NCBI GenBank assembly: GCA_024638815.1 | Contig: JAHEJM010000013.1 | Location: 1-58,012 of the forward strand | Direction of reading: 5' to 3' | DNA from: Acidimicrobiales bacterium | Lineage (GTDB): Bacteria; Actinomycetota; Acidimicrobiia; Acidimicrobiales; SZUA-35 | Length of the DNA stretch: 58,012 nucleotides | In this document: positions 1 through 58,012 of the stretch, piece after piece | Layout of the letters: each line of letters opens with the position of its first letter | Numbering within the stretch: position 1 is the stretch's first letter | Translations under genes and position numbers: made by a program | The notes under the pieces: generated by a model | What the model saw: the letters and a program-made list of their open reading frames with translations, nothing else | Told to the model about the DNA's origin: nothing | Databases searched by the model: none

Positions 1-2
1 GC

Positions 3-428
3 GACGCTGCGGAGGACATCGTCCAGGAGGCCTTCATTCGCATGTCGAGATCGCTGAATCGGATCCAGGACCCGGCCCGGGCGGGCGCGTACTTGCGGTC
101 GATCGTGTTGAATCTCGCCCGAGACCACAACCGTCGCGGTCTGCTGTCACTTCGTCACCGGATGCCGGCCAATGATCTCGACCCTGCCGGCGTCGACGAG
201 ACCATCGCCACCAACGACGAGCACCGTCGTCTCATCGAGGAGGTACGGGCGCTGCCGAGACGCCAGCGCGACTGTGTTGCGCTTCGCTATCTGATGGAGC
301 TTTCGGTGGCCGAGATTGCGACCACGCTCGAGGTCTCGGAGAACTCGGTCAAGACGCACCTCAAACGAGGCCTGGCCCGACTGCGCACCAAGACGGGCCT
401 CAACGACGACGCGGAGGGGTTCTCATGA
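3..428 (+). CDS. ECF (SigE-like) RNA polymerase sigma factor, 5' end outside window
   Basis: Frame open from base 3: DAAEDIVQEAF (region 2.2), YLRSIVLN, LPRRQRDCVALRY...SVAEIA...SVKTHLKRG (region 4 HTH). Confidence 0.92.
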   Translation, partial: DAAEDIVQEAFIRMSRSLNRIQDPARAGAYLRSIVLNLARDHNRRGLLSLRHRMPANDLDPAGVDETIATNDEHRRLIEEVRALPRRQRDCVALRYLMELSVAEIATTLEVSENSVKTHLKRGLARLRTKTGLNDDAEGFS

Positions 429-1072
429 GCAGGCTCGAGACCCTGCTTTCCGAGGCGCTGGCCGACGCCGGCACCCATGTCAATCCCTCACCGGATCTTT
501 TCGCGCGGGTGCAGGCCGGCATCGCCGCCGACCGCCACCGCCGCCGAACCCGTCGCCGGATCGCCGCCACTGTGGCGTCGCTCACCACATTCGCCGCCAC
601 TGGTGCCGTGGCGTTCATCTATCGACAAGGAGAACCGCAAATGGACTGGTGGATCCTCGAGATCATCGCCGCTGCCGCCCTGATCACCATCGCCTTGGTG
701 CTGGGGCCCTTCATCAAACGTTTCGGCCGCAGTTACGCCGCCGATGTTTTCCGATCGAACCCGTCTACGGGCAAGAGTTTCATCGTTCTGACCGACTTCG
801 CCTACTACCTCATCTTCGTGGCATACATCGCCTTCACCACTATCATCGACCGGCCCCGCAACTGGCCTGTGACGGTGGGTGCCGAGCAGGTGCAACACAA
901 CATCGTCCGCCTGGGCGGCATCTTGTTGATAATCGGTGTGCTGCACGGCATCAACTTGCTGGTGCTCCCGATCATCGGCCGGCTCCTCACCTTGAACCGG
1001 CGCTTGGACCAGCAGATGCGCGAGCTCGGCGAACGTGACCTGTCCGACCGCGACCTCACTCAACCCGACTGA
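425..1072 (+). CDS. Membrane protein, probable anti-sigma-like partner of the ECF sigma factor
   Basis: ATGA overlap with the sigma stop; short helical N-terminus plus Arg-rich stretch before the first TM, then ~3 further TM segments. Confidence 0.7.
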   Translation: MSRLETLLSEALADAGTHVNPSPDLFARVQAGIAADRHRRRTRRRIAATVASLTTFAATGAVAFIYRQGEPQMDWWILEIIAAAALITIALVLGPFIKRFGRSYAADVFRSNPSTGKSFIVLTDFAYYLIFVAYIAFTTIIDRPRNWPVTVGAEQVQHNIVRLGGILLIIGVLHGINLLVLPIIGRLLTLNRRLDQQMRELGERDLSDRDLTQPD

Positions 1073-1429
1073 TGGCCGCCACCGACGCTCGGCTAACCAC
1101 CAGCGGGCGGCCGGGCGCACGCGGGGTGCGGTGGACTGTCGGCTTGGTGGCCGCCGTGATCGTCATCAGTCTCGTCATCGGCAATCTCCGCAGCCGCCAT
1201 CGGCGGTTCGCTGACCAGCCTCGGCGACGGCGCCGGGGGCCTGTGGGGCATCCCGTCCCTGTGGACGACCTTGATCGCCCTCTTCGTCGCTGTCCCGACC
1301 GCCGTGGTCATGGCGTCGACGAGTTCCTGCCGGCCGAAGAAGAACCGGGCATCCGGTTCCTTGAACGCTGCGAGACCCCGATACGGGTTCGGTGATTGCG
1401 CCGCATCCGTTCGAGAAGACCGAGGCTAG
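1072..1429 (+). pseudogene. Probable frameshifted/truncated small membrane protein
   Basis: Hydrophobic WTVGLVAAVIVISLVI continues in another frame after ~1180 as AISAAAIGGSLTSLGDGAGGLWGIPSLWTTLIALFVAVPTAVVMA, then loses protein-like character. Confidence 0.4.
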
Positions 1430-2336
1430 CAGGGTGCGGAAACTCGCCGGTGAGGGTTTCCGGAGCGAGGTGCGAGCCAATCAAGGACGCAGATTTCGCC
1501 ACTTCTTATGAGGCGCTCCGCCGCAAGCGGCTACGGAATCGAGGACGCAGATGTGGCAGTGTCGGCGCAGCCGACCGGCAGATCGGTACGGAAACCCCGG
1601 CATGTGATCTCCGCAAGATCCTGAAGACCTCTTCATCGCTGGGTGCTGTCCTGGCACCGAATCTCGGGCCTGGCTGTCCGTGGCCATGTCAAAGTCGTCG
1701 TTGGTGGCCAGGCAGAGTCCTTGCGGTGGTGACGAGTAGATCCAGGCTGGGCAAGCCCGCAATACGTCCACGGCAAGCTGCAGATCTCACCGCGCTGCAC
1801 CAGCAGGAAGAGGATGGGACGTGCACGAATCGTGCACAGGAATCAGCCCGGGTTCGGCTCCCGCCCCGGGCACATATCAGATTCGGTTGGCTGCAACTGT
1901 CGCGGCGATCCCTGCGGCTGTTCCGGCCGCTCCGAGTGCCGCCTTTCGGAGGTTCGCTGGCCGAGCCCGACGCTTCGCTTCACGCTCCTCGTCGAGGATC
2001 TCAAGCTTCGCAAGTACCTCCTCGACGAAGGCGGCTGCACCTCCGACGGGGCGCTTTGATACACGAACATGAACCCACTACAACTTCTGCGGTCCGAGAT
2101 GGGTCCGTTGCACCGGAATGACGATGTCGGCGCCGGACGAAGCCGCCGCTGCAAGTCCCCTTCGTCGGAGATCCGTCGCCGCGCCACCGCTGCCCGACCG
2201 GGCCACAACCGGGCAGGCCGGTGACCATTGGATCACTACACTCGGGCGGTGATGGTAGTGCGACTGCGCCAGGGGATACGGCAGCGACGTGTGCCTCCTC
2301 GACCGCATGGTGGTCGAGGATGAGTGACGTCGTCTC

Positions 2337-3143
2337 GTGAGTGACGGCGCGGAGTCCCGGGTCCGGCCGGTAACCGTCATCGGCGCGCTGCTGTGGCTCG
2401 TCGTCGCCTGCGGCGGTGGTTCCGCCACCACCGAATCGACGTCCGGGGCCGAGACCGGTAACGGTGTCGGCGGTACCGTATTGGTGTTCGCCGCCGCGTC
2501 ACTGACCGATGTCATGGCCGACTTCGAAGCGGGTTTCGAGGCCGCCCATCCCGGCGTCGATGTCGAGATCAACGTGGCCGGAAGCTCGTCGCTGGGGGAA
2601 CAGATCCTTGAAGGGGCCCCGGCCGACGTGTTCGCCTCGGCCAACGAGACCACCATGGATCGCCTCGTGGCCGAGGGTGCGGTGGTCGATCCCCCTCGCG
2701 CCTTTGCCGCCAATCAACTCCAAATCGCCGTTCCCTTCGACAATCCGGGCGGCATCACCGGTTTGGCCGACTTCGCCGACGACTCGTTGCTGCTCGGGTT
2801 GTGCATCGAAACGGTGCCCTGTGGTGACTTTGCCCGCCAGGCCCTGGCCAAGGCCGGGATCGAGCCGTCGATCGATACCGAGGAGCCCGACGTCCGGGCG
2901 CTGTCGGCCAAGGTCGCCAGCGGTGAACTGGACGGTGGTGTTGTCTACGAGACCGACATCCTGGCCGCGTCCGATACCGTCGCCGGGGTGGTCATCCAGC
3001 CCGAGTACAACGTGGACGCCGTCTATCCCATTGCGGTTCTGGTCGACGCCCCCAACCGGACCGGCGCCAGGGAGTTCGTGGCCTTTGTGCTGTCTGAGGG
3101 CGGGCGGGACATCCTCGATCGGTACGGATTCAGGGAACCATGA
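2337..3143 (+). CDS. modA: Molybdate ABC transporter substrate-binding lipoprotein
   Basis: Lipobox VVAC, VFAAASL, AGSSSL..QI..GAPADVFASA, VPCG, VY.TD. Confidence 0.93.
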   Translation: MSDGAESRVRPVTVIGALLWLVVACGGGSATTESTSGAETGNGVGGTVLVFAAASLTDVMADFEAGFEAAHPGVDVEINVAGSSSLGEQILEGAPADVFASANETTMDRLVAEGAVVDPPRAFAANQLQIAVPFDNPGGITGLADFADDSLLLGLCIETVPCGDFARQALAKAGIEPSIDTEEPDVRALSAKVASGELDGGVVYETDILAASDTVAGVVIQPEYNVDAVYPIAVLVDAPNRTGAREFVAFVLSEGGRDILDRYGFREP

Positions 3144-3988
3144 TCGATCTGGTGTCGGATCGCCGAGATCCCGGGAGCGGGTCGCACCGGACCGCTCGCC
3201 GGATTCATCGCCGTCCCCCATGGCCCCTCACCGTGTTGGCCGGGCTCGGCGTGGCCGTCTTCGTCGTACCGCTCATCGGGTTGGCCGGCCGGGCCCCGTG
3301 GACCGATCTGGCCCGGCTGGTTTCCTCCGAGACGGTGGTCGATGCCCTGTGGCTGTCGCTCGTGACCTCGCTGCTGTCCACGGTGCTGGCCCTCGTGCTC
3401 GGTGTGCCGCTGGCCTGGTTGCTGGCCCGGGTCGAGTTTCCCGGGAGGGCCTTGGCCCGGGCCGTGGTCACCCTGCCCATGGTGCTTCCGCCCGTGGTCG
3501 GCGGGGCGGCGCTGCTGTTCGCTCTCGGGCGTCGTGGTTTGATCGGGGGCCCGCTCTACGATGCCACCGGATTCCTCCTGCCCTTTTCGATCTGGGGGGT
3601 GGTGGTGGCCAACACCTTTGTGGCCATGCCATTCCTCGTCATCACCGTCGGTGGGGCGTTGGCCGGACTCGACCCCGGATTCGAGCGCGCCGCGTCATCA
3701 CTCGGCGCATCGCCGGTCACCGTGTTCCGACGGGTCACCCTCCCCATGATCGGCCCGGCCGTGCGGGCCGGGGCGGTATTGGCCTGGGCTCGGGCCCTCG
3801 GCGAATTCGGGGCCACGGTGACGTTCGCCGGCAACCTCCAGGGCCGGACCCAGACCCTGCCTTTGGCCGTGTTCGTGGCCCGGGAATCGGATCGTGACAC
3901 GGCGGTGGCCATCAGTCTGGTGCTGGTTGCGGTCTCGATGGTGGTGCTGGTGGCCATGCGGGATCGATGGTGGGTGCGGAGTCTATGA
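3140..3988 (+). CDS. modB: Molybdate ABC transporter permease
   Basis: LPMVLPPVVGG, EAA-like loop ERAASSLGAS, WARALGEFGAT..FAGN..G.TQTLPLA. Confidence 0.93.
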   Translation: MIDLVSDRRDPGSGSHRTARRIHRRPPWPLTVLAGLGVAVFVVPLIGLAGRAPWTDLARLVSSETVVDALWLSLVTSLLSTVLALVLGVPLAWLLARVEFPGRALARAVVTLPMVLPPVVGGAALLFALGRRGLIGGPLYDATGFLLPFSIWGVVVANTFVAMPFLVITVGGALAGLDPGFERAASSLGASPVTVFRRVTLPMIGPAVRAGAVLAWARALGEFGATVTFAGNLQGRTQTLPLAVFVARESDRDTAVAISLVLVAVSMVVLVAMRDRWWVRSL

Positions 3989-4794
3989 CCGGTCTCTATC
4001 GCCCCGATCCCGAGCGACCCGACACCTTCATCCCGTCACCGGTGACGATGGGACCGTGGCGACCTGACGCCCAGCATGGCGGTCCGCCCTCGGCACTGCT
4101 CACCTACCTGTGCGAGCAGCTCATCCAGGATGGTGAACACCTTGCCCGCATCACGGTGGACCTCCTGACCGGCATCCCGCTTGAACCCCTGACCACCGAG
4201 GCGACTCGGACCGGGGTCAGCCGGCGGGTCGCCCACATCTCCGCCACGCTCCATAACCGTGGTCGACCGGTGGCCCGGGCCAAGGCCGTCGTCCTGGCCG
4301 AGGCCGACGTGCCGCCGCCGGACTGGCGCCCGGAGCCGGTCGATCTACCGGTCCCCGAGACCCTGGCCGAGACGGTGGCACCGTTGTGGGCGGTCCCCGA
4401 GGGCTCTCGACCATTCCACCGATTCGGAATCGAGCACCGTTTCGTGTCCGGGGCGTTCGCCGAGCCGGGACCGGCTGTCGACTGGGTTCGACTCCGTCAG
4501 CCGGTCGTCGACGGCACCCCACCGAGCGGCTACCAACAGTTGGTCGGGGTCACCGATATCGGATCCGGGATCTCCGCCGTCTACGACCCGGCCGACGGTG
4601 TGGGTCTGATCAACGCCGATCTTGACGTCGCCTTCGTCGATCGTCCTCGGGGCCCGTGGTTCGCGCTGTTGGCCACCACCGAGATCGGTCGCACCGGGAC
4701 GGGAACGGCCATTACCCGAATCGCCGACATCGAGGGCCGGGTGGTGGCGGTGGCGACCCAGTCGCTGTTGGGATCGAGCATCGATCTCGGCTGA
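3985..4794 (+). CDS. Acyl-CoA thioesterase-like (double hot-dog) protein
   Basis: GPW...QHGGPPSALL, INADL.V motifs; ATGA overlap with modB stop. Confidence 0.85.
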   Translation: MTGLYRPDPERPDTFIPSPVTMGPWRPDAQHGGPPSALLTYLCEQLIQDGEHLARITVDLLTGIPLEPLTTEATRTGVSRRVAHISATLHNRGRPVARAKAVVLAEADVPPPDWRPEPVDLPVPETLAETVAPLWAVPEGSRPFHRFGIEHRFVSGAFAEPGPAVDWVRLRQPVVDGTPPSGYQQLVGVTDIGSGISAVYDPADGVGLINADLDVAFVDRPRGPWFALLATTEIGRTGTGTAITRIADIEGRVVAVATQSLLGSSIDLG

Positions 4795-4835
4795 GTCCGG
4801 ACGAACGTCGGCGGGCGACCGTGGCGGAATCGAGG

Positions 4836-5318
4836 TCAGAGCAGCCGGATGGTGAACGGGTAGCGGAAGGGGCGGTGGCCCGCCGCCATGAGGGCGGCGA
4901 ACAAGGGCATGAGGAACTGCAGCACGAACAACGCGGCGAGGAAGAGGAAACCGATCAGGACGAACATCAGAAGGAACGAGACAAAGGCGGCGATGTAGAG
5001 CGTCACCTGGAAATTGATGGCTTCCCGGCCGTGGGCGTCCACGAAGTCGGACTGATCCCGTTTGAGCAGCCAGATGATCAGCGGGCCGAAAACTCCGGTG
5101 ACCAACGACAGGACATGGATGAGCATGGCAATGGTGGTCTCGTCGCTGGACGACATCCGTGCCGTCGCGGTCGATGCCGAACCGGGCAGGACCGGGTTGG
5201 CCCAGGACCGCCCCGTCCAATACCGCTGACTGCCGGTACCGTCGTCGTACCAGCCCGGTGGCGGGATGCCGTCCTCGAAGGACTGCTGGCCGCCGTCGGT
5301 CGTCATGCATCCAGTCAA
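4836..5318 (-). CDS. DUF2510 + DUF4870 (Tic20-like) membrane protein
   Basis: PPGWYDDG...RYWTG.SW N-terminal module; GPLIIWL.K...FVD.HG.EA.NFQ...YP C-terminal module. Confidence 0.8.
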   Translation of the reverse strand: MTGCMTTDGGQQSFEDGIPPPGWYDDGTGSQRYWTGRSWANPVLPGSASTATARMSSSDETTIAMLIHVLSLVTGVFGPLIIWLLKRDQSDFVDAHGREAINFQVTLYIAAFVSFLLMFVLIGFLFLAALFVLQFLMPLFAALMAAGHRPFRYPFTIRLL

Positions 5319-5413
5319 CCACGTCGTCGACGGTCAGGGTAGGCGGCTCAACGAACCGGGATAGGGGAGTTGTCGCCGCTCACGGTGCATCGGGGTCGTC
5401 CGATGGGGTACAC

Positions 5414-5686
5414 GTGAACCGGCATCAGAAACGTCCGAATCATGAACCCGGCGGCCGGCACGAACCAGACAGCCGGGGCGAGCCGGACACGACGGCGGCG
5501 GCTGAAGCGATCGATCCGACCGTGCCGCTCGGGTTGTGGCGACGAATGAGGATCCGGTGGCGGCATCGGGCGGAGTGGAACCCCGACGTGTGGGCTGTGC
5601 GGGTCCGGTTCGACGAGCTGGTGACAGCCAATCAATGGGACCTTGCAGCCAACATTGACGAGCTCAACGAGCGCTACCGGTACTAG
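5414..5686 (+). CDS. Small hypothetical protein
   Basis: Fills the gap between genes; C-terminal half looks protein-like; start uncertain. Confidence 0.35.
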   Translation: MNRHQKRPNHEPGGRHEPDSRGEPDTTAAAEAIDPTVPLGLWRRMRIRWRHRAEWNPDVWAVRVRFDELVTANQWDLAANIDELNERYRY

Positions 5687-5727
5687 TCACCGGCCAGGGC
5701 TTCGATCCTACGTCGCCGACGACCTGA

Positions 5728-6552
5728 TCACAGTCCCAGTCGTTTTCGAAGCTCCTGGGCCTGCCGTCGGGACACCGGAATCCGAGTAGTGGCCTGATCG
5801 TCCATGACCAGCACCAGGGCTCCTTTGAAGTCGGGGCGCAGTTCCACCAGCCGGTTGAGGTTGGCCAGATAGGAGCGGTGAACCCGAAAGAAGCTGGAGG
5901 ACAGCCGCTGTTCCAACTCGGTCAGTGAGTAGTTGACCAGAACCCTCTCGGTGTTGAGGTAGATGTAGCTGTAGCCGTGGGCGGCGGATGCGGCCACGAT
6001 GTCGTCTTCGTGGACGAACACCGTGCGGTCGCCGCGCTGGATAGGCAATCGCGCCGTCTGCCGGTTGGCGGGATCCTCGCCACGAACGGTGGCGGGTGGT
6101 TCCGATGTGGTCGGCGCCGCCGCGGTCGGCGGTCGGTCCAGACGCCTCCGAACCCGGTCGATGGACTCGGCCAGGCGCTCCGGGCTCAGCGGCTTGAGCA
6201 GGTAGTCGACGGCCGACAGACCGAAGGCGTCGACGGCGTGATCGGGATACGCAGTGGTGAAGACAACCTGGGGCGAGTCGGGCATGTCCTGCAGAATGGC
6301 GGCCAACTCCAGGCCACTCAGACCGGGCATTCGGATGTCGAGGAAGACGATGTCGTAGCCGACGTTCTCCAACAACAGCAATGCCTCCTCCGCCGTTGCC
6401 GCCGAGCCGACGACCTGGACTCCGCCGTGCTCGTCGAGCAGATAGCGAAGCTCATCCCTGGCCGGCGATTCGTCGTCGACGATCAGGCATCGCAGCTCCC
6501 GGTCCGGTGGCGCCCCGCCGGTCACGGTCGTACCGTCCGCTCCGGCGCTCAA
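5728..6552 (-). CDS. LytTR-family DNA-binding response regulator
   Basis: Receiver IVDDE...FLDIRMP...FTTAY...DYLLKP; LytTR FFRVHRSYLAN...IPVSRR. Confidence 0.95.
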   Translation of the reverse strand: MSAGADGTTVTGGAPPDRELRCLIVDDESPARDELRYLLDEHGGVQVVGSAATAEEALLLLENVGYDIVFLDIRMPGLSGLELAAILQDMPDSPQVVFTTAYPDHAVDAFGLSAVDYLLKPLSPERLAESIDRVRRRLDRPPTAAAPTTSEPPATVRGEDPANRQTARLPIQRGDRTVFVHEDDIVAASAAHGYSYIYLNTERVLVNYSLTELEQRLSSSFFRVHRSYLANLNRLVELRPDFKGALVLVMDDQATTRIPVSRRQAQELRKRLGL

Positions 6553-7784
6553 AGCGGTAGCTCCAGCGTGATTCGGGTTCCCTTGCCGGGGCTGGAACGG
6601 ATGTCGAACTGGTAGCGGTTGCCGTAGAGGCGCTCGAGGCGCTCATGGATGTTCCGCAGTCCCACGCCGTGACCCTCGGGTGAGTCGTAGGTTCCGGTGG
6701 CCACCTCGGTCAGAAGCTCGCTGTCCATTCCCACCCCATCGTCTCGTACTCCGATCCGAATTGACCCGGCAAGGGGATCCACACGGGCCCGCAAGCCGAG
6801 GGTGCCCCCGCCCGGCTTCGGCGCGATCCCGTGTTTCACCGCGTTCTCGACAAGTGGTTGGATGATGAGCACGGGAACGCTGGTGGCCAGAACTTGAGGA
6901 TCGATATCGTAGTGGATGTTCAGCCGGTCGTCGAAGCGTGCCTGTTCCAGACTCAGGTAGGTCCGGACGAAGAAGTACTCATGGGCGAACTCGGCGAAGT
7001 GCCCCTCCTGCTGGGTGGCATAGCGGAAGAAGTCGGCAAGGCGCTGCAGCAGCTGACGGGCTTCGTCGGGATCGGTTCTGCTCTTGGAGGCGATCGTGTT
7101 CAAGGTGTTGAACAGAAAGTGGGGGTTGATCTGAGCCCGTAGGGCATCGAGCCTGGCATCGGCCGCCAGCTGCGCCTTCTCGGTCAGCTCGGCGATCTCG
7201 ATGTGGAGGGATATCAGGTTGGCCACGGCGTCGATCCGTTCCACCGGTGGGGTGTCGTCGGCCTCGAAGCGGGCGGTGATCGATCCGATGATTCGCTCAT
7301 CGAGCCGAAGAGGTATGGCCAAGACCAACTCGTCATCACTGAGGCCGCGAACCGAGTGCCCGACTTTCATCGCCGTGCGACCGGGCTCACTCATCTCACC
7401 ATCGGTACCCACACCGGCGGTTCCCAGGACCCGGCCGGTGTCGGTGATCTCCACCGCTTTGCCCCCGGTGAGCGGCAGCAACTGCTTGGCCAGTCGGGCT
7501 GCGGTGTCCTCGGTGAGACCCTCCCGGAAGGCGGGTAGGGTGCGGTTGACCAGGGCCAGGGGGTCACCGGGGGAGGAGTCGAGCGTGGCCGCCGACAGCC
7601 CGCCACGGCGACGGGGAACCCGTATCAGCGAGGGGTAGCTCCCGAGAAGGGCGACGGTCAGGGCGACGCCCGTCAGCACGGTGGGTGCCGTCTGCAGCGG
7701 TGTCGACGGTACCGTCTGGGTTCCCAGCCAGACCAGGAGCCAGATCACCACCACGCCGCCGATCAGGGGAGCCGTGCTCTTCAC
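6549..7784 (-). CDS. LytS/YehU-type sensor histidine kinase
   Basis: LRAQINPHFLFNTLN H-box, QPLVENAVKHG, DDGVG, GVGLRNI; two N-terminal TMs; GTG start at 7784 chosen after the upstream stop. Confidence 0.92.
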   Translation of the reverse strand: MKSTAPLIGGVVVIWLLVWLGTQTVPSTPLQTAPTVLTGVALTVALLGSYPSLIRVPRRRGGLSAATLDSSPGDPLALVNRTLPAFREGLTEDTAARLAKQLLPLTGGKAVEITDTGRVLGTAGVGTDGEMSEPGRTAMKVGHSVRGLSDDELVLAIPLRLDERIIGSITARFEADDTPPVERIDAVANLISLHIEIAELTEKAQLAADARLDALRAQINPHFLFNTLNTIASKSRTDPDEARQLLQRLADFFRYATQQEGHFAEFAHEYFFVRTYLSLEQARFDDRLNIHYDIDPQVLATSVPVLIIQPLVENAVKHGIAPKPGGGTLGLRARVDPLAGSIRIGVRDDGVGMDSELLTEVATGTYDSPEGHGVGLRNIHERLERLYGNRYQFDIRSSPGKGTRITLELPL

Positions 7785-7800
7785 TGCCTTGGGACCACCG

Positions 7801-9498
7801 TCACGATCGTCGGACCCACCACGACGTCGAGGCCGGTCGCCATTCCGCTCCTGACTCGACCGTGACCCGGGCCAAACGTTCGGCGTTGCGATCACCGGCC
7901 GATCCGTGCATGGCCATCCACTTGGTGGCCAGATCGGGGACCGGTCGGGTGGCCAGCGACACCGCCATCATCAGCGTCACCACCCCCGGGCCGAGAATGA
8001 CGGTGGGCGTCTGAAACAGGGTCGATACACCGTCCCCCAGAAGGCCGACGGTGACCGCCAGAAGTCCGGCGATGGCGCCGACCACCATCCCCACGGCCAC
8101 ACCGGCGGCCGTTATCCTCCGGGACCAGATGGCCAGGAGAAGGGCCGGGGTCAGTGTGCACCCGGCTACAGCGAAGGCGGTGGTGACGAGGCTGGCCACC
8201 ACCGAGGGGACCGAACCGGTGAATCGTGCCGGATTCAGCACCATGGCCGAGATGGCGGCCAGCACCGTCATGACCACCACCGCCAGCTGGCCGGCCCGAA
8301 GGGCCTCGACCCGATTTGCCTGCGGGTTGACGTAGCGCTCGTAGAGGTCGTGGCCCCACGACACCGACGATGCCAGCAACAGCCCGCCGATCGTCGACAT
8401 GATGGCCAGCAGCGCTCCGGTGGTGACGGTCGACAGTCCGACTTCGCCCCCGTAGACCCGACCCAGGGCCAGCAGGGCATGTTCCGGAGTCTTCAGCACA
8501 CCCTGGACCGTCATCGACTCGAGCCAGGCTTCGTCCCGGGTCTGCAACACCGACCGGGCCGCGGTTCCGACCATGACCGCGGCGGCGTAGAACACGCCGA
8601 TCAGAGCGATGACCCAGACCGTCGTCATGCGGGCGGCCCGCCCGGTGGGCGAGGTGAAGAACCGGTTCATGACATGGGGCAATCCGGCCGTGCCGAAGAC
8701 CAGGGTCACCATGAGGGCGAACTGGCCGATGCCGTTGTAGCGTGCTCCCGGCTCGGCGAACCGGGCGGGAAGACCGGTGATTCGATTATCGGTGGCGGTC
8801 AGGGTGCTGTTCGGCTCGAGCCCGTCGGGGTTGAGCATGGGTTGGGCGTTCAATTCGGCCACGGCCGAACCGTAGGAGAAGCCGTCGGCCACCAGAGCGA
8901 GCGAAATCCAGACCAGGATGCCGAGCAGCACGATGAACTGGAGCGCCTGATTCCAGGTGGTCCCCCGCATACCGCCGATGACGACCAGAAACCCGGTCAG
9001 CACGGTCGAGGCCACGATGCCGGTGGAGTAAGGGGTCAAGCCCGGTAGGGCGATGTCGGTGAACAACTCCCAGGTCAGACCACCGCCGACGGCCTGAGGG
9101 ACAAGGTAGGCGAGAATGATGATCTGGGTCACGACAACGGCGATGATGCGGACGGTCTCCGATTCGAAGCGACGGCCGAGAAAGTCGGGGATAGAACGGT
9201 CGCCGAAACGGCGAAGCGGGGCAGCGATGAACAGCAGCACCGGCAGAAACCCGGCGGCGAATCCGGTGGCGTACCACGCCCCGTCCAGACCGACGGCGTA
9301 GACCGCGGCCGCTACCCCGAGAAAGGAGGCGGCCGACACGTAGTCACCGCAGATGGCGCAGGCGTTGGTGATCACACCGACGCGCCGACCGGCCAGCTGG
9401 AAATCGACTGCTGTCCTCGTACTTCGCAATCGAGCCAGGACGCTGACCGCCAAGGCAACCAGGACGGCGACGAGCAGGATGGTGAATCGGCTGGTCAC
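7801..9498 (-). CDS. Sodium:solute symporter (ActP-like SSS family)
   Basis: GDYVSAASFLG, AAPLRRFG, GGMRGTTW.Q, FGTAGLPHV..RFFT; GTG start overlaps the upstream stop (GTGA). Confidence 0.9.
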   Translation of the reverse strand: MTSRFTILLVAVLVALAVSVLARLRSTRTAVDFQLAGRRVGVITNACAICGDYVSAASFLGVAAAVYAVGLDGAWYATGFAAGFLPVLLFIAAPLRRFGDRSIPDFLGRRFESETVRIIAVVVTQIIILAYLVPQAVGGGLTWELFTDIALPGLTPYSTGIVASTVLTGFLVVIGGMRGTTWNQALQFIVLLGILVWISLALVADGFSYGSAVAELNAQPMLNPDGLEPNSTLTATDNRITGLPARFAEPGARYNGIGQFALMVTLVFGTAGLPHVMNRFFTSPTGRAARMTTVWVIALIGVFYAAAVMVGTAARSVLQTRDEAWLESMTVQGVLKTPEHALLALGRVYGGEVGLSTVTTGALLAIMSTIGGLLLASSVSWGHDLYERYVNPQANRVEALRAGQLAVVVMTVLAAISAMVLNPARFTGSVPSVVASLVTTAFAVAGCTLTPALLLAIWSRRITAAGVAVGMVVGAIAGLLAVTVGLLGDGVSTLFQTPTVILGPGVVTLMMAVSLATRPVPDLATKWMAMHGSAGDRNAERLARVTVESGAEWRPASTSWWVRRS

Positions 9499-9959
9499 GA
9501 CCGTGGAGGCTCGGAGGGCAGGGAGCCGGCCCCCATCATCCGATCTTCGATCGAATTGGCCAGCGAGGCGGCGGCCACGGCCACGATGACGAAGAAGAAG
9601 TACAGGCCGATGGCGGCCAGGACGAATCCGGGACTGAAGCCGCCGAAGACCCGGCTGGTGGCGGCCCAATCCAGGGTCACGATGGCCACGCTCACACCGA
9701 GGGTGACGAACATGAAGGTGACGAAGTGGGCCACGGCGATTCGGCGCTGTAGCCGGAACACCGCGTCGACCTCGGCCGGGGTGTCGGCATCGCTGAACGA
9801 GGCGTAGCCGTCGGCCGACGAATCGAACCGCGGATCGAGAGCCGGCTCCGAAGTGGCGAGGTGGGCGGCCGTCGGCCGACGGTGCCGCGCCGACGGAATC
9901 GACTGCGGCGGCGACCCGTCGGCCAACCGGATGTGGTTCGTCCTTTGACCCCCGGACAT
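9495..9959 (-). CDS. DUF485-like small membrane partner of the SSS transporter
   Basis: Two TM segments after RLQRR, immediately upstream of and coupled to the SSS gene. Confidence 0.7.
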   Translation of the reverse strand: MSGGQRTNHIRLADGSPPQSIPSARHRRPTAAHLATSEPALDPRFDSSADGYASFSDADTPAEVDAVFRLQRRIAVAHFVTFMFVTLGVSVAIVTLDWAATSRVFGGFSPGFVLAAIGLYFFFVIVAVAAASLANSIEDRMMGAGSLPSEPPRS

Positions 9960-10063
9960 GTCATCGATGGTAGTGCATGGCTTTCCGGCCCACCTCATGG
10001 CCAACCTCGTGGTCCAGGGGCCCCGTCGCGGCGCCGGTGTGCGATATCGGTGGTGTGTCGGGG

Positions 10064-10558
10064 TCAGCTCCGAACCAGTTGCCAGGTGGACAGTCCGGCC
10101 AGAATGCCGGATGCCAGCACCATGATCAGCCCGGCACCGGGGAGCCAGCCCGCGAAGCCGATCCGATTGACAAGGTGAAGCAGCTGCCACAACGGCAGAC
10201 CGACCGCTCCCAGGGCCAGGATGCCTCCCTGCACCGCCGCCATTCGACGCCGGGGTACCAGGCCTGCGGCGATGCCGAAGATCCCGAGATAGAAGGTGTA
10301 CAGGCCGGCGCCGGCGAAGCCGCTGTAGCTCAACCCCATGTTGACGGTGATCCACGGCAGGAACGAACCGACGATCACGCCGAAGGCGGCGAACAGGAGC
10401 TGACGCTGTGCCGGATGGAGGCGGCGACGTAGCCTCGGGCCGTTGGTCTGCTCGGTCGTTGGCCCGGCCGATGCCGGGTCGCCGGTCGCCATGGCGGTGG
10501 CAGCCGAAAGCGGTGCCGTCCGGGAGCGAGTCGGGTTGGAGAGAACGGTGTCGGCCAT
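10064..10558 (-). CDS. Hypothetical integral membrane protein
   Basis: GSFLPW motif, four hydrophobic segments, SD-like AGGGGG upstream. Confidence 0.7.
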   Translation of the reverse strand: MADTVLSNPTRSRTAPLSAATAMATGDPASAGPTTEQTNGPRLRRRLHPAQRQLLFAAFGVIVGSFLPWITVNMGLSYSGFAGAGLYTFYLGIFGIAAGLVPRRRMAAVQGGILALGAVGLPLWQLLHLVNRIGFAGWLPGAGLIMVLASGILAGLSTWQLVRS

Positions 10559-10738
10559 GAGATCCCCCTGTGTGGTCGACGTTCCCGCGCTCCTGGTTCC
10601 CCCACTCGAGCGACCCTTGTGAACCCGTTGCCTGGCGCCGGTGCGCCGTGCGGGAATGTCGATGTGGCGTGAAGCTGCGGGAAGACTGGTGGGAGTGACT
10701 GTAGAACATCGATCCGGTGCCGATCCCGTGCCTGTCGG

Positions 10739-10866
10739 TGAATGGTGTCGACGGGGTGCTCAACGGTGGCCGGCGACCTTCGAACGGTTGACGAAGTCGC
10801 CGGTGTGACGTCCGGCACCGTTGGCGGTCGAACGGTGACCGCTGGAGCGCCGGCTTCGGCCGTCGA
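10739..10866. promoter_or_regulatory. Two oppositely oriented sets of putative LytTR-binding direct repeats (21-bp period)
   Basis: Minus strand ACCATTCA/ACCGTTGA/ACCGTTCG at 10739, 10760, 10781; plus strand ACCGTTGG/ACCGCTGG/GCCGTCGA at 10817, 10838, 10859. Confidence 0.65.
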
Positions 10867-10946
10867 CGGTCGGGCCCTTTTCACGATGGCCGTCGGGGGA
10901 CTTGTGTTGAGGTAACCGTCCAACCACCAAAGGGGGATTGATCGCA

Positions 10947-11246
10947 GTGACTCCTGACGATCGAAAGCACTACTGGCGCTCGAACCTGAGACTCATGGCC
11001 GTGCTCCTGACCATCTGGGCCCTTGTGGGTTTGGGAGCCGGCACTCTGTTCGTCGACGCCCTCAACAACGTCAATATCGGCAATGTGCCACTTGGATTCT
11101 GGATGGGTCAACAGGGATCCATCTTCACCTTCGTCGCCCTCATCGGTGTCTACGTCTGGCGTATGGAAAAGCTGGACGAGTCCTACGGCATTGATGAGGA
11201 GCGTGACATCGCCCAGGGCGTGTCGAAATCAGGGGAGGCGCACTGA
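10947..11246 (+). CDS. DUF4212 small membrane protein (SSS partner)
   Basis: YWRSN.RL...LL.IW, PLGFWMGQQGSI..FV.LI.VY..RM..LD. Confidence 0.88.
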   Translation: MTPDDRKHYWRSNLRLMAVLLTIWALVGLGAGTLFVDALNNVNIGNVPLGFWMGQQGSIFTFVALIGVYVWRMEKLDESYGIDEERDIAQGVSKSGEAH

Positions 11247-12916
11247 TGGGTACGCTCGGATGGACCCTCGTCTGGGTCATCATCACCTTCGGCCTCTACA
11301 TTGGCATCGCCATTCGAAGCCGGGCCAAGGACACCAGCGACTACTACGTCGCCGGCGGCGGGGTTCCCGCCATCGCCAACGGCGCCGCCGTGGCCGCCGA
11401 CTGGATGTCGGCCGCATCGTTCATCTCCATGGCCGGCCTCGTGTCGTTCATGGGCTACGGGGGATCGGTCTATCTCATGGGCTGGACCGGCGGTTACGTG
11501 CTGCTGGCCCTGCTCCTGGCTCCCTATCTCCGGAAATTCGGCAAATACACGGTTCCCGACTTCGTGGGCGACCGGTACTCCGATGGTGCCCGCATTGTGG
11601 CCGTCATCGCCGCCATCTTCGTGTCGCTGACCTATGTGGCCGGGCAGATGCGAGGCGTCGGTGTGGTGTTCAGCCGATTCCTCGAGGTCTCGGTCACGAT
11701 CGGTGTGATCATCGGTATGGCCGTGGTGCTGTTCTATGCCGTGCTCGGCGGTATGAAGGGCATCACCTGGACCCAGGTGGCCCAGTACTCGGTGTTGATC
11801 GTGGCCTATCTGATTCCGGCGGTGGCCATTGCCGCCAACCTGACCGGCAACCCGATTCCCCATCTCAGCTTCGGTGAGATCCTGGGCGAGCTGGACGGCA
11901 TTCAGGAGGACCTTGGGTTTGCCGCCTATTCTGCGGAATTCGCCACCTTCAGCCGGATGAACCTGTTCCTGATCACGGCCACGCTGATGTTCGGTACCGC
12001 CGGTCTGCCCCACGTGATCGTTCGGTTCTACACCACCCGAACGGTGAAGGAAGCCCGACGATCGGCCTTTTTCGCCCTGTTCTTGATCGCCATTCTCTAC
12101 ACCACGGCTCCGGCCATCGGTATCTTCGCCAAGTACAACATCATCGACACCATCAACGGTCAGCCGGTCGAGGAGGTGCAGTCCATCGATTGGGTCGAGG
12201 GCTGGTCGAATGCCGACTTGTTGACCTTGGAGGACAAGAACGCCGACGGCATCATCAGCTACACGCCGGATGCCGAGACCAACGAGATGATCGTCGACCG
12301 GGACATCATGGTTTTGGCCAACCCGGAGATCGCCGGTCTACCCACCATCGTCGTCGGCCTGGTCGCCGCCGGTGGTCTGGCCGCCGCACTGTCGACGGCC
12401 TCGGGCCTGCTGTTGGTGATCTCATCGTCCATCGCCCACGATCTCGGCTACAAGCTGGTGTGGAAGGAAGCGACCGAATCTCAGCGGTTGCTGATGGGTC
12501 GCGTGGCCATGGCCGGGGCCATCATGGTCGCCGGCTACTTCGGCATCAATCCACCGGGCTTCGTCGGTGAGGTGGTGGCGCTGGCCTTCGGCCTGGCTGC
12601 AGCCAGCTTCTTCCCCATCCTCACCCTGGGGATCTTCTGGAAGCGGGCCAACGCCGCCGGGGCCATGGCCGGCATGACGGTGGGCCTCAGCTTCGCCGCC
12701 TTCTACATGTACATGGTCATCTGGGGCGGAATGGAGCCCTGGTTCGGCATCGACAAGGCCGGAATCGGCATCATCGCCGCTCTCCTCAACGGCATTGTCA
12801 TGGTGGCTGTGTCGCTCATGACCGCTCCACCGTCGGAGGAGTTGCAGGAGTTGGTGGAAGGTGTGCGGTATCCCGGCTCCTATACCGCCGAGGTACGGGA
12901 GACGTTGGCGAACTAG
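11246..12916 (+). CDS. actP: Cation/acetate-type sodium:solute symporter
   Basis: ADWMSAASFISMAG, PYLRKFGKYTVPDF, GGMKGITWTQ, GTAGLPHVIVRFYT, ANPEIAGLP. Confidence 0.88.
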   Translation: MGTLGWTLVWVIITFGLYIGIAIRSRAKDTSDYYVAGGGVPAIANGAAVAADWMSAASFISMAGLVSFMGYGGSVYLMGWTGGYVLLALLLAPYLRKFGKYTVPDFVGDRYSDGARIVAVIAAIFVSLTYVAGQMRGVGVVFSRFLEVSVTIGVIIGMAVVLFYAVLGGMKGITWTQVAQYSVLIVAYLIPAVAIAANLTGNPIPHLSFGEILGELDGIQEDLGFAAYSAEFATFSRMNLFLITATLMFGTAGLPHVIVRFYTTRTVKEARRSAFFALFLIAILYTTAPAIGIFAKYNIIDTINGQPVEEVQSIDWVEGWSNADLLTLEDKNADGIISYTPDAETNEMIVDRDIMVLANPEIAGLPTIVVGLVAAGGLAAALSTASGLLLVISSSIAHDLGYKLVWKEATESQRLLMGRVAMAGAIMVAGYFGINPPGFVGEVVALAFGLAAASFFPILTLGIFWKRANAAGAMAGMTVGLSFAAFYMYMVIWGGMEPWFGIDKAGIGIIAALLNGIVMVAVSLMTAPPSEELQELVEGVRYPGSYTAEVRETLAN

Positions 12917-12950
12917 ATCAACGACCGAACCTGACAGCAACACGGTGACA

Positions 12951-12980
12951 GTGGCGGGACGGTGCGTCCGTCCCCCCCCA
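12951..12980 (+). terminator. GC-rich hairpin after actP
   Basis: GGGACGG-TGCGT-CCGTCCC inverted repeat ~35 nt after the stop; no U-tract. Confidence 0.45.
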
Positions 12981-13223
12981 AGTCCCTTCCCCCCAAGGGC
13001 CAGCCTCAGGCTGGAGATTGAACCCCGGCCCAGACCCTGCCGGGGTTCAATCGCGCCCAGGACGACACCGATCAGCTGATCCTTGTCACCGGGGTTCGGC
13101 CGGGTCCGGCTGCCGGGTTTTGGTGACGGGTTCAAAACGCCGCGTGCAGCCAGCCGCCCGATGCGGCTACATTCGCATAGGTCAAACCCTGCTTGCGTGG
13201 GGAGTACAGAGGAGAGTTTCGCT

Positions 13224-14408
13224 ATGAAGACCTGGATGAAGCTGCTTGCGTTTCTGGCAGCATTCGCCATCGTGGTGGCGGCCTGCGGATCGGACGACGA
13301 TGAGTCGACCGATGCCGGTGAGGACGCTGAGACAACCGAGACCACCGAGGCGACTGAGACGACCGAGACCACCGAGGCGACCGAGGAGACCGAAGCGACT
13401 GAGACGACCGAGGGAGAGGCGGCCGGGGACTTCACCCCGGTCAAGGCCTGCTTCGTCACCGATGACGCCGGCGTCGACGACCGTAGCTTCAACGCACTCG
13501 GATGGAAGGGTGTGAACGATGCCGTTACCAGTGGTGCGGCCCAACCCGATCCCATCCTGCTCGAATCCACCAGCGAGGCGGACTATCAACCTCACGTCGA
13601 GACCTGTCTGGCCGAGGGCGCAGAACACATCATCACTTCCGGATTCAAGTTGGCCGACACCACCGGTCAGTTCGCCGAGCAGAACCCGGATGTTCAGTGG
13701 ACGATCATCGACTTCGGGTCGCTTGGGCCCAACGTGACGGGTTTGGAGTACCAGACCGATGAGGCTGCCTTCGCCGCCGGCTACCTGGCCGCCGGTGTCA
13801 CCGAGACCGGTGTCGTAGCCGTCTACGGCGGTGAGAACATTCCCACCGTGTCGATCTTCCTCGACGGTTTCGCCCGAGGCGTCAACCACCACAACGAGGC
13901 CAAGGGTACATCGGTTAGCGTGCTCGGGTGGGACGTCGATGGACAAGAGGGAACCATGACCGGCACGTTCAACCCCGCCGATCCGCTGGTCCGGGCAACC
14001 TGCGAGAGCCAGATCGATGAGGGTGCGGACATCATTCTGCCCGTCGGCGGGGCGATCAACCTTCCGTGCGGAACGGCCATCCAGGACCGGGGCATCGAAG
14101 GAGCGTTGATCGGCGTCGACGCCGACGCCTTCGAGGCCGCGCCACCCGAGTTCCAGGACTTGTGGCTGACCTCGGTTCTCAAGGGAATCGACATCCAGAC
14201 CCAGCGGTCGATCGAGGCCCATGCTTCAGGTCAGCCCCTCGGCGGCGCAAGCTTCGTCGGGAACCTGGAGAACGAGGCGGTCGGTCTGGCCCCCTTCCAC
14301 TCGTGGGAGGACCGGGTGTCGGCCGAACTGGCCGATGAGACGACTCAGGTGCTCGAGGACATCAAGAGTGGCGCTATCACCTGGGAGAAATTCGCCGTAG
14401 GAGGCTGA
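13224..14408 (+). CDS. BMP-family nucleoside ABC transporter substrate-binding lipoprotein
   Basis: SD AGGAG, lipobox VAAC, Thr/Glu-rich linker, G.DDRSFN..GW.G, EAAFAAGYLAA, IGVD.D, LTSVLK. Confidence 0.92.
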   Translation: MKTWMKLLAFLAAFAIVVAACGSDDDESTDAGEDAETTETTEATETTETTEATEETEATETTEGEAAGDFTPVKACFVTDDAGVDDRSFNALGWKGVNDAVTSGAAQPDPILLESTSEADYQPHVETCLAEGAEHIITSGFKLADTTGQFAEQNPDVQWTIIDFGSLGPNVTGLEYQTDEAAFAAGYLAAGVTETGVVAVYGGENIPTVSIFLDGFARGVNHHNEAKGTSVSVLGWDVDGQEGTMTGTFNPADPLVRATCESQIDEGADIILPVGGAINLPCGTAIQDRGIEGALIGVDADAFEAAPPEFQDLWLTSVLKGIDIQTQRSIEAHASGQPLGGASFVGNLENEAVGLAPFHSWEDRVSAELADETTQVLEDIKSGAITWEKFAVGG

Positions 14409-14428
14409 TCGGCAACCGAAAAGGTGCA

Positions 14429-14465
14429 ACAATGAGCCCCCGCTGTCGAAGCGGGGGCTCATTGT
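14429..14465 (+). terminator. Perfect intra-operon stem-loop (terminator/mRNA stabiliser)
   Basis: ACAATGAGCCCCCGCT-GTCGA-AGCGGGGGCTCATTGT, 16-bp stem between binding-protein and ATPase genes. Confidence 0.75.
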
Positions 14466-14504
14466 CATCTAAACTCGCCTCGGTGGAGCAGGGAGGACCG
14501 ACAA

Positions 14505-16019
14505 GTGGCGCTTGAGCTACGAGGTATTACGAAGCAATTTCCTACCGTCCTGGCCAACGATGATGTCAACCTGACGGTTGAGCCGGGTGAGATCGTGGCT
14601 CTGCTGGGTGAGAACGGAGCGGGCAAGACGACCTTGATGAACGTCCTGTTCGGCCTGTACTCACCGGACGCCGGTGAGGTCGTCATCGACGGTGAACCGC
14701 TCGAGCTGGGCAGCCCCGGGGCATCGATCGAAGCCGGCGTCGGCATGGTCCATCAGCACTTCATGCTCGTCCCGGTCTTCACCGTGGCCGAGAACGTGAT
14801 CCTCGGGTTGGAGCCTTTGAAGAGCCTCGATTGGATCGACCGCAGTGCGGCGAGGAGGATGGTCCTCGACATCTCCGAGCGCTTCAATCTTGCCGTTGAC
14901 CCCGACGCCATGGTCGAGGACATCCCGGTCGGCGTTCAGCAGCGGGTGGAGATCATCAAGGTGCTGGTTCGAGATGCTCGCTACATCATCTTCGATGAAC
15001 CGACGGCGGCTCTCACACCGCAAGAGGTGGATGAGTTCTTCAGCATCGTTCGCGGTCTCAAAGAAGACGGCAAAGGCTTGATTTTCATCAGCCACAAGCT
15101 GAACGAGGCCCTCGAGGTCGCCGACCGAATCGTGGTCTTGCGGGACGGGAAGACGGTGGGGGAGGCCGATCCGAAGGTCGCCACCGAAGGCCAGGTGGCC
15201 GAGCTGATGGTAGGCCGGCCGGTGGACTTGGTGGTCCACAAGGAGCGGGCGGACCCCGGCGACGTGGTGCTGTCGGTCAGGAACCTGGTGGTGCTCGACG
15301 ACAGGGACCACGCCGCAGTCGACGGGGTCTCGCTGGAAGTGAGGGCCGGTGAGATCGTCGGCGTCGCCGGGGTGCAGGGGAACGGACAGACCGAACTGGT
15401 GGAGAGCATCACCGGCATACGACCGTCGCTGGCCGGAAAGGTGTTCCTTGCCGGCGAGGACGTCACGTTCGAGGATCCTCGTGACATCCACCGTCGAGGA
15501 ATTGCACACGTCCCGGAAGACCGTCAGGAGGCCGGCCTCATCCTCGACTTCACGGTTGCGGAGAACATGGTCCTTGACTCGTACTACGACCGGCCTTTCT
15601 CGCGGGGAATCTTGATGGACTGGGGGGTTGCCACCGAGTCGTCGCAACGGCTGGTGGACGAATATGACGTCAAGACCACTCGTGTCGATGTTCCGGTATC
15701 GACCCTGTCGGGCGGCAACCAGCAGAAGGTCATCGTGGCCCGCGAGTTCGACCGGGAGGTGAAGCTCGTAATCGCCGCCCAACCGACGAGAGGAGTCGAC
15801 GTCGGTTCGATCGAGTACATCCACAGTCGAATCGTCCAGGAGCGCGACGAGGGAGCTGCCGTGCTCATCGTATCCTCGGAGCTGGACGAGGTGATTGCCC
15901 TATCGGATCGTCTCCTGGTGATGTTCAAAGGCAAGATCGCCGGTGAGTTCGACCCGGCTGCGGCAACCACCACCGAGATCGGACTGGCCATGCTCGGATC
16001 GGGGCCTGACAATGACTGA
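14505..16019 (+). CDS. Nucleoside/sugar (CUT2) ABC transporter ATP-binding protein, two ABC domains
   Basis: GENGAGKTT, GMVHQHFML, DEPT, LSGGNQQK, QPTRGVD. Confidence 0.95.
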   Translation: MALELRGITKQFPTVLANDDVNLTVEPGEIVALLGENGAGKTTLMNVLFGLYSPDAGEVVIDGEPLELGSPGASIEAGVGMVHQHFMLVPVFTVAENVILGLEPLKSLDWIDRSAARRMVLDISERFNLAVDPDAMVEDIPVGVQQRVEIIKVLVRDARYIIFDEPTAALTPQEVDEFFSIVRGLKEDGKGLIFISHKLNEALEVADRIVVLRDGKTVGEADPKVATEGQVAELMVGRPVDLVVHKERADPGDVVLSVRNLVVLDDRDHAAVDGVSLEVRAGEIVGVAGVQGNGQTELVESITGIRPSLAGKVFLAGEDVTFEDPRDIHRRGIAHVPEDRQEAGLILDFTVAENMVLDSYYDRPFSRGILMDWGVATESSQRLVDEYDVKTTRVDVPVSTLSGGNQQKVIVAREFDREVKLVIAAQPTRGVDVGSIEYIHSRIVQERDEGAAVLIVSSELDEVIALSDRLLVMFKGKIAGEFDPAAATTTEIGLAMLGSGPDND

Positions 16020-17253
16020 TGCCACCAGCGTGGATGAGGCCGGAGCCACCCCACCCCCCGACGAAGGAACCCCACCGCCGGGAGGTGATCAACCGGATTG
16101 GCTCCCGAGGATCACGGGCGTAGGCGAAAGCGTGGGCCGCGCTCTACTGGTTCCCGCCCTGGCCCTGGTGCTGGCTCTTTTCGTCGGCGCCATCATCATC
16201 ATGGTCACGGACGTCGATGCGTGGCGGATCATGGGAGAGGACCCCCTAACCGCCCTCGGGCAGATGCTCGAGGGGGTCGGTGTGGCCTATCGAGAGCTGT
16301 TCTTTGGCGCTTTTGGTTCGGTGCGGGCCATCTCCGAGACACTGTTTACTGCAACACCGCTCATTCTGAGCGGCCTGGCAGTCGCCATCGGATTCCGGGC
16401 CGGACTCTTCAACATCGGCGCCCGCGGCCAGATGTTCATGGGCGGCCTGTTCGCCGTATGGGTGGCTCTCCACGTCGAACTTCCGGCGGTGCTGCATATC
16501 CCGTTGGCGATCCTGGCGTCCATCATCGGCGGTGGCCTGTGGGGCGGACTGGCGGGGTTCCTCAAGGCCCGGACCGGTGCCCACGAGGTGATCACGACGA
16601 TCATGCTGAACTTCGTGGCTGCCTTCCTCGTGCTGTGGGCACTCAAGACATCGGTGTTCCAGGAAGAGGGTTCGAACCTGCCCCAGTCGGCCCGGCTGGC
16701 CGAGTCGGCACGCCTCCCGCCGATTTTCGGTTCCGAATTCCGGGTCTCGATAGCCCTCTTCATCGCCTTGGGTGCCGTGTTCTTCATCCAGTGGCTGCTG
16801 TTCCGATCCACCCTGGGCTTCGAGTTCCGTGCTGCCGGGTCGTCTCCCCGGGCCAGCACCTATGCCGGCATGAAAGTGCCGCTTCTGTACACCGCCGTGA
16901 TGTTCATCTCCGGAGCGCTGTCCGGGGTGGCAGGGGCGACGATGACGCTTGGACTGCCGCCCTACAGCGTGACATCGAACTTCCCCGGCACCATCGGCTT
17001 CGATGCCATCGCCCTTGCCCTGTTGGGACGATCGCACCCCTACGGGGTGTTGTGGGCCGGTTTGCTGTTCGGAGCCCTCACCGCAGGCGGACGCACCATG
17101 CAGGCGGCGGCAGGAGTGTCGGTTGATCTCGTGATCGTCATGCAGTCGCTCATCATCATCTTCATCGCCGCTCCCGAGCTGGTTCGCGCCGTGTTCCGTT
17201 TGAAACCCATTGAAGAGGGGCCAACACAAATGACGAAGGGGTGGGGGGCATGA
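16012..17253 (+). CDS. Nucleoside ABC transporter permease
   Basis: GLFNIGA.GQ, GAHEVITTIMLN, GFDAIALALLG. Confidence 0.93.
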   Translation: MTDATSVDEAGATPPPDEGTPPPGGDQPDWLPRITGVGESVGRALLVPALALVLALFVGAIIIMVTDVDAWRIMGEDPLTALGQMLEGVGVAYRELFFGAFGSVRAISETLFTATPLILSGLAVAIGFRAGLFNIGARGQMFMGGLFAVWVALHVELPAVLHIPLAILASIIGGGLWGGLAGFLKARTGAHEVITTIMLNFVAAFLVLWALKTSVFQEEGSNLPQSARLAESARLPPIFGSEFRVSIALFIALGAVFFIQWLLFRSTLGFEFRAAGSSPRASTYAGMKVPLLYTAVMFISGALSGVAGATMTLGLPPYSVTSNFPGTIGFDAIALALLGRSHPYGVLWAGLLFGALTAGGRTMQAAAGVSVDLVIVMQSLIIIFIAAPELVRAVFRLKPIEEGPTQMTKGWGA

Positions 17254-18527
17254 CGACGGTGCTTGAGTCGAGCCAGATTGTCGACAAGAACAGAGCCACG
17301 CCGGAGGAGCGGCGCTCCTCAATAATCGGCGCAGTACTCATCGCCCTCGGCCTCTACGTATTCTGGGCATTCGGTCTCCGTGTGGACGGCGACCTCGATG
17401 CAACCTTCAACCTCTCCCTTCAGACCGATCGGTTCAAAGACCTTGCCTGGGTCGTGAACGCCAGGTGGTTGTCCATCGCCGTTGCTGCGATTCTGGTTGG
17501 GCTGGGTACCTGGCGATTGACGAGATCGGCTCTTCGCTGGACGAACATTTCGCTTGCGGTCGGTTTCGGTCTGTTCTCGCTCGCCTTTCTGGCGTGGGCC
17601 GCAGCGGGATCCCAGTTCAGCATGGTCGGCATGTTTCGCTCGACGGTGATCCTCGCCGTCGTGGTCGTGCTCGGGGCCCTGTGTGGGCTCATGTGCGAGC
17701 GGGTTGGGGTGATCAACATCGGCATCGAGGGTCAACTCCTGGCCTCGGCATTTGCCGCCGTGGTTCTGAGTAGCGCCTTCGGCACCTTCGTCGGCGTTCT
17801 CGGAGCGTTGCTGACCGGCGGTCTACTGGGGTTGCTGCTGGCCTGGCTGGCCATTCGATTCCATGTGGACCAGATCATCGCCGGAGTGGTGATCAACTTC
17901 CTCGCCCTGGGCTTGACGTCCCTGATGTCGGCCCGCATCCTCTCGGACGTCCAGAGCTTGAACGCGCCGGCCCGTATACCCGCCATCAGAATCCCGCTGC
18001 TGGCCGACATTCCTGTCGTGGGTCCCGTGCTGTTCGATCACACCTATTTCGTCTACGGGATGTTCCTACTCGTGATACTGCTTCACCTTGGGCTGTTCCA
18101 CACTCGTTGGGGGCTGCGGTCCCGTTCCGTGGGCGAACATCCCAAGGCTGCGGACACGGTGGGGATCAACGTCTATTGGATTCGCTATCGCAACGTGGTC
18201 CTGGGCGGGGTCATTGCCGGCTTCGGAGGGGCCTTCCTTGGTTTGGCCCAGGTGGCCCGCTTCGAGGAGAACATGACCGGCGGGATCGGCTTCATCGGCC
18301 TCGCCGCCATGATCTTCGGCCGTTGGATGCCGGTCGGTGCCTTGGGGGCGGGGCTCGTCTTCGGGTTCGCTCGGGCGGCGCAGCAGAAGGTCGCAATCCT
18401 CAACACCGGGATTCCATCCGAGTTCCTGCTCATGCTGCCCTACGTGGTGACGATCATCGTTGTCGCCGGAGTGGTGGGCAGGACCAGGCCGCCGGCGGCG
18501 GACGGTCAGCCCTACATCAAGCAGTAG
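17250..18527 (+). CDS. Nucleoside ABC transporter permease
   Basis: ERVGVINIGIEG, GLR.RSVGEHP.AADT.GINV, GFIGLAAMIFGRW, PAADGQPY. Confidence 0.93.
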   Translation: MTTVLESSQIVDKNRATPEERRSSIIGAVLIALGLYVFWAFGLRVDGDLDATFNLSLQTDRFKDLAWVVNARWLSIAVAAILVGLGTWRLTRSALRWTNISLAVGFGLFSLAFLAWAAAGSQFSMVGMFRSTVILAVVVVLGALCGLMCERVGVINIGIEGQLLASAFAAVVLSSAFGTFVGVLGALLTGGLLGLLLAWLAIRFHVDQIIAGVVINFLALGLTSLMSARILSDVQSLNAPARIPAIRIPLLADIPVVGPVLFDHTYFVYGMFLLVILLHLGLFHTRWGLRSRSVGEHPKAADTVGINVYWIRYRNVVLGGVIAGFGGAFLGLAQVARFEENMTGGIGFIGLAAMIFGRWMPVGALGAGLVFGFARAAQQKVAILNTGIPSEFLLMLPYVVTIIVVAGVVGRTRPPAADGQPYIKQ

Positions 18528-18638
18528 CGATCGGTTGCCACGACCCGAAAGGAAACGGTCTGCTCATGGCCGGCGGGCATGTCGACGAGGCCGGCACCTG
18601 AGGATAGTGCACTGATGGCAGTGGCATCGTAGAACGCG

Positions 18639-19451
18639 ATGATTGCATTGATCACCGGCAGCGGCCTGTACGACATCCCCGACCTGGCCAACCGTCAGGT
18701 CCTGACCTTCCACAATCCCTACGGCCTGCCGGTCACGGTGACCACCGGGATCTGGAACGGCCACGATGTCTGTTTCGTGGCCCGTCACGGATCCGACCAT
18801 TCGGTGGCGCCCCACGCCATCAACTACCGGGGCACCATCGCCGGGTTGAAGCAGGCGGGAGCCACTGCGGTGCTGGCCACGGCCGCAGTCGGCGCCATTA
18901 CGCCGTCCTGGCCGTCGGGCACCTTGGCCGTGGTCAGCGACTTCATCAACCTGACCTCGGGTCGGCCCGACACCTTCTTCGACGGGCTGACCGAGCCGAT
19001 GGCGGGAATCGTTCCGAGTTCCGACCTCGGTGACGGCGGAGAATCGGTCCTCCAGGTCGTGCACACCGACATGAGCGAGCCCTACGATCCTCGGCTTCGA
19101 GCCGCCATCGTGGCCGCTGCCGAACGGATTGGTATCGCGATCGAACCCTCGGCCGTGTACTGTTGCGCCAACGGCCCCCGGTTCGAGACCAAGGCCGAGA
19201 TTTCCATGATGGCCCGGCTGGGAGGTCAGGTTGTGGGCATGACCGGCTACCCCGAGGTGGCCCTGGCCGTCGAGGCCGGACTTCCCTACGCCTCGATCGC
19301 CCTCGTCTCCAACCCGGCGGCCGGGGTTGGGGCCGACGCCGCCATCGTGTCGGTCGACGAGGTGGTGGCGATGCTCCGGCGGATGGCCGGTGACGTCTAT
19401 CGCATCCTCGAAGCCACCGTGCACACCCTTTCGGACGGGACCGGTCGATGA
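18639..19451 (+). CDS. MTAP-family purine nucleoside phosphorylase (probably methylthioinosine-type)
   Basis: GSGLY, ARHG..H...PH.INYR, GPRFETKAE, VVGMT, NPAAG. Confidence 0.9.
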   Translation: MIALITGSGLYDIPDLANRQVLTFHNPYGLPVTVTTGIWNGHDVCFVARHGSDHSVAPHAINYRGTIAGLKQAGATAVLATAAVGAITPSWPSGTLAVVSDFINLTSGRPDTFFDGLTEPMAGIVPSSDLGDGGESVLQVVHTDMSEPYDPRLRAAIVAAAERIGIAIEPSAVYCCANGPRFETKAEISMMARLGGQVVGMTGYPEVALAVEAGLPYASIALVSNPAAGVGADAAIVSVDEVVAMLRRMAGDVYRILEATVHTLSDGTGR

Positions 19452-20827
19452 CCGAATCCCCGAGTTCCCCGCCGTCGTCGCGCCCGGCGACGCTCCGGCT
19501 TCTGGCCGATCAGGTGCTGGTCGAAGCCGCCTACGACCGCCGGCCGGAGCTGTTGACGAACGGGGCGGTCGACATCGGCGCCGACGGCCGCATCGTGGCC
19601 GCCGGGCCACTCGACGTTCTCGACGCCGGTTCCACCGGCGGCGGGCGGAATCGGCCGGAGACCGTGCTGAACCTCGGCGGCCTGCTCATGCCGGGACTGA
19701 TCAACGCCCACGCCCACACCCCGATGACGCTGCTCCGCTCGGTCGGCGACGGTCTGCCCCTCGACCGGTGGCTCTCGGAGGGGGTGTGGCCTCGGGAAGG
19801 GCGGATGGAACCGGAGGACGCCTTCTGGGGGATGACGGTGGGCCTGGCCGAGATGTTGAGCGCCGGGGTGACCACCAGCTGCGAGATGTACCTGTTCGAG
19901 GATGACATCGTGGATGCGGTGGCTCGGGCCGGATCAAGGGTGGTGATGACCCCCGGCGTGATCGCCGCCCTGCTCCCCGGAGGGGAGGTCGAGGGTCGCA
20001 TCGAGCAGATCGTCGAATTCCACCACAGCCATCACGACCCCGAATCCGGCATCCACGTCGGGTTCGCTCCCCACTCCGTGTACGACCTCACCCCCGATCA
20101 ATGCGGCCTCATCGCTCGTCACGCCCGCGACGCAGGAGCCCTCTATCACATTCATCTCGAAGAGACCGAAGCCGAACGACAGCTGATCATCGACACCTAC
20201 GGCGCCTCCGCCACCCGGGTGTTGGCCGATGCCGGAGTGTTCGAGGCCAAGGTCCTGGCCGCCCACGCCATTTGGCTGGACGAAACCGACCGCCGACTCC
20301 TGGCTGATGCCGGCGCCGCGGTGGCTCATTGCCCCCAGTCGAATCTGAAGCTGGGCTCGGGAATCGCCCCCACCGTCGAGCTGCTGAGGGCGGGAATCAA
20401 GGTCGGGCTCGGCACCGACGGACCGGCGTCGAACGACAGCCTCGATCTGTGGCAGGAACTGAAGCTGGCCCCGCTGCTGGCCCGGGGTAGCAGCCGGGAT
20501 CCGCTGGCCATGTCGCCGGCCACCGCGCTGGCCATGGCCACCACCATGGCCGCCGACAGCCTCGGCCTGGACGACATGGGCCGGCTCAAGCCGGGGGCCT
20601 GGGCCGACATCATCCGCATCGAACTCGACCATCCGGCTCTGACGCCGGGGATTGGGGACGACCTGCTCAGTCATCTGGTCTTCGCCGGCTCGGCCCGTTT
20701 CGTGAGCGATGTCTGGGTGGCCGGCCGGCGCGTCGTCGAGCGCGGTCGGCTGTTGAGCATTGATGTCGACGAGGCTCTGCACCAAGCCCGGGTTCGAGGC
20801 CGGCGTCTGGCCCACACCCTCTCCTGA
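19448..20827 (+). CDS. mtaD: Amidohydrolase, MTA/SAH deaminase family
   Basis: PGLINAHAH, APHSVY, HIHLEET, AAH, HCPQSNLKLGSG, GLGTDGPASN. Confidence 0.82.
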   Translation: MTESPSSPPSSRPATLRLLADQVLVEAAYDRRPELLTNGAVDIGADGRIVAAGPLDVLDAGSTGGGRNRPETVLNLGGLLMPGLINAHAHTPMTLLRSVGDGLPLDRWLSEGVWPREGRMEPEDAFWGMTVGLAEMLSAGVTTSCEMYLFEDDIVDAVARAGSRVVMTPGVIAALLPGGEVEGRIEQIVEFHHSHHDPESGIHVGFAPHSVYDLTPDQCGLIARHARDAGALYHIHLEETEAERQLIIDTYGASATRVLADAGVFEAKVLAAHAIWLDETDRRLLADAGAAVAHCPQSNLKLGSGIAPTVELLRAGIKVGLGTDGPASNDSLDLWQELKLAPLLARGSSRDPLAMSPATALAMATTMAADSLGLDDMGRLKPGAWADIIRIELDHPALTPGIGDDLLSHLVFAGSARFVSDVWVAGRRVVERGRLLSIDVDEALHQARVRGRRLAHTLS

Positions 20828-20950
20828 GTGGTAGGTCCTGAGCGGTGGATCCCGAGTGCTGGATCCTGGGTGGCGGGTGGGCCACCAGCGGCACGGGATC
20901 CAGAACCGTGGACGGCGCAACCGGGTCGAGGCCGGTTCAGCCCGGGCTGC

Positions 20951-21994
20951 TCACCGCAGCGTGATGGTCCCTGTGCCCGGCACCGGCGAGGTCGAACCAA
21001 TGTGGGCGGCGTCATGGCCGGTTGTGGTCAACGAGTCGAGCACCTCGACGGTGGCCGCCGGGTCCACGGCGAACACCAGCCCGCCCGAGGTCTGGGCGTC
21101 GGCCAGTAACAGGGCGTCGGACGGATCCCGGCCGCCGATGTCCAGCTGGTGGGTCGTCGACTCCAGATTGCGGCGTGACCCACCGGGTAGATAGTCGCCG
21201 GCCAGGAGTTCCCGCACCCCGGGCAACACTGGAACAGCATCGACCTCGATGGTGACGTCCACCGCCGATTCCAGGGCGGCCCGGCCGAGATGGCCCAGCA
21301 GCCCGAACCCGGTGATGTCGGTGGCCCCCGTGGCCCCCGCGGCCAGGGCAACCCGAGATGCCTCGTCGTTGAGTCGGATCATCGACGTCACCGCTGCGTT
21401 CCAGACGGCGCCTCCGGTCCGCGCCGCCTCCGCCCCCCGCTTGATGGCGGTCGAGATGATGCCGATGCCGAGAGGCTTGGTGAGGATGACATCCTGGCCG
21501 GGACGGAATCCGGCGTTGGTGAGCAGCCGTTCGGGGTGGGCCTCACCCACCACGGCCAGTCCGAACTTGGGCTCCGGATCGTCGACGGTATGGCCGCCGG
21601 CGATCACGAACCCTCCGGCGGCGGCGATGTCGGACGCCCCCTGCAACACCTGACCGAGCAGATCGGTTGGCAACTCGTCGCGATTCCAGCCCACCAGGTT
21701 CAGGGCCAGCAGGGGACGACCGCCCATGGCGTAGACATCGGAGACGGCGTTGGCCGCGGCGATCTGGCCCCAGACGAAGGCGTCGTCGACCAGGGGTGTG
21801 ATGAAGTCGGCGGTGACGATGAGTGCTCGATCGGCATCGAGCTTCCACACCGCGGCGTCGTCGCCGGTGGTGGCATCGACGAGCAGTCGTTCGTCGTCGA
21901 CAGGGGGAAGGGAGCGCAACACGTGCGCCAGCTCAGAAGGGCTGAGCTTGCAGGCTCAACCGGCACCGTGGCTGAACTCGGTCAGTCGTCGCAT
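20951..21994 (-). CDS. selD: Selenide, water dikinase, selenocysteine-containing (UGA at codon 13)
   Basis: SD GGAGGT + ATG 21994: MRRLTEFSHGAG-UGA-ACKLSP in frame with DDAAV, DFITP.VDD, NAVSDVYAMGG, GGHT, TDITGFGLLGH, DAQTSGGL. Confidence 0.93.
21928..21955 (-). promoter_or_regulatory. Candidate SECIS hairpin of selD
   Basis: mRNA after UGA: GCCUGCA-AGCUCAG-CCCUU-CUGAGCU-GG. Confidence 0.55.
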
Positions 21995-22237
21995 CGGGTC
22001 ACCTCCTTCCGGCCTTCTCCGGCGGTCGTGTCGGAACCATCTCGCCGCGACAGCACCGTTCCGGACGGGCTGTGGCGGTCACATCCTAGTGCTGCGAATC
22101 GGAGGAGACGCCGGCCGGTCACAAGCCGATCGACGAGAACACGGTGCGATCGGTCCTGGCCGTCGGCCCGTCATCTCGACGGCGACGGCGTGTGTTCGGG
22201 CAGAACTGCGGGAAAAAGTGCCGTATGATCAATCGTC

Positions 22238-24265
22238 GTGGTTCCTCCAACCTCGGTGACGTCGATTGCCTCGGTGCCCTGGCTGGGCCCCCGGCTGCTG
22301 TTGCGCCTTCATCGCCGTGGATTGGGGTTCGCCCGGATGGACTGGTGGGAGCTGACCAGGGCCGTCGATCGGCACCGACCCCGGGTTCTCAGTCTCGATG
22401 TCTTCGATACCTGCCTGATCCGGGACCTGGCCACCGACCGGCCCATCGAGGCGGCCGTCGTTCACCGCCGTTCGCCCGACGAACAACCCGAAGTGGATCA
22501 TGCCGAGGTGTTGGAGAGGGAGATGTGCCGCCCGGTGCCCGGCGCGGTACGGGCCCTGCCCCGGATCCGGGCCGCCGGAACCCGCATCGTGTTCGTCTCC
22601 GATACCGACCGCTCGTCGCAGCTGCTGACCGAACTGTTGCGGACCCATGGTCTGCTTCAGCCCGATGATCTGGTTTTCGCGTCGTGCGAGGAGGGGGCGA
22701 CCAAGGCCGGGGGAGAGCTGCTGGAGAAGGTGTTCGGATCCGACGGGCCGATCATCGGCCACAAATCCGGTACAACCGGGTTGCTCCGGACGTCGGATAT
22801 CTGGCATGCCGGCAACAACCCGTGGGCCGACGGGACGATGGCGGCCAAGGCCGGGATCCGCCCGATCGAGCTGCCGGAGGCCGAACTCAACCGGTACGAG
22901 GCAGCGGTTGCCACCGAGACCACCGGACTGGGGGCAGCCGTTGCCGGTGCGGCCCGGCAGGTCCGGTTGGAGATCGATTGCGATGCCCGATCCGGAGTGC
23001 TGTCAACCCATCAGGCCGAAGTCCAGATGCTGGGGGCCGACATCGCCGGACAGGCCCTGATCGCCTTCGACCTCTGGGTGGCCGAGCAGTGTCGCCAGGC
23101 CGACGTCGATCACATTGCCTTCCTGGCCCGCGACGGAGAACTTCCCCTGCTGGTGGCCCAGGCCATGCCGGCCGACCATTGGAGTGGTCGGCCTATGAGC
23201 TATCTGTACTGTTCACGGATGATCTGGGGGTTGGCCTCGGCCTCGGCCGTCGGTGTCGAGCGCTGGTTGGCAGCGGGCACCACGGACGATCAGGCCTTTC
23301 TCGAAGTGAACCGTCACGACATCCCGTTTGATCTGCTGTTGAGCCGTATCGGGCTCGACGCCGACGAACTGGTTGAGTTGCCGGCAGCGACGAGGTTGCG
23401 GACCGTCCCCCTCGACAGGCCGCTGCCGGAGGATGCGGTCGACGCCTGGCATGAGCTGTTGTTCGACGCCGAGGTTGGACGGCTGATTCTGGAACGATCC
23501 CGGCACCGACGGGAACTCCTGACCGACTATCTCCGTTCCCAGGGTGTCGATCGGGGGCGGCTGGCACTGGTCGATGTCGGGTGGCGGGGTCGGCTAGCAT
23601 GGCATATCTCCTCCGTCCTGCGGGATCTCACCGATCACGAGCCGATCCATCTCCATTTCGGTGGCGACAAGGTCATTCCCGAGGTCGATCGGACCATCGA
23701 TATCCGTCGGTTCGCCTTCGACGGTTTCACCGAGCCTGCGGTGCTGTCGGGACCGGTGTCGTGCGTGGAAACGCTGACCGCCTCGGGCAAGCCCAGAGTG
23801 ATCGATTACCGCCGCGACGAATCGGGAGAGGTGGAGCTGGTCTTCGGCCTGGCCACCGGCCCGGAGCACGGCGATCGGGTCGACCTCTGGAACGGCGCCC
23901 TCCGGGTGGCGGCCGCCCTGCCGTCGGCCAAGGACCTCGACAGCTGGGGAATCGGCCACAGTGATCTCGGACCACATGTCGCCGAACTTCTCCGACGCTG
24001 GTGGGATGATCCCACTCCGGCCGAGGCCCGGGCTCTGGCCCGGCTGGCCTTCGAGCACGACGAGGCGGGGACGGCCATGCGGCCATTGGCCACCCCGTAC
24101 TCGCTGTCGGAGGTGCTTGCCCCGTCGGCCCGACAGTGGCCGCAGGGCTCGGAGGCCATCACCCCCGGGCCCCTTCGATTCCTGGTTCGGGCCGCCCGGT
24201 CGGTCAAGACCCGGATAGGTTCGCCCGGGCCGAGCTCCGGAGTCCTGGGACGGGGCCGATCGTGA
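22238..24265 (+). CDS. HAD-superfamily hydrolase domain protein (type often seen in surface-glycan loci)
   Basis: SLDVFDTCLIR, FVSD, FASCE.GATK, WHAGNN..AD, FLARDG, LVDVGWRG; start uncertain. Confidence 0.72.
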   Translation: MVPPTSVTSIASVPWLGPRLLLRLHRRGLGFARMDWWELTRAVDRHRPRVLSLDVFDTCLIRDLATDRPIEAAVVHRRSPDEQPEVDHAEVLEREMCRPVPGAVRALPRIRAAGTRIVFVSDTDRSSQLLTELLRTHGLLQPDDLVFASCEEGATKAGGELLEKVFGSDGPIIGHKSGTTGLLRTSDIWHAGNNPWADGTMAAKAGIRPIELPEAELNRYEAAVATETTGLGAAVAGAARQVRLEIDCDARSGVLSTHQAEVQMLGADIAGQALIAFDLWVAEQCRQADVDHIAFLARDGELPLLVAQAMPADHWSGRPMSYLYCSRMIWGLASASAVGVERWLAAGTTDDQAFLEVNRHDIPFDLLLSRIGLDADELVELPAATRLRTVPLDRPLPEDAVDAWHELLFDAEVGRLILERSRHRRELLTDYLRSQGVDRGRLALVDVGWRGRLAWHISSVLRDLTDHEPIHLHFGGDKVIPEVDRTIDIRRFAFDGFTEPAVLSGPVSCVETLTASGKPRVIDYRRDESGEVELVFGLATGPEHGDRVDLWNGALRVAAALPSAKDLDSWGIGHSDLGPHVAELLRRWWDDPTPAEARALARLAFEHDEAGTAMRPLATPYSLSEVLAPSARQWPQGSEAITPGPLRFLVRAARSVKTRIGSPGPSSGVLGRGRS

Positions 24266-24954
24266 CGACCGCAACACGGCCACGTTCGGAACTGCGACGG
24301 TTGGTCGGTACGGCCGCTCCCGTGCTGGTGGCAACAATCCTCGTTCTGTCCGGGGCGCTGCTGGTGGGTCGTGTCGCACTGCTGTCGGCATGGAGTGGGC
24401 GCTACGGGTCCACGGGTGTCTTCCAGGTCGACCAGTGCGAAGCCGCCGGGGGCCGAGTGAGCCGGCAGTGGCGATGCCAGGGCGAGCTCACCCTGGCCGA
24501 CGACGCCGGCCGGGCTCGCTCCGTGCTGATCGCCTCCCGTGACACCATCACGTCGTTTCGACCCTATGTGGGACAGCGCCTCGAGGTTTTCTTTCGGGAT
24601 GACAACATCGGACGGGTCTACCCCCAGCGTTCCCAGCTGGCCGAACTGACTCGCCTGTTCTTTTCCCTCTTTCCCCGCCTGCTGCTATTCCTCGGCTCCT
24701 TGACCTGGCTCTTCGGCTGGCTGTTACAGAACACGGGCAAGCCGTACAGCCACCCGACCCTGGTCATGGTCGAGGGTTTGCGCCCCCGAGATCGCCGCTT
24801 CCTGATCGCCGGCGACCGCCTGGGTCGCCTACGGCGCTACTCGCCCCAGCGACTGAAGAAACGGGGTCAGGCGTGGATGTTGACCGGCATGGTCAGCGTG
24901 GTGATCCTCACCTTGCTGATGCGGTACGTGGTGGGGTCGCTGGGAATCGCATGA
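24262..24954 (+). CDS. Hypothetical membrane protein
   Basis: GTGA overlap; three TM segments; paired Cys in an extracytoplasmic loop. Confidence 0.65.
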   Translation: MTTATRPRSELRRLVGTAAPVLVATILVLSGALLVGRVALLSAWSGRYGSTGVFQVDQCEAAGGRVSRQWRCQGELTLADDAGRARSVLIASRDTITSFRPYVGQRLEVFFRDDNIGRVYPQRSQLAELTRLFFSLFPRLLLFLGSLTWLFGWLLQNTGKPYSHPTLVMVEGLRPRDRRFLIAGDRLGRLRRYSPQRLKKRGQAWMLTGMVSVVILTLLMRYVVGSLGIA

Positions 24955-26438
24955 CCGGCCCGGCGTCGTCGGCCGAGCGATTCGACGTGATCGTCGTCGG
25001 CGCCGGGGCCTGCGGCTGTGTTTTGGCCCGGCGTCTGGCCGAGGTCGGGCTTCGGACGGTCTTGCTGGAGGAAGGGCCTCCGGGTCCGTTGCCTCCGGCC
25101 CTGGCACGGGGACACATCGGGGCCGGGCCCGAGAGCGCCCCCGACTGGTTCCGGACATCGGCCGAGGTATCGACCACGGACGGTGGGCCTCGCATCCCGT
25201 ACCTCCAGGGCCGGGGCATGGGGGGTGGATCGGCGGTCAACGGCATGGTGCTGTCGGCCGGGACCGAGACCGACTACACCAGCTGGAGTCGACGGCTCGA
25301 TGACGGCAAGCCACCACGGCTCGGCATCGAACGGTGGTTGCAGCGGGCGCTCGACCGGCTCCGACCGGAAACGAGCCGACCCGGTCCCGTGGCCGAGGCC
25401 TTCGACCGGGTGGTGGGGGACCGTTGGGGACTCGTTCACGGCCCGAACTCGTCGGTGCTCGGCGGTCGGGGTCTCCTCCCGGTGGCCGTCGCCCGCCGGA
25501 ACCGCAACCGATTGACGGCGGCCAACGCCTATCTCGAGATTCCGGTGCTCGTCAGACCCCGGACGGCGGTACGGCGACTCGACCACGGGAGCGCACGGAT
25601 CACCGGGGTCATCACCACCTCCGGAGACCGGCTGAGGGCCGATCACGTGGTGCTGTGTGCCGGGCCCCTCCAGTCGCCGGCGGTGCTGATGAGGTCCGGC
25701 CTGGTCGGCGGCACCGGCACCGAAGCGAGCCGGTCATCCATCAGCTGGCGAGGCTTGGACCATCCGGCCATCGGCCTTGGCTTCGACTGGCCTTCGTCCG
25801 CCCACACCCCATCGACCATCGCCGAGGTTCGGCGCCTGGCCCGAGGTCACGTCGGCTCGGGGCCGCGGGCCGTCGATATCACGGTTCAGATCATGGGTCC
25901 GTTCCCCGCCCCCACCGGGTTGACGGGTCTGGTTCTGGCCATGACCGAACCGATGGGGGCGCCGGTCGAGGTGGCGGTGTCGGTCGACGGACCGGCCACC
26001 ATCGGCCGCCGATGGCTGCATCCCGCCCAACCCGAACGGGTCGGCATGACCCCTTGGCTCGTGAGGGAGCTGGTCCACGTGGCCAACGCCCTGGTGACCG
26101 AGCTCCACCCCGGCCCGGATCATGATGGAACCGCTGCCTACATCGACGACATCGGCAGCCCGGCGGCCACCCTGGTCGAGCAGTCCGACGATGGCATCAA
26201 GGCCTGGATGGAACGCCGTCCCGCACCCCTGTACCACCTGGCCGGCACACTAACCGAGTCGACCGACATCGTTCGGCTCGATCCTGACCAACCGGGTTCG
26301 ATCGACGGCGTGGCCGGCCTGACCATCGCCGACAGCTCCACCATGCCTGGCCTGGTCGGCGGCGGTGTCCAGCTGGCGGCCATGGCTTGGGCCGAATTCG
26401 TGGCCCAGGATCTTGTCGATCGACTGACCGACCAATGA
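24951..26438 (+). CDS. GMC-family FAD oxidoreductase
   Basis: DVIVVGAGACG, GRGMGGGSAVNG, VVLCAG...SP..LMRSG, YHLAGT, GL.IADSS.MP. Confidence 0.88.
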   Translation: MTGPASSAERFDVIVVGAGACGCVLARRLAEVGLRTVLLEEGPPGPLPPALARGHIGAGPESAPDWFRTSAEVSTTDGGPRIPYLQGRGMGGGSAVNGMVLSAGTETDYTSWSRRLDDGKPPRLGIERWLQRALDRLRPETSRPGPVAEAFDRVVGDRWGLVHGPNSSVLGGRGLLPVAVARRNRNRLTAANAYLEIPVLVRPRTAVRRLDHGSARITGVITTSGDRLRADHVVLCAGPLQSPAVLMRSGLVGGTGTEASRSSISWRGLDHPAIGLGFDWPSSAHTPSTIAEVRRLARGHVGSGPRAVDITVQIMGPFPAPTGLTGLVLAMTEPMGAPVEVAVSVDGPATIGRRWLHPAQPERVGMTPWLVRELVHVANALVTELHPGPDHDGTAAYIDDIGSPAATLVEQSDDGIKAWMERRPAPLYHLAGTLTESTDIVRLDPDQPGSIDGVAGLTIADSSTMPGLVGGGVQLAAMAWAEFVAQDLVDRLTDQ

Positions 26439-26506
26439 ACGACGGTGCCGGGATCGAGGCCGGATGATGACCCACGCCGGCTCACCGCCGGATCGGGGTT
26501 GAGTCG

Positions 26507-26992
26507 CTACCGATCGACGCAGTTCTCACACAAGCCGACCAGATCGACTCGATGGTGGTCGGTGGTGAAGCGATGACGCCGAGCCGCTTCGGCCAGCGCC
26601 TGGTCGAGCTGTCGCTCCACATCCGAGGGCAGGCTGACATCGGTGATGGCGCCGCAGCCGCGGCAGACCAGATGATGATGGTGGTGACCGGTGATCTCTT
26701 CTGTCAGTTCGAACCGGGCGTGGTCATCGGTGGTCACGATGCGATGGACCACGCCGGCCTCTTCGAGAACGACCAGGCTCCGATAGGTCGAACTCTGGGC
26801 CAGGGCGTGGTCATGGTTCAGGATCTCGGCGATGGTCGACGGTCCGCAGTGCAGCAGGGCACCGACCACGAGGCGCCGGTTCCTGGTGTAGCGCTGGCTG
26901 AACACCTGCAGCTTGGCCGCAGCCAGCTGATGGACGTCATCATCGTCGAACCCGGCAGAAAGCAGCGGGATCCCATCGCCCTCGAGTGCCAT
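26507..26992 (-). CDS. Fur-family metalloregulator (Zur-like)
   Basis: SSTYRSL..LEE.G.V, HHHHHLVCRGCG, C-terminal GLCENC. Confidence 0.9.
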   Translation of the reverse strand: MALEGDGIPLLSAGFDDDDVHQLAAAKLQVFSQRYTRNRRLVVGALLHCGPSTIAEILNHDHALAQSSTYRSLVVLEEAGVVHRIVTTDDHARFELTEEITGHHHHHLVCRGCGAITDVSLPSDVERQLDQALAEAARRHRFTTDHHRVDLVGLCENCVDR

Positions 26993-27211
26993 TCATCCAC
27001 CCTACTGCCCGATTCCGGGCCGGCCGATTCCCGCCGGGTCGTTCTTGCACGGTTGTCGTCAGTGTCCGGGCCTCATCGTCATACACTGGGTAAGGGAACG
27101 ACGTGAGTCCACGCGCCGAAACGCTGTGATATCACGTTGGCCCTCGACGACATTGGTCGTCGTCCGAATGTCTGACCGTCGGGATCTCGACGGTGGAAGG
27201 AAGCACAAGAT

Positions 27212-27919
27212 ATGGAATCCATCCAGGCTCCGATGACTCCGGTCATTCAAGCCGACGAGGCCACCAGGATCACGTTTCTGGTTCGGGTCTACCAGCACCT
27301 GGCGCTGGCCGTCGCAGCCTTCATCGGCTTCGAAACGGTGCTGTTCACCCTGGGTGTCGCCGAGGCCTTCTACAACTTCCTGGCCACCACCGGTGGTATG
27401 GCCTGGCTGCTGATTCTCGGTGGCTTCGCCATCGTCAGCGCCATTGCTTCCCGATCGGCCCACCAGCTCGGAAACATGAGTGCCCAGTACGGGGCGCTGT
27501 TCGCCATGGCGCTGGCCGAGGCCGTCATCTTCGCCCCGTTCCTCTATCTGGTCTTCAACAGTGGTGACGGGGGTACGCTCACCGTGGCATCGGCCGCGGC
27601 GGTGACCGGGCTCGGGTTCGCCGCACTCTCCATGGTGGCCATGGTGACCAAGCGGGACCTGTCACCACTCCGTCCCCTGCTGCTGTGGGGTGGGATCGCC
27701 GCCATCGGTCTCATCGTCGCCGCCACCCTGTTCGGCTTCCAACTCGGTGCCATCTTCTCGGTGGCCATGGTCGGGCTGGCCGGCGCATCCATCCTCTACC
27801 AGACCCAGGCCATCATCCGCCAGTACCCGGAGTGGGCCTACGTCGGGGCCGCAGTGTCGCTGTTCGGCTCACTGATGATGATGTTCTGGTACATCCTCCG
27901 ACTGTTCGCCCGGGACTGA
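27212..27919 (+). CDS. Bax inhibitor-1/YccA-family membrane protein
   Basis: R..FL.RVY.HL, seven TMs, ILYQTQ.I, YV.AAVSLF...MFWYILR. Confidence 0.88.
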   Translation: MESIQAPMTPVIQADEATRITFLVRVYQHLALAVAAFIGFETVLFTLGVAEAFYNFLATTGGMAWLLILGGFAIVSAIASRSAHQLGNMSAQYGALFAMALAEAVIFAPFLYLVFNSGDGGTLTVASAAAVTGLGFAALSMVAMVTKRDLSPLRPLLLWGGIAAIGLIVAATLFGFQLGAIFSVAMVGLAGASILYQTQAIIRQYPEWAYVGAAVSLFGSLMMMFWYILRLFARD

Positions 27920-28173
27920 CCGAGCCCGTCGATCGGCGACTTCGAGAGAGTAGTCGCATCGAGATGGTACCTGGATCGGCGGTGGCCGATCCGTGATCGA
28001 ACCGGCCCAACATGGGCCGGTTCGTCGTTTCTCCTGCCCGCTCCATCGGACGGCGGATCGGGCAGCGGCCCGATGGTAAAGACACGACAAACATGGCGGG
28101 CCATGATCGCGGACATCCATCCGACTGGGTAACATTGCCCACGCCTACTCGTCGGGTTCGCGACCATGGCCCG

Positions 28174-29298
28174 ATGAGATGACTTCTGCGTTGGTTGGCC
28201 GTCGTCGCAGCACTTGCGTTCGCCGCCGTGGTGGTCCTCCTCGGCTTGGACTCGGGTGAGGGGATGCGCCTTTCCGCCATCACCGCCGCTCCCGATGTCG
28301 ACGCCGGCGACTTCGAGCCGTCCACCGGACGCCAGGATCAGGTCGATTCGGGGGAACGACCGCCATCGGTGGGCGAGAGGCTGGTGCCGCCCGCAGTCGA
28401 CCGGATGTGGAACTCGGCGACGTCGACGGTGAGGCCATTGTCATGGATTCGGCGTCCGAAGCCCGAACCGATCGGGTGGATCCGGGCGCCGGCTTCTCCT
28501 CAATCTTGTCGAAGGAACCGACCGACAACCTAGGCTCGGCCACTCCCGAGTCGACGTCAACCCGGGCGCGACCATCGACTCCGGGCCCCTTGGTCGCCCG
28601 GGGGTCGGAAGCGGTCGGAACCGGCCGGCACCGTCGAGTCGCCCGACCGATGGTGACCGTGCCCGGTCCACGACGCCTTCCAGCGACAGCTCGGCCCCAT
28701 CACATCGGCAACGACTACGACATCAACTACGGCATCCACTACATCCTCATCCTCGGCGACGACCTCGACCACCGGCACCACCTCGAGTTCGAATCGGGGA
28801 AACGTGGTGTGGGAGGAGAACTTCGATCAGCTGAACACCGATCGGTGGCAGCCGGAGCAGTCCAGCTATGGCGACGGTAACGGCGAACGGCAGTGCTACC
28901 GACCGGAGAACGTCACGGTGGCGGGAGGCAAACTGATCCTGACCGCCCGGCACGAAACCTACAGCTGTCCCCGAACCGGCACCAGGACTGTCACCTCCGG
29001 CATGGTTCGCAGCCGGGGTCTGAGCTTCTCGCCCGGCCAGGCCATCGAGTTCCGGGTCAAGCTGACCCCGGCCGATCCCGATGACCAGGCCGGTCTGTGG
29101 CCGGCGGTGTGGGCCTCGAGCCGGACAGGCGACGGGTGGCCCCGCGGCGGCGAGATGGACTGGCTGGAGGTCATGACGGCCGAGAATCCTCGGCGCTCCA
29201 TGCACAGCATCCATTACGCCGATCCGTCGGCTGACCATGCACTGAAGCACCGCGGAGCCTACTCGACGGCTACTGCAGCGATGATGCTGAGTCTCTGA
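28174..29298 (+). pseudogene. Degraded secreted GH16 glycoside hydrolase
   Basis: ATG AGA TGA interrupts a signal-like N-terminus; frameshifts; Ser/Thr linker; GH16 motifs W.ENF, ENV.V.GG.L.LTAR, GLWPAVW, WPRGGEMDWLE; C-terminal half missing. Confidence 0.78.
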
Positions 29299-29531
29299 AC
29301 GATCTCCGTTTCCGGCCGGGATCGGTGTCGGTCGGGTCGGACCCGACTCTCGACACCCCTGACGGCGGTGGTCTATACTCCGCCCGGGCCGAGGCGGGAC
29401 GCCGGCTTGTGGCGAGCCGAGGCGACGAGCAATCATCAACATGCGGTGTGGCCAGGTCGCGACCTTTTCTCGCCCTCGCCCGTCGGCATAGCTGCAGAGT
29501 CGGGATCTTCAGGTAGCGCCAGGGAGACATC

Positions 29532-30629
29532 ATGAACGATCTACGAAAGTGGTGGTGGGTGCCCGTGCTCGGGGCGCTCCTCTGCGGCGGGATCACTGCG
29601 TTGCTCGTTACAAGCGGGGTTGCCGGGCGGGTCGAGGACGGGGCGGTGGCCGCTCTGGAAGCAGCCGGTCTCGACACCGGCGTGGACTATGTCGGCGTCG
29701 ACGGTCTCAGCGGCATCGGGCGGGACGGCGTCAATGTCGTGCTGGAGGGACCGGCAGCCGATGAGGCGGCTGCCGTCGAGGCGGTGTCGGCCCGGTCCGA
29801 GGTCGATGAGGTTGTGTACCGGGTGGTCGAGAGCGATGCCACAGGCGGCCTCGGGGCCGATGACGGCGAACCGGACCTTGACGCGTCGGATGATGTTGCT
29901 GCCCCCACCGCCGAAGACGCGGCGGATGAAGCCGGTGACGGCGACCGGCAGACCGAGGCGGCGGCGCCGGCACCGATGGCGGTGGCCGCCGTGGTGGGCG
30001 CAGACGAGATGGTACTCTCCGGCCAGGTTCCGGATGAAGCCGCCCGAGACGCTCTGGTGATCGCGGCCGTCGCCCAGTACGGCGAGGAGGCGGTAACCGA
30101 GGAGTTGGAGATTGCCGCCGAGGCGGTGACCGCCGACGGTGGCACCCTCACGGTCTCGGGCGAGGCGTCAACCGAGGCCGAGCGGGCGGAGTTGCTCGAC
30201 CGTGCCGAAGCGGTTGCCGTGGCCGGAGGCCTCGACCTGGTCGACGGGGTGACGGTCCGAAGCGTCGAGCAGTCGCTGAACGACCTGTTCGAGCTGGACC
30301 CGATCGAGTTCGACACGGCCCGGGCCACGATCCGGGACGGTTCGACTCCCACGTTGGATGCCGCCGCTGAACTCATCAACGCCAACCCTGACGCCGGGCC
30401 GCTTCTCGTCGTCGGTCACACCGACAGCGACGGCTCGACCCGTACAAATCAAGCCCTGAGCGAGGCTCGGGCTGCAGCGGTGGTCGACTATCTGGTCACC
30501 ACCGGCAGTGTCGAACCCGAGCGGTTGGAAGCCGAAGGCCGGGGCGAATCCGAACTTCTGGTGGATCCGGACATCACTCCGGAGGACAGGCAACGTAACC
30601 GGCGGATCGAATGGGAGCTTCTCTCATGA
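29532..30629 (+). CDS. Membrane-anchored BON + OmpA-like peptidoglycan-binding protein (ArfA/Rv0899-like)
   Basis: N-terminal TM, BON-like VLSGQVPDEAAR, OmpA C-domain VVGHTDSDG...NQALSEARA..V..YL...NRRIE. Confidence 0.85.
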   Translation: MNDLRKWWWVPVLGALLCGGITALLVTSGVAGRVEDGAVAALEAAGLDTGVDYVGVDGLSGIGRDGVNVVLEGPAADEAAAVEAVSARSEVDEVVYRVVESDATGGLGADDGEPDLDASDDVAAPTAEDAADEAGDGDRQTEAAAPAPMAVAAVVGADEMVLSGQVPDEAARDALVIAAVAQYGEEAVTEELEIAAEAVTADGGTLTVSGEASTEAERAELLDRAEAVAVAGGLDLVDGVTVRSVEQSLNDLFELDPIEFDTARATIRDGSTPTLDAAAELINANPDAGPLLVVGHTDSDGSTRTNQALSEARAAAVVDYLVTTGSVEPERLEAEGRGESELLVDPDITPEDRQRNRRIEWELLS

Positions 30630-30684
30630 CCGGTCTCGGCGCAGAACTCGTAGGAACTCGATCTAGCAAGGGAGCGAAGTAGAG

Positions 30685-32418
30685 ATGGGTTGGCTTTTCG
30701 GAACGATTGCGCTGGCGTTGCTGCTCTGCTTCGTACTCGGGCTCATCCTGGGATTGCTGTGGTGGCTGTGGCGCCGCCGGGGCGAGAGTGCAGAATTCGA
30801 GCGACGTCGCCTGGAGGCCGAGGCCGAGGCCGACCGTCTACGGTTGCGGGTCAACTCGCTCACGCAGGTGGAGGCAAAGGCGGAGGAGCTGCGAGCCGAG
30901 TTGGACGAGGTCCGGCTCACCGTCAATCGGGTTCCGACGCTGGAGTCCGCCATGCAAAGCTTCAAGTCGAAGGCCGACCTCGTGCCCGACCTGGAGCAGC
31001 AGGTGATACGCCTGCGGAAGCGGGCCGATCGGGCCGATGAACTCGAATCCGAGCTGGCCTCGCTTCGAGCTGAGGCCGGCAAGGTGCCCGACCTGGAAGC
31101 GACGATCGTCGACCTGCGGGCAGATGCCGATCGGGCCACGACTTTGGAGACGCAGATGGTCGCTCTTCGCGGCAAGGCCGATCAGGTCGACGGTCTACGT
31201 GTGGAGCTGGAGGGGGTGCGGATCGAGGCGGCCAAGGTCGGCGATCTCGACAGCCGGGTCTCCGAGCTCAACATCGAATTGGACGAATCCCGGGAGCTGG
31301 CCGGACTCGTGAACGGGCTCGAGGTCGAACTCTCGGAGGCCAAGGCCGAGACGGCGCGCCTCGCCGGGCTCGAGGCCGAGATCGCCTCGCTGCGGGGCGG
31401 GCTGGAAACGACCCGTGGGGAACTGGCCTCGGCCCGGGCCGAGGCGGCGGAGCTGGAAAGGCGCAACAAGGAGATCCAGACCCTCACCGCACGAGTCGGT
31501 GATGTGGAGTCCAGCCGGCACCAGGCGGCGTCTCGAGCCCTGGAGGCGGGCAAGCTGGCCGAGGATCTGAGATCTCGACTGGCTGCGGCCGAGAAGACGG
31601 CGGCCCTGGTCCCGGAGCGGGACCGCACCATCGATGACCTTCGGGCACGTCTCGAGGTAGCCCAGGAGGTGGCTCGTCAGGCCGACCAGGCGTCCATGGC
31701 GTCAGAGGCGACCGAGGGGGTGGAGGCGGTCAACGTGATGGGCGGGACCGGATCGGCGGCGAAGGCCGAGCCCTCCCGGGCGTCGTGGCAAACAGGCATC
31801 ACGGATCTGGGCACGCCGGGGGCCGATCATCGTGACGATCTCAAGCGGATTCGCGGCATAGGTCCGGTCATGGAGAAGACGCTGAACAGTTTCGGTATCC
31901 AGACCTGGGAGCAGGTGGCGGCCTTCACTCCCGAAGACGTGGCCGAAGTAAGCGAGGTCATCGACGCGTTCCCCGGTCGCATCGAGCGCGACGACTGGAT
32001 CGGCGGGGCGCAACGGTTGCTCGATCAGGGCCACGTACCGGGAGAGGACACCTCGGCAGGAGAGACCAAGCCCACAAAGAAGGAGACGGGGGACAACAGG
32101 GGTGAGGTTCCGTCGTGGGCCGAGGGCACGACCAGCCTCGGTACCCCGGGAGCCGCCCACAAGGACGACCTCAAGGTGGTGAATGGCATCGGTCCGGTCA
32201 TGGAGAAGACGCTGAACGGTTTCGGTATTCAGACCTGGGAGCAGCTGGCGGCGTTCGAGAAGGCCGACATCGACAAGGTCACTGAGGCCATCGACGCCTT
32301 CCCCGGCCGCATCGAGCGTGACCGGTGGGTGCCTCAGGCCAAGGATCTGATCGAACGGTTCCCGCTTCGCACCCCCTATGACCGGCCGACCCGGAAGACC
32401 TATCTGAACGAGGTCTGA
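30685..32418 (+). CDS. Membrane-anchored coiled-coil protein with two C-terminal helix-hairpin-helix (DUF4332-like) modules
   Basis: N-terminal TM, long coiled coil, two copies of DDLK.I/V.GIGPVMEKTLN.FGI.TWEQ.AAF...GRIERD.W. Confidence 0.82.
   Translation: MGWLFGTIALALLLCFVLGLILGLLWWLWRRRGESAEFERRRLEAEAEADRLRLRVNSLTQVEAKAEELRAELDEVRLTVNRVPTLESAMQSFKSKADLVPDLEQQVIRLRKRADRADELESELASLRAEAGKVPDLEATIVDLRADADRATTLETQMVALRGKADQVDGLRVELEGVRIEAAKVGDLDSRVSELNIELDESRELAGLVNGLEVELSEAKAETARLAGLEAEIASLRGGLETTRGELASARAEAAELERRNKEIQTLTARVGDVESSRHQAASRALEAGKLAEDLRSRLAAAEKTAALVPERDRTIDDLRARLEVAQEVARQADQASMASEATEGVEAVNVMGGTGSAAKAEPSRASWQTGITDLGTPGADHRDDLKRIRGIGPVMEKTLNSFGIQTWEQVAAFTPEDVAEVSEVIDAFPGRIERDDWIGGAQRLLDQGHVPGEDTSAGETKPTKKETGDNRGEVPSWAEGTTSLGTPGAAHKDDLKVVNGIGPVMEKTLNGFGIQTWEQLAAFEKADIDKVTEAIDAFPGRIERDRWVPQAKDLIERFPLRTPYDRPTRKTYLNEV
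31786..32330 (+). repeat. Intragenic duplication (~215 bp, 330-bp period)
   Basis: GGTCCGGTCATGGAGAAGACGCTGAAC identical at 31861 and 32191. Confidence 0.9.
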
Positions 32419-32478
32419 CGCCGGCCCGGTCGTTCGGCTCAGGCGACCCCTCGAACGTCGGTCAGGAATGGCCGCCGA

Positions 32479-33396
32479 TCACGACCGGTAGTCGTAGAAG
32501 CCGCGCCCGGTTTTGCGGCCGAGCAGTCCGGCCTCGACCATGCGGGCCAGCAGAGGTGGGGGAGCGTACAGTTGTTCCTTGAACTCGTCGTACAGCGATT
32601 CGGCGACGGCCATCGTCGTGTCCAGACCGATGAGATCGGTCAGGGCCAGCGGGCCCATGGGATGGGCGCAGCCGGTGACCATACCCTCGTCGATGTCCTC
32701 CTTGGAGGCGAAACCCGACTCGAACATGCGGATCGCCGACAGTAGGTAGGGAATCAGCAGTGCGTTGACGATGAACCCGGCCCGGTCCTTCGATTTGATG
32801 ACCCGCTTGCCCAGGGTTCGACCGGCATACCGCTCGGCCACGTCCTGGGTGTGGTCCGACGTGTGGAGGGAGGTCACCAGTTCCACCAGGTGGAGCACGG
32901 GGACCGGATTGAAGAAGTGGATACCGATCACCGATTCGGGCCGGCCCGTGGCCATGGCCAGTTTCATGATCGGGATCGAGGAGGTGTTGGAGGCCAGGAC
33001 GGCGTCATCGCCCTCGACGATCTTGTCCAGGGATCGGAACAGCTCGATCTTGGCCGGTTCGTCCTCGACGATGGCCTCGATCACGAGTTGCCGATCGGCC
33101 AGTTCCTCGAGCTGGTGGGTCACCGTGATGCGATCGAGGGCCGCCGCCCCGTCGCTGTCGCTCAGCTTGCCGCTGTTCATGGCCCGGTCCAACGACTTGG
33201 CGATCCGGGCCCGACCGGCCTCTGCCGCCTCCGGGGTCGCCTCCGCCACCACCACATCGAGGCCGGCTCGGGCCGACACCTCGGCGATGCCCGATCCCAT
33301 CAACCCGGCTCCGACGACACCAACCCGCTGGATGGGGTCGGCTTCTCCGGCAGGGGCGGATCCTGACGCGTCGGCACTGGTTGTCGCACTGGTCAT
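32479..33396 (-). CDS. 3-hydroxybutyryl-CoA dehydrogenase
   Basis: VGVVGAGLMGSGIA, LASNTSS, GIHFFNPVP, GFIVNALL, HPMGPL.L.D.IGLD, G.LGRKTGRGFY. Confidence 0.95.
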   Translation of the reverse strand: MTSATTSADASGSAPAGEADPIQRVGVVGAGLMGSGIAEVSARAGLDVVVAEATPEAAEAGRARIAKSLDRAMNSGKLSDSDGAAALDRITVTHQLEELADRQLVIEAIVEDEPAKIELFRSLDKIVEGDDAVLASNTSSIPIMKLAMATGRPESVIGIHFFNPVPVLHLVELVTSLHTSDHTQDVAERYAGRTLGKRVIKSKDRAGFIVNALLIPYLLSAIRMFESGFASKEDIDEGMVTGCAHPMGPLALTDLIGLDTTMAVAESLYDEFKEQLYAPPPLLARMVEAGLLGRKTGRGFYDYRS

Positions 33397-33519
33397 GGGC
33401 CAACAGTGCCCGTTTCCGCTCACGGTTTCCAACCACGCCGTCGATTTCCCATGGTGGTCGGTCGGGCCATGGCGCCCGAACCACCGGGCCGAGCGTGCCG
33501 TCGGGATAGATTGAGCCCG

Positions 33520-35004
33520 ATGACCCCCGACGAATTCCGAGCCGCCGGTCATGCGCTCATCGACTGGATTGCCGACTATCGGGCGACGCTGGAGCAGCGC
33601 CCGGTACGGACCGGTGTCGAACCGGGCGACGTGCTCTCCCGGTTTCCAACCGTGCCCCCCGAGGATGCCGGATCCTTCGACGAGTTGCTGACCGCTCTGG
33701 AGGATCGGGTGGTTCCCGGCCTGACCCAGATCCAGCACCCGATGCACTACGGCTGGTTCCCGGCCAATGCGGCGCTGGCCTCGGTTCTGGGTGACATCGC
33801 CTCGTCCGGGCTCGGAGCCCTCGGCATCTCCTGGGAGAGCGCACCGGCTCTCACCGAGGTGGAGCAGGTGGTCTGTGACTGGCTTCGGCAGCTGACCGGT
33901 CTTTCCGAGGAATGGTCGGGGACCATTCACGACACGGCGTCGACCTCGTGTCTGACCGCATTGCTGGTGGCCCGGGAGACGGCGGCCCGCAGCTATGACG
34001 ATCAGGGTATGGCTTCGCTCGACCGGCAGCCTGTCGTCTACTGCACATCTCAGGCTCATTCGTCGGTCAAGAAGGCGGCCCTACTGGCCGGATTCGGTGA
34101 GGCCAACGTCCGCCTCGTCGACCATGACCCCTCGACATTCGCCATGGACCCCGACGATCTGGCCCATCGCATCGACGACGATCTCGCCGCCGGGCGCCAT
34201 CCGGTGGCCGTGGTGGCAACCGTGGGAACGACGGGAACGACGGCCATCGATCCGGTGGGTGCCATCGTCGACGTGGCCCGTCGCCACGACGGCATCTGGA
34301 TCCACGTCGATGCCGCCATGGCCGGCTCGGCCATGATCCTGCCCGAGTGCCGCCATTTGTGGCAGGGCGTGGAGGGCGCCGACTCGCTGACCTGGAACGC
34401 CCACAAGTGGCTCGGAACGATCCTCGACACCTCGCTGTTCTACACCCGTCGGCCCGATGCCCTCATTCAGGTGATGTCCACCAACCCCAGCTATCTGTGG
34501 TCCAAGGCCGACGGTCAGGTTGTCCAGTATCGCGACTGGGGAATCCCCCTCGGCCGTAGATTCCGAGCACTGAAGTTGTGGTTCCATCTCCACCTGGACG
34601 GTGCCGACGCCCTCCGGGCCCGCCTCCGTCGGGACCTCGACAACGCCCGGTGGCTGGCCCGGCAGGTGGAGGCCGCATCGGACTGGGAGGTGGTGGCTCC
34701 GGTCCCGCTGCAGACCATCTGCGTCGTCCACCATCCCGACCACAACACGGTGGACGGTGTCGAGTCGACCAACGCCCACACCCTTCGATGGGTGGAACGG
34801 GTCAACGCCTCCGGTCGGGCCTACCTGACCCCGACCATGATCGCCGGTCGGTGGATCGCCCGGGTCTCCATCGGGGTCGAGACCCAGGAGCGCCACCACG
34901 TCAAGCGGCTGTGGCGACTGATGTGCGACGCAGCCCAAAGCGCCGCAGCCGAGGGCGCGGTGCCCGACGGCCACACCTCCGCCTTTGACGGGTCCGAACG
35001 ATGA
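33520..35004 (+). CDS. PLP-dependent aromatic L-amino-acid decarboxylase family protein
   Basis: MTPDEFR..GH.LIDWIADY, QAHSSV.KA, GTTGTTAIDP, HVDAA.AG, NAHKW, PLGRRFRALKLW. Confidence 0.92.
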   Translation: MTPDEFRAAGHALIDWIADYRATLEQRPVRTGVEPGDVLSRFPTVPPEDAGSFDELLTALEDRVVPGLTQIQHPMHYGWFPANAALASVLGDIASSGLGALGISWESAPALTEVEQVVCDWLRQLTGLSEEWSGTIHDTASTSCLTALLVARETAARSYDDQGMASLDRQPVVYCTSQAHSSVKKAALLAGFGEANVRLVDHDPSTFAMDPDDLAHRIDDDLAAGRHPVAVVATVGTTGTTAIDPVGAIVDVARRHDGIWIHVDAAMAGSAMILPECRHLWQGVEGADSLTWNAHKWLGTILDTSLFYTRRPDALIQVMSTNPSYLWSKADGQVVQYRDWGIPLGRRFRALKLWFHLHLDGADALRARLRRDLDNARWLARQVEAASDWEVVAPVPLQTICVVHHPDHNTVDGVESTNAHTLRWVERVNASGRAYLTPTMIAGRWIARVSIGVETQERHHVKRLWRLMCDAAQSAAAEGAVPDGHTSAFDGSER

Positions 35005-35900
35005 CGGCGGGTGTGGCCGGTGATGACGGCATGACGGGGAACGGTCGTCCGCGCCTGCTGGCCGTCGACATCGACGGCACCATGATTCGCAGCGACGGCA
35101 CCCTGTCCCTCGCGGTCAAGGATGCACTGCATCGAGCCGTTGGATCCGGTATCCACGTGGTGCCGACAACCGGCCGGCCCGAGGCGGTGGCACGAGACAT
35201 CGTGGCCGCCAGCGAACTCGATCAGTACTGGATCTTTGCCAATGGCGCGGTGACCCGGCACCTGGCCCGAAATGAGACGGTTCGCGGTTTCTGGATCGAA
35301 CGGGAAGTAGCCCTCGATGTGGTGGCCGCAGTTCGGGATCGTCGCCCCGATCTCGGATTCGCCGTCGAGTTCGAATCGTCCTTGGCCTACGAAGTCGGGT
35401 TCGAGGCCGTCGTCCCGAATCCCCTCCCTGTTCCCGCCGTCGACCGAATCGAGCCGATACTCGAGACCGGAAGCGATCGAATCCAGAAACTGCTGCTGTT
35501 CGATCCCTCGGTCCCGTTCGATCCGACCCTCGACGAGGTCGGCAAACACAGACAGCGGCAACGCCTCGACGTGATGTTCTCGGTCGTGGGGGAGGTGGCC
35601 CGGGATCGAGCCGTACCCAGCTACTCCGGTCTCCCGTTCGTGGAACTTGCGGCCCGGCACGTCACCAAGGCTCTCGCCCTGGCCGCCCTGGCCGATCAAC
35701 TGACCCTCTCCGCCCACCATGTCGTGGCCGTCGGCGACAATCACAATGACATCCCGATGCTGGAGTGGGCCGGTGTCGGGCTGGCCATGGGAAACGCCAC
35801 CGACGACGCCAAGAAGGCGGCCGACCGGACCATCGGGTCAAACGACGACGACGGCCTGGCCCACGCCATCAACGACCTGCTCGATGTGATGATTCCCTGA
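35001..35900 (+). CDS. Cof-type HAD-IIB hydrolase
   Basis: DIDGT, TTGR, NGA, TK..AL, VGDNHNDIPML...AMGNA. Confidence 0.92.
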   Translation: MTAGVAGDDGMTGNGRPRLLAVDIDGTMIRSDGTLSLAVKDALHRAVGSGIHVVPTTGRPEAVARDIVAASELDQYWIFANGAVTRHLARNETVRGFWIEREVALDVVAAVRDRRPDLGFAVEFESSLAYEVGFEAVVPNPLPVPAVDRIEPILETGSDRIQKLLLFDPSVPFDPTLDEVGKHRQRQRLDVMFSVVGEVARDRAVPSYSGLPFVELAARHVTKALALAALADQLTLSAHHVVAVGDNHNDIPMLEWAGVGLAMGNATDDAKKAADRTIGSNDDDGLAHAINDLLDVMIP

Positions 35901-35927
35901 ATCGAGCCCGGGTCGGGGTCGGGCCGG

Positions 35928-36734
35928 CTACCGATGGCCGGGATGACCGGGTCGGAGTTGGTGGCGATGAAGTGCGTCGGCGATGGCCTGGACGCCGGCC
36001 ACACTATTGATCAGTCCCAGGTGGGAGACCGAGATCCGGACCAGGGAAGCGGCGGGGTCGAGTGATGCCCGCCAGTCGATGAAGCCGTCGGTTCGGGAGT
36101 AGATGGACACGAAGTCGATGAACGAGGGGAAGTCGACGAAGCGGTCACGGTCGACCGCTTCCTCCCGCTCGTGATTCACCGGCCCGAAGGCTCCCCGGCG
36201 CCAGGTGATCTCGAGCACCTCGATCGGTACCCGAAGCGGAGCGAACCGGGGGTACTTCATGAGCAGCGGAGCGCCGAGGGTAATGATCTGGCGGACCATT
36301 TCGGGGTATCGGACGGCGAGAATCCGGGCGAACTGGCCGCCCCGGGAGTGGCCGATGATGACCACCGGTCGGCCGGCGTCGGCGAACAGGCGGTGGAGAT
36401 CACATTCCGAGGATTGGACGCCGGCATAGGCCGGGCCCGAGTTGCGCCCGACATCGGCGATGCGTGCGTCCCAGCCGGCCTGTTCGAGAATGTGGACCAG
36501 GGAGTCGGCGCTGGTCGGACTGGCCAGGAAGCCGGGGATGACCAGTAGGGGACGGCCGTGGCCGTGGGGGATGCCCACGCCCCGCCACAGCGGATGTCGC
36601 CGTAACGCCTTGAGCTCGAACGGGCTTCGGGCCTCGAGGAAGACCGGGCGTCCGAACCAGGCTCTCGCACCACGGTGGGGCGGCAGTGACCGCAGGACGG
36701 CCGTCGTCTCCAGGGACGAAACCGAACCGGTCAT
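35928..36734 (-). CDS. Alpha/beta hydrolase (lipase/esterase-like)
   Basis: LVIPGFL, GHSRGG nucleophile elbow, ITLGAP, SIYSRTDG, SHLG. Confidence 0.85.
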   Translation of the reverse strand: MTGSVSSLETTAVLRSLPPHRGARAWFGRPVFLEARSPFELKALRRHPLWRGVGIPHGHGRPLLVIPGFLASPTSADSLVHILEQAGWDARIADVGRNSGPAYAGVQSSECDLHRLFADAGRPVVIIGHSRGGQFARILAVRYPEMVRQIITLGAPLLMKYPRFAPLRVPIEVLEITWRRGAFGPVNHEREEAVDRDRFVDFPSFIDFVSIYSRTDGFIDWRASLDPAASLVRISVSHLGLINSVAGVQAIADALHRHQLRPGHPGHR

Positions 36735-36877
36735 GATCGGGTTGGGTTGGTATTCATGGTCGACGATCAAGTGTAGAGAATCATGCCCGGTCGGACACCT
36801 GGGGCGTTCCCGGCCCAGCCCCGACGGGGTGAGGGCCGGTGACGGATCATCGTGCACAGGGCTATCGTGCACAGGCG

Positions 36878-37501
36878 ATGGCAGAGCTGCGCTTCTTCTA
36901 CGGCACCATGGGTTCGGGAAAGTCGACCCAGGCTCTGCAGATTCATCACAATCTGGTCAAGGGCGGCCTGGCCTGCCTGCTCATCACCCAGCTCGATCGT
37001 CACGAGGGGGTGGTGTCCAGCCGCCTGGGCGTGTCGGCCGATGCCGTCATCATCGACGGCACGGTCGACTTGCGCCGGCTGGTCTACCAGGAACACCTGG
37101 AACGTCAGGGGCTGCACGCCGTCATCTGTGACGAGGCCCAGTTCTATGAACCGGGCCAGATCGACCAGTTGGCCCGGGTGGTCGACGAGTTCGACGTCGA
37201 GGTCTATGCCTTCGGACTGCTCACGTCGTTCCAGGGTTTGATGTTTCCCGGCAGCCGTCGCCTCATGGAAATCGCCGACCGCCGGCTCGAACTGCAGGTC
37301 GAGGCGCGCTGCTGGTGCGGGGCCAGGGCCACCCACAACGCTCGATTGGTCAACGGGCGTCAGGTCTACGAGGGCGACCTCAAGGTGGTGGGTGACGCCG
37401 GGGAGACCGATGCCGTCGTCACCTACGATCTCCGCTGTCGCCGCCACTGGCTGGCGGGACGAGACGACGCCAATCAGGACGCCTTGTTCGACGATTACTG
37501 A
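36878..37501 (+). CDS. tdk: Thymidine kinase
   Basis: L.FFYGTMGSGKST, SSRLG, CDEAQF, FPGS.RL, CWCG, CRRH. Confidence 0.95.
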   Translation: MAELRFFYGTMGSGKSTQALQIHHNLVKGGLACLLITQLDRHEGVVSSRLGVSADAVIIDGTVDLRRLVYQEHLERQGLHAVICDEAQFYEPGQIDQLARVVDEFDVEVYAFGLLTSFQGLMFPGSRRLMEIADRRLELQVEARCWCGARATHNARLVNGRQVYEGDLKVVGDAGETDAVVTYDLRCRRHWLAGRDDANQDALFDDY

Positions 37502-37586
37502 ACCTGCCGATCGGACCCATCCCGTCACCGATTGGCCGGTTGGGCGGCGCCGACGGCCCACGAGTACCGTGATCGAGGTGAGTCCG

Positions 37587-38264
37587 ATGGCGTCCGCACC
37601 CGAGATCGTGGCTGCCGATGAGCAGCCCGACGAGCGTGATCTGAGGCCCGGTGGACTGATCGAGTCCGATCATCCGGTTGTCCGGCGGCTGGTCGATCGC
37701 GCACTGAAGGAGGCGGCGACGCAGGATGTCGGGGCCGGTTCCGCGGCGTCGTCTGTGGCCCGCGCCGTGGCTCTGTTCGTCGCCGTGAGGGACGGGTACC
37801 GGTACGATCCGTACACTATCAGCCGAGAACCCGATGAGTACCGTGCGGGGGCGGTGGCCGAGGGCTCACAGAGCTGGTGCGTTCCCAAAGCCACCCTGCT
37901 CACGGCTGCGGCCCGAGCCGCCGGGATTCCGGCTCGAGTGGGTTTCGCCGATGTGAGAAACCACTTGCAGTCGGCTCGACTGCGGGACCGGATGGGCACC
38001 GATCTGTTCCTCTGGCATGGCTACAGCGTGTTGTGGCTGGGGGATCGCTGGCTCAAGGCATCACCGGCGTTCAACCGGGAGCTGTGTGAACGGTTCCGAA
38101 CCCGGGTCCTGGAGTTCGACGGGCGCTCCGATGCACTGTTCCACGAATACGACACCGATGGCAACCGCCACATGGAGTACGTGAACCACCGCGGTGTCTA
38201 CCGGGACATCCCGCTGGCCGCCATTTTCGACACGTTCGACCAGTACTACCCCGATCTCGTGTGA
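37587..38264 (+). CDS. Transglutaminase-like domain protein
   Basis: VRDG.RYDPY, WCVPKA.LL.A.ARA.GIPARVGFADVRNHL, WHGY, KASPAFN. Confidence 0.88.
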   Translation: MASAPEIVAADEQPDERDLRPGGLIESDHPVVRRLVDRALKEAATQDVGAGSAASSVARAVALFVAVRDGYRYDPYTISREPDEYRAGAVAEGSQSWCVPKATLLTAAARAAGIPARVGFADVRNHLQSARLRDRMGTDLFLWHGYSVLWLGDRWLKASPAFNRELCERFRTRVLEFDGRSDALFHEYDTDGNRHMEYVNHRGVYRDIPLAAIFDTFDQYYPDLV

Positions 38265-38558
38265 CGCCGAACCTCGATGTGTTTGACCCCGCTGCGTTGG
38301 ATCACCCACCAAGTAAGAACTCAATGGCCCTGCGGGTGTGCAGCCGGCCCCGGGTAGTTCAACCGTGCCGAGGTGGACCGAATGGGCCATCGGTGGGATG
38401 GAATCCTGCCCGCAACACGGTTGAAACACCAATGAAATCGGCGAAATCGGCCGACATCGGCTCTTGTGGCGGTTTTAGGGCTGGTTCTTGGCCAAATGTT
38501 TGACTAAACTTGGCGACGGACCAACCAGAAACATGACGGATCGGCGGAGATCACGCGA

Positions 38559-39002
38559 ATGTTTGACATAACCCTTTTCATCGGTGCCATGGTGGGCTTG
38601 CTCATTGGGGCTGTCGGCATGTGGGTGCTTGATCGCCGCCATCAGCGGATCACCAAGAAGTTAGTGGAGAGTCGCCGCAAGATCGAGCGGCAACGAACCC
38701 AGGCCGTCAACGATCTGTTTGCGCTACGGGCCGAGATGGAGGATCCGAAGTTTCGAGCCCAGCACCAGCAGCCGCTGGATCCGGTTGTGTCCACCGGTCC
38801 CGATCCCAAAACCGCAGCGGAGTTGGCCAACCTGCGTAGTCTGATCGCGCGGGCCGACGGGGCGTTGACCGCCGCTCGCCGCAAGCGGGACGAACACGAG
38901 CGTGAGATCGCCCGTCTTCGCAGCGTGCTCGAGGACCGCCTTGACGCCGCCGATGTAATCGATCTCCGCCGCCCGGAGGGCGCCGGCGGGTTGGCCCTGT
39001 AG
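38559..39002 (+). CDS. Hypothetical single-TM coiled-coil protein
   Basis: N-terminal TM followed by charged helical heptads; SD GGAG. Confidence 0.7.
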   Translation: MFDITLFIGAMVGLLIGAVGMWVLDRRHQRITKKLVESRRKIERQRTQAVNDLFALRAEMEDPKFRAQHQQPLDPVVSTGPDPKTAAELANLRSLIARADGALTAARRKRDEHEREIARLRSVLEDRLDAADVIDLRRPEGAGGLAL

Positions 39003-39201
39003 CGTCCGTCGACAGCCTACACGGGGCCTGCTCTTCCAACCACAAAGGTCACATTCGGACCTGATCACGCGCCGGTAATCCATCGCCGGGCGCGGACGGT
39101 GTCATGTTTGGCCCAAAACGACCCATCGCCGATCCCCGCATCCTAAAGTGGTCGGTCGAACGGAAGTTATTCCCATCGACCGGTCAAACAAGGGGAAGAC
39201 A

Positions 39202-39984
39202 ATGACACGACGAACGGTGGCCGTGTTGAACCAGAAGGGGGGAGTGGGCAAGACGACGGTTGCGCTCGGCCTTGCTTCGGCCGCCTGGGCTGCCGGGCTG
39301 AAGACGCTTGTTGTTGATCTCGACGCCCAGGCCAACGCCAGCTGGACCCTCGGTGTCGAACCGTCGAGTGCCAATTTCGGCAGCGGTGACGCCATGACAT
39401 CCCGCCATCCTGGGGCGGCGGCCGACATGATCGTGCGGTCGGGCTGGGGCAGTAGCATCTGGCTGCTGCCGGCCTCCTCCGATCTCATCGAGCGTGACGC
39501 CGATACCCGTCGTGACAGCACGGTCGGTCGGCTGGCCCGGGCCTTGGACGGAGTAACCCGGGACTTCGATCTGATCCTCATCGACTGTGCCCCGTCGTTG
39601 GGGCTGAACACAGCGTGCGGCCTGGCCGCGGCCGAAGGAGCGTTGCTCGTGGTCGAACCGACGGTGTTCGGCCTTCGCGGCGTCGAACCGGTCCTCGATC
39701 TGGTCGAGCATGTCTGGAGCACCGAGAACCAGCAGCTCGACCTGGCCGGTGTTGTACTGAACCGGTTGCCGGCCATCTCCTCCGACGCCCAGGCACGCGT
39801 CGTGGAGTTGAACAAGATGGTGGGCACCCGTTCGGTGTGGAAACCGGCGATCCCGCAACGGGTCCTGGTCAACCAGGCCCACGGCGAGCGGGCTCCCATC
39901 CACGCCTTCGGAAGCCAGGCCCGTGATCTCATTGATGTGTTCGACCAGTTGCTGGGTAGGCTTCGTCGCTGGTCGAACAGTTAG
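39202..39984 (+). CDS. ParA/Soj-family ATPase (no adjacent parB)
   Basis: NQKGGVGKTT, DLDAQANA, LIDCAPSLG. Confidence 0.92.
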   Translation: MTRRTVAVLNQKGGVGKTTVALGLASAAWAAGLKTLVVDLDAQANASWTLGVEPSSANFGSGDAMTSRHPGAAADMIVRSGWGSSIWLLPASSDLIERDADTRRDSTVGRLARALDGVTRDFDLILIDCAPSLGLNTACGLAAAEGALLVVEPTVFGLRGVEPVLDLVEHVWSTENQQLDLAGVVLNRLPAISSDAQARVVELNKMVGTRSVWKPAIPQRVLVNQAHGERAPIHAFGSQARDLIDVFDQLLGRLRRWSNS

Positions 39985-39996
39985 CCGGTACAACGC

Positions 39997-41334
39997 ATGC
40001 ACGTGGTGATTATTGGAGCGGGTGAGGTCGGAGGCTATCTGGCCGAGCGCCTTGCTGCCGAGGGTCAGGACATCGTGGTGATCGAGACCGACGCCGCCAG
40101 GGCGGCCCAGGTCTCAGCCGAACTGGACATTCAGGTACTGGTGGGGAGTGGAACCAGTCCCAGCATCCTGCAGGAGGCCGGGATCGACCGGGCGTCGTTG
40201 GTGGCCGCCGTGACCCAGAACGACGAGGTCAATCTGGTGGCCTCGATGTTGGCCAAACAGCACGGCGTGGACACCACCGTGGTCCGGGTCGAGTCCGACG
40301 AGCTGAGAGGTGACGACGGCACCAAGCTGCTGCGCCGGGTCGGGGCCGACGTGGTCATCGACCCCGACGCCGAGACCGCGGATGAGATTCTGGAGCTGGT
40401 TCACTCGACCGGGGCCGATGAGGTGTATCCCATGGCCAATGGGGAACTGGTCGTTCTCGGTGCCTTCGTCAGCGAGCATGCCCCGGTTGCCGGAAAGACC
40501 TTGGGCCAGATCGGGGCCGAGCATGATGTGCTGGTCGGAGCGATCAGTCGAGGATCGGAGACCATCATCCCCGGGGGCGATCAGGTTCTGCGCTCCGGCG
40601 ATCACGTGCGGGTCCTGTGCCGGGCCGCCGAACAGACCGATGTGCTGAAGCTGATGGGGGTCGAGTCCCGGCGAGCCCGGAGGGCCATGATTCTGGGCGG
40701 TGGCGCAGTCGGCTCCCGGGTGGCCGAACATCTTGAATACGAGGGTGTGGACGTCGTCCTGGTCGAGCGGGATCCAACGCGGGCCCGCTCGCTGGCCAAC
40801 CGGTTCCGTCGCGTCACCGTCATCGAGGGCGACGTCACCGACACCAACCTGTTGTTGGAGGAGGGGGCCGGCGATCGTGATGTGGTCGTGGCCGCAACCG
40901 GCGAGGATGCCTCAAACGTCCTGGCCTGTGCCTTTGCCATGGCCGAGGGCAGCCCATTCACCGTTGCCGTTCTCCACCGGCTGGCCCTGCTCCCCCTGGT
41001 GCGTCGCCTGGGCATCGACGCCACGCTCAGCCCCCGCACCGCATCGGCCAACGCCGTGCTCCGCAGCCTACGAGGCGGGGTGACCGCGGTGGCCACCTTC
41101 CTCGAGGGTGATGCCGAGGTCGATGAGGTCGAGATCGCATTCGGTAGTCCGGCCGACGGTTCCCTCGTCTCGGAGCTGCACTTGCCGAAGGACATCCTCA
41201 TCGGGGCGGTGATCCGGCCTGGACGCCCGGCCGAGATCGTGCGGGGTGGTACCGCCCTGCAGGCCGAGGACCACATCGTGGTGTTCGGCCGCCCAAGCTC
41301 GCTGGCCGAGGCAAGATCGTTCTTCGGTTCGTGA
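39997..41334 (+). CDS. trkA: Trk potassium uptake NAD-binding subunit
   Basis: Two RCK units with IIGAGEVG and ILGGGAVG, DEVNL. Confidence 0.92.
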   Translation: MHVVIIGAGEVGGYLAERLAAEGQDIVVIETDAARAAQVSAELDIQVLVGSGTSPSILQEAGIDRASLVAAVTQNDEVNLVASMLAKQHGVDTTVVRVESDELRGDDGTKLLRRVGADVVIDPDAETADEILELVHSTGADEVYPMANGELVVLGAFVSEHAPVAGKTLGQIGAEHDVLVGAISRGSETIIPGGDQVLRSGDHVRVLCRAAEQTDVLKLMGVESRRARRAMILGGGAVGSRVAEHLEYEGVDVVLVERDPTRARSLANRFRRVTVIEGDVTDTNLLLEEGAGDRDVVVAATGEDASNVLACAFAMAEGSPFTVAVLHRLALLPLVRRLGIDATLSPRTASANAVLRSLRGGVTAVATFLEGDAEVDEVEIAFGSPADGSLVSELHLPKDILIGAVIRPGRPAEIVRGGTALQAEDHIVVFGRPSSLAEARSFFGS

Positions 41335-42872
41335 TGGTCAACGGGGATCGACCCAGCCTCATCGCCCAGGTGGTCGGTCTGACGTTGGCCATCTGCGGCG
41401 GGGGAATGGTCACCTCGGCCGTGGTCGAAGTCGTGTACGGGAACACAGCCGACTGGGTCGTTCTCCTCGGAGTCGGGGCCATCACCGCGGCTACCGGTCT
41501 GATCACCCGGGTGCTGACCTCGGTACCGGATCGCACGCCCCGACTCGACGTGTTTGTTGCCGTGACCTCGGCCTGGGTGGTCATGGCCTTCGTCGGTGCC
41601 GTGCCCTACCTGTTGACGGGCACTCTGACCGCACTTGATCAGGCGCTGTTCGAGTCGGTCGCAGGTTTCACCACCACCGGCTCCACGGTGCTCCAGGCGG
41701 CGGCATCCGACCCCACCACCTTCGAGGCCTCGGTCGGGCTGTTGTTCTGGCGATCGACCACCCAGTGGTTGGGCGGCATGGGGGTCATTGTGCTCATCGT
41801 CGCCGTGTTGCCCTCGGTCGGCACCTGGGGCATGGGCCTCCTGCAGGCCGAGGCGCCGGGGCCGACGGGCGAGCGCCTCACGCCCAAGGTCAGGGACACG
41901 GCCCAGCACCTGTGGGCCGTCTACATCGTGTTCACCATTGCCGTCATCGTCGCCTACCTGCTGGCCGGCATGAACCTCTATGACGCCGTCAGTCACAGCT
42001 TCACCACCGTCTCCACGGGCGGGTTTTCTCGCCACACCCTTTCGCTTCGCCATTTCGACTCGGCCCTGATCGAATGGGTGGCCGTCGCCGCCATGTTCGT
42101 GGCCGGGACCAGTTTCACGCTGCTGTACCGGCTGGCGCGGGGCAAGACCGGTCCGCTGCTCAAGTCCATCGAGTTCCGCCTGTACGTGCTGTTGGTGCTG
42201 GCGGCGAGCGTCGTCGTCTTCATCACAGCCGGACCCGACCATCGCACGCTGACAGGGTTCCGTGACGCCATGTTCACCGTGGTCGCCATCGTCTCCACCA
42301 CCGGGTACGGAACAGCCGACTTCGTCGGTTCGTGGGCCCCGGCGGCGCAGGCCGTGCTCCTGGTACTGATGCCGATCGGGGCCATGGCCGGATCGACCGC
42401 AGGTGGGGTCAAGCTGATCCGGGTGCTGGCCGTGGCCAGCCTGGCCCACCGGGAGACCCTCGGCCAGCTGCACCAGAACCTCGTTCGGCCGGTGCGGGTG
42501 GGTCACGACACCGTGGACGACGTCGTCACCAATCGGGTCGTCGGCTTCCTGATCCTGACCCTGGCCGCCTTCGGTGGAGGGGGGTTGTTGATCGCCCTGA
42601 CCGGCACCGATATCGTCACCGCCTTCTCGGCGTCCGCCACCACTATCGGTAACGTCGGTCCCGGTCTGGCCGAAGTCGGTCCACGCAGCGATTTCGCCGG
42701 GCTGACCCCGTTCGCCCGGCTGGTATGTGTGGCCAACATGCTGCTCGGTCGCCTCGAGATCTATCCCATACTTCTGGCCCTGGTGAAGCTGCCCATTCCG
42801 CGGGCTCGGCCCACCATGGCCCGTCTCTTCCGTCGTCCCAACCGGTTCGGTTCCGGAGTCCACGTCTCGTAG
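41331..42872 (+). CDS. trkH: Trk potassium uptake membrane subunit
   Basis: [49 protein letters not shown]. Confidence 0.95.
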
Positions 42873-42946
42873 CCGCCCGGCTGGGACGGCCGGAGAAGTT
42901 CGCACGGTTGGATGCGACGTCGGTCGGAGATGGCTAGGTTTGGGCC

Positions 42947-43741
42947 GTGCGTGAAAACAGTCTGAAGACCAGATGGCGGGACGGCGAATCGGCGCTCGGT
43001 CTGTGGTTGGCCACTCCCGATCCGGCGGCGGCCGAGCCCCTCGGGCAGGTGGGCTATGACTACATCTGTCTCGACCTGCAGCACGGGCTCATCGGCTACG
43101 AGTCGGTGGTTCCGATCCTGCAGGCATTGTCCCGCTCCGACTCGATACCCCTGGCTCGGGCCCCATGGAACGAACCGGGAATCATCGGCAAGCTGCTGGA
43201 CGCCGGCGCCATGGGGGTGATCCTGCCCATGGTCAACGATCGGGACCAGGCGGTTCAGGCTGTCCGCTCCTGCCGATACCCGCCGGATGGCGCCCGTAGC
43301 TGGGGCCCGACCAGGGCCAACCCCGCTCTCGGTGGCGGTTACTATGACGATGCCAACACCCGGATCGCCTGCATCCCCATGATCGAGACCAGGGAGGCGG
43401 TCGAGCATCTGAACGACATCTTGTCGGTCGACGGTGTCGACGCCGTCTACGTCGGCCCGGCCGATCTGGCCGTGAGCTACGGCCTGCCGCCGGCCACCGA
43501 TCACCCCAACTCGCCGGTCTATCAGGAAGCCCTGGCCACCATCGTCGAACGGTGTCGAGCCCACGACGTGATCCCCGGCATCCACACAGTTCCCACCATG
43601 GTGCAGACCCGCCTCGACCAGGGGTTCCGCATGGTCACAGTGACCTCGAACCTGATCGCTCAGCTCGACGGCGCCCGCTCCTCGCTTGAAACGGCCCGAT
43701 CCACCGGATCGGACCCCGCCTCCGGGGGATCGATGTACTGA
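42947..43741 (+). CDS. HpcH/HpaI aldolase family protein
   Basis: GYDYICLDLQHG, LDAGA.GVI.PMV, RYPP.G.R, MIET, VYVGPADL. Confidence 0.92.
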   Translation: MRENSLKTRWRDGESALGLWLATPDPAAAEPLGQVGYDYICLDLQHGLIGYESVVPILQALSRSDSIPLARAPWNEPGIIGKLLDAGAMGVILPMVNDRDQAVQAVRSCRYPPDGARSWGPTRANPALGGGYYDDANTRIACIPMIETREAVEHLNDILSVDGVDAVYVGPADLAVSYGLPPATDHPNSPVYQEALATIVERCRAHDVIPGIHTVPTMVQTRLDQGFRMVTVTSNLIAQLDGARSSLETARSTGSDPASGGSMY

Positions 43742-43788
43742 GTTCAGGCCAGGATCGGACGACATGGTCGGACGCCCGACGGTCGGGG

Positions 43789-44466
43789 TCAGGAGCCCGG
43801 CAAATCGGGGATGGCCCAGTCGATCGGCTGTCGTCCACCCTCGACCAGGGCGTCATTGATGGCCGAGAACGGCCGGGAGCCGAAAAACCCGCGGTGGGCC
43901 GAGAGTGGTGAGGGATGGGGCGACTCCACCACCACATGCCGGTCGAGATCGATCAGGGCCTTCTTCTTCCTGGCCGATGACCCCCACAGCACGAACACCA
44001 CCCGGTCCGGTTTGGCCGACACGGCCCGAATGACCTGATCGGTGAACGCCTCCCAACCCTTGCCGTGATGAGAGCCGGCCTTATGGGCACGAACGGTGAG
44101 AGTGGTGTTCAGCAACAGCACCCCCTGGCGGGCCCAATGCTCCAGCGAACCGTGGTTGGGTCGGGGAACGCCGAGATCGGATTCCAGCTCCCGGAAGATG
44201 TTGTCCAATGACGGCGGGACGGCCACCCCGGGCCGGACGGAAAAGCACAGCCCGTGGGCCTGGCCCGTACCGTGATAGGGATCCTGGCCCACGATGAGCA
44301 CCTTGACCGAGGCGTAGGGGGTCATGCGGAGGGCGGCGAAGACTTCGTCATGGGGCGGAAAGACCTGGTGGTTCGTTCGTTCCCGGTGGACGAACTGCTG
44401 AAGCTCCGACCAATACGGCTTGTCGAATTCCTGACGAAGAATGGGATTCCAGTCGGTCTTGGTCAC
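43789..44466 (-). CDS. ung: Uracil-DNA glycosylase (family 1)
   Basis: GQDPYH, AHGLCFSV, PPSL.NI, GVLLLN, LWG, HPSPLS. Confidence 0.96.
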   Translation of the reverse strand: MTKTDWNPILRQEFDKPYWSELQQFVHRERTNHQVFPPHDEVFAALRMTPYASVKVLIVGQDPYHGTGQAHGLCFSVRPGVAVPPSLDNIFRELESDLGVPRPNHGSLEHWARQGVLLLNTTLTVRAHKAGSHHGKGWEAFTDQVIRAVSAKPDRVVFVLWGSSARKKKALIDLDRHVVVESPHPSPLSAHRGFFGSRPFSAINDALVEGGRQPIDWAIPDLPGS

Positions 44467-44678
44467 GGGGTCAGGGTAGCGTCGCCGCCCTCCGCCCCCC
44501 GGCCGGATCCGACCTTCCGGCCGGGCTTGAGCCGACTTGCCACTCGACGCCGACCGGTCCCGCTCGAGGGGGTAAACGGTGGGCAAATGCCCGGTCCGGG
44601 GGCCACCACCTGCCACCGAAGCCGTTAACCTGGGCGAGTGCATTCGGCAAGGTCGGTTGGTTACCCGACGTCGGCTCA

Positions 44679-45974
44679 GTGGAGATGCTGCTGCTTGTGA
44701 TCGAGAAGCTCAATCCCGGTGGGGCGCGCCCCCTTTTGCTGGCGTTGATGCTGGTGCTTTTCGGCTGCTCCTCGGACCGTGATGGGCAGGCGGCCGATGC
44801 CGTGCTGGGCGAACCGGCCGCCGGTACCGGAGCAGTCGAGACCGAGGTGGCCGCCCCGATCGGCCCAACGGTCGAACTCGACGCCACCGTTGTCGACGCC
44901 GACGGTCAGATCGCCGACCTACTGGCCTCCATGACGGTGGAGCAGAAGATCGGACAGCTTCTGATGCCTGTCCTGTCGGGAACCAGCGCCTCGGTGGTGG
45001 ATGCCGACGCCGCCGCCTTGAACCAGGACGCCACCGGGCTCGAACAGCCGGCCGAGATCGTCGATCGATTCAATCTGGGTGGCGTGCTCTATCTGGAGCA
45101 GAACATCGAGTCGGCTGAGCAGCTCCGCCGCTTCACGGCCGATCTCCAGCAGTCGGCGCTGGCCTCGGACGGGCTGGGACTGTTGGTCGCCGTTGATCAG
45201 GAGGGTGGCCGGGTCAATCGGATCACCGACCAGGTCACCGTTTTTCCCTCGGCGCTCACCATGGCCGGTAACGTCGACGGCGTCAGGGAGGCCAGCTACA
45301 TCACCGGCCAGCAGCTGCAGCGCCAGGGCATCAATGTCGTGCTGGCGCCGGTGGCCGATGTGCTCGAACCGGACGAGCCCGGCTTCATCGGTGACCGCTC
45401 CTACGGCGATGACCCCAGGCTTGTGGCCGACATGGTCAAGGCCTCGATCGGCGGCTTGCAACGTTCGGGCGTGGCCGCTGCGGTCAAGCACTGGCCCGGT
45501 CACGGCGCCACCAGTACCGACAGCCATCGGTCGCTTCCCAACCTCGACGTCGATCGTGAACTGTGGGAGCGACGGGAGCGAGTGCCGTTCGATGCCGCGA
45601 TAGCCGAGGAAGTGGCCATCGTGGTCGTTGGCCATCTGGCCGTCCCCGGGTTGGATCAGTCCGGAGAACCGGCCACCGTATCGTCGGTCCTCATCGACCA
45701 GTTGCTGAGGGACGAACTGGGATTCGATGGTGTCGTCATGACCGATGCTCTGAACATGGGGGCCGTCGATCAATTCGACGCCGGTCGGATCGCCGTGGAC
45801 GCCGTGCTGGCGGGGGCCGACATCCTGCTCGTTCCCCCCGACCTGGCTGCCGCCTACGACGCCCTCAATCAGGCCGTGATCGACGGGGAGCTCACGGCTG
45901 ACACCCTGGATCGGGCCGTGGCCCGAGTCCTGACCCTCAAATACAAGCTGGGCCTGCTACCGGCAACCACCTGA
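44679..45974 (+). CDS. nagZ: GH3 beta-N-acetylhexosaminidase lipoprotein
   Basis: Lipobox LFGC, DQEGGRV, APVADV, KHWPGHGATSTDSH, TDALNMGA; start uncertain. Confidence 0.85.
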   Translation: MEMLLLVIEKLNPGGARPLLLALMLVLFGCSSDRDGQAADAVLGEPAAGTGAVETEVAAPIGPTVELDATVVDADGQIADLLASMTVEQKIGQLLMPVLSGTSASVVDADAAALNQDATGLEQPAEIVDRFNLGGVLYLEQNIESAEQLRRFTADLQQSALASDGLGLLVAVDQEGGRVNRITDQVTVFPSALTMAGNVDGVREASYITGQQLQRQGINVVLAPVADVLEPDEPGFIGDRSYGDDPRLVADMVKASIGGLQRSGVAAAVKHWPGHGATSTDSHRSLPNLDVDRELWERRERVPFDAAIAEEVAIVVVGHLAVPGLDQSGEPATVSSVLIDQLLRDELGFDGVVMTDALNMGAVDQFDAGRIAVDAVLAGADILLVPPDLAAAYDALNQAVIDGELTADTLDRAVARVLTLKYKLGLLPATT

Positions 45975-46089
45975 GCGGGAAGCACTGCCCTGCCGGCTCC
46001 CACGGTGTCAGTGGCAGCGGGCACCACGGCTGGAGCCGGGAGAGGCGCCTCGTCCTGGTTCCGGTGAAAGCGACGGGTTTCCGGCGGGT

Positions 46090-46590
46090 TCAGCCGACGC
46101 CGCCGCCGCCGTCGGTACCGTCGGGAATAGTGGTCGACAGCTCGGTCGCCGTGGTGGTGGTGGACAACGTCGTAGTGGTCGAACCGGTGGACGACGTCGT
46201 GGTCGATGGCTCGGTGGTCGTGGTGGTCGTGGTGGCGGCCGTTGTGGTGGTGGTGGCCTGGGTCGATGACGTGATGACCGATCCGGAGCCGGTGGTCGGG
46301 GCCGCCGGCACGATCAGATCGTCGTCGTCACCGGGAACGATCTTCCCTATGGGTTGGCTACGATCCCTGGAACCAATGGTGGGACCGGTCGCATGGGTCG
46401 GGGTGGTCGTTGTCGACAGGTCGTCGCCCGGCTGACCGGAGTCGGCCGGGCCTACCTGGCCGCCGGACTCCGCCGAGACCGCCTGCAACGCCAAGGGCGC
46501 AGCCGCAGCCACCGCGATGGCTGCCGACAGTGACAGCGCCAGCAGGAAGCGACCCCTGCCTGCAGGTTGGTCTTGACGTTGCACGTACAT
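46090..46590 (-). CDS. Secreted/anchored Thr-rich low-complexity protein
   Basis: Signal-like N-terminus and poly-Thr tract; no catalytic domain seen. Confidence 0.55.
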   Translation of the reverse strand: MYVQRQDQPAGRGRFLLALSLSAAIAVAAAAPLALQAVSAESGGQVGPADSGQPGDDLSTTTTPTHATGPTIGSRDRSQPIGKIVPGDDDDLIVPAAPTTGSGSVITSSTQATTTTTAATTTTTTTEPSTTTSSTGSTTTTLSTTTTATELSTTIPDGTDGGGGVG

Positions 46591-46840
46591 GCGAAAAATC
46601 CGTGTGGTCAGGTCCGGCGGACCACCTCAGTGATCGTTTCTAGCGGATTCCTTCAGGTGATATTCGGCTGCGGGATGAATCGCCCACAGGTGGACTTCCC
46701 CAGTTGATGGCTGTCCCTCGGGCCGGCCGGCGACGCTGTCCCCGAGGATCAACCAGCGGTGGTAAAGGGCGGTTACCCGTCATTCTAGGCCGATTCGGCC
46801 CGTGTCGGGCGAGATGTCGACAAGGTTGTCGCCGTGGTGT

Positions 46841-48040
46841 TCAGGCCGGTTCCGACAACCAGCTCAGATAGACGTCGGCGCAACGGTCCATTTCGTCGAT
46901 GTCGATCCATTCGATGGCCTTGTGAGCCTGATCGATGGAACCCGGACCGAATACCACGAGCTGGGTGTCGAGCCCGGTGTAGGCCAGGGCGTTGGTGCCA
47001 TAGGTGGCGACCGACGGCGTGCAGCCGGAGTGTCGGGTCAGCTCATGAACGATCTCGGAATCCGGAGACTGGTAGAAACCGGGCCATAGCACGCCATCGC
47101 TCTTCACCACCTCGACCTGGAGCGGCGCCGCAGCCTCCTCGACCAGGGCCTGCAGATCGTCGAACATGATCTCGGTGTCCTCACCCGGCGCCACCCGCCG
47201 CCCGGCGAAAACGACGCACCGATCGGGGATGATGTTGCGGGCCGTACCGCCCGAGATTTCGGTGACCGACAGGGTCCCGGTACCGACCTTGGTGGCCGGT
47301 GGAGCGGAGATCAGCCGTTCGTTCTCCCGCTCCAGAGCGGCGATGACCCGCCCGGCGGCATTGATGGCGTTGGCCCCCAACTCCGGTTTGGACGAGTGGG
47401 CGGCCTGTCCCCGAATGTCGATCTCGAGACCGAGCACCCCCTTGTGGCCGTGAACCGGGGCGCACAGCGTCGGCTCGGCCACCACCACCTGGTCCGGGAC
47501 CCGGTCGAGAGTGGTCAGCCACCGTTCGAACGCCTGGGCACCGGGGAAGCCTCCGGTCTCCTCACCCACGGTTCCCACCAGCAGCATCGTGGGTCGAAGC
47601 CCCCGCTTCAGATCGGTGAGGCTCTCCAGCATTTCGATGACCACGGCCAGTGTGGCCTTGGTGTCGACGCTGCCCCTTCCATAGACACGACCGTCGGCCT
47701 GGCGACCGTCGAATGGGTCGTCGGTCATGTGCTCGATCCCAACCGTGTCGAGATGTACGTCGATGACGACCGTGCGGTCGGTGGACCCGTCGAACCGGCA
47801 GTACACATTCGGTCGACCCGGAGCCGCTTCGTCCAGGGTCACCTCGGCGCCCAGACCTCGGCAGTGCTCGGCCACCAGATGGGCCAGATCGGCCTCGCCT
47901 CCCGGCCCGGACCGGGGACCGGCCTGGAGTGGGTTGACGCTGTTGACGGCAACCATCTCCGACAGCAGGTCGGCACGACGCTGACGTCGCCCGGCGCCGT
48001 CGAGCCGAAGCGGGTCGGATCCGGACACAGACGAGACCAT
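46841..48040 (-). CDS. M20 metallopeptidase (ArgE/DapE-like deacylase)
   Basis: GRPNV, HLDTV, YGRGSVDTK, GEE, AEPT, GQAAHSS, FGPGSI.QAH. Confidence 0.92.
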   Translation of the reverse strand: MVSSVSGSDPLRLDGAGRRQRRADLLSEMVAVNSVNPLQAGPRSGPGGEADLAHLVAEHCRGLGAEVTLDEAAPGRPNVYCRFDGSTDRTVVIDVHLDTVGIEHMTDDPFDGRQADGRVYGRGSVDTKATLAVVIEMLESLTDLKRGLRPTMLLVGTVGEETGGFPGAQAFERWLTTLDRVPDQVVVAEPTLCAPVHGHKGVLGLEIDIRGQAAHSSKPELGANAINAAGRVIAALERENERLISAPPATKVGTGTLSVTEISGGTARNIIPDRCVVFAGRRVAPGEDTEIMFDDLQALVEEAAAPLQVEVVKSDGVLWPGFYQSPDSEIVHELTRHSGCTPSVATYGTNALAYTGLDTQLVVFGPGSIDQAHKAIEWIDIDEMDRCADVYLSWLSEPA

Positions 48041-48129
48041 GTCCCAACAGTAGTGGCCGATCGGGAAAATGTTCGCAACCGCCCGGCGTCGGGTGGAAGC
48101 CCCCGGCCGATTGGCCCATACTGCAGCCC

Positions 48130-48822
48130 GTGGATGGATTGTCGGGAGATTCGGCAGGGCCGGTGACGCCGACGCCCGTGCTGCCGCCTGGTCTGGTGGT
48201 CGACGACGGATCCGAGCCCCTTCCGTCATCGCACCCGTCGCCCGCGGTCGGCTTGCCCATGGACAAGGCGTGGTGGCGGCGACGGGCCAGAGTTCGCCGG
48301 TCGGCCGTCCCGGTCGATCACGAGGCGTTCTGTCGGACGCTGGCCCGGTTCGTCGAATCGGTTGTCGACCGGGAAACGCGAGTCGTGGTCTACCTGGCCA
48401 TGGGTGACGAGGTCGACCTCGGTCCGGTTGTCGCCGCATCCCATGCTCCCACTGCCCGTTTCGCCGTCACCCGGACACCGGCCGAGGGCTTCGAGCTCAC
48501 GGTGCATCCCTGGGGCTGTGAGATGGAGGAGCATCCCTACGGCTACGCCCAGCCGGTGGCTCACGCCCCCCGAATCGAGATGGGCGAGATCGGGGCATTT
48601 CTGGTACCCGGATTGGCCTTTGACCGACACGGCACCCGGCTCGGTCGGGGCAAGGGATACTACGACCGCCTCCTGGCCCGGGCGCCTCATGCTCTGAAAG
48701 TGGCCATCACCGGCGATTATCTGGTCGACCAGCTACCGTTCGACGACTATGACGTCGTCATGACCCATCTGGCCTTCAGCACCGGTGTGGTCTCGGTGCC
48801 GATGGCAACACCGAGACGGTAG
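48130..48822 (+). CDS. 5-formyltetrahydrofolate cyclo-ligase
   Basis: Y.AM.DEVD, LVPGLAFD..G.RLGRGKGYYDRLL; start may be later (48259). Confidence 0.9.
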   Translation: MDGLSGDSAGPVTPTPVLPPGLVVDDGSEPLPSSHPSPAVGLPMDKAWWRRRARVRRSAVPVDHEAFCRTLARFVESVVDRETRVVVYLAMGDEVDLGPVVAASHAPTARFAVTRTPAEGFELTVHPWGCEMEEHPYGYAQPVAHAPRIEMGEIGAFLVPGLAFDRHGTRLGRGKGYYDRLLARAPHALKVAITGDYLVDQLPFDDYDVVMTHLAFSTGVVSVPMATPRR

Positions 48823-48833
48823 GCGGGAGTCGA

Positions 48834-49295
48834 TCAGCGCTGGGCGGCGGCCAGGTCGGCCAGGACAACCGCAGCGTGGCCGCCGGGGTCGGACACCTCG
48901 TAGTTCGTGACGATCTCGCCCTCGGGGTCGATCAGGTAGCTGATACGCAGGGGAAAGTCGGCGAACTTGTCGTCGGGGTCCCGGATGGCGTGGTAGAGCC
49001 GTCCGACCTCTCCGGAAGGGTCCGACAGGAGCGGGAACGGGAAGTCGTGTGCGTCTTTGAATGCCCGGTTGTCATCCGGTGTGTCGAACGAGATCCCCAG
49101 GATGTCACAACCGGCATCGGTGAACTGCTGGGCCTGGTCACGCAGGCCCTGACCCTGGAGGGTTCAACCCGGTGTGCCGGCTTTGGGGTACCACCACAGC
49201 AGAACCCAATGGCCGCGATGGGACGACAGCGTTACCGGGTTGCCGTCCTGATCGTCGACGGTGAAGTCCGGAGCCTCGGTTCCTACTTCGAGCAT
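48834..49295 (-). CDS. bcp: BCP/PrxQ-type peroxiredoxin, selenocysteine-containing (UGA at codon 44)
   Basis: MLEVGTEAPDF...WYPKAGTPG-UGA-TLQGQGLRD...ILGISFD...FPLLSD...RISYLIDPEG; UGA 49164-49166 occupies the peroxidatic Cys position of PxxxTxxC. Confidence 0.9.
49130..49163 (-). promoter_or_regulatory. Candidate SECIS hairpin of the peroxiredoxin
   Basis: mRNA after UGA: 14 nt, then GGGCCUG-CGUGAC-CAGGCCC (7-bp stem, G second in loop). Confidence 0.6.
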
Positions 49296-49302
49296 GTGCG
49301 GA

Positions 49303-50178
49303 TCACTCTCCTTGTCGAGCGGCTCGTTCGGCCGAAAGTGGAGGCTCCCGATCGTAGTGGCCCGGATCAGGGTGCGACACAGGTTGTTGTCCGAGACGGG
49401 TCCCGGTGGCCGTGGACGGTTCCCCGAGGCCGGGGGCCAGATCGTGGTGTTCGAGCAGCTCGCCGTTCGATAGCAGCGTCTCGGTGGCCATGTCGGCCAC
49501 AATGCGTCCGTCTTCCATCACCACCGAGCGTGGGCACAGGGCGGCGGCCAGGGCCAGGTCGTGGGTGATGATCAGCCGGGTCTGGGCCAGCGGCCGCAGC
49601 AGCTCGACCAGCTGACGGCGTCCTCCGGGGTCGAGTCCGGCCGACGGTTCGTCCAACACCAGCAGGTCGGGATCCATGGCCAACGAGGTGGCGAGGGCAA
49701 CCCGACGTTTCTCCCCCGTACTCAGCCGATGGGGGGGTCGATCGATCAGATGAGCCGCTCCCACCGCAGCCAGGACCCCTTTCACCCGGTCGGCCACATC
49801 GTTGCGGCCAAGGCCGAGATTGCGGGGTCCGAAGGCCACGTCCTCTCGAACGGTCGGCATGAACAGTTGATCGTCGGGATTGGCGAAGACGACCTGGAGC
49901 CGGCGGCGGAGCTCGGCCAGGTTGGAGCCGTCGGCCACGTCGAGGCCCACAACCCTGAGCCGATCGGGAAGCGGAGTCAGCAGGCCGTTCAGGTGCAGCG
50001 CCAGTGTGGTCTTTCCGGCACCGTTTCCACCCAGCAGGGCCACGCTCTCGCCGTGGTGCACCGTCATGGAGACGCCAAGCAACGCCGTCGTCCCGTCCGG
50101 GTAGCGGAAGTCGAGATCCCGAATCTCGATGGCCGGCTCGTCCGACGTGAGCCGGCCCGGCCCGCTGCGGCGATTCAT
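49303..50178 (-). CDS. cbiO: ECF transporter ATPase (CbiO/NikO)
   Basis: GGNGAGKTT, NPDDQLFMPTV.EDVAFG, LSTGEKRR, LDEP. Confidence 0.9.
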   Translation of the reverse strand: MNRRSGPGRLTSDEPAIEIRDLDFRYPDGTTALLGVSMTVHHGESVALLGGNGAGKTTLALHLNGLLTPLPDRLRVVGLDVADGSNLAELRRRLQVVFANPDDQLFMPTVREDVAFGPRNLGLGRNDVADRVKGVLAAVGAAHLIDRPPHRLSTGEKRRVALATSLAMDPDLLVLDEPSAGLDPGGRRQLVELLRPLAQTRLIITHDLALAAALCPRSVVMEDGRIVADMATETLLSNGELLEHHDLAPGLGEPSTATGTRLGQQPVSHPDPGHYDREPPLSAERAARQGE

Positions 50179-50948
50179 CGCAGGTGACCCAGGGCGGCAA
50201 CGGCCCAACTGCAGCCGATGGCCATGATCACCGGCAGCCACTGCATCAGCGCGGTGCGTCGGTCGGCGGCTCGGAGGGAGTCGGCCGACGCCGTCGGCAG
50301 GGTGCCGTCGAAACCCCGGCTGACCATGGCGCCGTGAACCCGCTCGCCGCGCTCGTAGCTGCGTACGAACAGTGTTCCGGCCGCCGCTGCCACCGGACCG
50401 TACTCCCAGAACCAGCGGGGCTCGACACCACGAGCGGCCATGGACCGTCGGGCCCGGTCGAACTCGGTGTTCACCACATGCACATAGCGCAGCATCATCA
50501 TGGCGATGGTGAGGAGCGCCGGGGGGACACGAAGGCGTCCGGCCGCCCCCGCCAGCTGGGGGACGGTGGTGGTCGAGATCAGAATCGTGGCTGCGGCGAC
50601 GCCCAGTGCAACCCGGCACACAAGGGTCCATGCCGCCTCGATCCCGGAGGACGAGAGCTGGACGCCGGCCACTGAGGGACCGGGACCCTCGGCCACGACC
50701 GGGAGTACGGCGGCCACGAGCACAACCGGCGTCGCCACCGGCAATCGGCGGACCAGTGATCCGACGTCGACGCCGGTGGCCCGGGCGACGATGACGGTGA
50801 TGACGGCGAGGCCGCCGAAGCCGGGCCAGTAGCCGGCCGGCACACCGGCTATGGCCAGGGCGAAGCCGATCAGGGTGATCAGGCGCCCCACCGGCGGAAC
50901 CAACCCGGCCTGCGTGGTCGGTGCCTCGTCGGCTGCTGCCACGATCAC
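50175..50948 (-). CDS. cbiQ: ECF transporter T component (CbiQ/NikQ)
   Basis: LRVP, MLRY, AARG, LFVRSYERGERV..AM.SRGF. Confidence 0.9.
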   Translation of the reverse strand: MIVAAADEAPTTQAGLVPPVGRLITLIGFALAIAGVPAGYWPGFGGLAVITVIVARATGVDVGSLVRRLPVATPVVLVAAVLPVVAEGPGPSVAGVQLSSSGIEAAWTLVCRVALGVAAATILISTTTVPQLAGAAGRLRVPPALLTIAMMMLRYVHVVNTEFDRARRSMAARGVEPRWFWEYGPVAAAAGTLFVRSYERGERVHGAMVSRGFDGTLPTASADSLRAADRRTALMQWLPVIMAIGCSWAVAALGHLR

Positions 50949-50955
50949 GGAGCCT

Positions 50956-51960
50956 TCACCGGGTGCTCACGAGGCGACGGGTGGGGGAGGGGCTCGATTC
51001 GGCCGTTGACCGCAAGGCGGCGGTCAAACCGAGGCCGACGATGACGGTGACGAGGACCCCGGCTCCTCCCGCCACGGCCAGGCTCAGGGTCGGGTTGCCG
51101 ATGCCCGAGACGGCGTAATCGGCCAACGGAAGGTCGTCGTACCACGCCGCACCGGCCTCGATACCGTTGGCGAGGGCGGCTCGTTCCAGCCCGTCGGGAT
51201 CGGTGGCGGCGAACTGGCTGACGACGGCGGCCAGGGCCATGGCCACCACCAACCCGACCGCCACGACCGGGGCGATCGGTTTCGTCGGTCGGCCGCTGTC
51301 GGCACCGGCCGATCCGTCGGCCGCGGCCCGGGGAACAAGATCAGGGCGGGAAGCCAGGATGGAACCGACGACGGCTGCGGTGATGGCTCCTTCGGCCACG
51401 GCGATCGGGATATGGATGCCGACCACAGAGGCGAACACGGTGTCGAACGGGATCGGAGCCGACGCCCCGAAGAGCCACTCCAGGCTGAAGGCCACGGCCG
51501 AGGCCAGGACCGAGACGGTGCCGGCCACTCCGGCGGCGGCGGCGTGACTGGTTCGTGACCTCGGCAGCACGGCCAAGGCCAGCCGGTAGGCGCCGTAGCC
51601 ACCGAGGCTGGTGACAATGGCCATGTTGAGCACGTTGTAGCCGAGCGCGGTGATCCCGCCGTCGGCGAACAGCAGCGCCTGGACCACCACGATGGTGGTC
51701 AGCACCAGGGTGCCGAGGGATGGGCCGAGGAGCACGGCGGCCAGTGCGCCGCCGACGAGATGCCCCGTCGTGCCGGCCGCCACCGGGAAGTTGACCATCT
51801 GAGCGGCGAAGAGGAAGGCGGCGGAGGCGCCGGCCAGTGGGATCTGGCGTTCGCTCAGGTTCTTCTGTCCCGTCCTCAGGACGATCCCAATGGTGGTGGC
51901 GCTGATGGCGCCGGTGGCCACGGCGGTTCCGGCGGTGAGAAATCCATCGGGTGCATGCAT
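50956..51960 (-). CDS. cbiM: Ni/Co ECF transporter S component fused to a PDGLE domain (CbiM/NikMN-type)
   Basis: N-terminal MHAPDG metal ligand, GTTGHL.GG, QALLFADGG, C-terminal PDGLE...DY. Confidence 0.9.
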   Translation of the reverse strand: MHAPDGFLTAGTAVATGAISATTIGIVLRTGQKNLSERQIPLAGASAAFLFAAQMVNFPVAAGTTGHLVGGALAAVLLGPSLGTLVLTTIVVVQALLFADGGITALGYNVLNMAIVTSLGGYGAYRLALAVLPRSRTSHAAAAGVAGTVSVLASAVAFSLEWLFGASAPIPFDTVFASVVGIHIPIAVAEGAITAAVVGSILASRPDLVPRAAADGSAGADSGRPTKPIAPVVAVGLVVAMALAAVVSQFAATDPDGLERAALANGIEAGAAWYDDLPLADYAVSGIGNPTLSLAVAGGAGVLVTVIVGLGLTAALRSTAESSPSPTRRLVSTR

Positions 51961-51990
51961 GGAGCGAACTCTAACCGGGCGACCTGTTTC

Positions 51991-52007
51991 TTGCGAACAG
52001 TTCGCAA
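51991..52007. promoter_or_regulatory. Perfect 8-1-8 palindrome, putative Fur-family operator
   Basis: TTGCGAAC-A-GTTCGCAA 30 nt upstream of the cbiM start, directly after a Fur-family gene. Confidence 0.7.
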
Positions 52008-52047
52008 TAACATGGTAAGAGCCCAGGGAGTCTGGGCGTGTCCGGGG

Positions 52048-52470
52048 TCAGGGCCGGCAGCTCGGACACAACCCCCGGACCACGATCTCGATGTGCTGGG
52101 GCTGGAAGTCGTGGCCCGAGATCAGGTGCTCCTCGATCTGGCTGACCAGCGTGCCGACATGGTGATCGATGGTCCCGCACGACGTGCAGACCAGATGGAA
52201 GTGCTCATCGGGATGGGCCGGCTCCCAGTAGCTGACCTCGGACGGTCCCAAACGGGACTCCCGCACCAGCCCGAGATCCCGGAACAGGGCCAGTGATCGA
52301 TAGATCGAGGCCAGATTGACGCTCGGATCGGACTCGGCCACTCGTTCGGCCAGCTGCTCAACGGTCACGTGATCGTCGAGGTCGACCAGGGCCTGCCACA
52401 CGAGACGGCGCGGTCCGGTGGCCCGATGGCCGTGGTCGTGGAGACGTTCGTCGATGGAGCGGTTGGTCAT
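52048..52470 (-). CDS. Fur-family metalloregulator
   Basis: G.R.T..R, H.T.EQ, ASIYRSL, HFHLVCTSCG, GLCPSC. Confidence 0.92.
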   Translation of the reverse strand: MTNRSIDERLHDHGHRATGPRRLVWQALVDLDDHVTVEQLAERVAESDPSVNLASIYRSLALFRDLGLVRESRLGPSEVSYWEPAHPDEHFHLVCTSCGTIDHHVGTLVSQIEEHLISGHDFQPQHIEIVVRGLCPSCRP

Positions 52471-52494
52471 GGCAGATTAGGGCACAATGGAACC

Positions 52495-52746
52495 ATGTCA
52501 GATCTTGAGACGCTACCGGTTACCGAGGAAATCGTCGATCCCCGACTTGACGACCCCCTGCTCGAGGATGGGGACCATGAGCGGTTTGCCCACTATGTGA
52601 AGAAGGACAAGATCTTGTCCAGCGCGGTGGAGGGAACGACGGTCCGGGCGCTGTGCGGCAAGAAATGGGTGCCGAACCGTGATCCCAAGAAGTTCCCGGT
52701 CTGTCCCGAGTGCAAGGAGATCTACGAGATGCTCCGAGGGGAGTGA
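52495..52746 (+). CDS. DUF3039 Zn-finger-like small protein
   Basis: GDHERFAHYV.K.KI..SA..G..V.ALCGK.WVP.RDP..FPVCPECKEIY. Confidence 0.92.
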   Translation: MSDLETLPVTEEIVDPRLDDPLLEDGDHERFAHYVKKDKILSSAVEGTTVRALCGKKWVPNRDPKKFPVCPECKEIYEMLRGE

Positions 52747-52747
52747 C

Positions 52748-53911
52748 TTGGCCGACCGGCCCCGGATGATCGTCGACTGCGACCCCGGGCATGACGACGC
52801 TGTGGCCCTGGTGGTTGCCGCCCACTTCGGCGACCTGGTTGCCATCACCACGGTGGGCGGCAACGCCCCACTCATCGACGTCACCAACAACGCACTGCTC
52901 ACCTGCCAGCTCTTCGGTATCGACGCCCCGGTTCACGCCGGATCGACTCGACCCCTGGTGGCCGAACCCCGGCATGCTCCCGAGGTCCATGGTGTCGGTG
53001 GCTTCGACGGGCCGACCCTGCCGCCACTGAATCGCTCGGTGGCATCTCATGACGCCGTCGAGTTCTTGATCGAGACCATCAGGGCGGAGGAGGGTCTGTG
53101 GCTGATTCCGACCGGTCCACTCACCAATGTGGCCCTCGTGTTCCGCACGGCTCCCGATGTGGCCGGGCGGCTGGCCGGAGTCAGCTTCATGGGTGGCTCG
53201 GCCACCGTGGGCAATCACACACCGGTGGCCGAGTTCAACGCCCTGGTCGATCCCGAGGCCATGTCGGTCGTCCTGGACTCGGGGGCCAGGATCATCATGT
53301 CCGGACTCGATCTCACCTACCAGTTCCCGGTCGACGACACCCTGGCCATGCACCTTGGGGCGGTGGCCCGGCCTCGACGGGATGGTCCGGTGGTGAATCC
53401 AGGGGCCCTGCTACTGGCCGATCTGGTGGCCAACTACCTTGATCAGCTCGAACGGTTGACCGGCCTGCGCCTGGGGGGACTGCACGATCCGTGCGCGGTG
53501 CTGGCCGTCACCCATCCCAGTGTGGTGTCGACCTCCATGCGCCATGTCCAGGTCGAGCTGGCCGGCACATTGACCAGGGGGATGACCGTGGTCGACCAGC
53601 GCAGGGGGGAGCCGACGGCCAACCGTGGCCGACCCAATGTCGCCCATGGCCACACCCTCGATCACCGGCGGGCCCTGTCGCTGGTCATGGATGCCATCAA
53701 GGCCAAAGGGGCCGTCTCCGGCGACCCGGCTTCCGCAACGTCGCACTCGAGCAACTCCACACCGCTTGGCCCATGGAGTCCATCGACACGCTCATCCACG
53801 CCTTCGGAGCCTGGGCCCAACTCGATGCCATCCCAACCGGCACCCGGCACGCCATCGAGACCACCATCCGGAAACAGGCAACCGCCCACCAATCCGACGA
53901 CGGTCTCCTAA
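52748..53911 (+). CDS. Inosine/uridine-preferring nucleoside hydrolase with an aberrant C-terminal extension
   Basis: DCDPGHDD, GGN, TGPLTNVA, MGG, AEFN..VDPEA, LHDP; last ~65 aa are Ser/Pro-rich off-frame-like sequence. Confidence 0.88.
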   Translation: MADRPRMIVDCDPGHDDAVALVVAAHFGDLVAITTVGGNAPLIDVTNNALLTCQLFGIDAPVHAGSTRPLVAEPRHAPEVHGVGGFDGPTLPPLNRSVASHDAVEFLIETIRAEEGLWLIPTGPLTNVALVFRTAPDVAGRLAGVSFMGGSATVGNHTPVAEFNALVDPEAMSVVLDSGARIIMSGLDLTYQFPVDDTLAMHLGAVARPRRDGPVVNPGALLLADLVANYLDQLERLTGLRLGGLHDPCAVLAVTHPSVVSTSMRHVQVELAGTLTRGMTVVDQRRGEPTANRGRPNVAHGHTLDHRRALSLVMDAIKAKGAVSGDPASATSHSSNSTPLGPWSPSTRSSTPSEPGPNSMPSQPAPGTPSRPPSGNRQPPTNPTTVS

Positions 53912-53949
53912 TCCCCAACCCCATGCTCATGATCACCGCCACCACCTGA
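53712..53949 (+). pseudogene. Orphan C-terminal gene fragment, methyltransferase-tail-like
   Basis: Alternative frame LRRPGFRNVALEQLHTAW...IPNPMLMITATT* is protein-like but has no N-terminus. Confidence 0.45.
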
Positions 53950-54076
53950 CCTGCCACTTGGTCGGACCGGGTCATCCCGCGCTGCCCCGAGCGTAGCGAC
54001 TGGTGGCTGATCGACGACCGCCAGGTTCTCCCCCGCGGTGCGCCGACATCTGAGTGCTGGATCGACACTGCAGCGG

Positions 54077-54104
54077 GGACCCGATAATGCTCACTATCGT
54101 CGGG
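54077..54104 (+). repeat. dif/XerC-arm-like site 1
   Basis: GGACCCGATAA-TGCTCA-CTATCGTCGGG (11-6-11 layout); CCCGATAATGCTCAC recurs at 56901. Confidence 0.5.
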
Positions 54105-54209
54105 CGGCCGGCACAACGCTGCGAAGCTACGGCCGACAGCTCCAATGCCGTACCAACATCCAATCCGGCACCTATCGCGCACGTCGGAATGCTCAGGATT
54201 ATGGACGCC

Positions 54210-54289
54210 GACCGGGCAGTCGTCGAGCTGGGAAACGCTCGTCGCACCCTGCGCGGTCGCGTTCTCGCGTGCCCCGGGCGTCCCGTATC
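54210..54289. repeat. ~80-bp hairpin repeat A, copy 1
   Basis: GTCGTCGAGCTGGGAAACGCTCGTCGCACCCTGCGCGGTCGCGTTCTCG. Confidence 0.85.
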
Positions 54290-54670
54290 TCAGTCGTACG
54301 GCAGCTCCTCCGGCTGACAGCTGACGTAGTCCGGGCTCGGTAAGCTCGTGAAGCGAACGGCCTGGATCGTGGTTCGGCCGTCGAGCAGGGCCCTGGCTAC
54401 TCGATGCATCCCATCCATGACCCGGCCGTCGGGGCCGAGGATGATTGGGTACTGCGTATCGACATCTTGAATGAGGTGGACGTGATCGACGACCGCTCGA
54501 ACGGTCGGACGACGGAGTCCGTCGTCGAACCAGTAGACGGAGTCGACCTCCTCGATCGAGTCGAGACTGACATCCACGATCGGCAGCTCGGCCGTCAGCT
54601 CGATAAGCCGGTCAACGTCCCAAGCATCAAGCCCATCTCGACCCGGCCAGAAGTGGTACTGCTTCCGCAT
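54290..54670 (-). CDS. Small ParB/sulfiredoxin-like domain protein
   Basis: YPIILGPDGRVMDGMHRVARA motif. Confidence 0.75.
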   Translation of the reverse strand: MRKQYHFWPGRDGLDAWDVDRLIELTAELPIVDVSLDSIEEVDSVYWFDDGLRRPTVRAVVDHVHLIQDVDTQYPIILGPDGRVMDGMHRVARALLDGRTTIQAVRFTSLPSPDYVSCQPEELPYD

Positions 54671-54700
54671 GGGATCAGTCTGTCGGTCAACGAGTCGTAA

Positions 54701-54734
54701 CGGCACTCCTGGCTCGCCCGAGAACACCCGGGGC
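54701..54734. repeat. Repeat B, copy 1
   Basis: CGGCACTCCTGGCTCGCCCGAGAAC; matches 55442. Confidence 0.65.
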
Positions 54735-55003
54735 CACATGGTGGCGACGGACTTCCGATGGGTTACGGCCTCAAATGGGACTGCCATACCAATCTGAGCG
54801 CCCACACAGGCGAGAACGGCATACCACGACTGCCGTGCTGAGAAGTGTTCATCCTGCGGTCCAAGGCCATGCCTGAAGTCGGCTCCGCTGTGGTCCAGAG
54901 CTGCTGATCAGGACCCGTCGAGGTCTCCTCGCCGCCGTCCGAGCCAAGCCGGACAACAGCACCCGACGAAGTCCCGGTATCGCTCGACTGGCACGATATT
55001 GCC

Positions 55004-55486
55004 ATGGCGTCGGAGATGCAGAGAACAATCACGGTTTGAGACATCGGAATCCTGCTAGTGGTGACCGCACCGTTTACCGCACTCTTGAGCTTTGCGGCCC
55101 TTCGCGTGCTCGTGGACGAAGATCGCCTGGAGGGCGCCGGCGGACCCACGATCTGGGGATGGGCGACCATGGCACTGCCAGCAACGGCCGGAGTTGCTCT
55201 CTTCGTTGCCGGGACTCTGCGGCCGTCTTCCGTGAGTGATCACCACCTCACGGTCATCACAGGTGCCGCCGCCGTCGTTTCTCTGACACTCGGTCTCGCC
55301 GCAATTCTGGTCGCCGGTCCGGGCGACGCTTCGATCGGTGGTGGTTTACTTGTCCTGGTCGCACTCGCTGGCATCGTGGTCCATCGCAATCGAACGGCGT
55401 GGTTCTGGCCCTCGCAACTGTGTCGGGTCGGAGCACGCACACAGCACCCCTGGCCCGCCCGAGAACGACGGGTGCAGGTCCGCTGA
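55004..55486 (+). pseudogene. Small membrane protein with an in-frame TGA at 55037 and a 3' end running into repeat B
   Basis: MASEMQRTITV*DIGILLVVTAPF..., four TMs, DASIGGG motif. Confidence 0.5.
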
Positions 55487-55583
55487 TGCCGCTGACGGTG
55501 ACGAGCAGGCGGTCGTCGAGCGGGGGAACGCTCATCGCACTCTGCGTGGTCTCGTTCCCGTGCGCTCGAACCACTCCGGATCG
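55442..55583. repeat. Repeat B copy 2 (55442-55475) joined to repeat A copy 2 (55503-55583)
   Basis: CAGCACCCCTGGCCCGCCCGAGAAC ... GTCGTCGAGCGGGGGAACGCTCATCGCACTCTGCGTGGTCTCGTTCCCG. Confidence 0.85.
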
Positions 55584-55603
55584 CCGGTTCATCAGCGCGG
55601 TGC

Positions 55604-56227
55604 TCATGGCCCAAGGGTCGTCGTTGGGACCGATGGTGGGACAGTCGTCGGGCCGGGGCGAGCTACAACGGTCGTCGTCGGGGCGGGCGGAGATCTCGGC
55701 GTCGGGGCTTGATACCAGGGGCAGCCAACTGCTGCCGTATTGCCGACCAGCCACCAGAAGCCGACGACAGCAATGGCACCTGCTCCGACCGCGATGCCGG
55801 GTAGAAGCTCGCCAGGCCTTGAGATGGCGATAGCGACAGCAGCCACCGCCACCAATGCGACAGCTGGAGCCGCTCGCATCGCGTCCAATCCAACGTTGTG
55901 CTCGTAGCAAGCGGACCAGGAGGCGATGGCGAGTGCCGATCCGCTTGCGTAGGAGGCGACGAGACCCGCTCCAGCCTTGACCGGCGAGACAGAGAGTCGC
56001 CGCCAGATGAACGTGGCACCGAGCCAGGCGATCAGGACCATGCTCGCAGCAACCACAAGAAAGATGACCCCAATCGGCGTGGTCCAAGCATCGGTGCCGC
56101 CAGAGACCACGCCAATGCCTATGAGAACAAGCCATGCGCCACCGCCGGCAATAGGGACCGCAGCCAGGGCAGCGGCGGTCGTCGACAGCAGCCCGAGGTA
56201 CTGGAGCTGCCTTACGAGGACGCTCAT
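55604..56227 (-). CDS. Hypothetical membrane protein with Pro/Thr-rich tail
   Basis: Five hydrophobic segments; ATG 56227 preceded by AAGGTGG. Confidence 0.6.
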   Translation of the reverse strand: MSVLVRQLQYLGLLSTTAAALAAVPIAGGGAWLVLIGIGVVSGGTDAWTTPIGVIFLVVAASMVLIAWLGATFIWRRLSVSPVKAGAGLVASYASGSALAIASWSACYEHNVGLDAMRAAPAVALVAVAAVAIAISRPGELLPGIAVGAGAIAVVGFWWLVGNTAAVGCPWYQAPTPRSPPAPTTTVVARPGPTTVPPSVPTTTLGP

Positions 56228-56393
56228 CAACCGCCACCTTGCAGGACCACATCGTTCCAAGAACCTGGGGTCGCCGATCGTCCACTGACGGGAATGAGCT
56301 ACGCCTAGGACGCAAAGATACGGCGAGGATGAACGGCACCAGTGCCGTGCGCGGTATCACCGGCGGTTAAGCTGCCCTGCCACCGACCGTGGC

Positions 56394-56473
56394 GACCAGG
56401 CGTGCGTCGAGCCGGTAACGCTCATCGCACCCTGCGTGGTCTCGTTTCCGACTGTCTGAGGCGTCCGGGATCG
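56394..56473. repeat. ~80-bp hairpin repeat A, copy 3
   Basis: CGTCGAGCCGGTAACGCTCATCGCACCCTGCGTGGTCTCGTTTCCG. Confidence 0.85.
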
Positions 56474-56521
56474 ATGCTGCCGGTTACTAGCCGACCGAGA
56501 TCGCGGCCCCTTGCTGGGCAA

Positions 56522-56776
56522 TCAGCGGAGCCAGTTGATGGCCACGACCGCCACCGCTCCTGTCACCGTGCCCCACGTGACCCACAGGGCGTAGCGCCGC
56601 TCGGCCTCTTCAGAGTTGTGCAGCACCGTCCACAACAGAGCCAACGACGGAGCAATGAGGAAGGCGAGCGTGAACTCGAGGCTGTCCGGACGAATCAGCC
56701 CGTAGACCAGCAAGATCGCATTGGCGAGTGCCACCCCCAGTGCGATGCGGACCCCTTCAGATCGCTGCTTCATCAT
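56522..56776 (-). CDS. Small hypothetical 3-TM protein
   Basis: MMKQRSEGVRIALGVALANAILL..., three hydrophobic segments. Confidence 0.55.
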   Translation of the reverse strand: MMKQRSEGVRIALGVALANAILLVYGLIRPDSLEFTLAFLIAPSLALLWTVLHNSEEAERRYALWVTWGTVTGAVAVVAINWLR

Positions 56777-56886
56777 GGGCTGAAGGTAGCATCTGGCCAG
56801 CGAACGATCCGGCCAGAACGCTCTGCCCGACTGCCCATAACCGACAACCTGATCAGCAACTTGGTGATCGATGATCACTTTGACCC

Positions 56887-56915
56887 TGGGATCCGTGCCG
56901 CCCGATAATGCTCAC
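56887..56915 (+). repeat. Repeat D joined to dif/XerC-arm-like site 2
   Basis: TGGGATCCGTGCCG (recurs at 57993) followed by CCCGATAATGCTCAC (recurs at 54080). Confidence 0.55.
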
Positions 56916-57059
56916 AGCCCACGCCGTGATCAACAGACCCCGCTCAGATCCGAAGCGCCAGAGAACGACTCCAACAGGCGTCTTGGCGGCCCGACTACGA
57001 GGCCATTCTCGAGATCACGATCGCGCCGCTCCCAAGGCGGCGGGCGCAGCGGATTCTGC

Positions 57060-57896
57060 TCAGCTCGACGGGTTGCTGAGGTGACGCGCCTCCGATGTTG
57101 AGAACCCGAGGCGACCCTTGGTCCACAGCAAGAGACCAAGAGCCATGGTCCAGTACACAATCCCGCGAATGATCTGCCAGTCTTCGCCGCCTGGTAGAAC
57201 GTCGGTGGGACGCTCGAAGAGGTTTTCGATGAGGTTCGTACCTTGATGGAAGAGCATTACCGGGATGACGCTCATCTTCGACTTTGAGTACAGCCACGTC
57301 ATGATGATGGACAGGCCGACGACGCTGACAGAGAACGACACGATGTGTGGTGCGGTACTCGAGTCTGAAGGCAAAGCGAGCAGTGGCAGATGCCAGGCGC
57401 TCCAGATCATCCCGAGCAGGACGCTTGCTACGGCGGGGTGTTGCCTCTCGAGCATCGCCGGCAGTGCAAAGCCACGCCAGCCAGGCTCTTCATTGCCTCC
57501 GAGGAAGAGCGCGGCGATTGGAACGACGATGATGTAGCCGAGCAACGTCGTCTCCCCGCTCACGGCTTCCCCGCCCAGCGAGAGATACAGGCCCTGATCC
57601 AGCAGTCCAACGCCCACAGGCATCAAGACCCAACCAGCGACCAACCAGATGAGACCGATTCGCCACGCGAAGATTCGTCGAAGCCAACGGAGGAGGGATC
57701 CCTTTCCCGCCGCGGAAGTAACAATGATGGCGGAAACGAACGGCCCAAAGCCGCCTACGAGGCTCAGCGCATGAACCTCCCCCGGCTCGCCCCACAGCAG
57801 CTGTGCCGGGATGAACACCGCCCAGCTGATCAGAAAAGTGAGTACGAAGAACGCGGCGAGCTGATGGCTCGACAGCCAATGCGATAGCGACCTCAT
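57060..57896 (-). CDS. CPBP (CAAX/Abi) family intramembrane glutamic endopeptidase
   Basis: EEPGWRG, WSAWHLP, FHQGTN motifs; multiple TMs; SD GAGGA. Confidence 0.92.
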   Translation of the reverse strand: MRSLSHWLSSHQLAAFFVLTFLISWAVFIPAQLLWGEPGEVHALSLVGGFGPFVSAIIVTSAAGKGSLLRWLRRIFAWRIGLIWLVAGWVLMPVGVGLLDQGLYLSLGGEAVSGETTLLGYIIVVPIAALFLGGNEEPGWRGFALPAMLERQHPAVASVLLGMIWSAWHLPLLALPSDSSTAPHIVSFSVSVVGLSIIMTWLYSKSKMSVIPVMLFHQGTNLIENLFERPTDVLPGGEDWQIIRGIVYWTMALGLLLWTKGRLGFSTSEARHLSNPSS

Positions 57897-58012
57897 CGGG
57901 ATCCTCGGATCATGCGCATCTACGTTGCACCCGTTGAACCTCGCTTCGTGAGCCCCTGCTGGGGGGGGTCACCGTGATCGGCTCATCCGATGTGGGACCC
58001 GTGCCGTCCCCG

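Follow-up and report, generated by a model that had tools for sequence, protein, structure and literature searches.

The right end of the 58,012-nucleotide stretch of DNA analyzed here (the window) carries copies of a ca. 200-nt non-coding repeat that is confined to this group of sediment actinobacteria, and the best explanation of our data is that this unit demarcates the junctions between small modules of accessory genes in strain-variable islands of the genus. The units form a family of definable extent, share their orientation with their neighbors, and lie in an island inserted between conserved genes; modules beside them are shuffled between strains, and breakpoints recur at unit ends. 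Our tentative preference is for a junction or recombination site, acting at the level of DNA, for accreting gene modules.

A sequence-only reading of the window had recognized three same-strand copies of a ca. 80-bp repeat (repeat A). A repeat search recovered all three (families D6 and D11), at 54231-54289, 55524-55582, and 56414-56472, with 71 to 76% identity. Mean column identity of the window copies is 78% across 122 columns, their nhmmer E values range from 4e-20 to 4e-22, and a 30-nt core, allowing at most 3 mismatches, matched three times in the window versus not once in 100 shuffles. The size originally given for the repeat proved too small. Conservation extends leftward beyond the core through GCCACCGACGGTGACGACC, then a GAACACCGG block, a CGGCAC block, and a TCGATAAYG box; the actual unit spans ca. 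200 nt, from this box on the left to ACGCCGG on the right, and the three copies first noted are its right halves, repeat A being the conserved core. The window also holds a fourth copy, left part only (Table 1). A profile search of this genome (G000) yielded 11 copies at an E value of ≤1.2e-16 (the next match being at 0.025), and there were 116 matches in 16 of the 25 genomes of the genus, with a maximum of 26 per genome. Mean column identity is 59% over 37 copies, left-only and right-only copies are common in the genus, about half of the copies lack a good TCGATAAYG box, and contigs end at the repeats. The unit is not coding, since a 1-nt indel splits its copies between two frames and GC2 and GC3 are ca. 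0.6 and ca. 0.7. As had been claimed, GC content is lower in the array, albeit slightly (0.61 to 0.657 in 1-kb windows from 54000, versus 0.660 for the genome).

Table 1. Features at the right end of the window
Feature	Position	Strand	Remarks
Island left edge	53727..54081	.	Homology to G001 (94% identity) stops at 53726, followed by unrelated sequence
Orphan C-terminal gene fragment	53728-53949	+	Weak HEPN-like match only, E 0.12
Weak inverted partial copy, left part of unit core (GACGACC..GGTCGTC palindrome region)	54002..54043	-	14.4 bits, E 1.4e-4, model positions 6-47
Unit A1	54082..54300	+	Box CCCGATAATG 54082-54096; core 54198-54300; right end diverged; unit HMM 54158-54289, E 7e-23
171-aa ORF, earlier called "ParB-like"	54290..54805	-	0 family matches
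142-aa hydrophobic putative ORF, ending just left of the A2 core	55058..55486	+	0 families; gene status uncertain
Unit A2	55420..55595	+	Unit HMM 55420-55590, E 2.6e-36
Membrane-like ORF	55604..56260	-	Likely start ATG at 56227
Unit A3	56309..56483	+	Unit HMM 56309-56473, E 1.9e-36
118-aa membrane-like ORF	56522..56878	-	Weak DUF6232 match, E 0.028
Unit A4, left part only	56901..56976	+	CCCGATAATGCTCAC box through GAGAACGAC block; hmmalign
Module with Rce1/CAAX-protease-like gene (57060-57896)	56977..57948	-	PF02517, E 4.7e-13

Together, the end of the window and contig C189 make up a single island of 12.6 kb or more, flanked by a nucleoside hydrolase gene (rihA) and galE. The rihA-galE gap measures 0.9 kb in a 94%-identical relative (G001); in G000 it comprises window positions 53727-58012 plus positions 1-8361 of C189. 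Its left breakpoint lies in the 3′-terminal part of rihA, where a contig of the X5 strain also has a loose end, and all six units of the island are on the plus strand. The strain-variable array of unrelated accessory genes with co-oriented repeats, as originally proposed, is real and is inserted relative to this close relative; identical gene order in relatives, which had been named as grounds for rejecting the proposal, was not what we found. G012 shares positions 56333-57987 (A3 from about 56333 and the two genes to its right, at 92.6% identity) and nothing to the left of that, and the module at 56977-57948 is present in G001 (contig C4) at 93% identity, in a different context and without units. 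On X5-strain contigs, the modules at 55579-56257 and 56479-57101 have other neighbors, with loose ends at 55579 and 56257. In each of the four loci examined, the DNA around the units is strain specific, and no unit stands alone as an insertion in a conserved spacer. The modules consist of one to four genes of either orientation, and some modules bring regulators of their own, which counts against reading the unit as a junction site; the cargo is rich in toxin-antitoxin genes (AbiEii/AbiEi on C189).

When neighboring units on the same contig are compared up to a distance of 10 kb, 30 of 31 pairs are on the same strand (a hand count from the genus table), and this co-orientation is not accounted for by gene direction. 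Within the window, stop codons do lie 0, 20, and 48 nt to the right of the copies, given the copy ends first used (ORFs 54290-54805, 55604-56260, and 56522-56878). In an integron, each co-oriented site would follow one promoterless ORF of its own direction. As a general rule, a position just after a stop codon seems not to hold across the family: according to a crude ORF caller, the right-hand neighbor of 47 units is a convergent gene end in 14 cases, a co-directional gene start in 18, and absent within 300 nt in 15. The lack of a fixed position relative to genes, which the sequence-only reading had listed as evidence against itself, is thus in part borne out. The "ParB-like" label attached to the first of these ORFs has no support from Pfam or NCBIfam.

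Co-oriented imperfect palindromes between small, unrelated accessory genes (toxin-antitoxin pairs among them), an array content that varies between close strains, assemblies that break at the repeats, and one site end that serves as a recurrent joint are all features shared with integron arrays, and the array might be a canonical but diverged integron or an attC cluster without an integrase (CALIN). We regard this as most improbable. Although the logic resembles that of integrons or of tandem accretion, the system is not an integron, because none of the 25 genus genomes has an IntI (TIGR02249) above the cutoff, attC boxes are absent, and pairing does not covary. The C189 recombinase reaches 73.8 bits, matched in two stretches, against a cutoff of 265. 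That the sites are not canonical attC had been recognized from the outset; of the box consensus (RYYYAAC/GTTRRRY), just AAC/GTT fits the GGnAAC...GTTnCCG of the units, with ca. 24 nt between (37 to 40 copies). Integron sites keep their structure while their sequence varies; here, sequence rather than structure is conserved, the unit differs in its length of ca. 200 nt, in its long nonpalindromic left part, and in the absence of an R/L box consensus, and the modules here hold several genes in both directions. It also speaks against an integron that a RefSeq survey states that complete integrons were not found in Actinobacteria (PMC9024848).

The bulged hairpin described earlier is present in the consensus, where 76.5% of cells are paired versus 23 to 50% with slid partners, but this pairing does not exceed that of shuffled alignments (75.8%; 108 of 500 shuffles reach the observed value). 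Nor does the AAC...GTT hairpin covary beyond shuffles, at 0.157 versus 0.144 after shuffling (57 of 500 shuffles reach the value); alternative stems were also no better than shuffles. Folds of the three window copies gave z-scores of only -1.2 to -2.05, the neatest bulged hairpin being that of unit A2. Conservation of sequence and not of pairing is what would be expected of protein-bound DNA. These results also weigh on the idea that the unit functions as RNA, either as the gene for a small RNA or as part of a transcript (insulating, terminating, or stabilizing between independently acquired genes), with transcription from the plus strand and the GATAAT/GATAAC box serving as the -10 element. 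The intergenic location and length of ca. 200 nt would suit such a role, as would the promoter-like TTGACC-18-GATAAT that overlaps the A4 box (2 promoter-like sites versus 0.9 expected) and the several possible stems, some of which depart on the plus strand by G-U pairs only. Against this, Rfam 15 returned no covariance-model match at an E value of ≤5 on either strand of 52000-58012, the RNAalifold consensus is only -6.9 kcal/mol, covariation is at the level of shuffles for both sets of stems, the alignments contain no conserved -35 element, and partial copies and copies lacking a good box abound. We therefore consider an RNA-level function unlikely.

The breakpoints themselves bear on how the units might have come to lie between modules. 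In favor of a junction site, the right end of the unit recurs as a joint. The joint ...CGC|ATGATATG adjoins the recombinase element in G002, G010, and G012 and is also found in loose ends of X1 and X3, homology between the units of G010 and G022 stops at unit position ca. 205, and G019 and G141 have nothing but the unit in common (see below). Other breakpoints lie at unit positions of about -12, 41, 53, and 70 and within the spacer, and linkage of the unit is to the right flank in two comparisons, whereas two others show no linkage to either flank; these findings count against a junction site, as does the existence of single dispersed and decayed copies (G018 has 7, far apart). One close rival, which we hold to be possible if somewhat doubtful, is that the unit is a selfish intergenic repeat similar to MITEs or to REP/BIME elements with their RAYTs, self-spreading or riding with accessory DNA, and that shuffling arises as a side effect of homologous recombination among copies of 60 to 85% similarity, which would act like portable regions of homology. 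Scattered breakpoints and dispersed copies would be in keeping with this, and so would the restriction of the unit to one genus, where its copies number in the tens and many are decayed or incomplete, its invariably intergenic position with no fixed relation to genes (the split given above), and its imperfectly palindromic consensus. So, too, would the clearest case of unrelated flanks, in which G019 and G141, members of different families, share the unit alone (ca. 97% over roughly 210 nt); the only other case, G010 and G022, is partial. However, a REP/RAYT system is ruled out, because a Y1 transposase (PF01797) was found in none of the 25 genomes of the genus, a search that in a control was positive in 6 of 14 known genomes; the same result lends no support to the single-strand transposase once suggested as a possible builder of the array. 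Inspection by eye of the flanks of 40 copies and of the G019/G141 boundaries revealed no terminal inverted repeats or target duplications. The units further differ from such elements in their strong co-orientation, in their confinement to strain-variable DNA, and in that the four loci yielded no empty site, and the joint with the recombinase element is exactly the same at three different units. Efficient homologous exchange is also unlikely, because the copies are too diverged (see the mean column identity above).

The recombinase that was supposed to lie outside the window did not materialize as a dedicated enzyme. The tyrosine recombinase on C189, beside whose gene the G000 contig ends, belongs to a widespread, multicopy transposon family; of the 80 loci of this recombinase, one carries a unit and 79 do not. 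Relatives at an E value of ≤1e-20 occur in 5 of the 25 genomes of the genus, and G024, with its 26 units, has none. No recombinase is tied to the units, which counts against a junction site; the tyrosine recombinases in the neighborhood of arrays belong to various kinds, at distances of 1 to 21 kb. The C189 recombinase is probably that of an unrelated transposon which favors the same site. Its element has a conserved left terminus (..GATATGCCGGT(G/A)ATCC), exists as identical copies on short contigs, and is spread across Actinomycetota; a relative of the second recombinase gene adjoins in 53 of 80 loci, both kinds of evidence being joined by conserved termini and by the presence of several copies in some genomes. 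In G002 and G010, two recombinase genes are adjacent, and a third ORF there has no Pfam match. Tandem tyrosine recombinase genes, several identical copies, and a conserved left terminus are traits that this element, as distinct from the repeat, shares with RIT, Tn554-like, GInt, and SE transposons. RIT elements are described as having three recombinases and 34-bp inverted ends (PMC10214605); compared with that description, only two recombinase genes were recognized here.

Two further systems invite comparison with the unit. In Xer-dependent modules (IMEX and pdif), the recombination site measures 28 bp, with a 6-bp spacer flanked by an XerC arm and an XerD arm. The dif site of the genus was found (..GCTGCATAA TGACGS TTATGYC..), and its left arm is similar to the TCGATAAYG box, over 6 to 7 bases only; the units carry just this left-arm-like box, with neither a second arm nor the ATAA-N6-TTAT architecture, and no such 28-bp site was found in them. 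In Neisseria, the repeats of intergenic mosaic elements and dRS3 arrays bracket variable segments, take part in exchange as substrates, and are also targeted for insertion by elements carrying tyrosine recombinases. The units likewise bracket variable segments and would play the same two parts; sequence, length, and host are unrelated.

If the unit is indeed a junction site, it would act as an attachment point in DNA beside which modules are gained, lost, and exchanged, preferentially at its right end (...ACGC|CGG), and repeated events in the same direction would give rise to co-oriented arrays. The breakpoints would then be products of site-specific recombination, with some recombinase, encoded by the host or by the island, acting at the unit. 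No circular or excised module was seen; two joints that span the array have a short side of 28 to 30 nt and may derive from other copies. A bolder and more speculative version, to which we give less credence, is an integron-independent gene-cassette system in Actinomycetota, in which the ca. 200-bp site (TCGATAAYG ... ACGC|CGG) would be the counterpart of attC and a putative non-IntI recombinase would insert and excise promoter-poor modules at the right end, so that co-oriented arrays would grow at a number of hot spots on the chromosome.

Should the unit prove to be merely MITE-like, it would represent a new family of repeats and account for the poor assembly of these genomes at variable islands, a useful but ordinary outcome. 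If, on the other hand, the units are true recombination sites, they would constitute a second, independently evolved means by which accessory genes are stockpiled and shuffled, in a phylum essentially without integrons, and the unit model would provide a sequence handle for tracing, in metagenomes, the pool of mobile genes of these sediment Acidimicrobiia-like bacteria.

The three copies of a roughly 80-bp hairpin repeat (repeat A) that the sequence-only reading regarded as a possible noncanonical gene-capture system at 53950-58012 are real; a repeat search recovered them, they align with a mean column identity of 78%, and the 30-nt core was matched three times in the window versus zero times in 100 shuffles. 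Given the copy ends assigned in that reading, minus-strand ORFs do stop 0, 20, and 48 nt to the right of the three copies. When 40 distinct full-length copies were aligned together with their flanking sequence, the core was found to be one part of a unit of about 200 nt, whose window copies are called A1 to A4. The Rfam search that had been proposed as a check returned no match for the repeat at an E value of ≤5, and a literature search returned no description of repeats of this kind from these bacteria.

Parts of the repeat unit and positions of related features (G000, genome under study; other G numbers, genomes compared; C, contig; C189, G000 contig adjoining the window)
Feature	Location	Remark
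Unit part 1, TCGATAAYG box		Good in roughly half of copies
Unit part 2, variable stretch		About 45 nt
Unit part 3, CGGCAC block
Unit part 4, GCGC.CGGGAACACCGG block
Unit part 5, spacer		About 15 nt
Unit part 6, GCCACCGACGGTGACGACCAGGCGGTCGTCGAG
Unit part 7, core of repeat A
Unit part 8, short hairpin region		Variable
Unit part 9, ACGCCGG		Right end
Unit A4	Window 56901-56976	Left part only
Xer-like tyrosine recombinase gene	C189 47-1096	Pfam Phage_integrase, 6e-34
Likely dif site	G000, contig C59, about 7490-7530
Likely dif site	G001:C1:302964
Likely dif site	G003:C13:3538862
Likely dif site	G007:C1:4832074
Likely dif site, candidate 1 in G018	G018:C3:263731
Likely dif site, candidate 2 in G018	G018:C4:4870834

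In the genome under study (227 contigs, 66% GC, with the window as one entire contig, C190), an HMM built from the three window copies found 11 copies on 8 contigs at E values of ≤1.2e-16, the next match being at 0.025. Four of the 11 lie within approximately 500 nt of a contig end, which indicates that the repeat breaks assembly. Across the genus, a sequence-only covariance model gave 116 matches; 16 of the 25 genomes have at least one, and the highest count in any genome is 26. Elsewhere in the order, weak single matches only were seen, in 13 of 140 genomes. A metagenome scan with the core pattern gave 13 loci, with real units in only 3, all on short contigs, a number too small for comparing modules. 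A core-pattern match in genome G045 was rejected as a unit, being without an HMM match. Partial copies by the edges of the island described below (such as C189 8293-8334, E value of 0.066) are too weak to be relied on, except for the weak one at 54002-54043. The window also holds about 10 tandem 9-nt repeats, CGAGACCAC-like, at 13319-13419, probably a coding Thr/Glu-rich repeat. At 31781-32322, two direct repeats separated by 330 nt (one of 146 nt with 76% identity, one of 57 nt with 79% identity) suggest that a domain or gene segment was duplicated in tandem.

The window units lie in an inserted island. Window and G001 are 94% identical as far as 53726, a point just inside the 3′ end of the gene for nucleoside hydrolase, and past this joint G001 has 0.9 kb and then galE; in the genome under study, galE and everything beyond it are found on C189 from 8362 on (92.7% identity). 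Window 53727-58012 and C189 1-8361, with a gap between them, are thus a single island of at least 12.6 kb, and the gene order does differ from that of relatives, as the gene-capture proposal had implied, in that the island separates genes that are 0.9 kb apart in G001. A strain represented in sequencing run X5 breaks at the identical position, 53726, and a contig from run X1 extends 1.6 kb beyond the right end of the window. Past the joint, the nucleoside hydrolase gene (RihA/UriH-like, 52679-53911) has foreign sequence in place of its final few codons; the G001 gene stops a few codons past it, while the window frame extends through about 60 unrelated codons to 53911. The island carries six units, all on the plus strand, and nearly all of its genes are on the minus strand. 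Its cargo includes an AbiEii/AbiEi pair, a CAAX-protease-like gene, a hydrolase, and small membrane-like ORFs, the last without family matches.

Parts of the island recur elsewhere as modules. That at 56977-57948, which consists of the CAAX-protease-like gene plus flanks of 52 nt (upstream) and 83 nt (downstream), has 93% identity to a place in G001:C4, where there are no units. Genome G012 shares 56333-57987 with the window (unit A3 from the CGGCAC block, plus two genes) and differs leftward; similarly, G002 and G012 have a unit, a gene, and a tRNA in common, and the sequence to the left of the unit differs. In X5 contigs, 55579-56257 and 56479-57101 are present beside other neighbors, and at both left joints there is a different unit right end. 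Two further joints span the array, 54204>56417 (run X1) and 54106>56405 (X5); because the short side measures 30 nt in the first and 28 nt in the second, they were not counted as evidence, nor were window parts without cover in X5. At all four loci compared with relatives, the unit lies within strain-specific DNA and is never a lone insertion. One pair of loci, L136 (G141:C247) and L047 (G019:C100), has only the unit in common (about 97% over about 210 nt, with unrelated flanks); the two genomes are assigned to different families, and the shared unit reflects either horizontal transfer or a binning artifact (cross-binning of contigs).

Neighboring units nearly always share orientation. By hand count from the genus match table, 31 pairs of neighbors are separated by no more than 10 kb within a contig, and 30 of these pairs share a strand; the lone exception is in G001:C3. 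Gene direction does not explain this co-orientation. Among 47 units that have a right end and an ORF somewhere beyond it, the closest ORF converges on the unit with its 3′ end in 14 cases and starts co-directionally in 18, while the remaining 15 have no ORF within the 300-nt limit applied, as judged by a crude GC3-filter ORF caller that missed, for example, the gene to the right of unit A2.

What the unit itself might be was approached through several candidates. A coding fragment was rejected: the sole widely open plus frame is split by a 1-nt indel polymorphism into two downstream frames, each in about half of the copies, and its GC2 (about 0.6) and GC3 (about 0.7) are unlike those of real genes of this genome. 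The unit covariance model did match a leucyl aminopeptidase gene (pepA) of G063, and hhalign of nine unit translations with that protein gave a probability of 57% (E value of 1.1e-4). None of the nine matched Pfam peptidase families, and the pepA of the genome under study has no similarity to the unit (E value of 0.24); a putative origin from such a gene is unproven. As for the hairpin of the sequence-only reading, its palindromes are present in the consensus, but over 37 copies its stems plus a GACGACC/GGTCGTC stem were 76.5% paired versus 75.8% when shuffled (reached by 108 of 500 shuffles), and covariation was 0.157 versus 0.144 (57 of 500). Alternative stems did no better, the RNAalifold consensus was -6.9 kcal/mol, and single-copy DNA folds had z-scores of -0.2 to -2.05. 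With pairing and covariation at shuffle level and the palindromes in the consensus, selection appears to act on the sequence rather than on pairing. A predicted role as RNA, to which a promoter-like box is the sole pointer, seems to us improbable.

A dif-like site was rejected after comparison with what are likely the dif sites of the chromosomes in this genus (pattern ..TGCTGCATAA-N6-TTATGYCTGAAAC), which occur once per genome save in G018. Also rejected was a tRNA fragment or an att site at a tRNA; the window is without any tRNA, and in the tRNA-Gly islands of G001 and G010 the units lie inside the island, not at the tRNA. Those islands (L085, G001:C3:922000-941000; L087, G010:C27:55000-67013) have an integrase adjoining tRNA-Gly(GCC), partial units, VapBC-like pairs, and several integrase fragments, and this tRNA is an integration hot spot common to the two species.

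The sequence-only reading proposed a look beyond 58012 for a recombinase gene. A tyrosine recombinase gene is indeed present on C189 (below the XerC, XerD, and IntI cutoffs), but it does not look like the array's own. Its family is widespread and multicopy in Actinomycetota. Of 514 confirmed loci, the best 80 were kept (61 to 93% identity); in this set, some genomes have more than one copy and many contigs are only 2 to 4 kb long, the left terminus is conserved, a relative of the second recombinase adjoins in 53, and a unit is present at only 1. In genome G024, which has 26 units, a close relative of this gene is absent. The recombinase was therefore rejected as the engine of the array, and the element appears to be a RIT/Tn554-type transposon that landed at units. 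In G002, G010, and G012, it begins exactly past the unit right end (...CGC|ATGATATG..), a joint seen again as a loose end in runs X1 and X3. PMC10214605, which tabulates five groups of tyrosine-recombinase transposons, gives RIT three recombinases and 34-bp inverted ends; here, a second recombinase gene directly follows the first in G002 and G010. At six loci in several distant Actinomycetota (L175, L182-L185, and L189), the tandem-recombinase element begins directly past the ...TGGGTCGACTGG-like end of an apparent IS transposase gene, a hint that the element may prefer some target besides the unit.

Neither IntI above its cutoff nor a Y1 transposase was found in any of the 25 genus genomes, and three features that were tested rule out a canonical integron. 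The remaining tyrosine recombinases in the vicinity of arrays belong to mixed kinds, at distances of 1 to 21 kb; L039 (G010:C48) and L041 (G010:C103) hold apparent replication-initiator and integrase gene pairs a few kilobases from units, by eye of the actinomycete integrative-element kind.

The unit may be a MITE-like repeat subject to homologous shuffling. No recombinase is linked to the units, left-hand breakpoints are scattered (unit positions of about -12, 41, 53, and 70), gene directions beside units are mixed, copies are dispersed and decayed, and one match comprises the unit only; these features keep this explanation a close rival, doubtful as we consider it. The co-orientation of units, their confinement to variable DNA, the exchange of modules, and the recurrent joint at the right end lead us instead to favor, tentatively, a unit that would act at the level of DNA, as a junction or a site of recombination whose logic resembles that of integrons.
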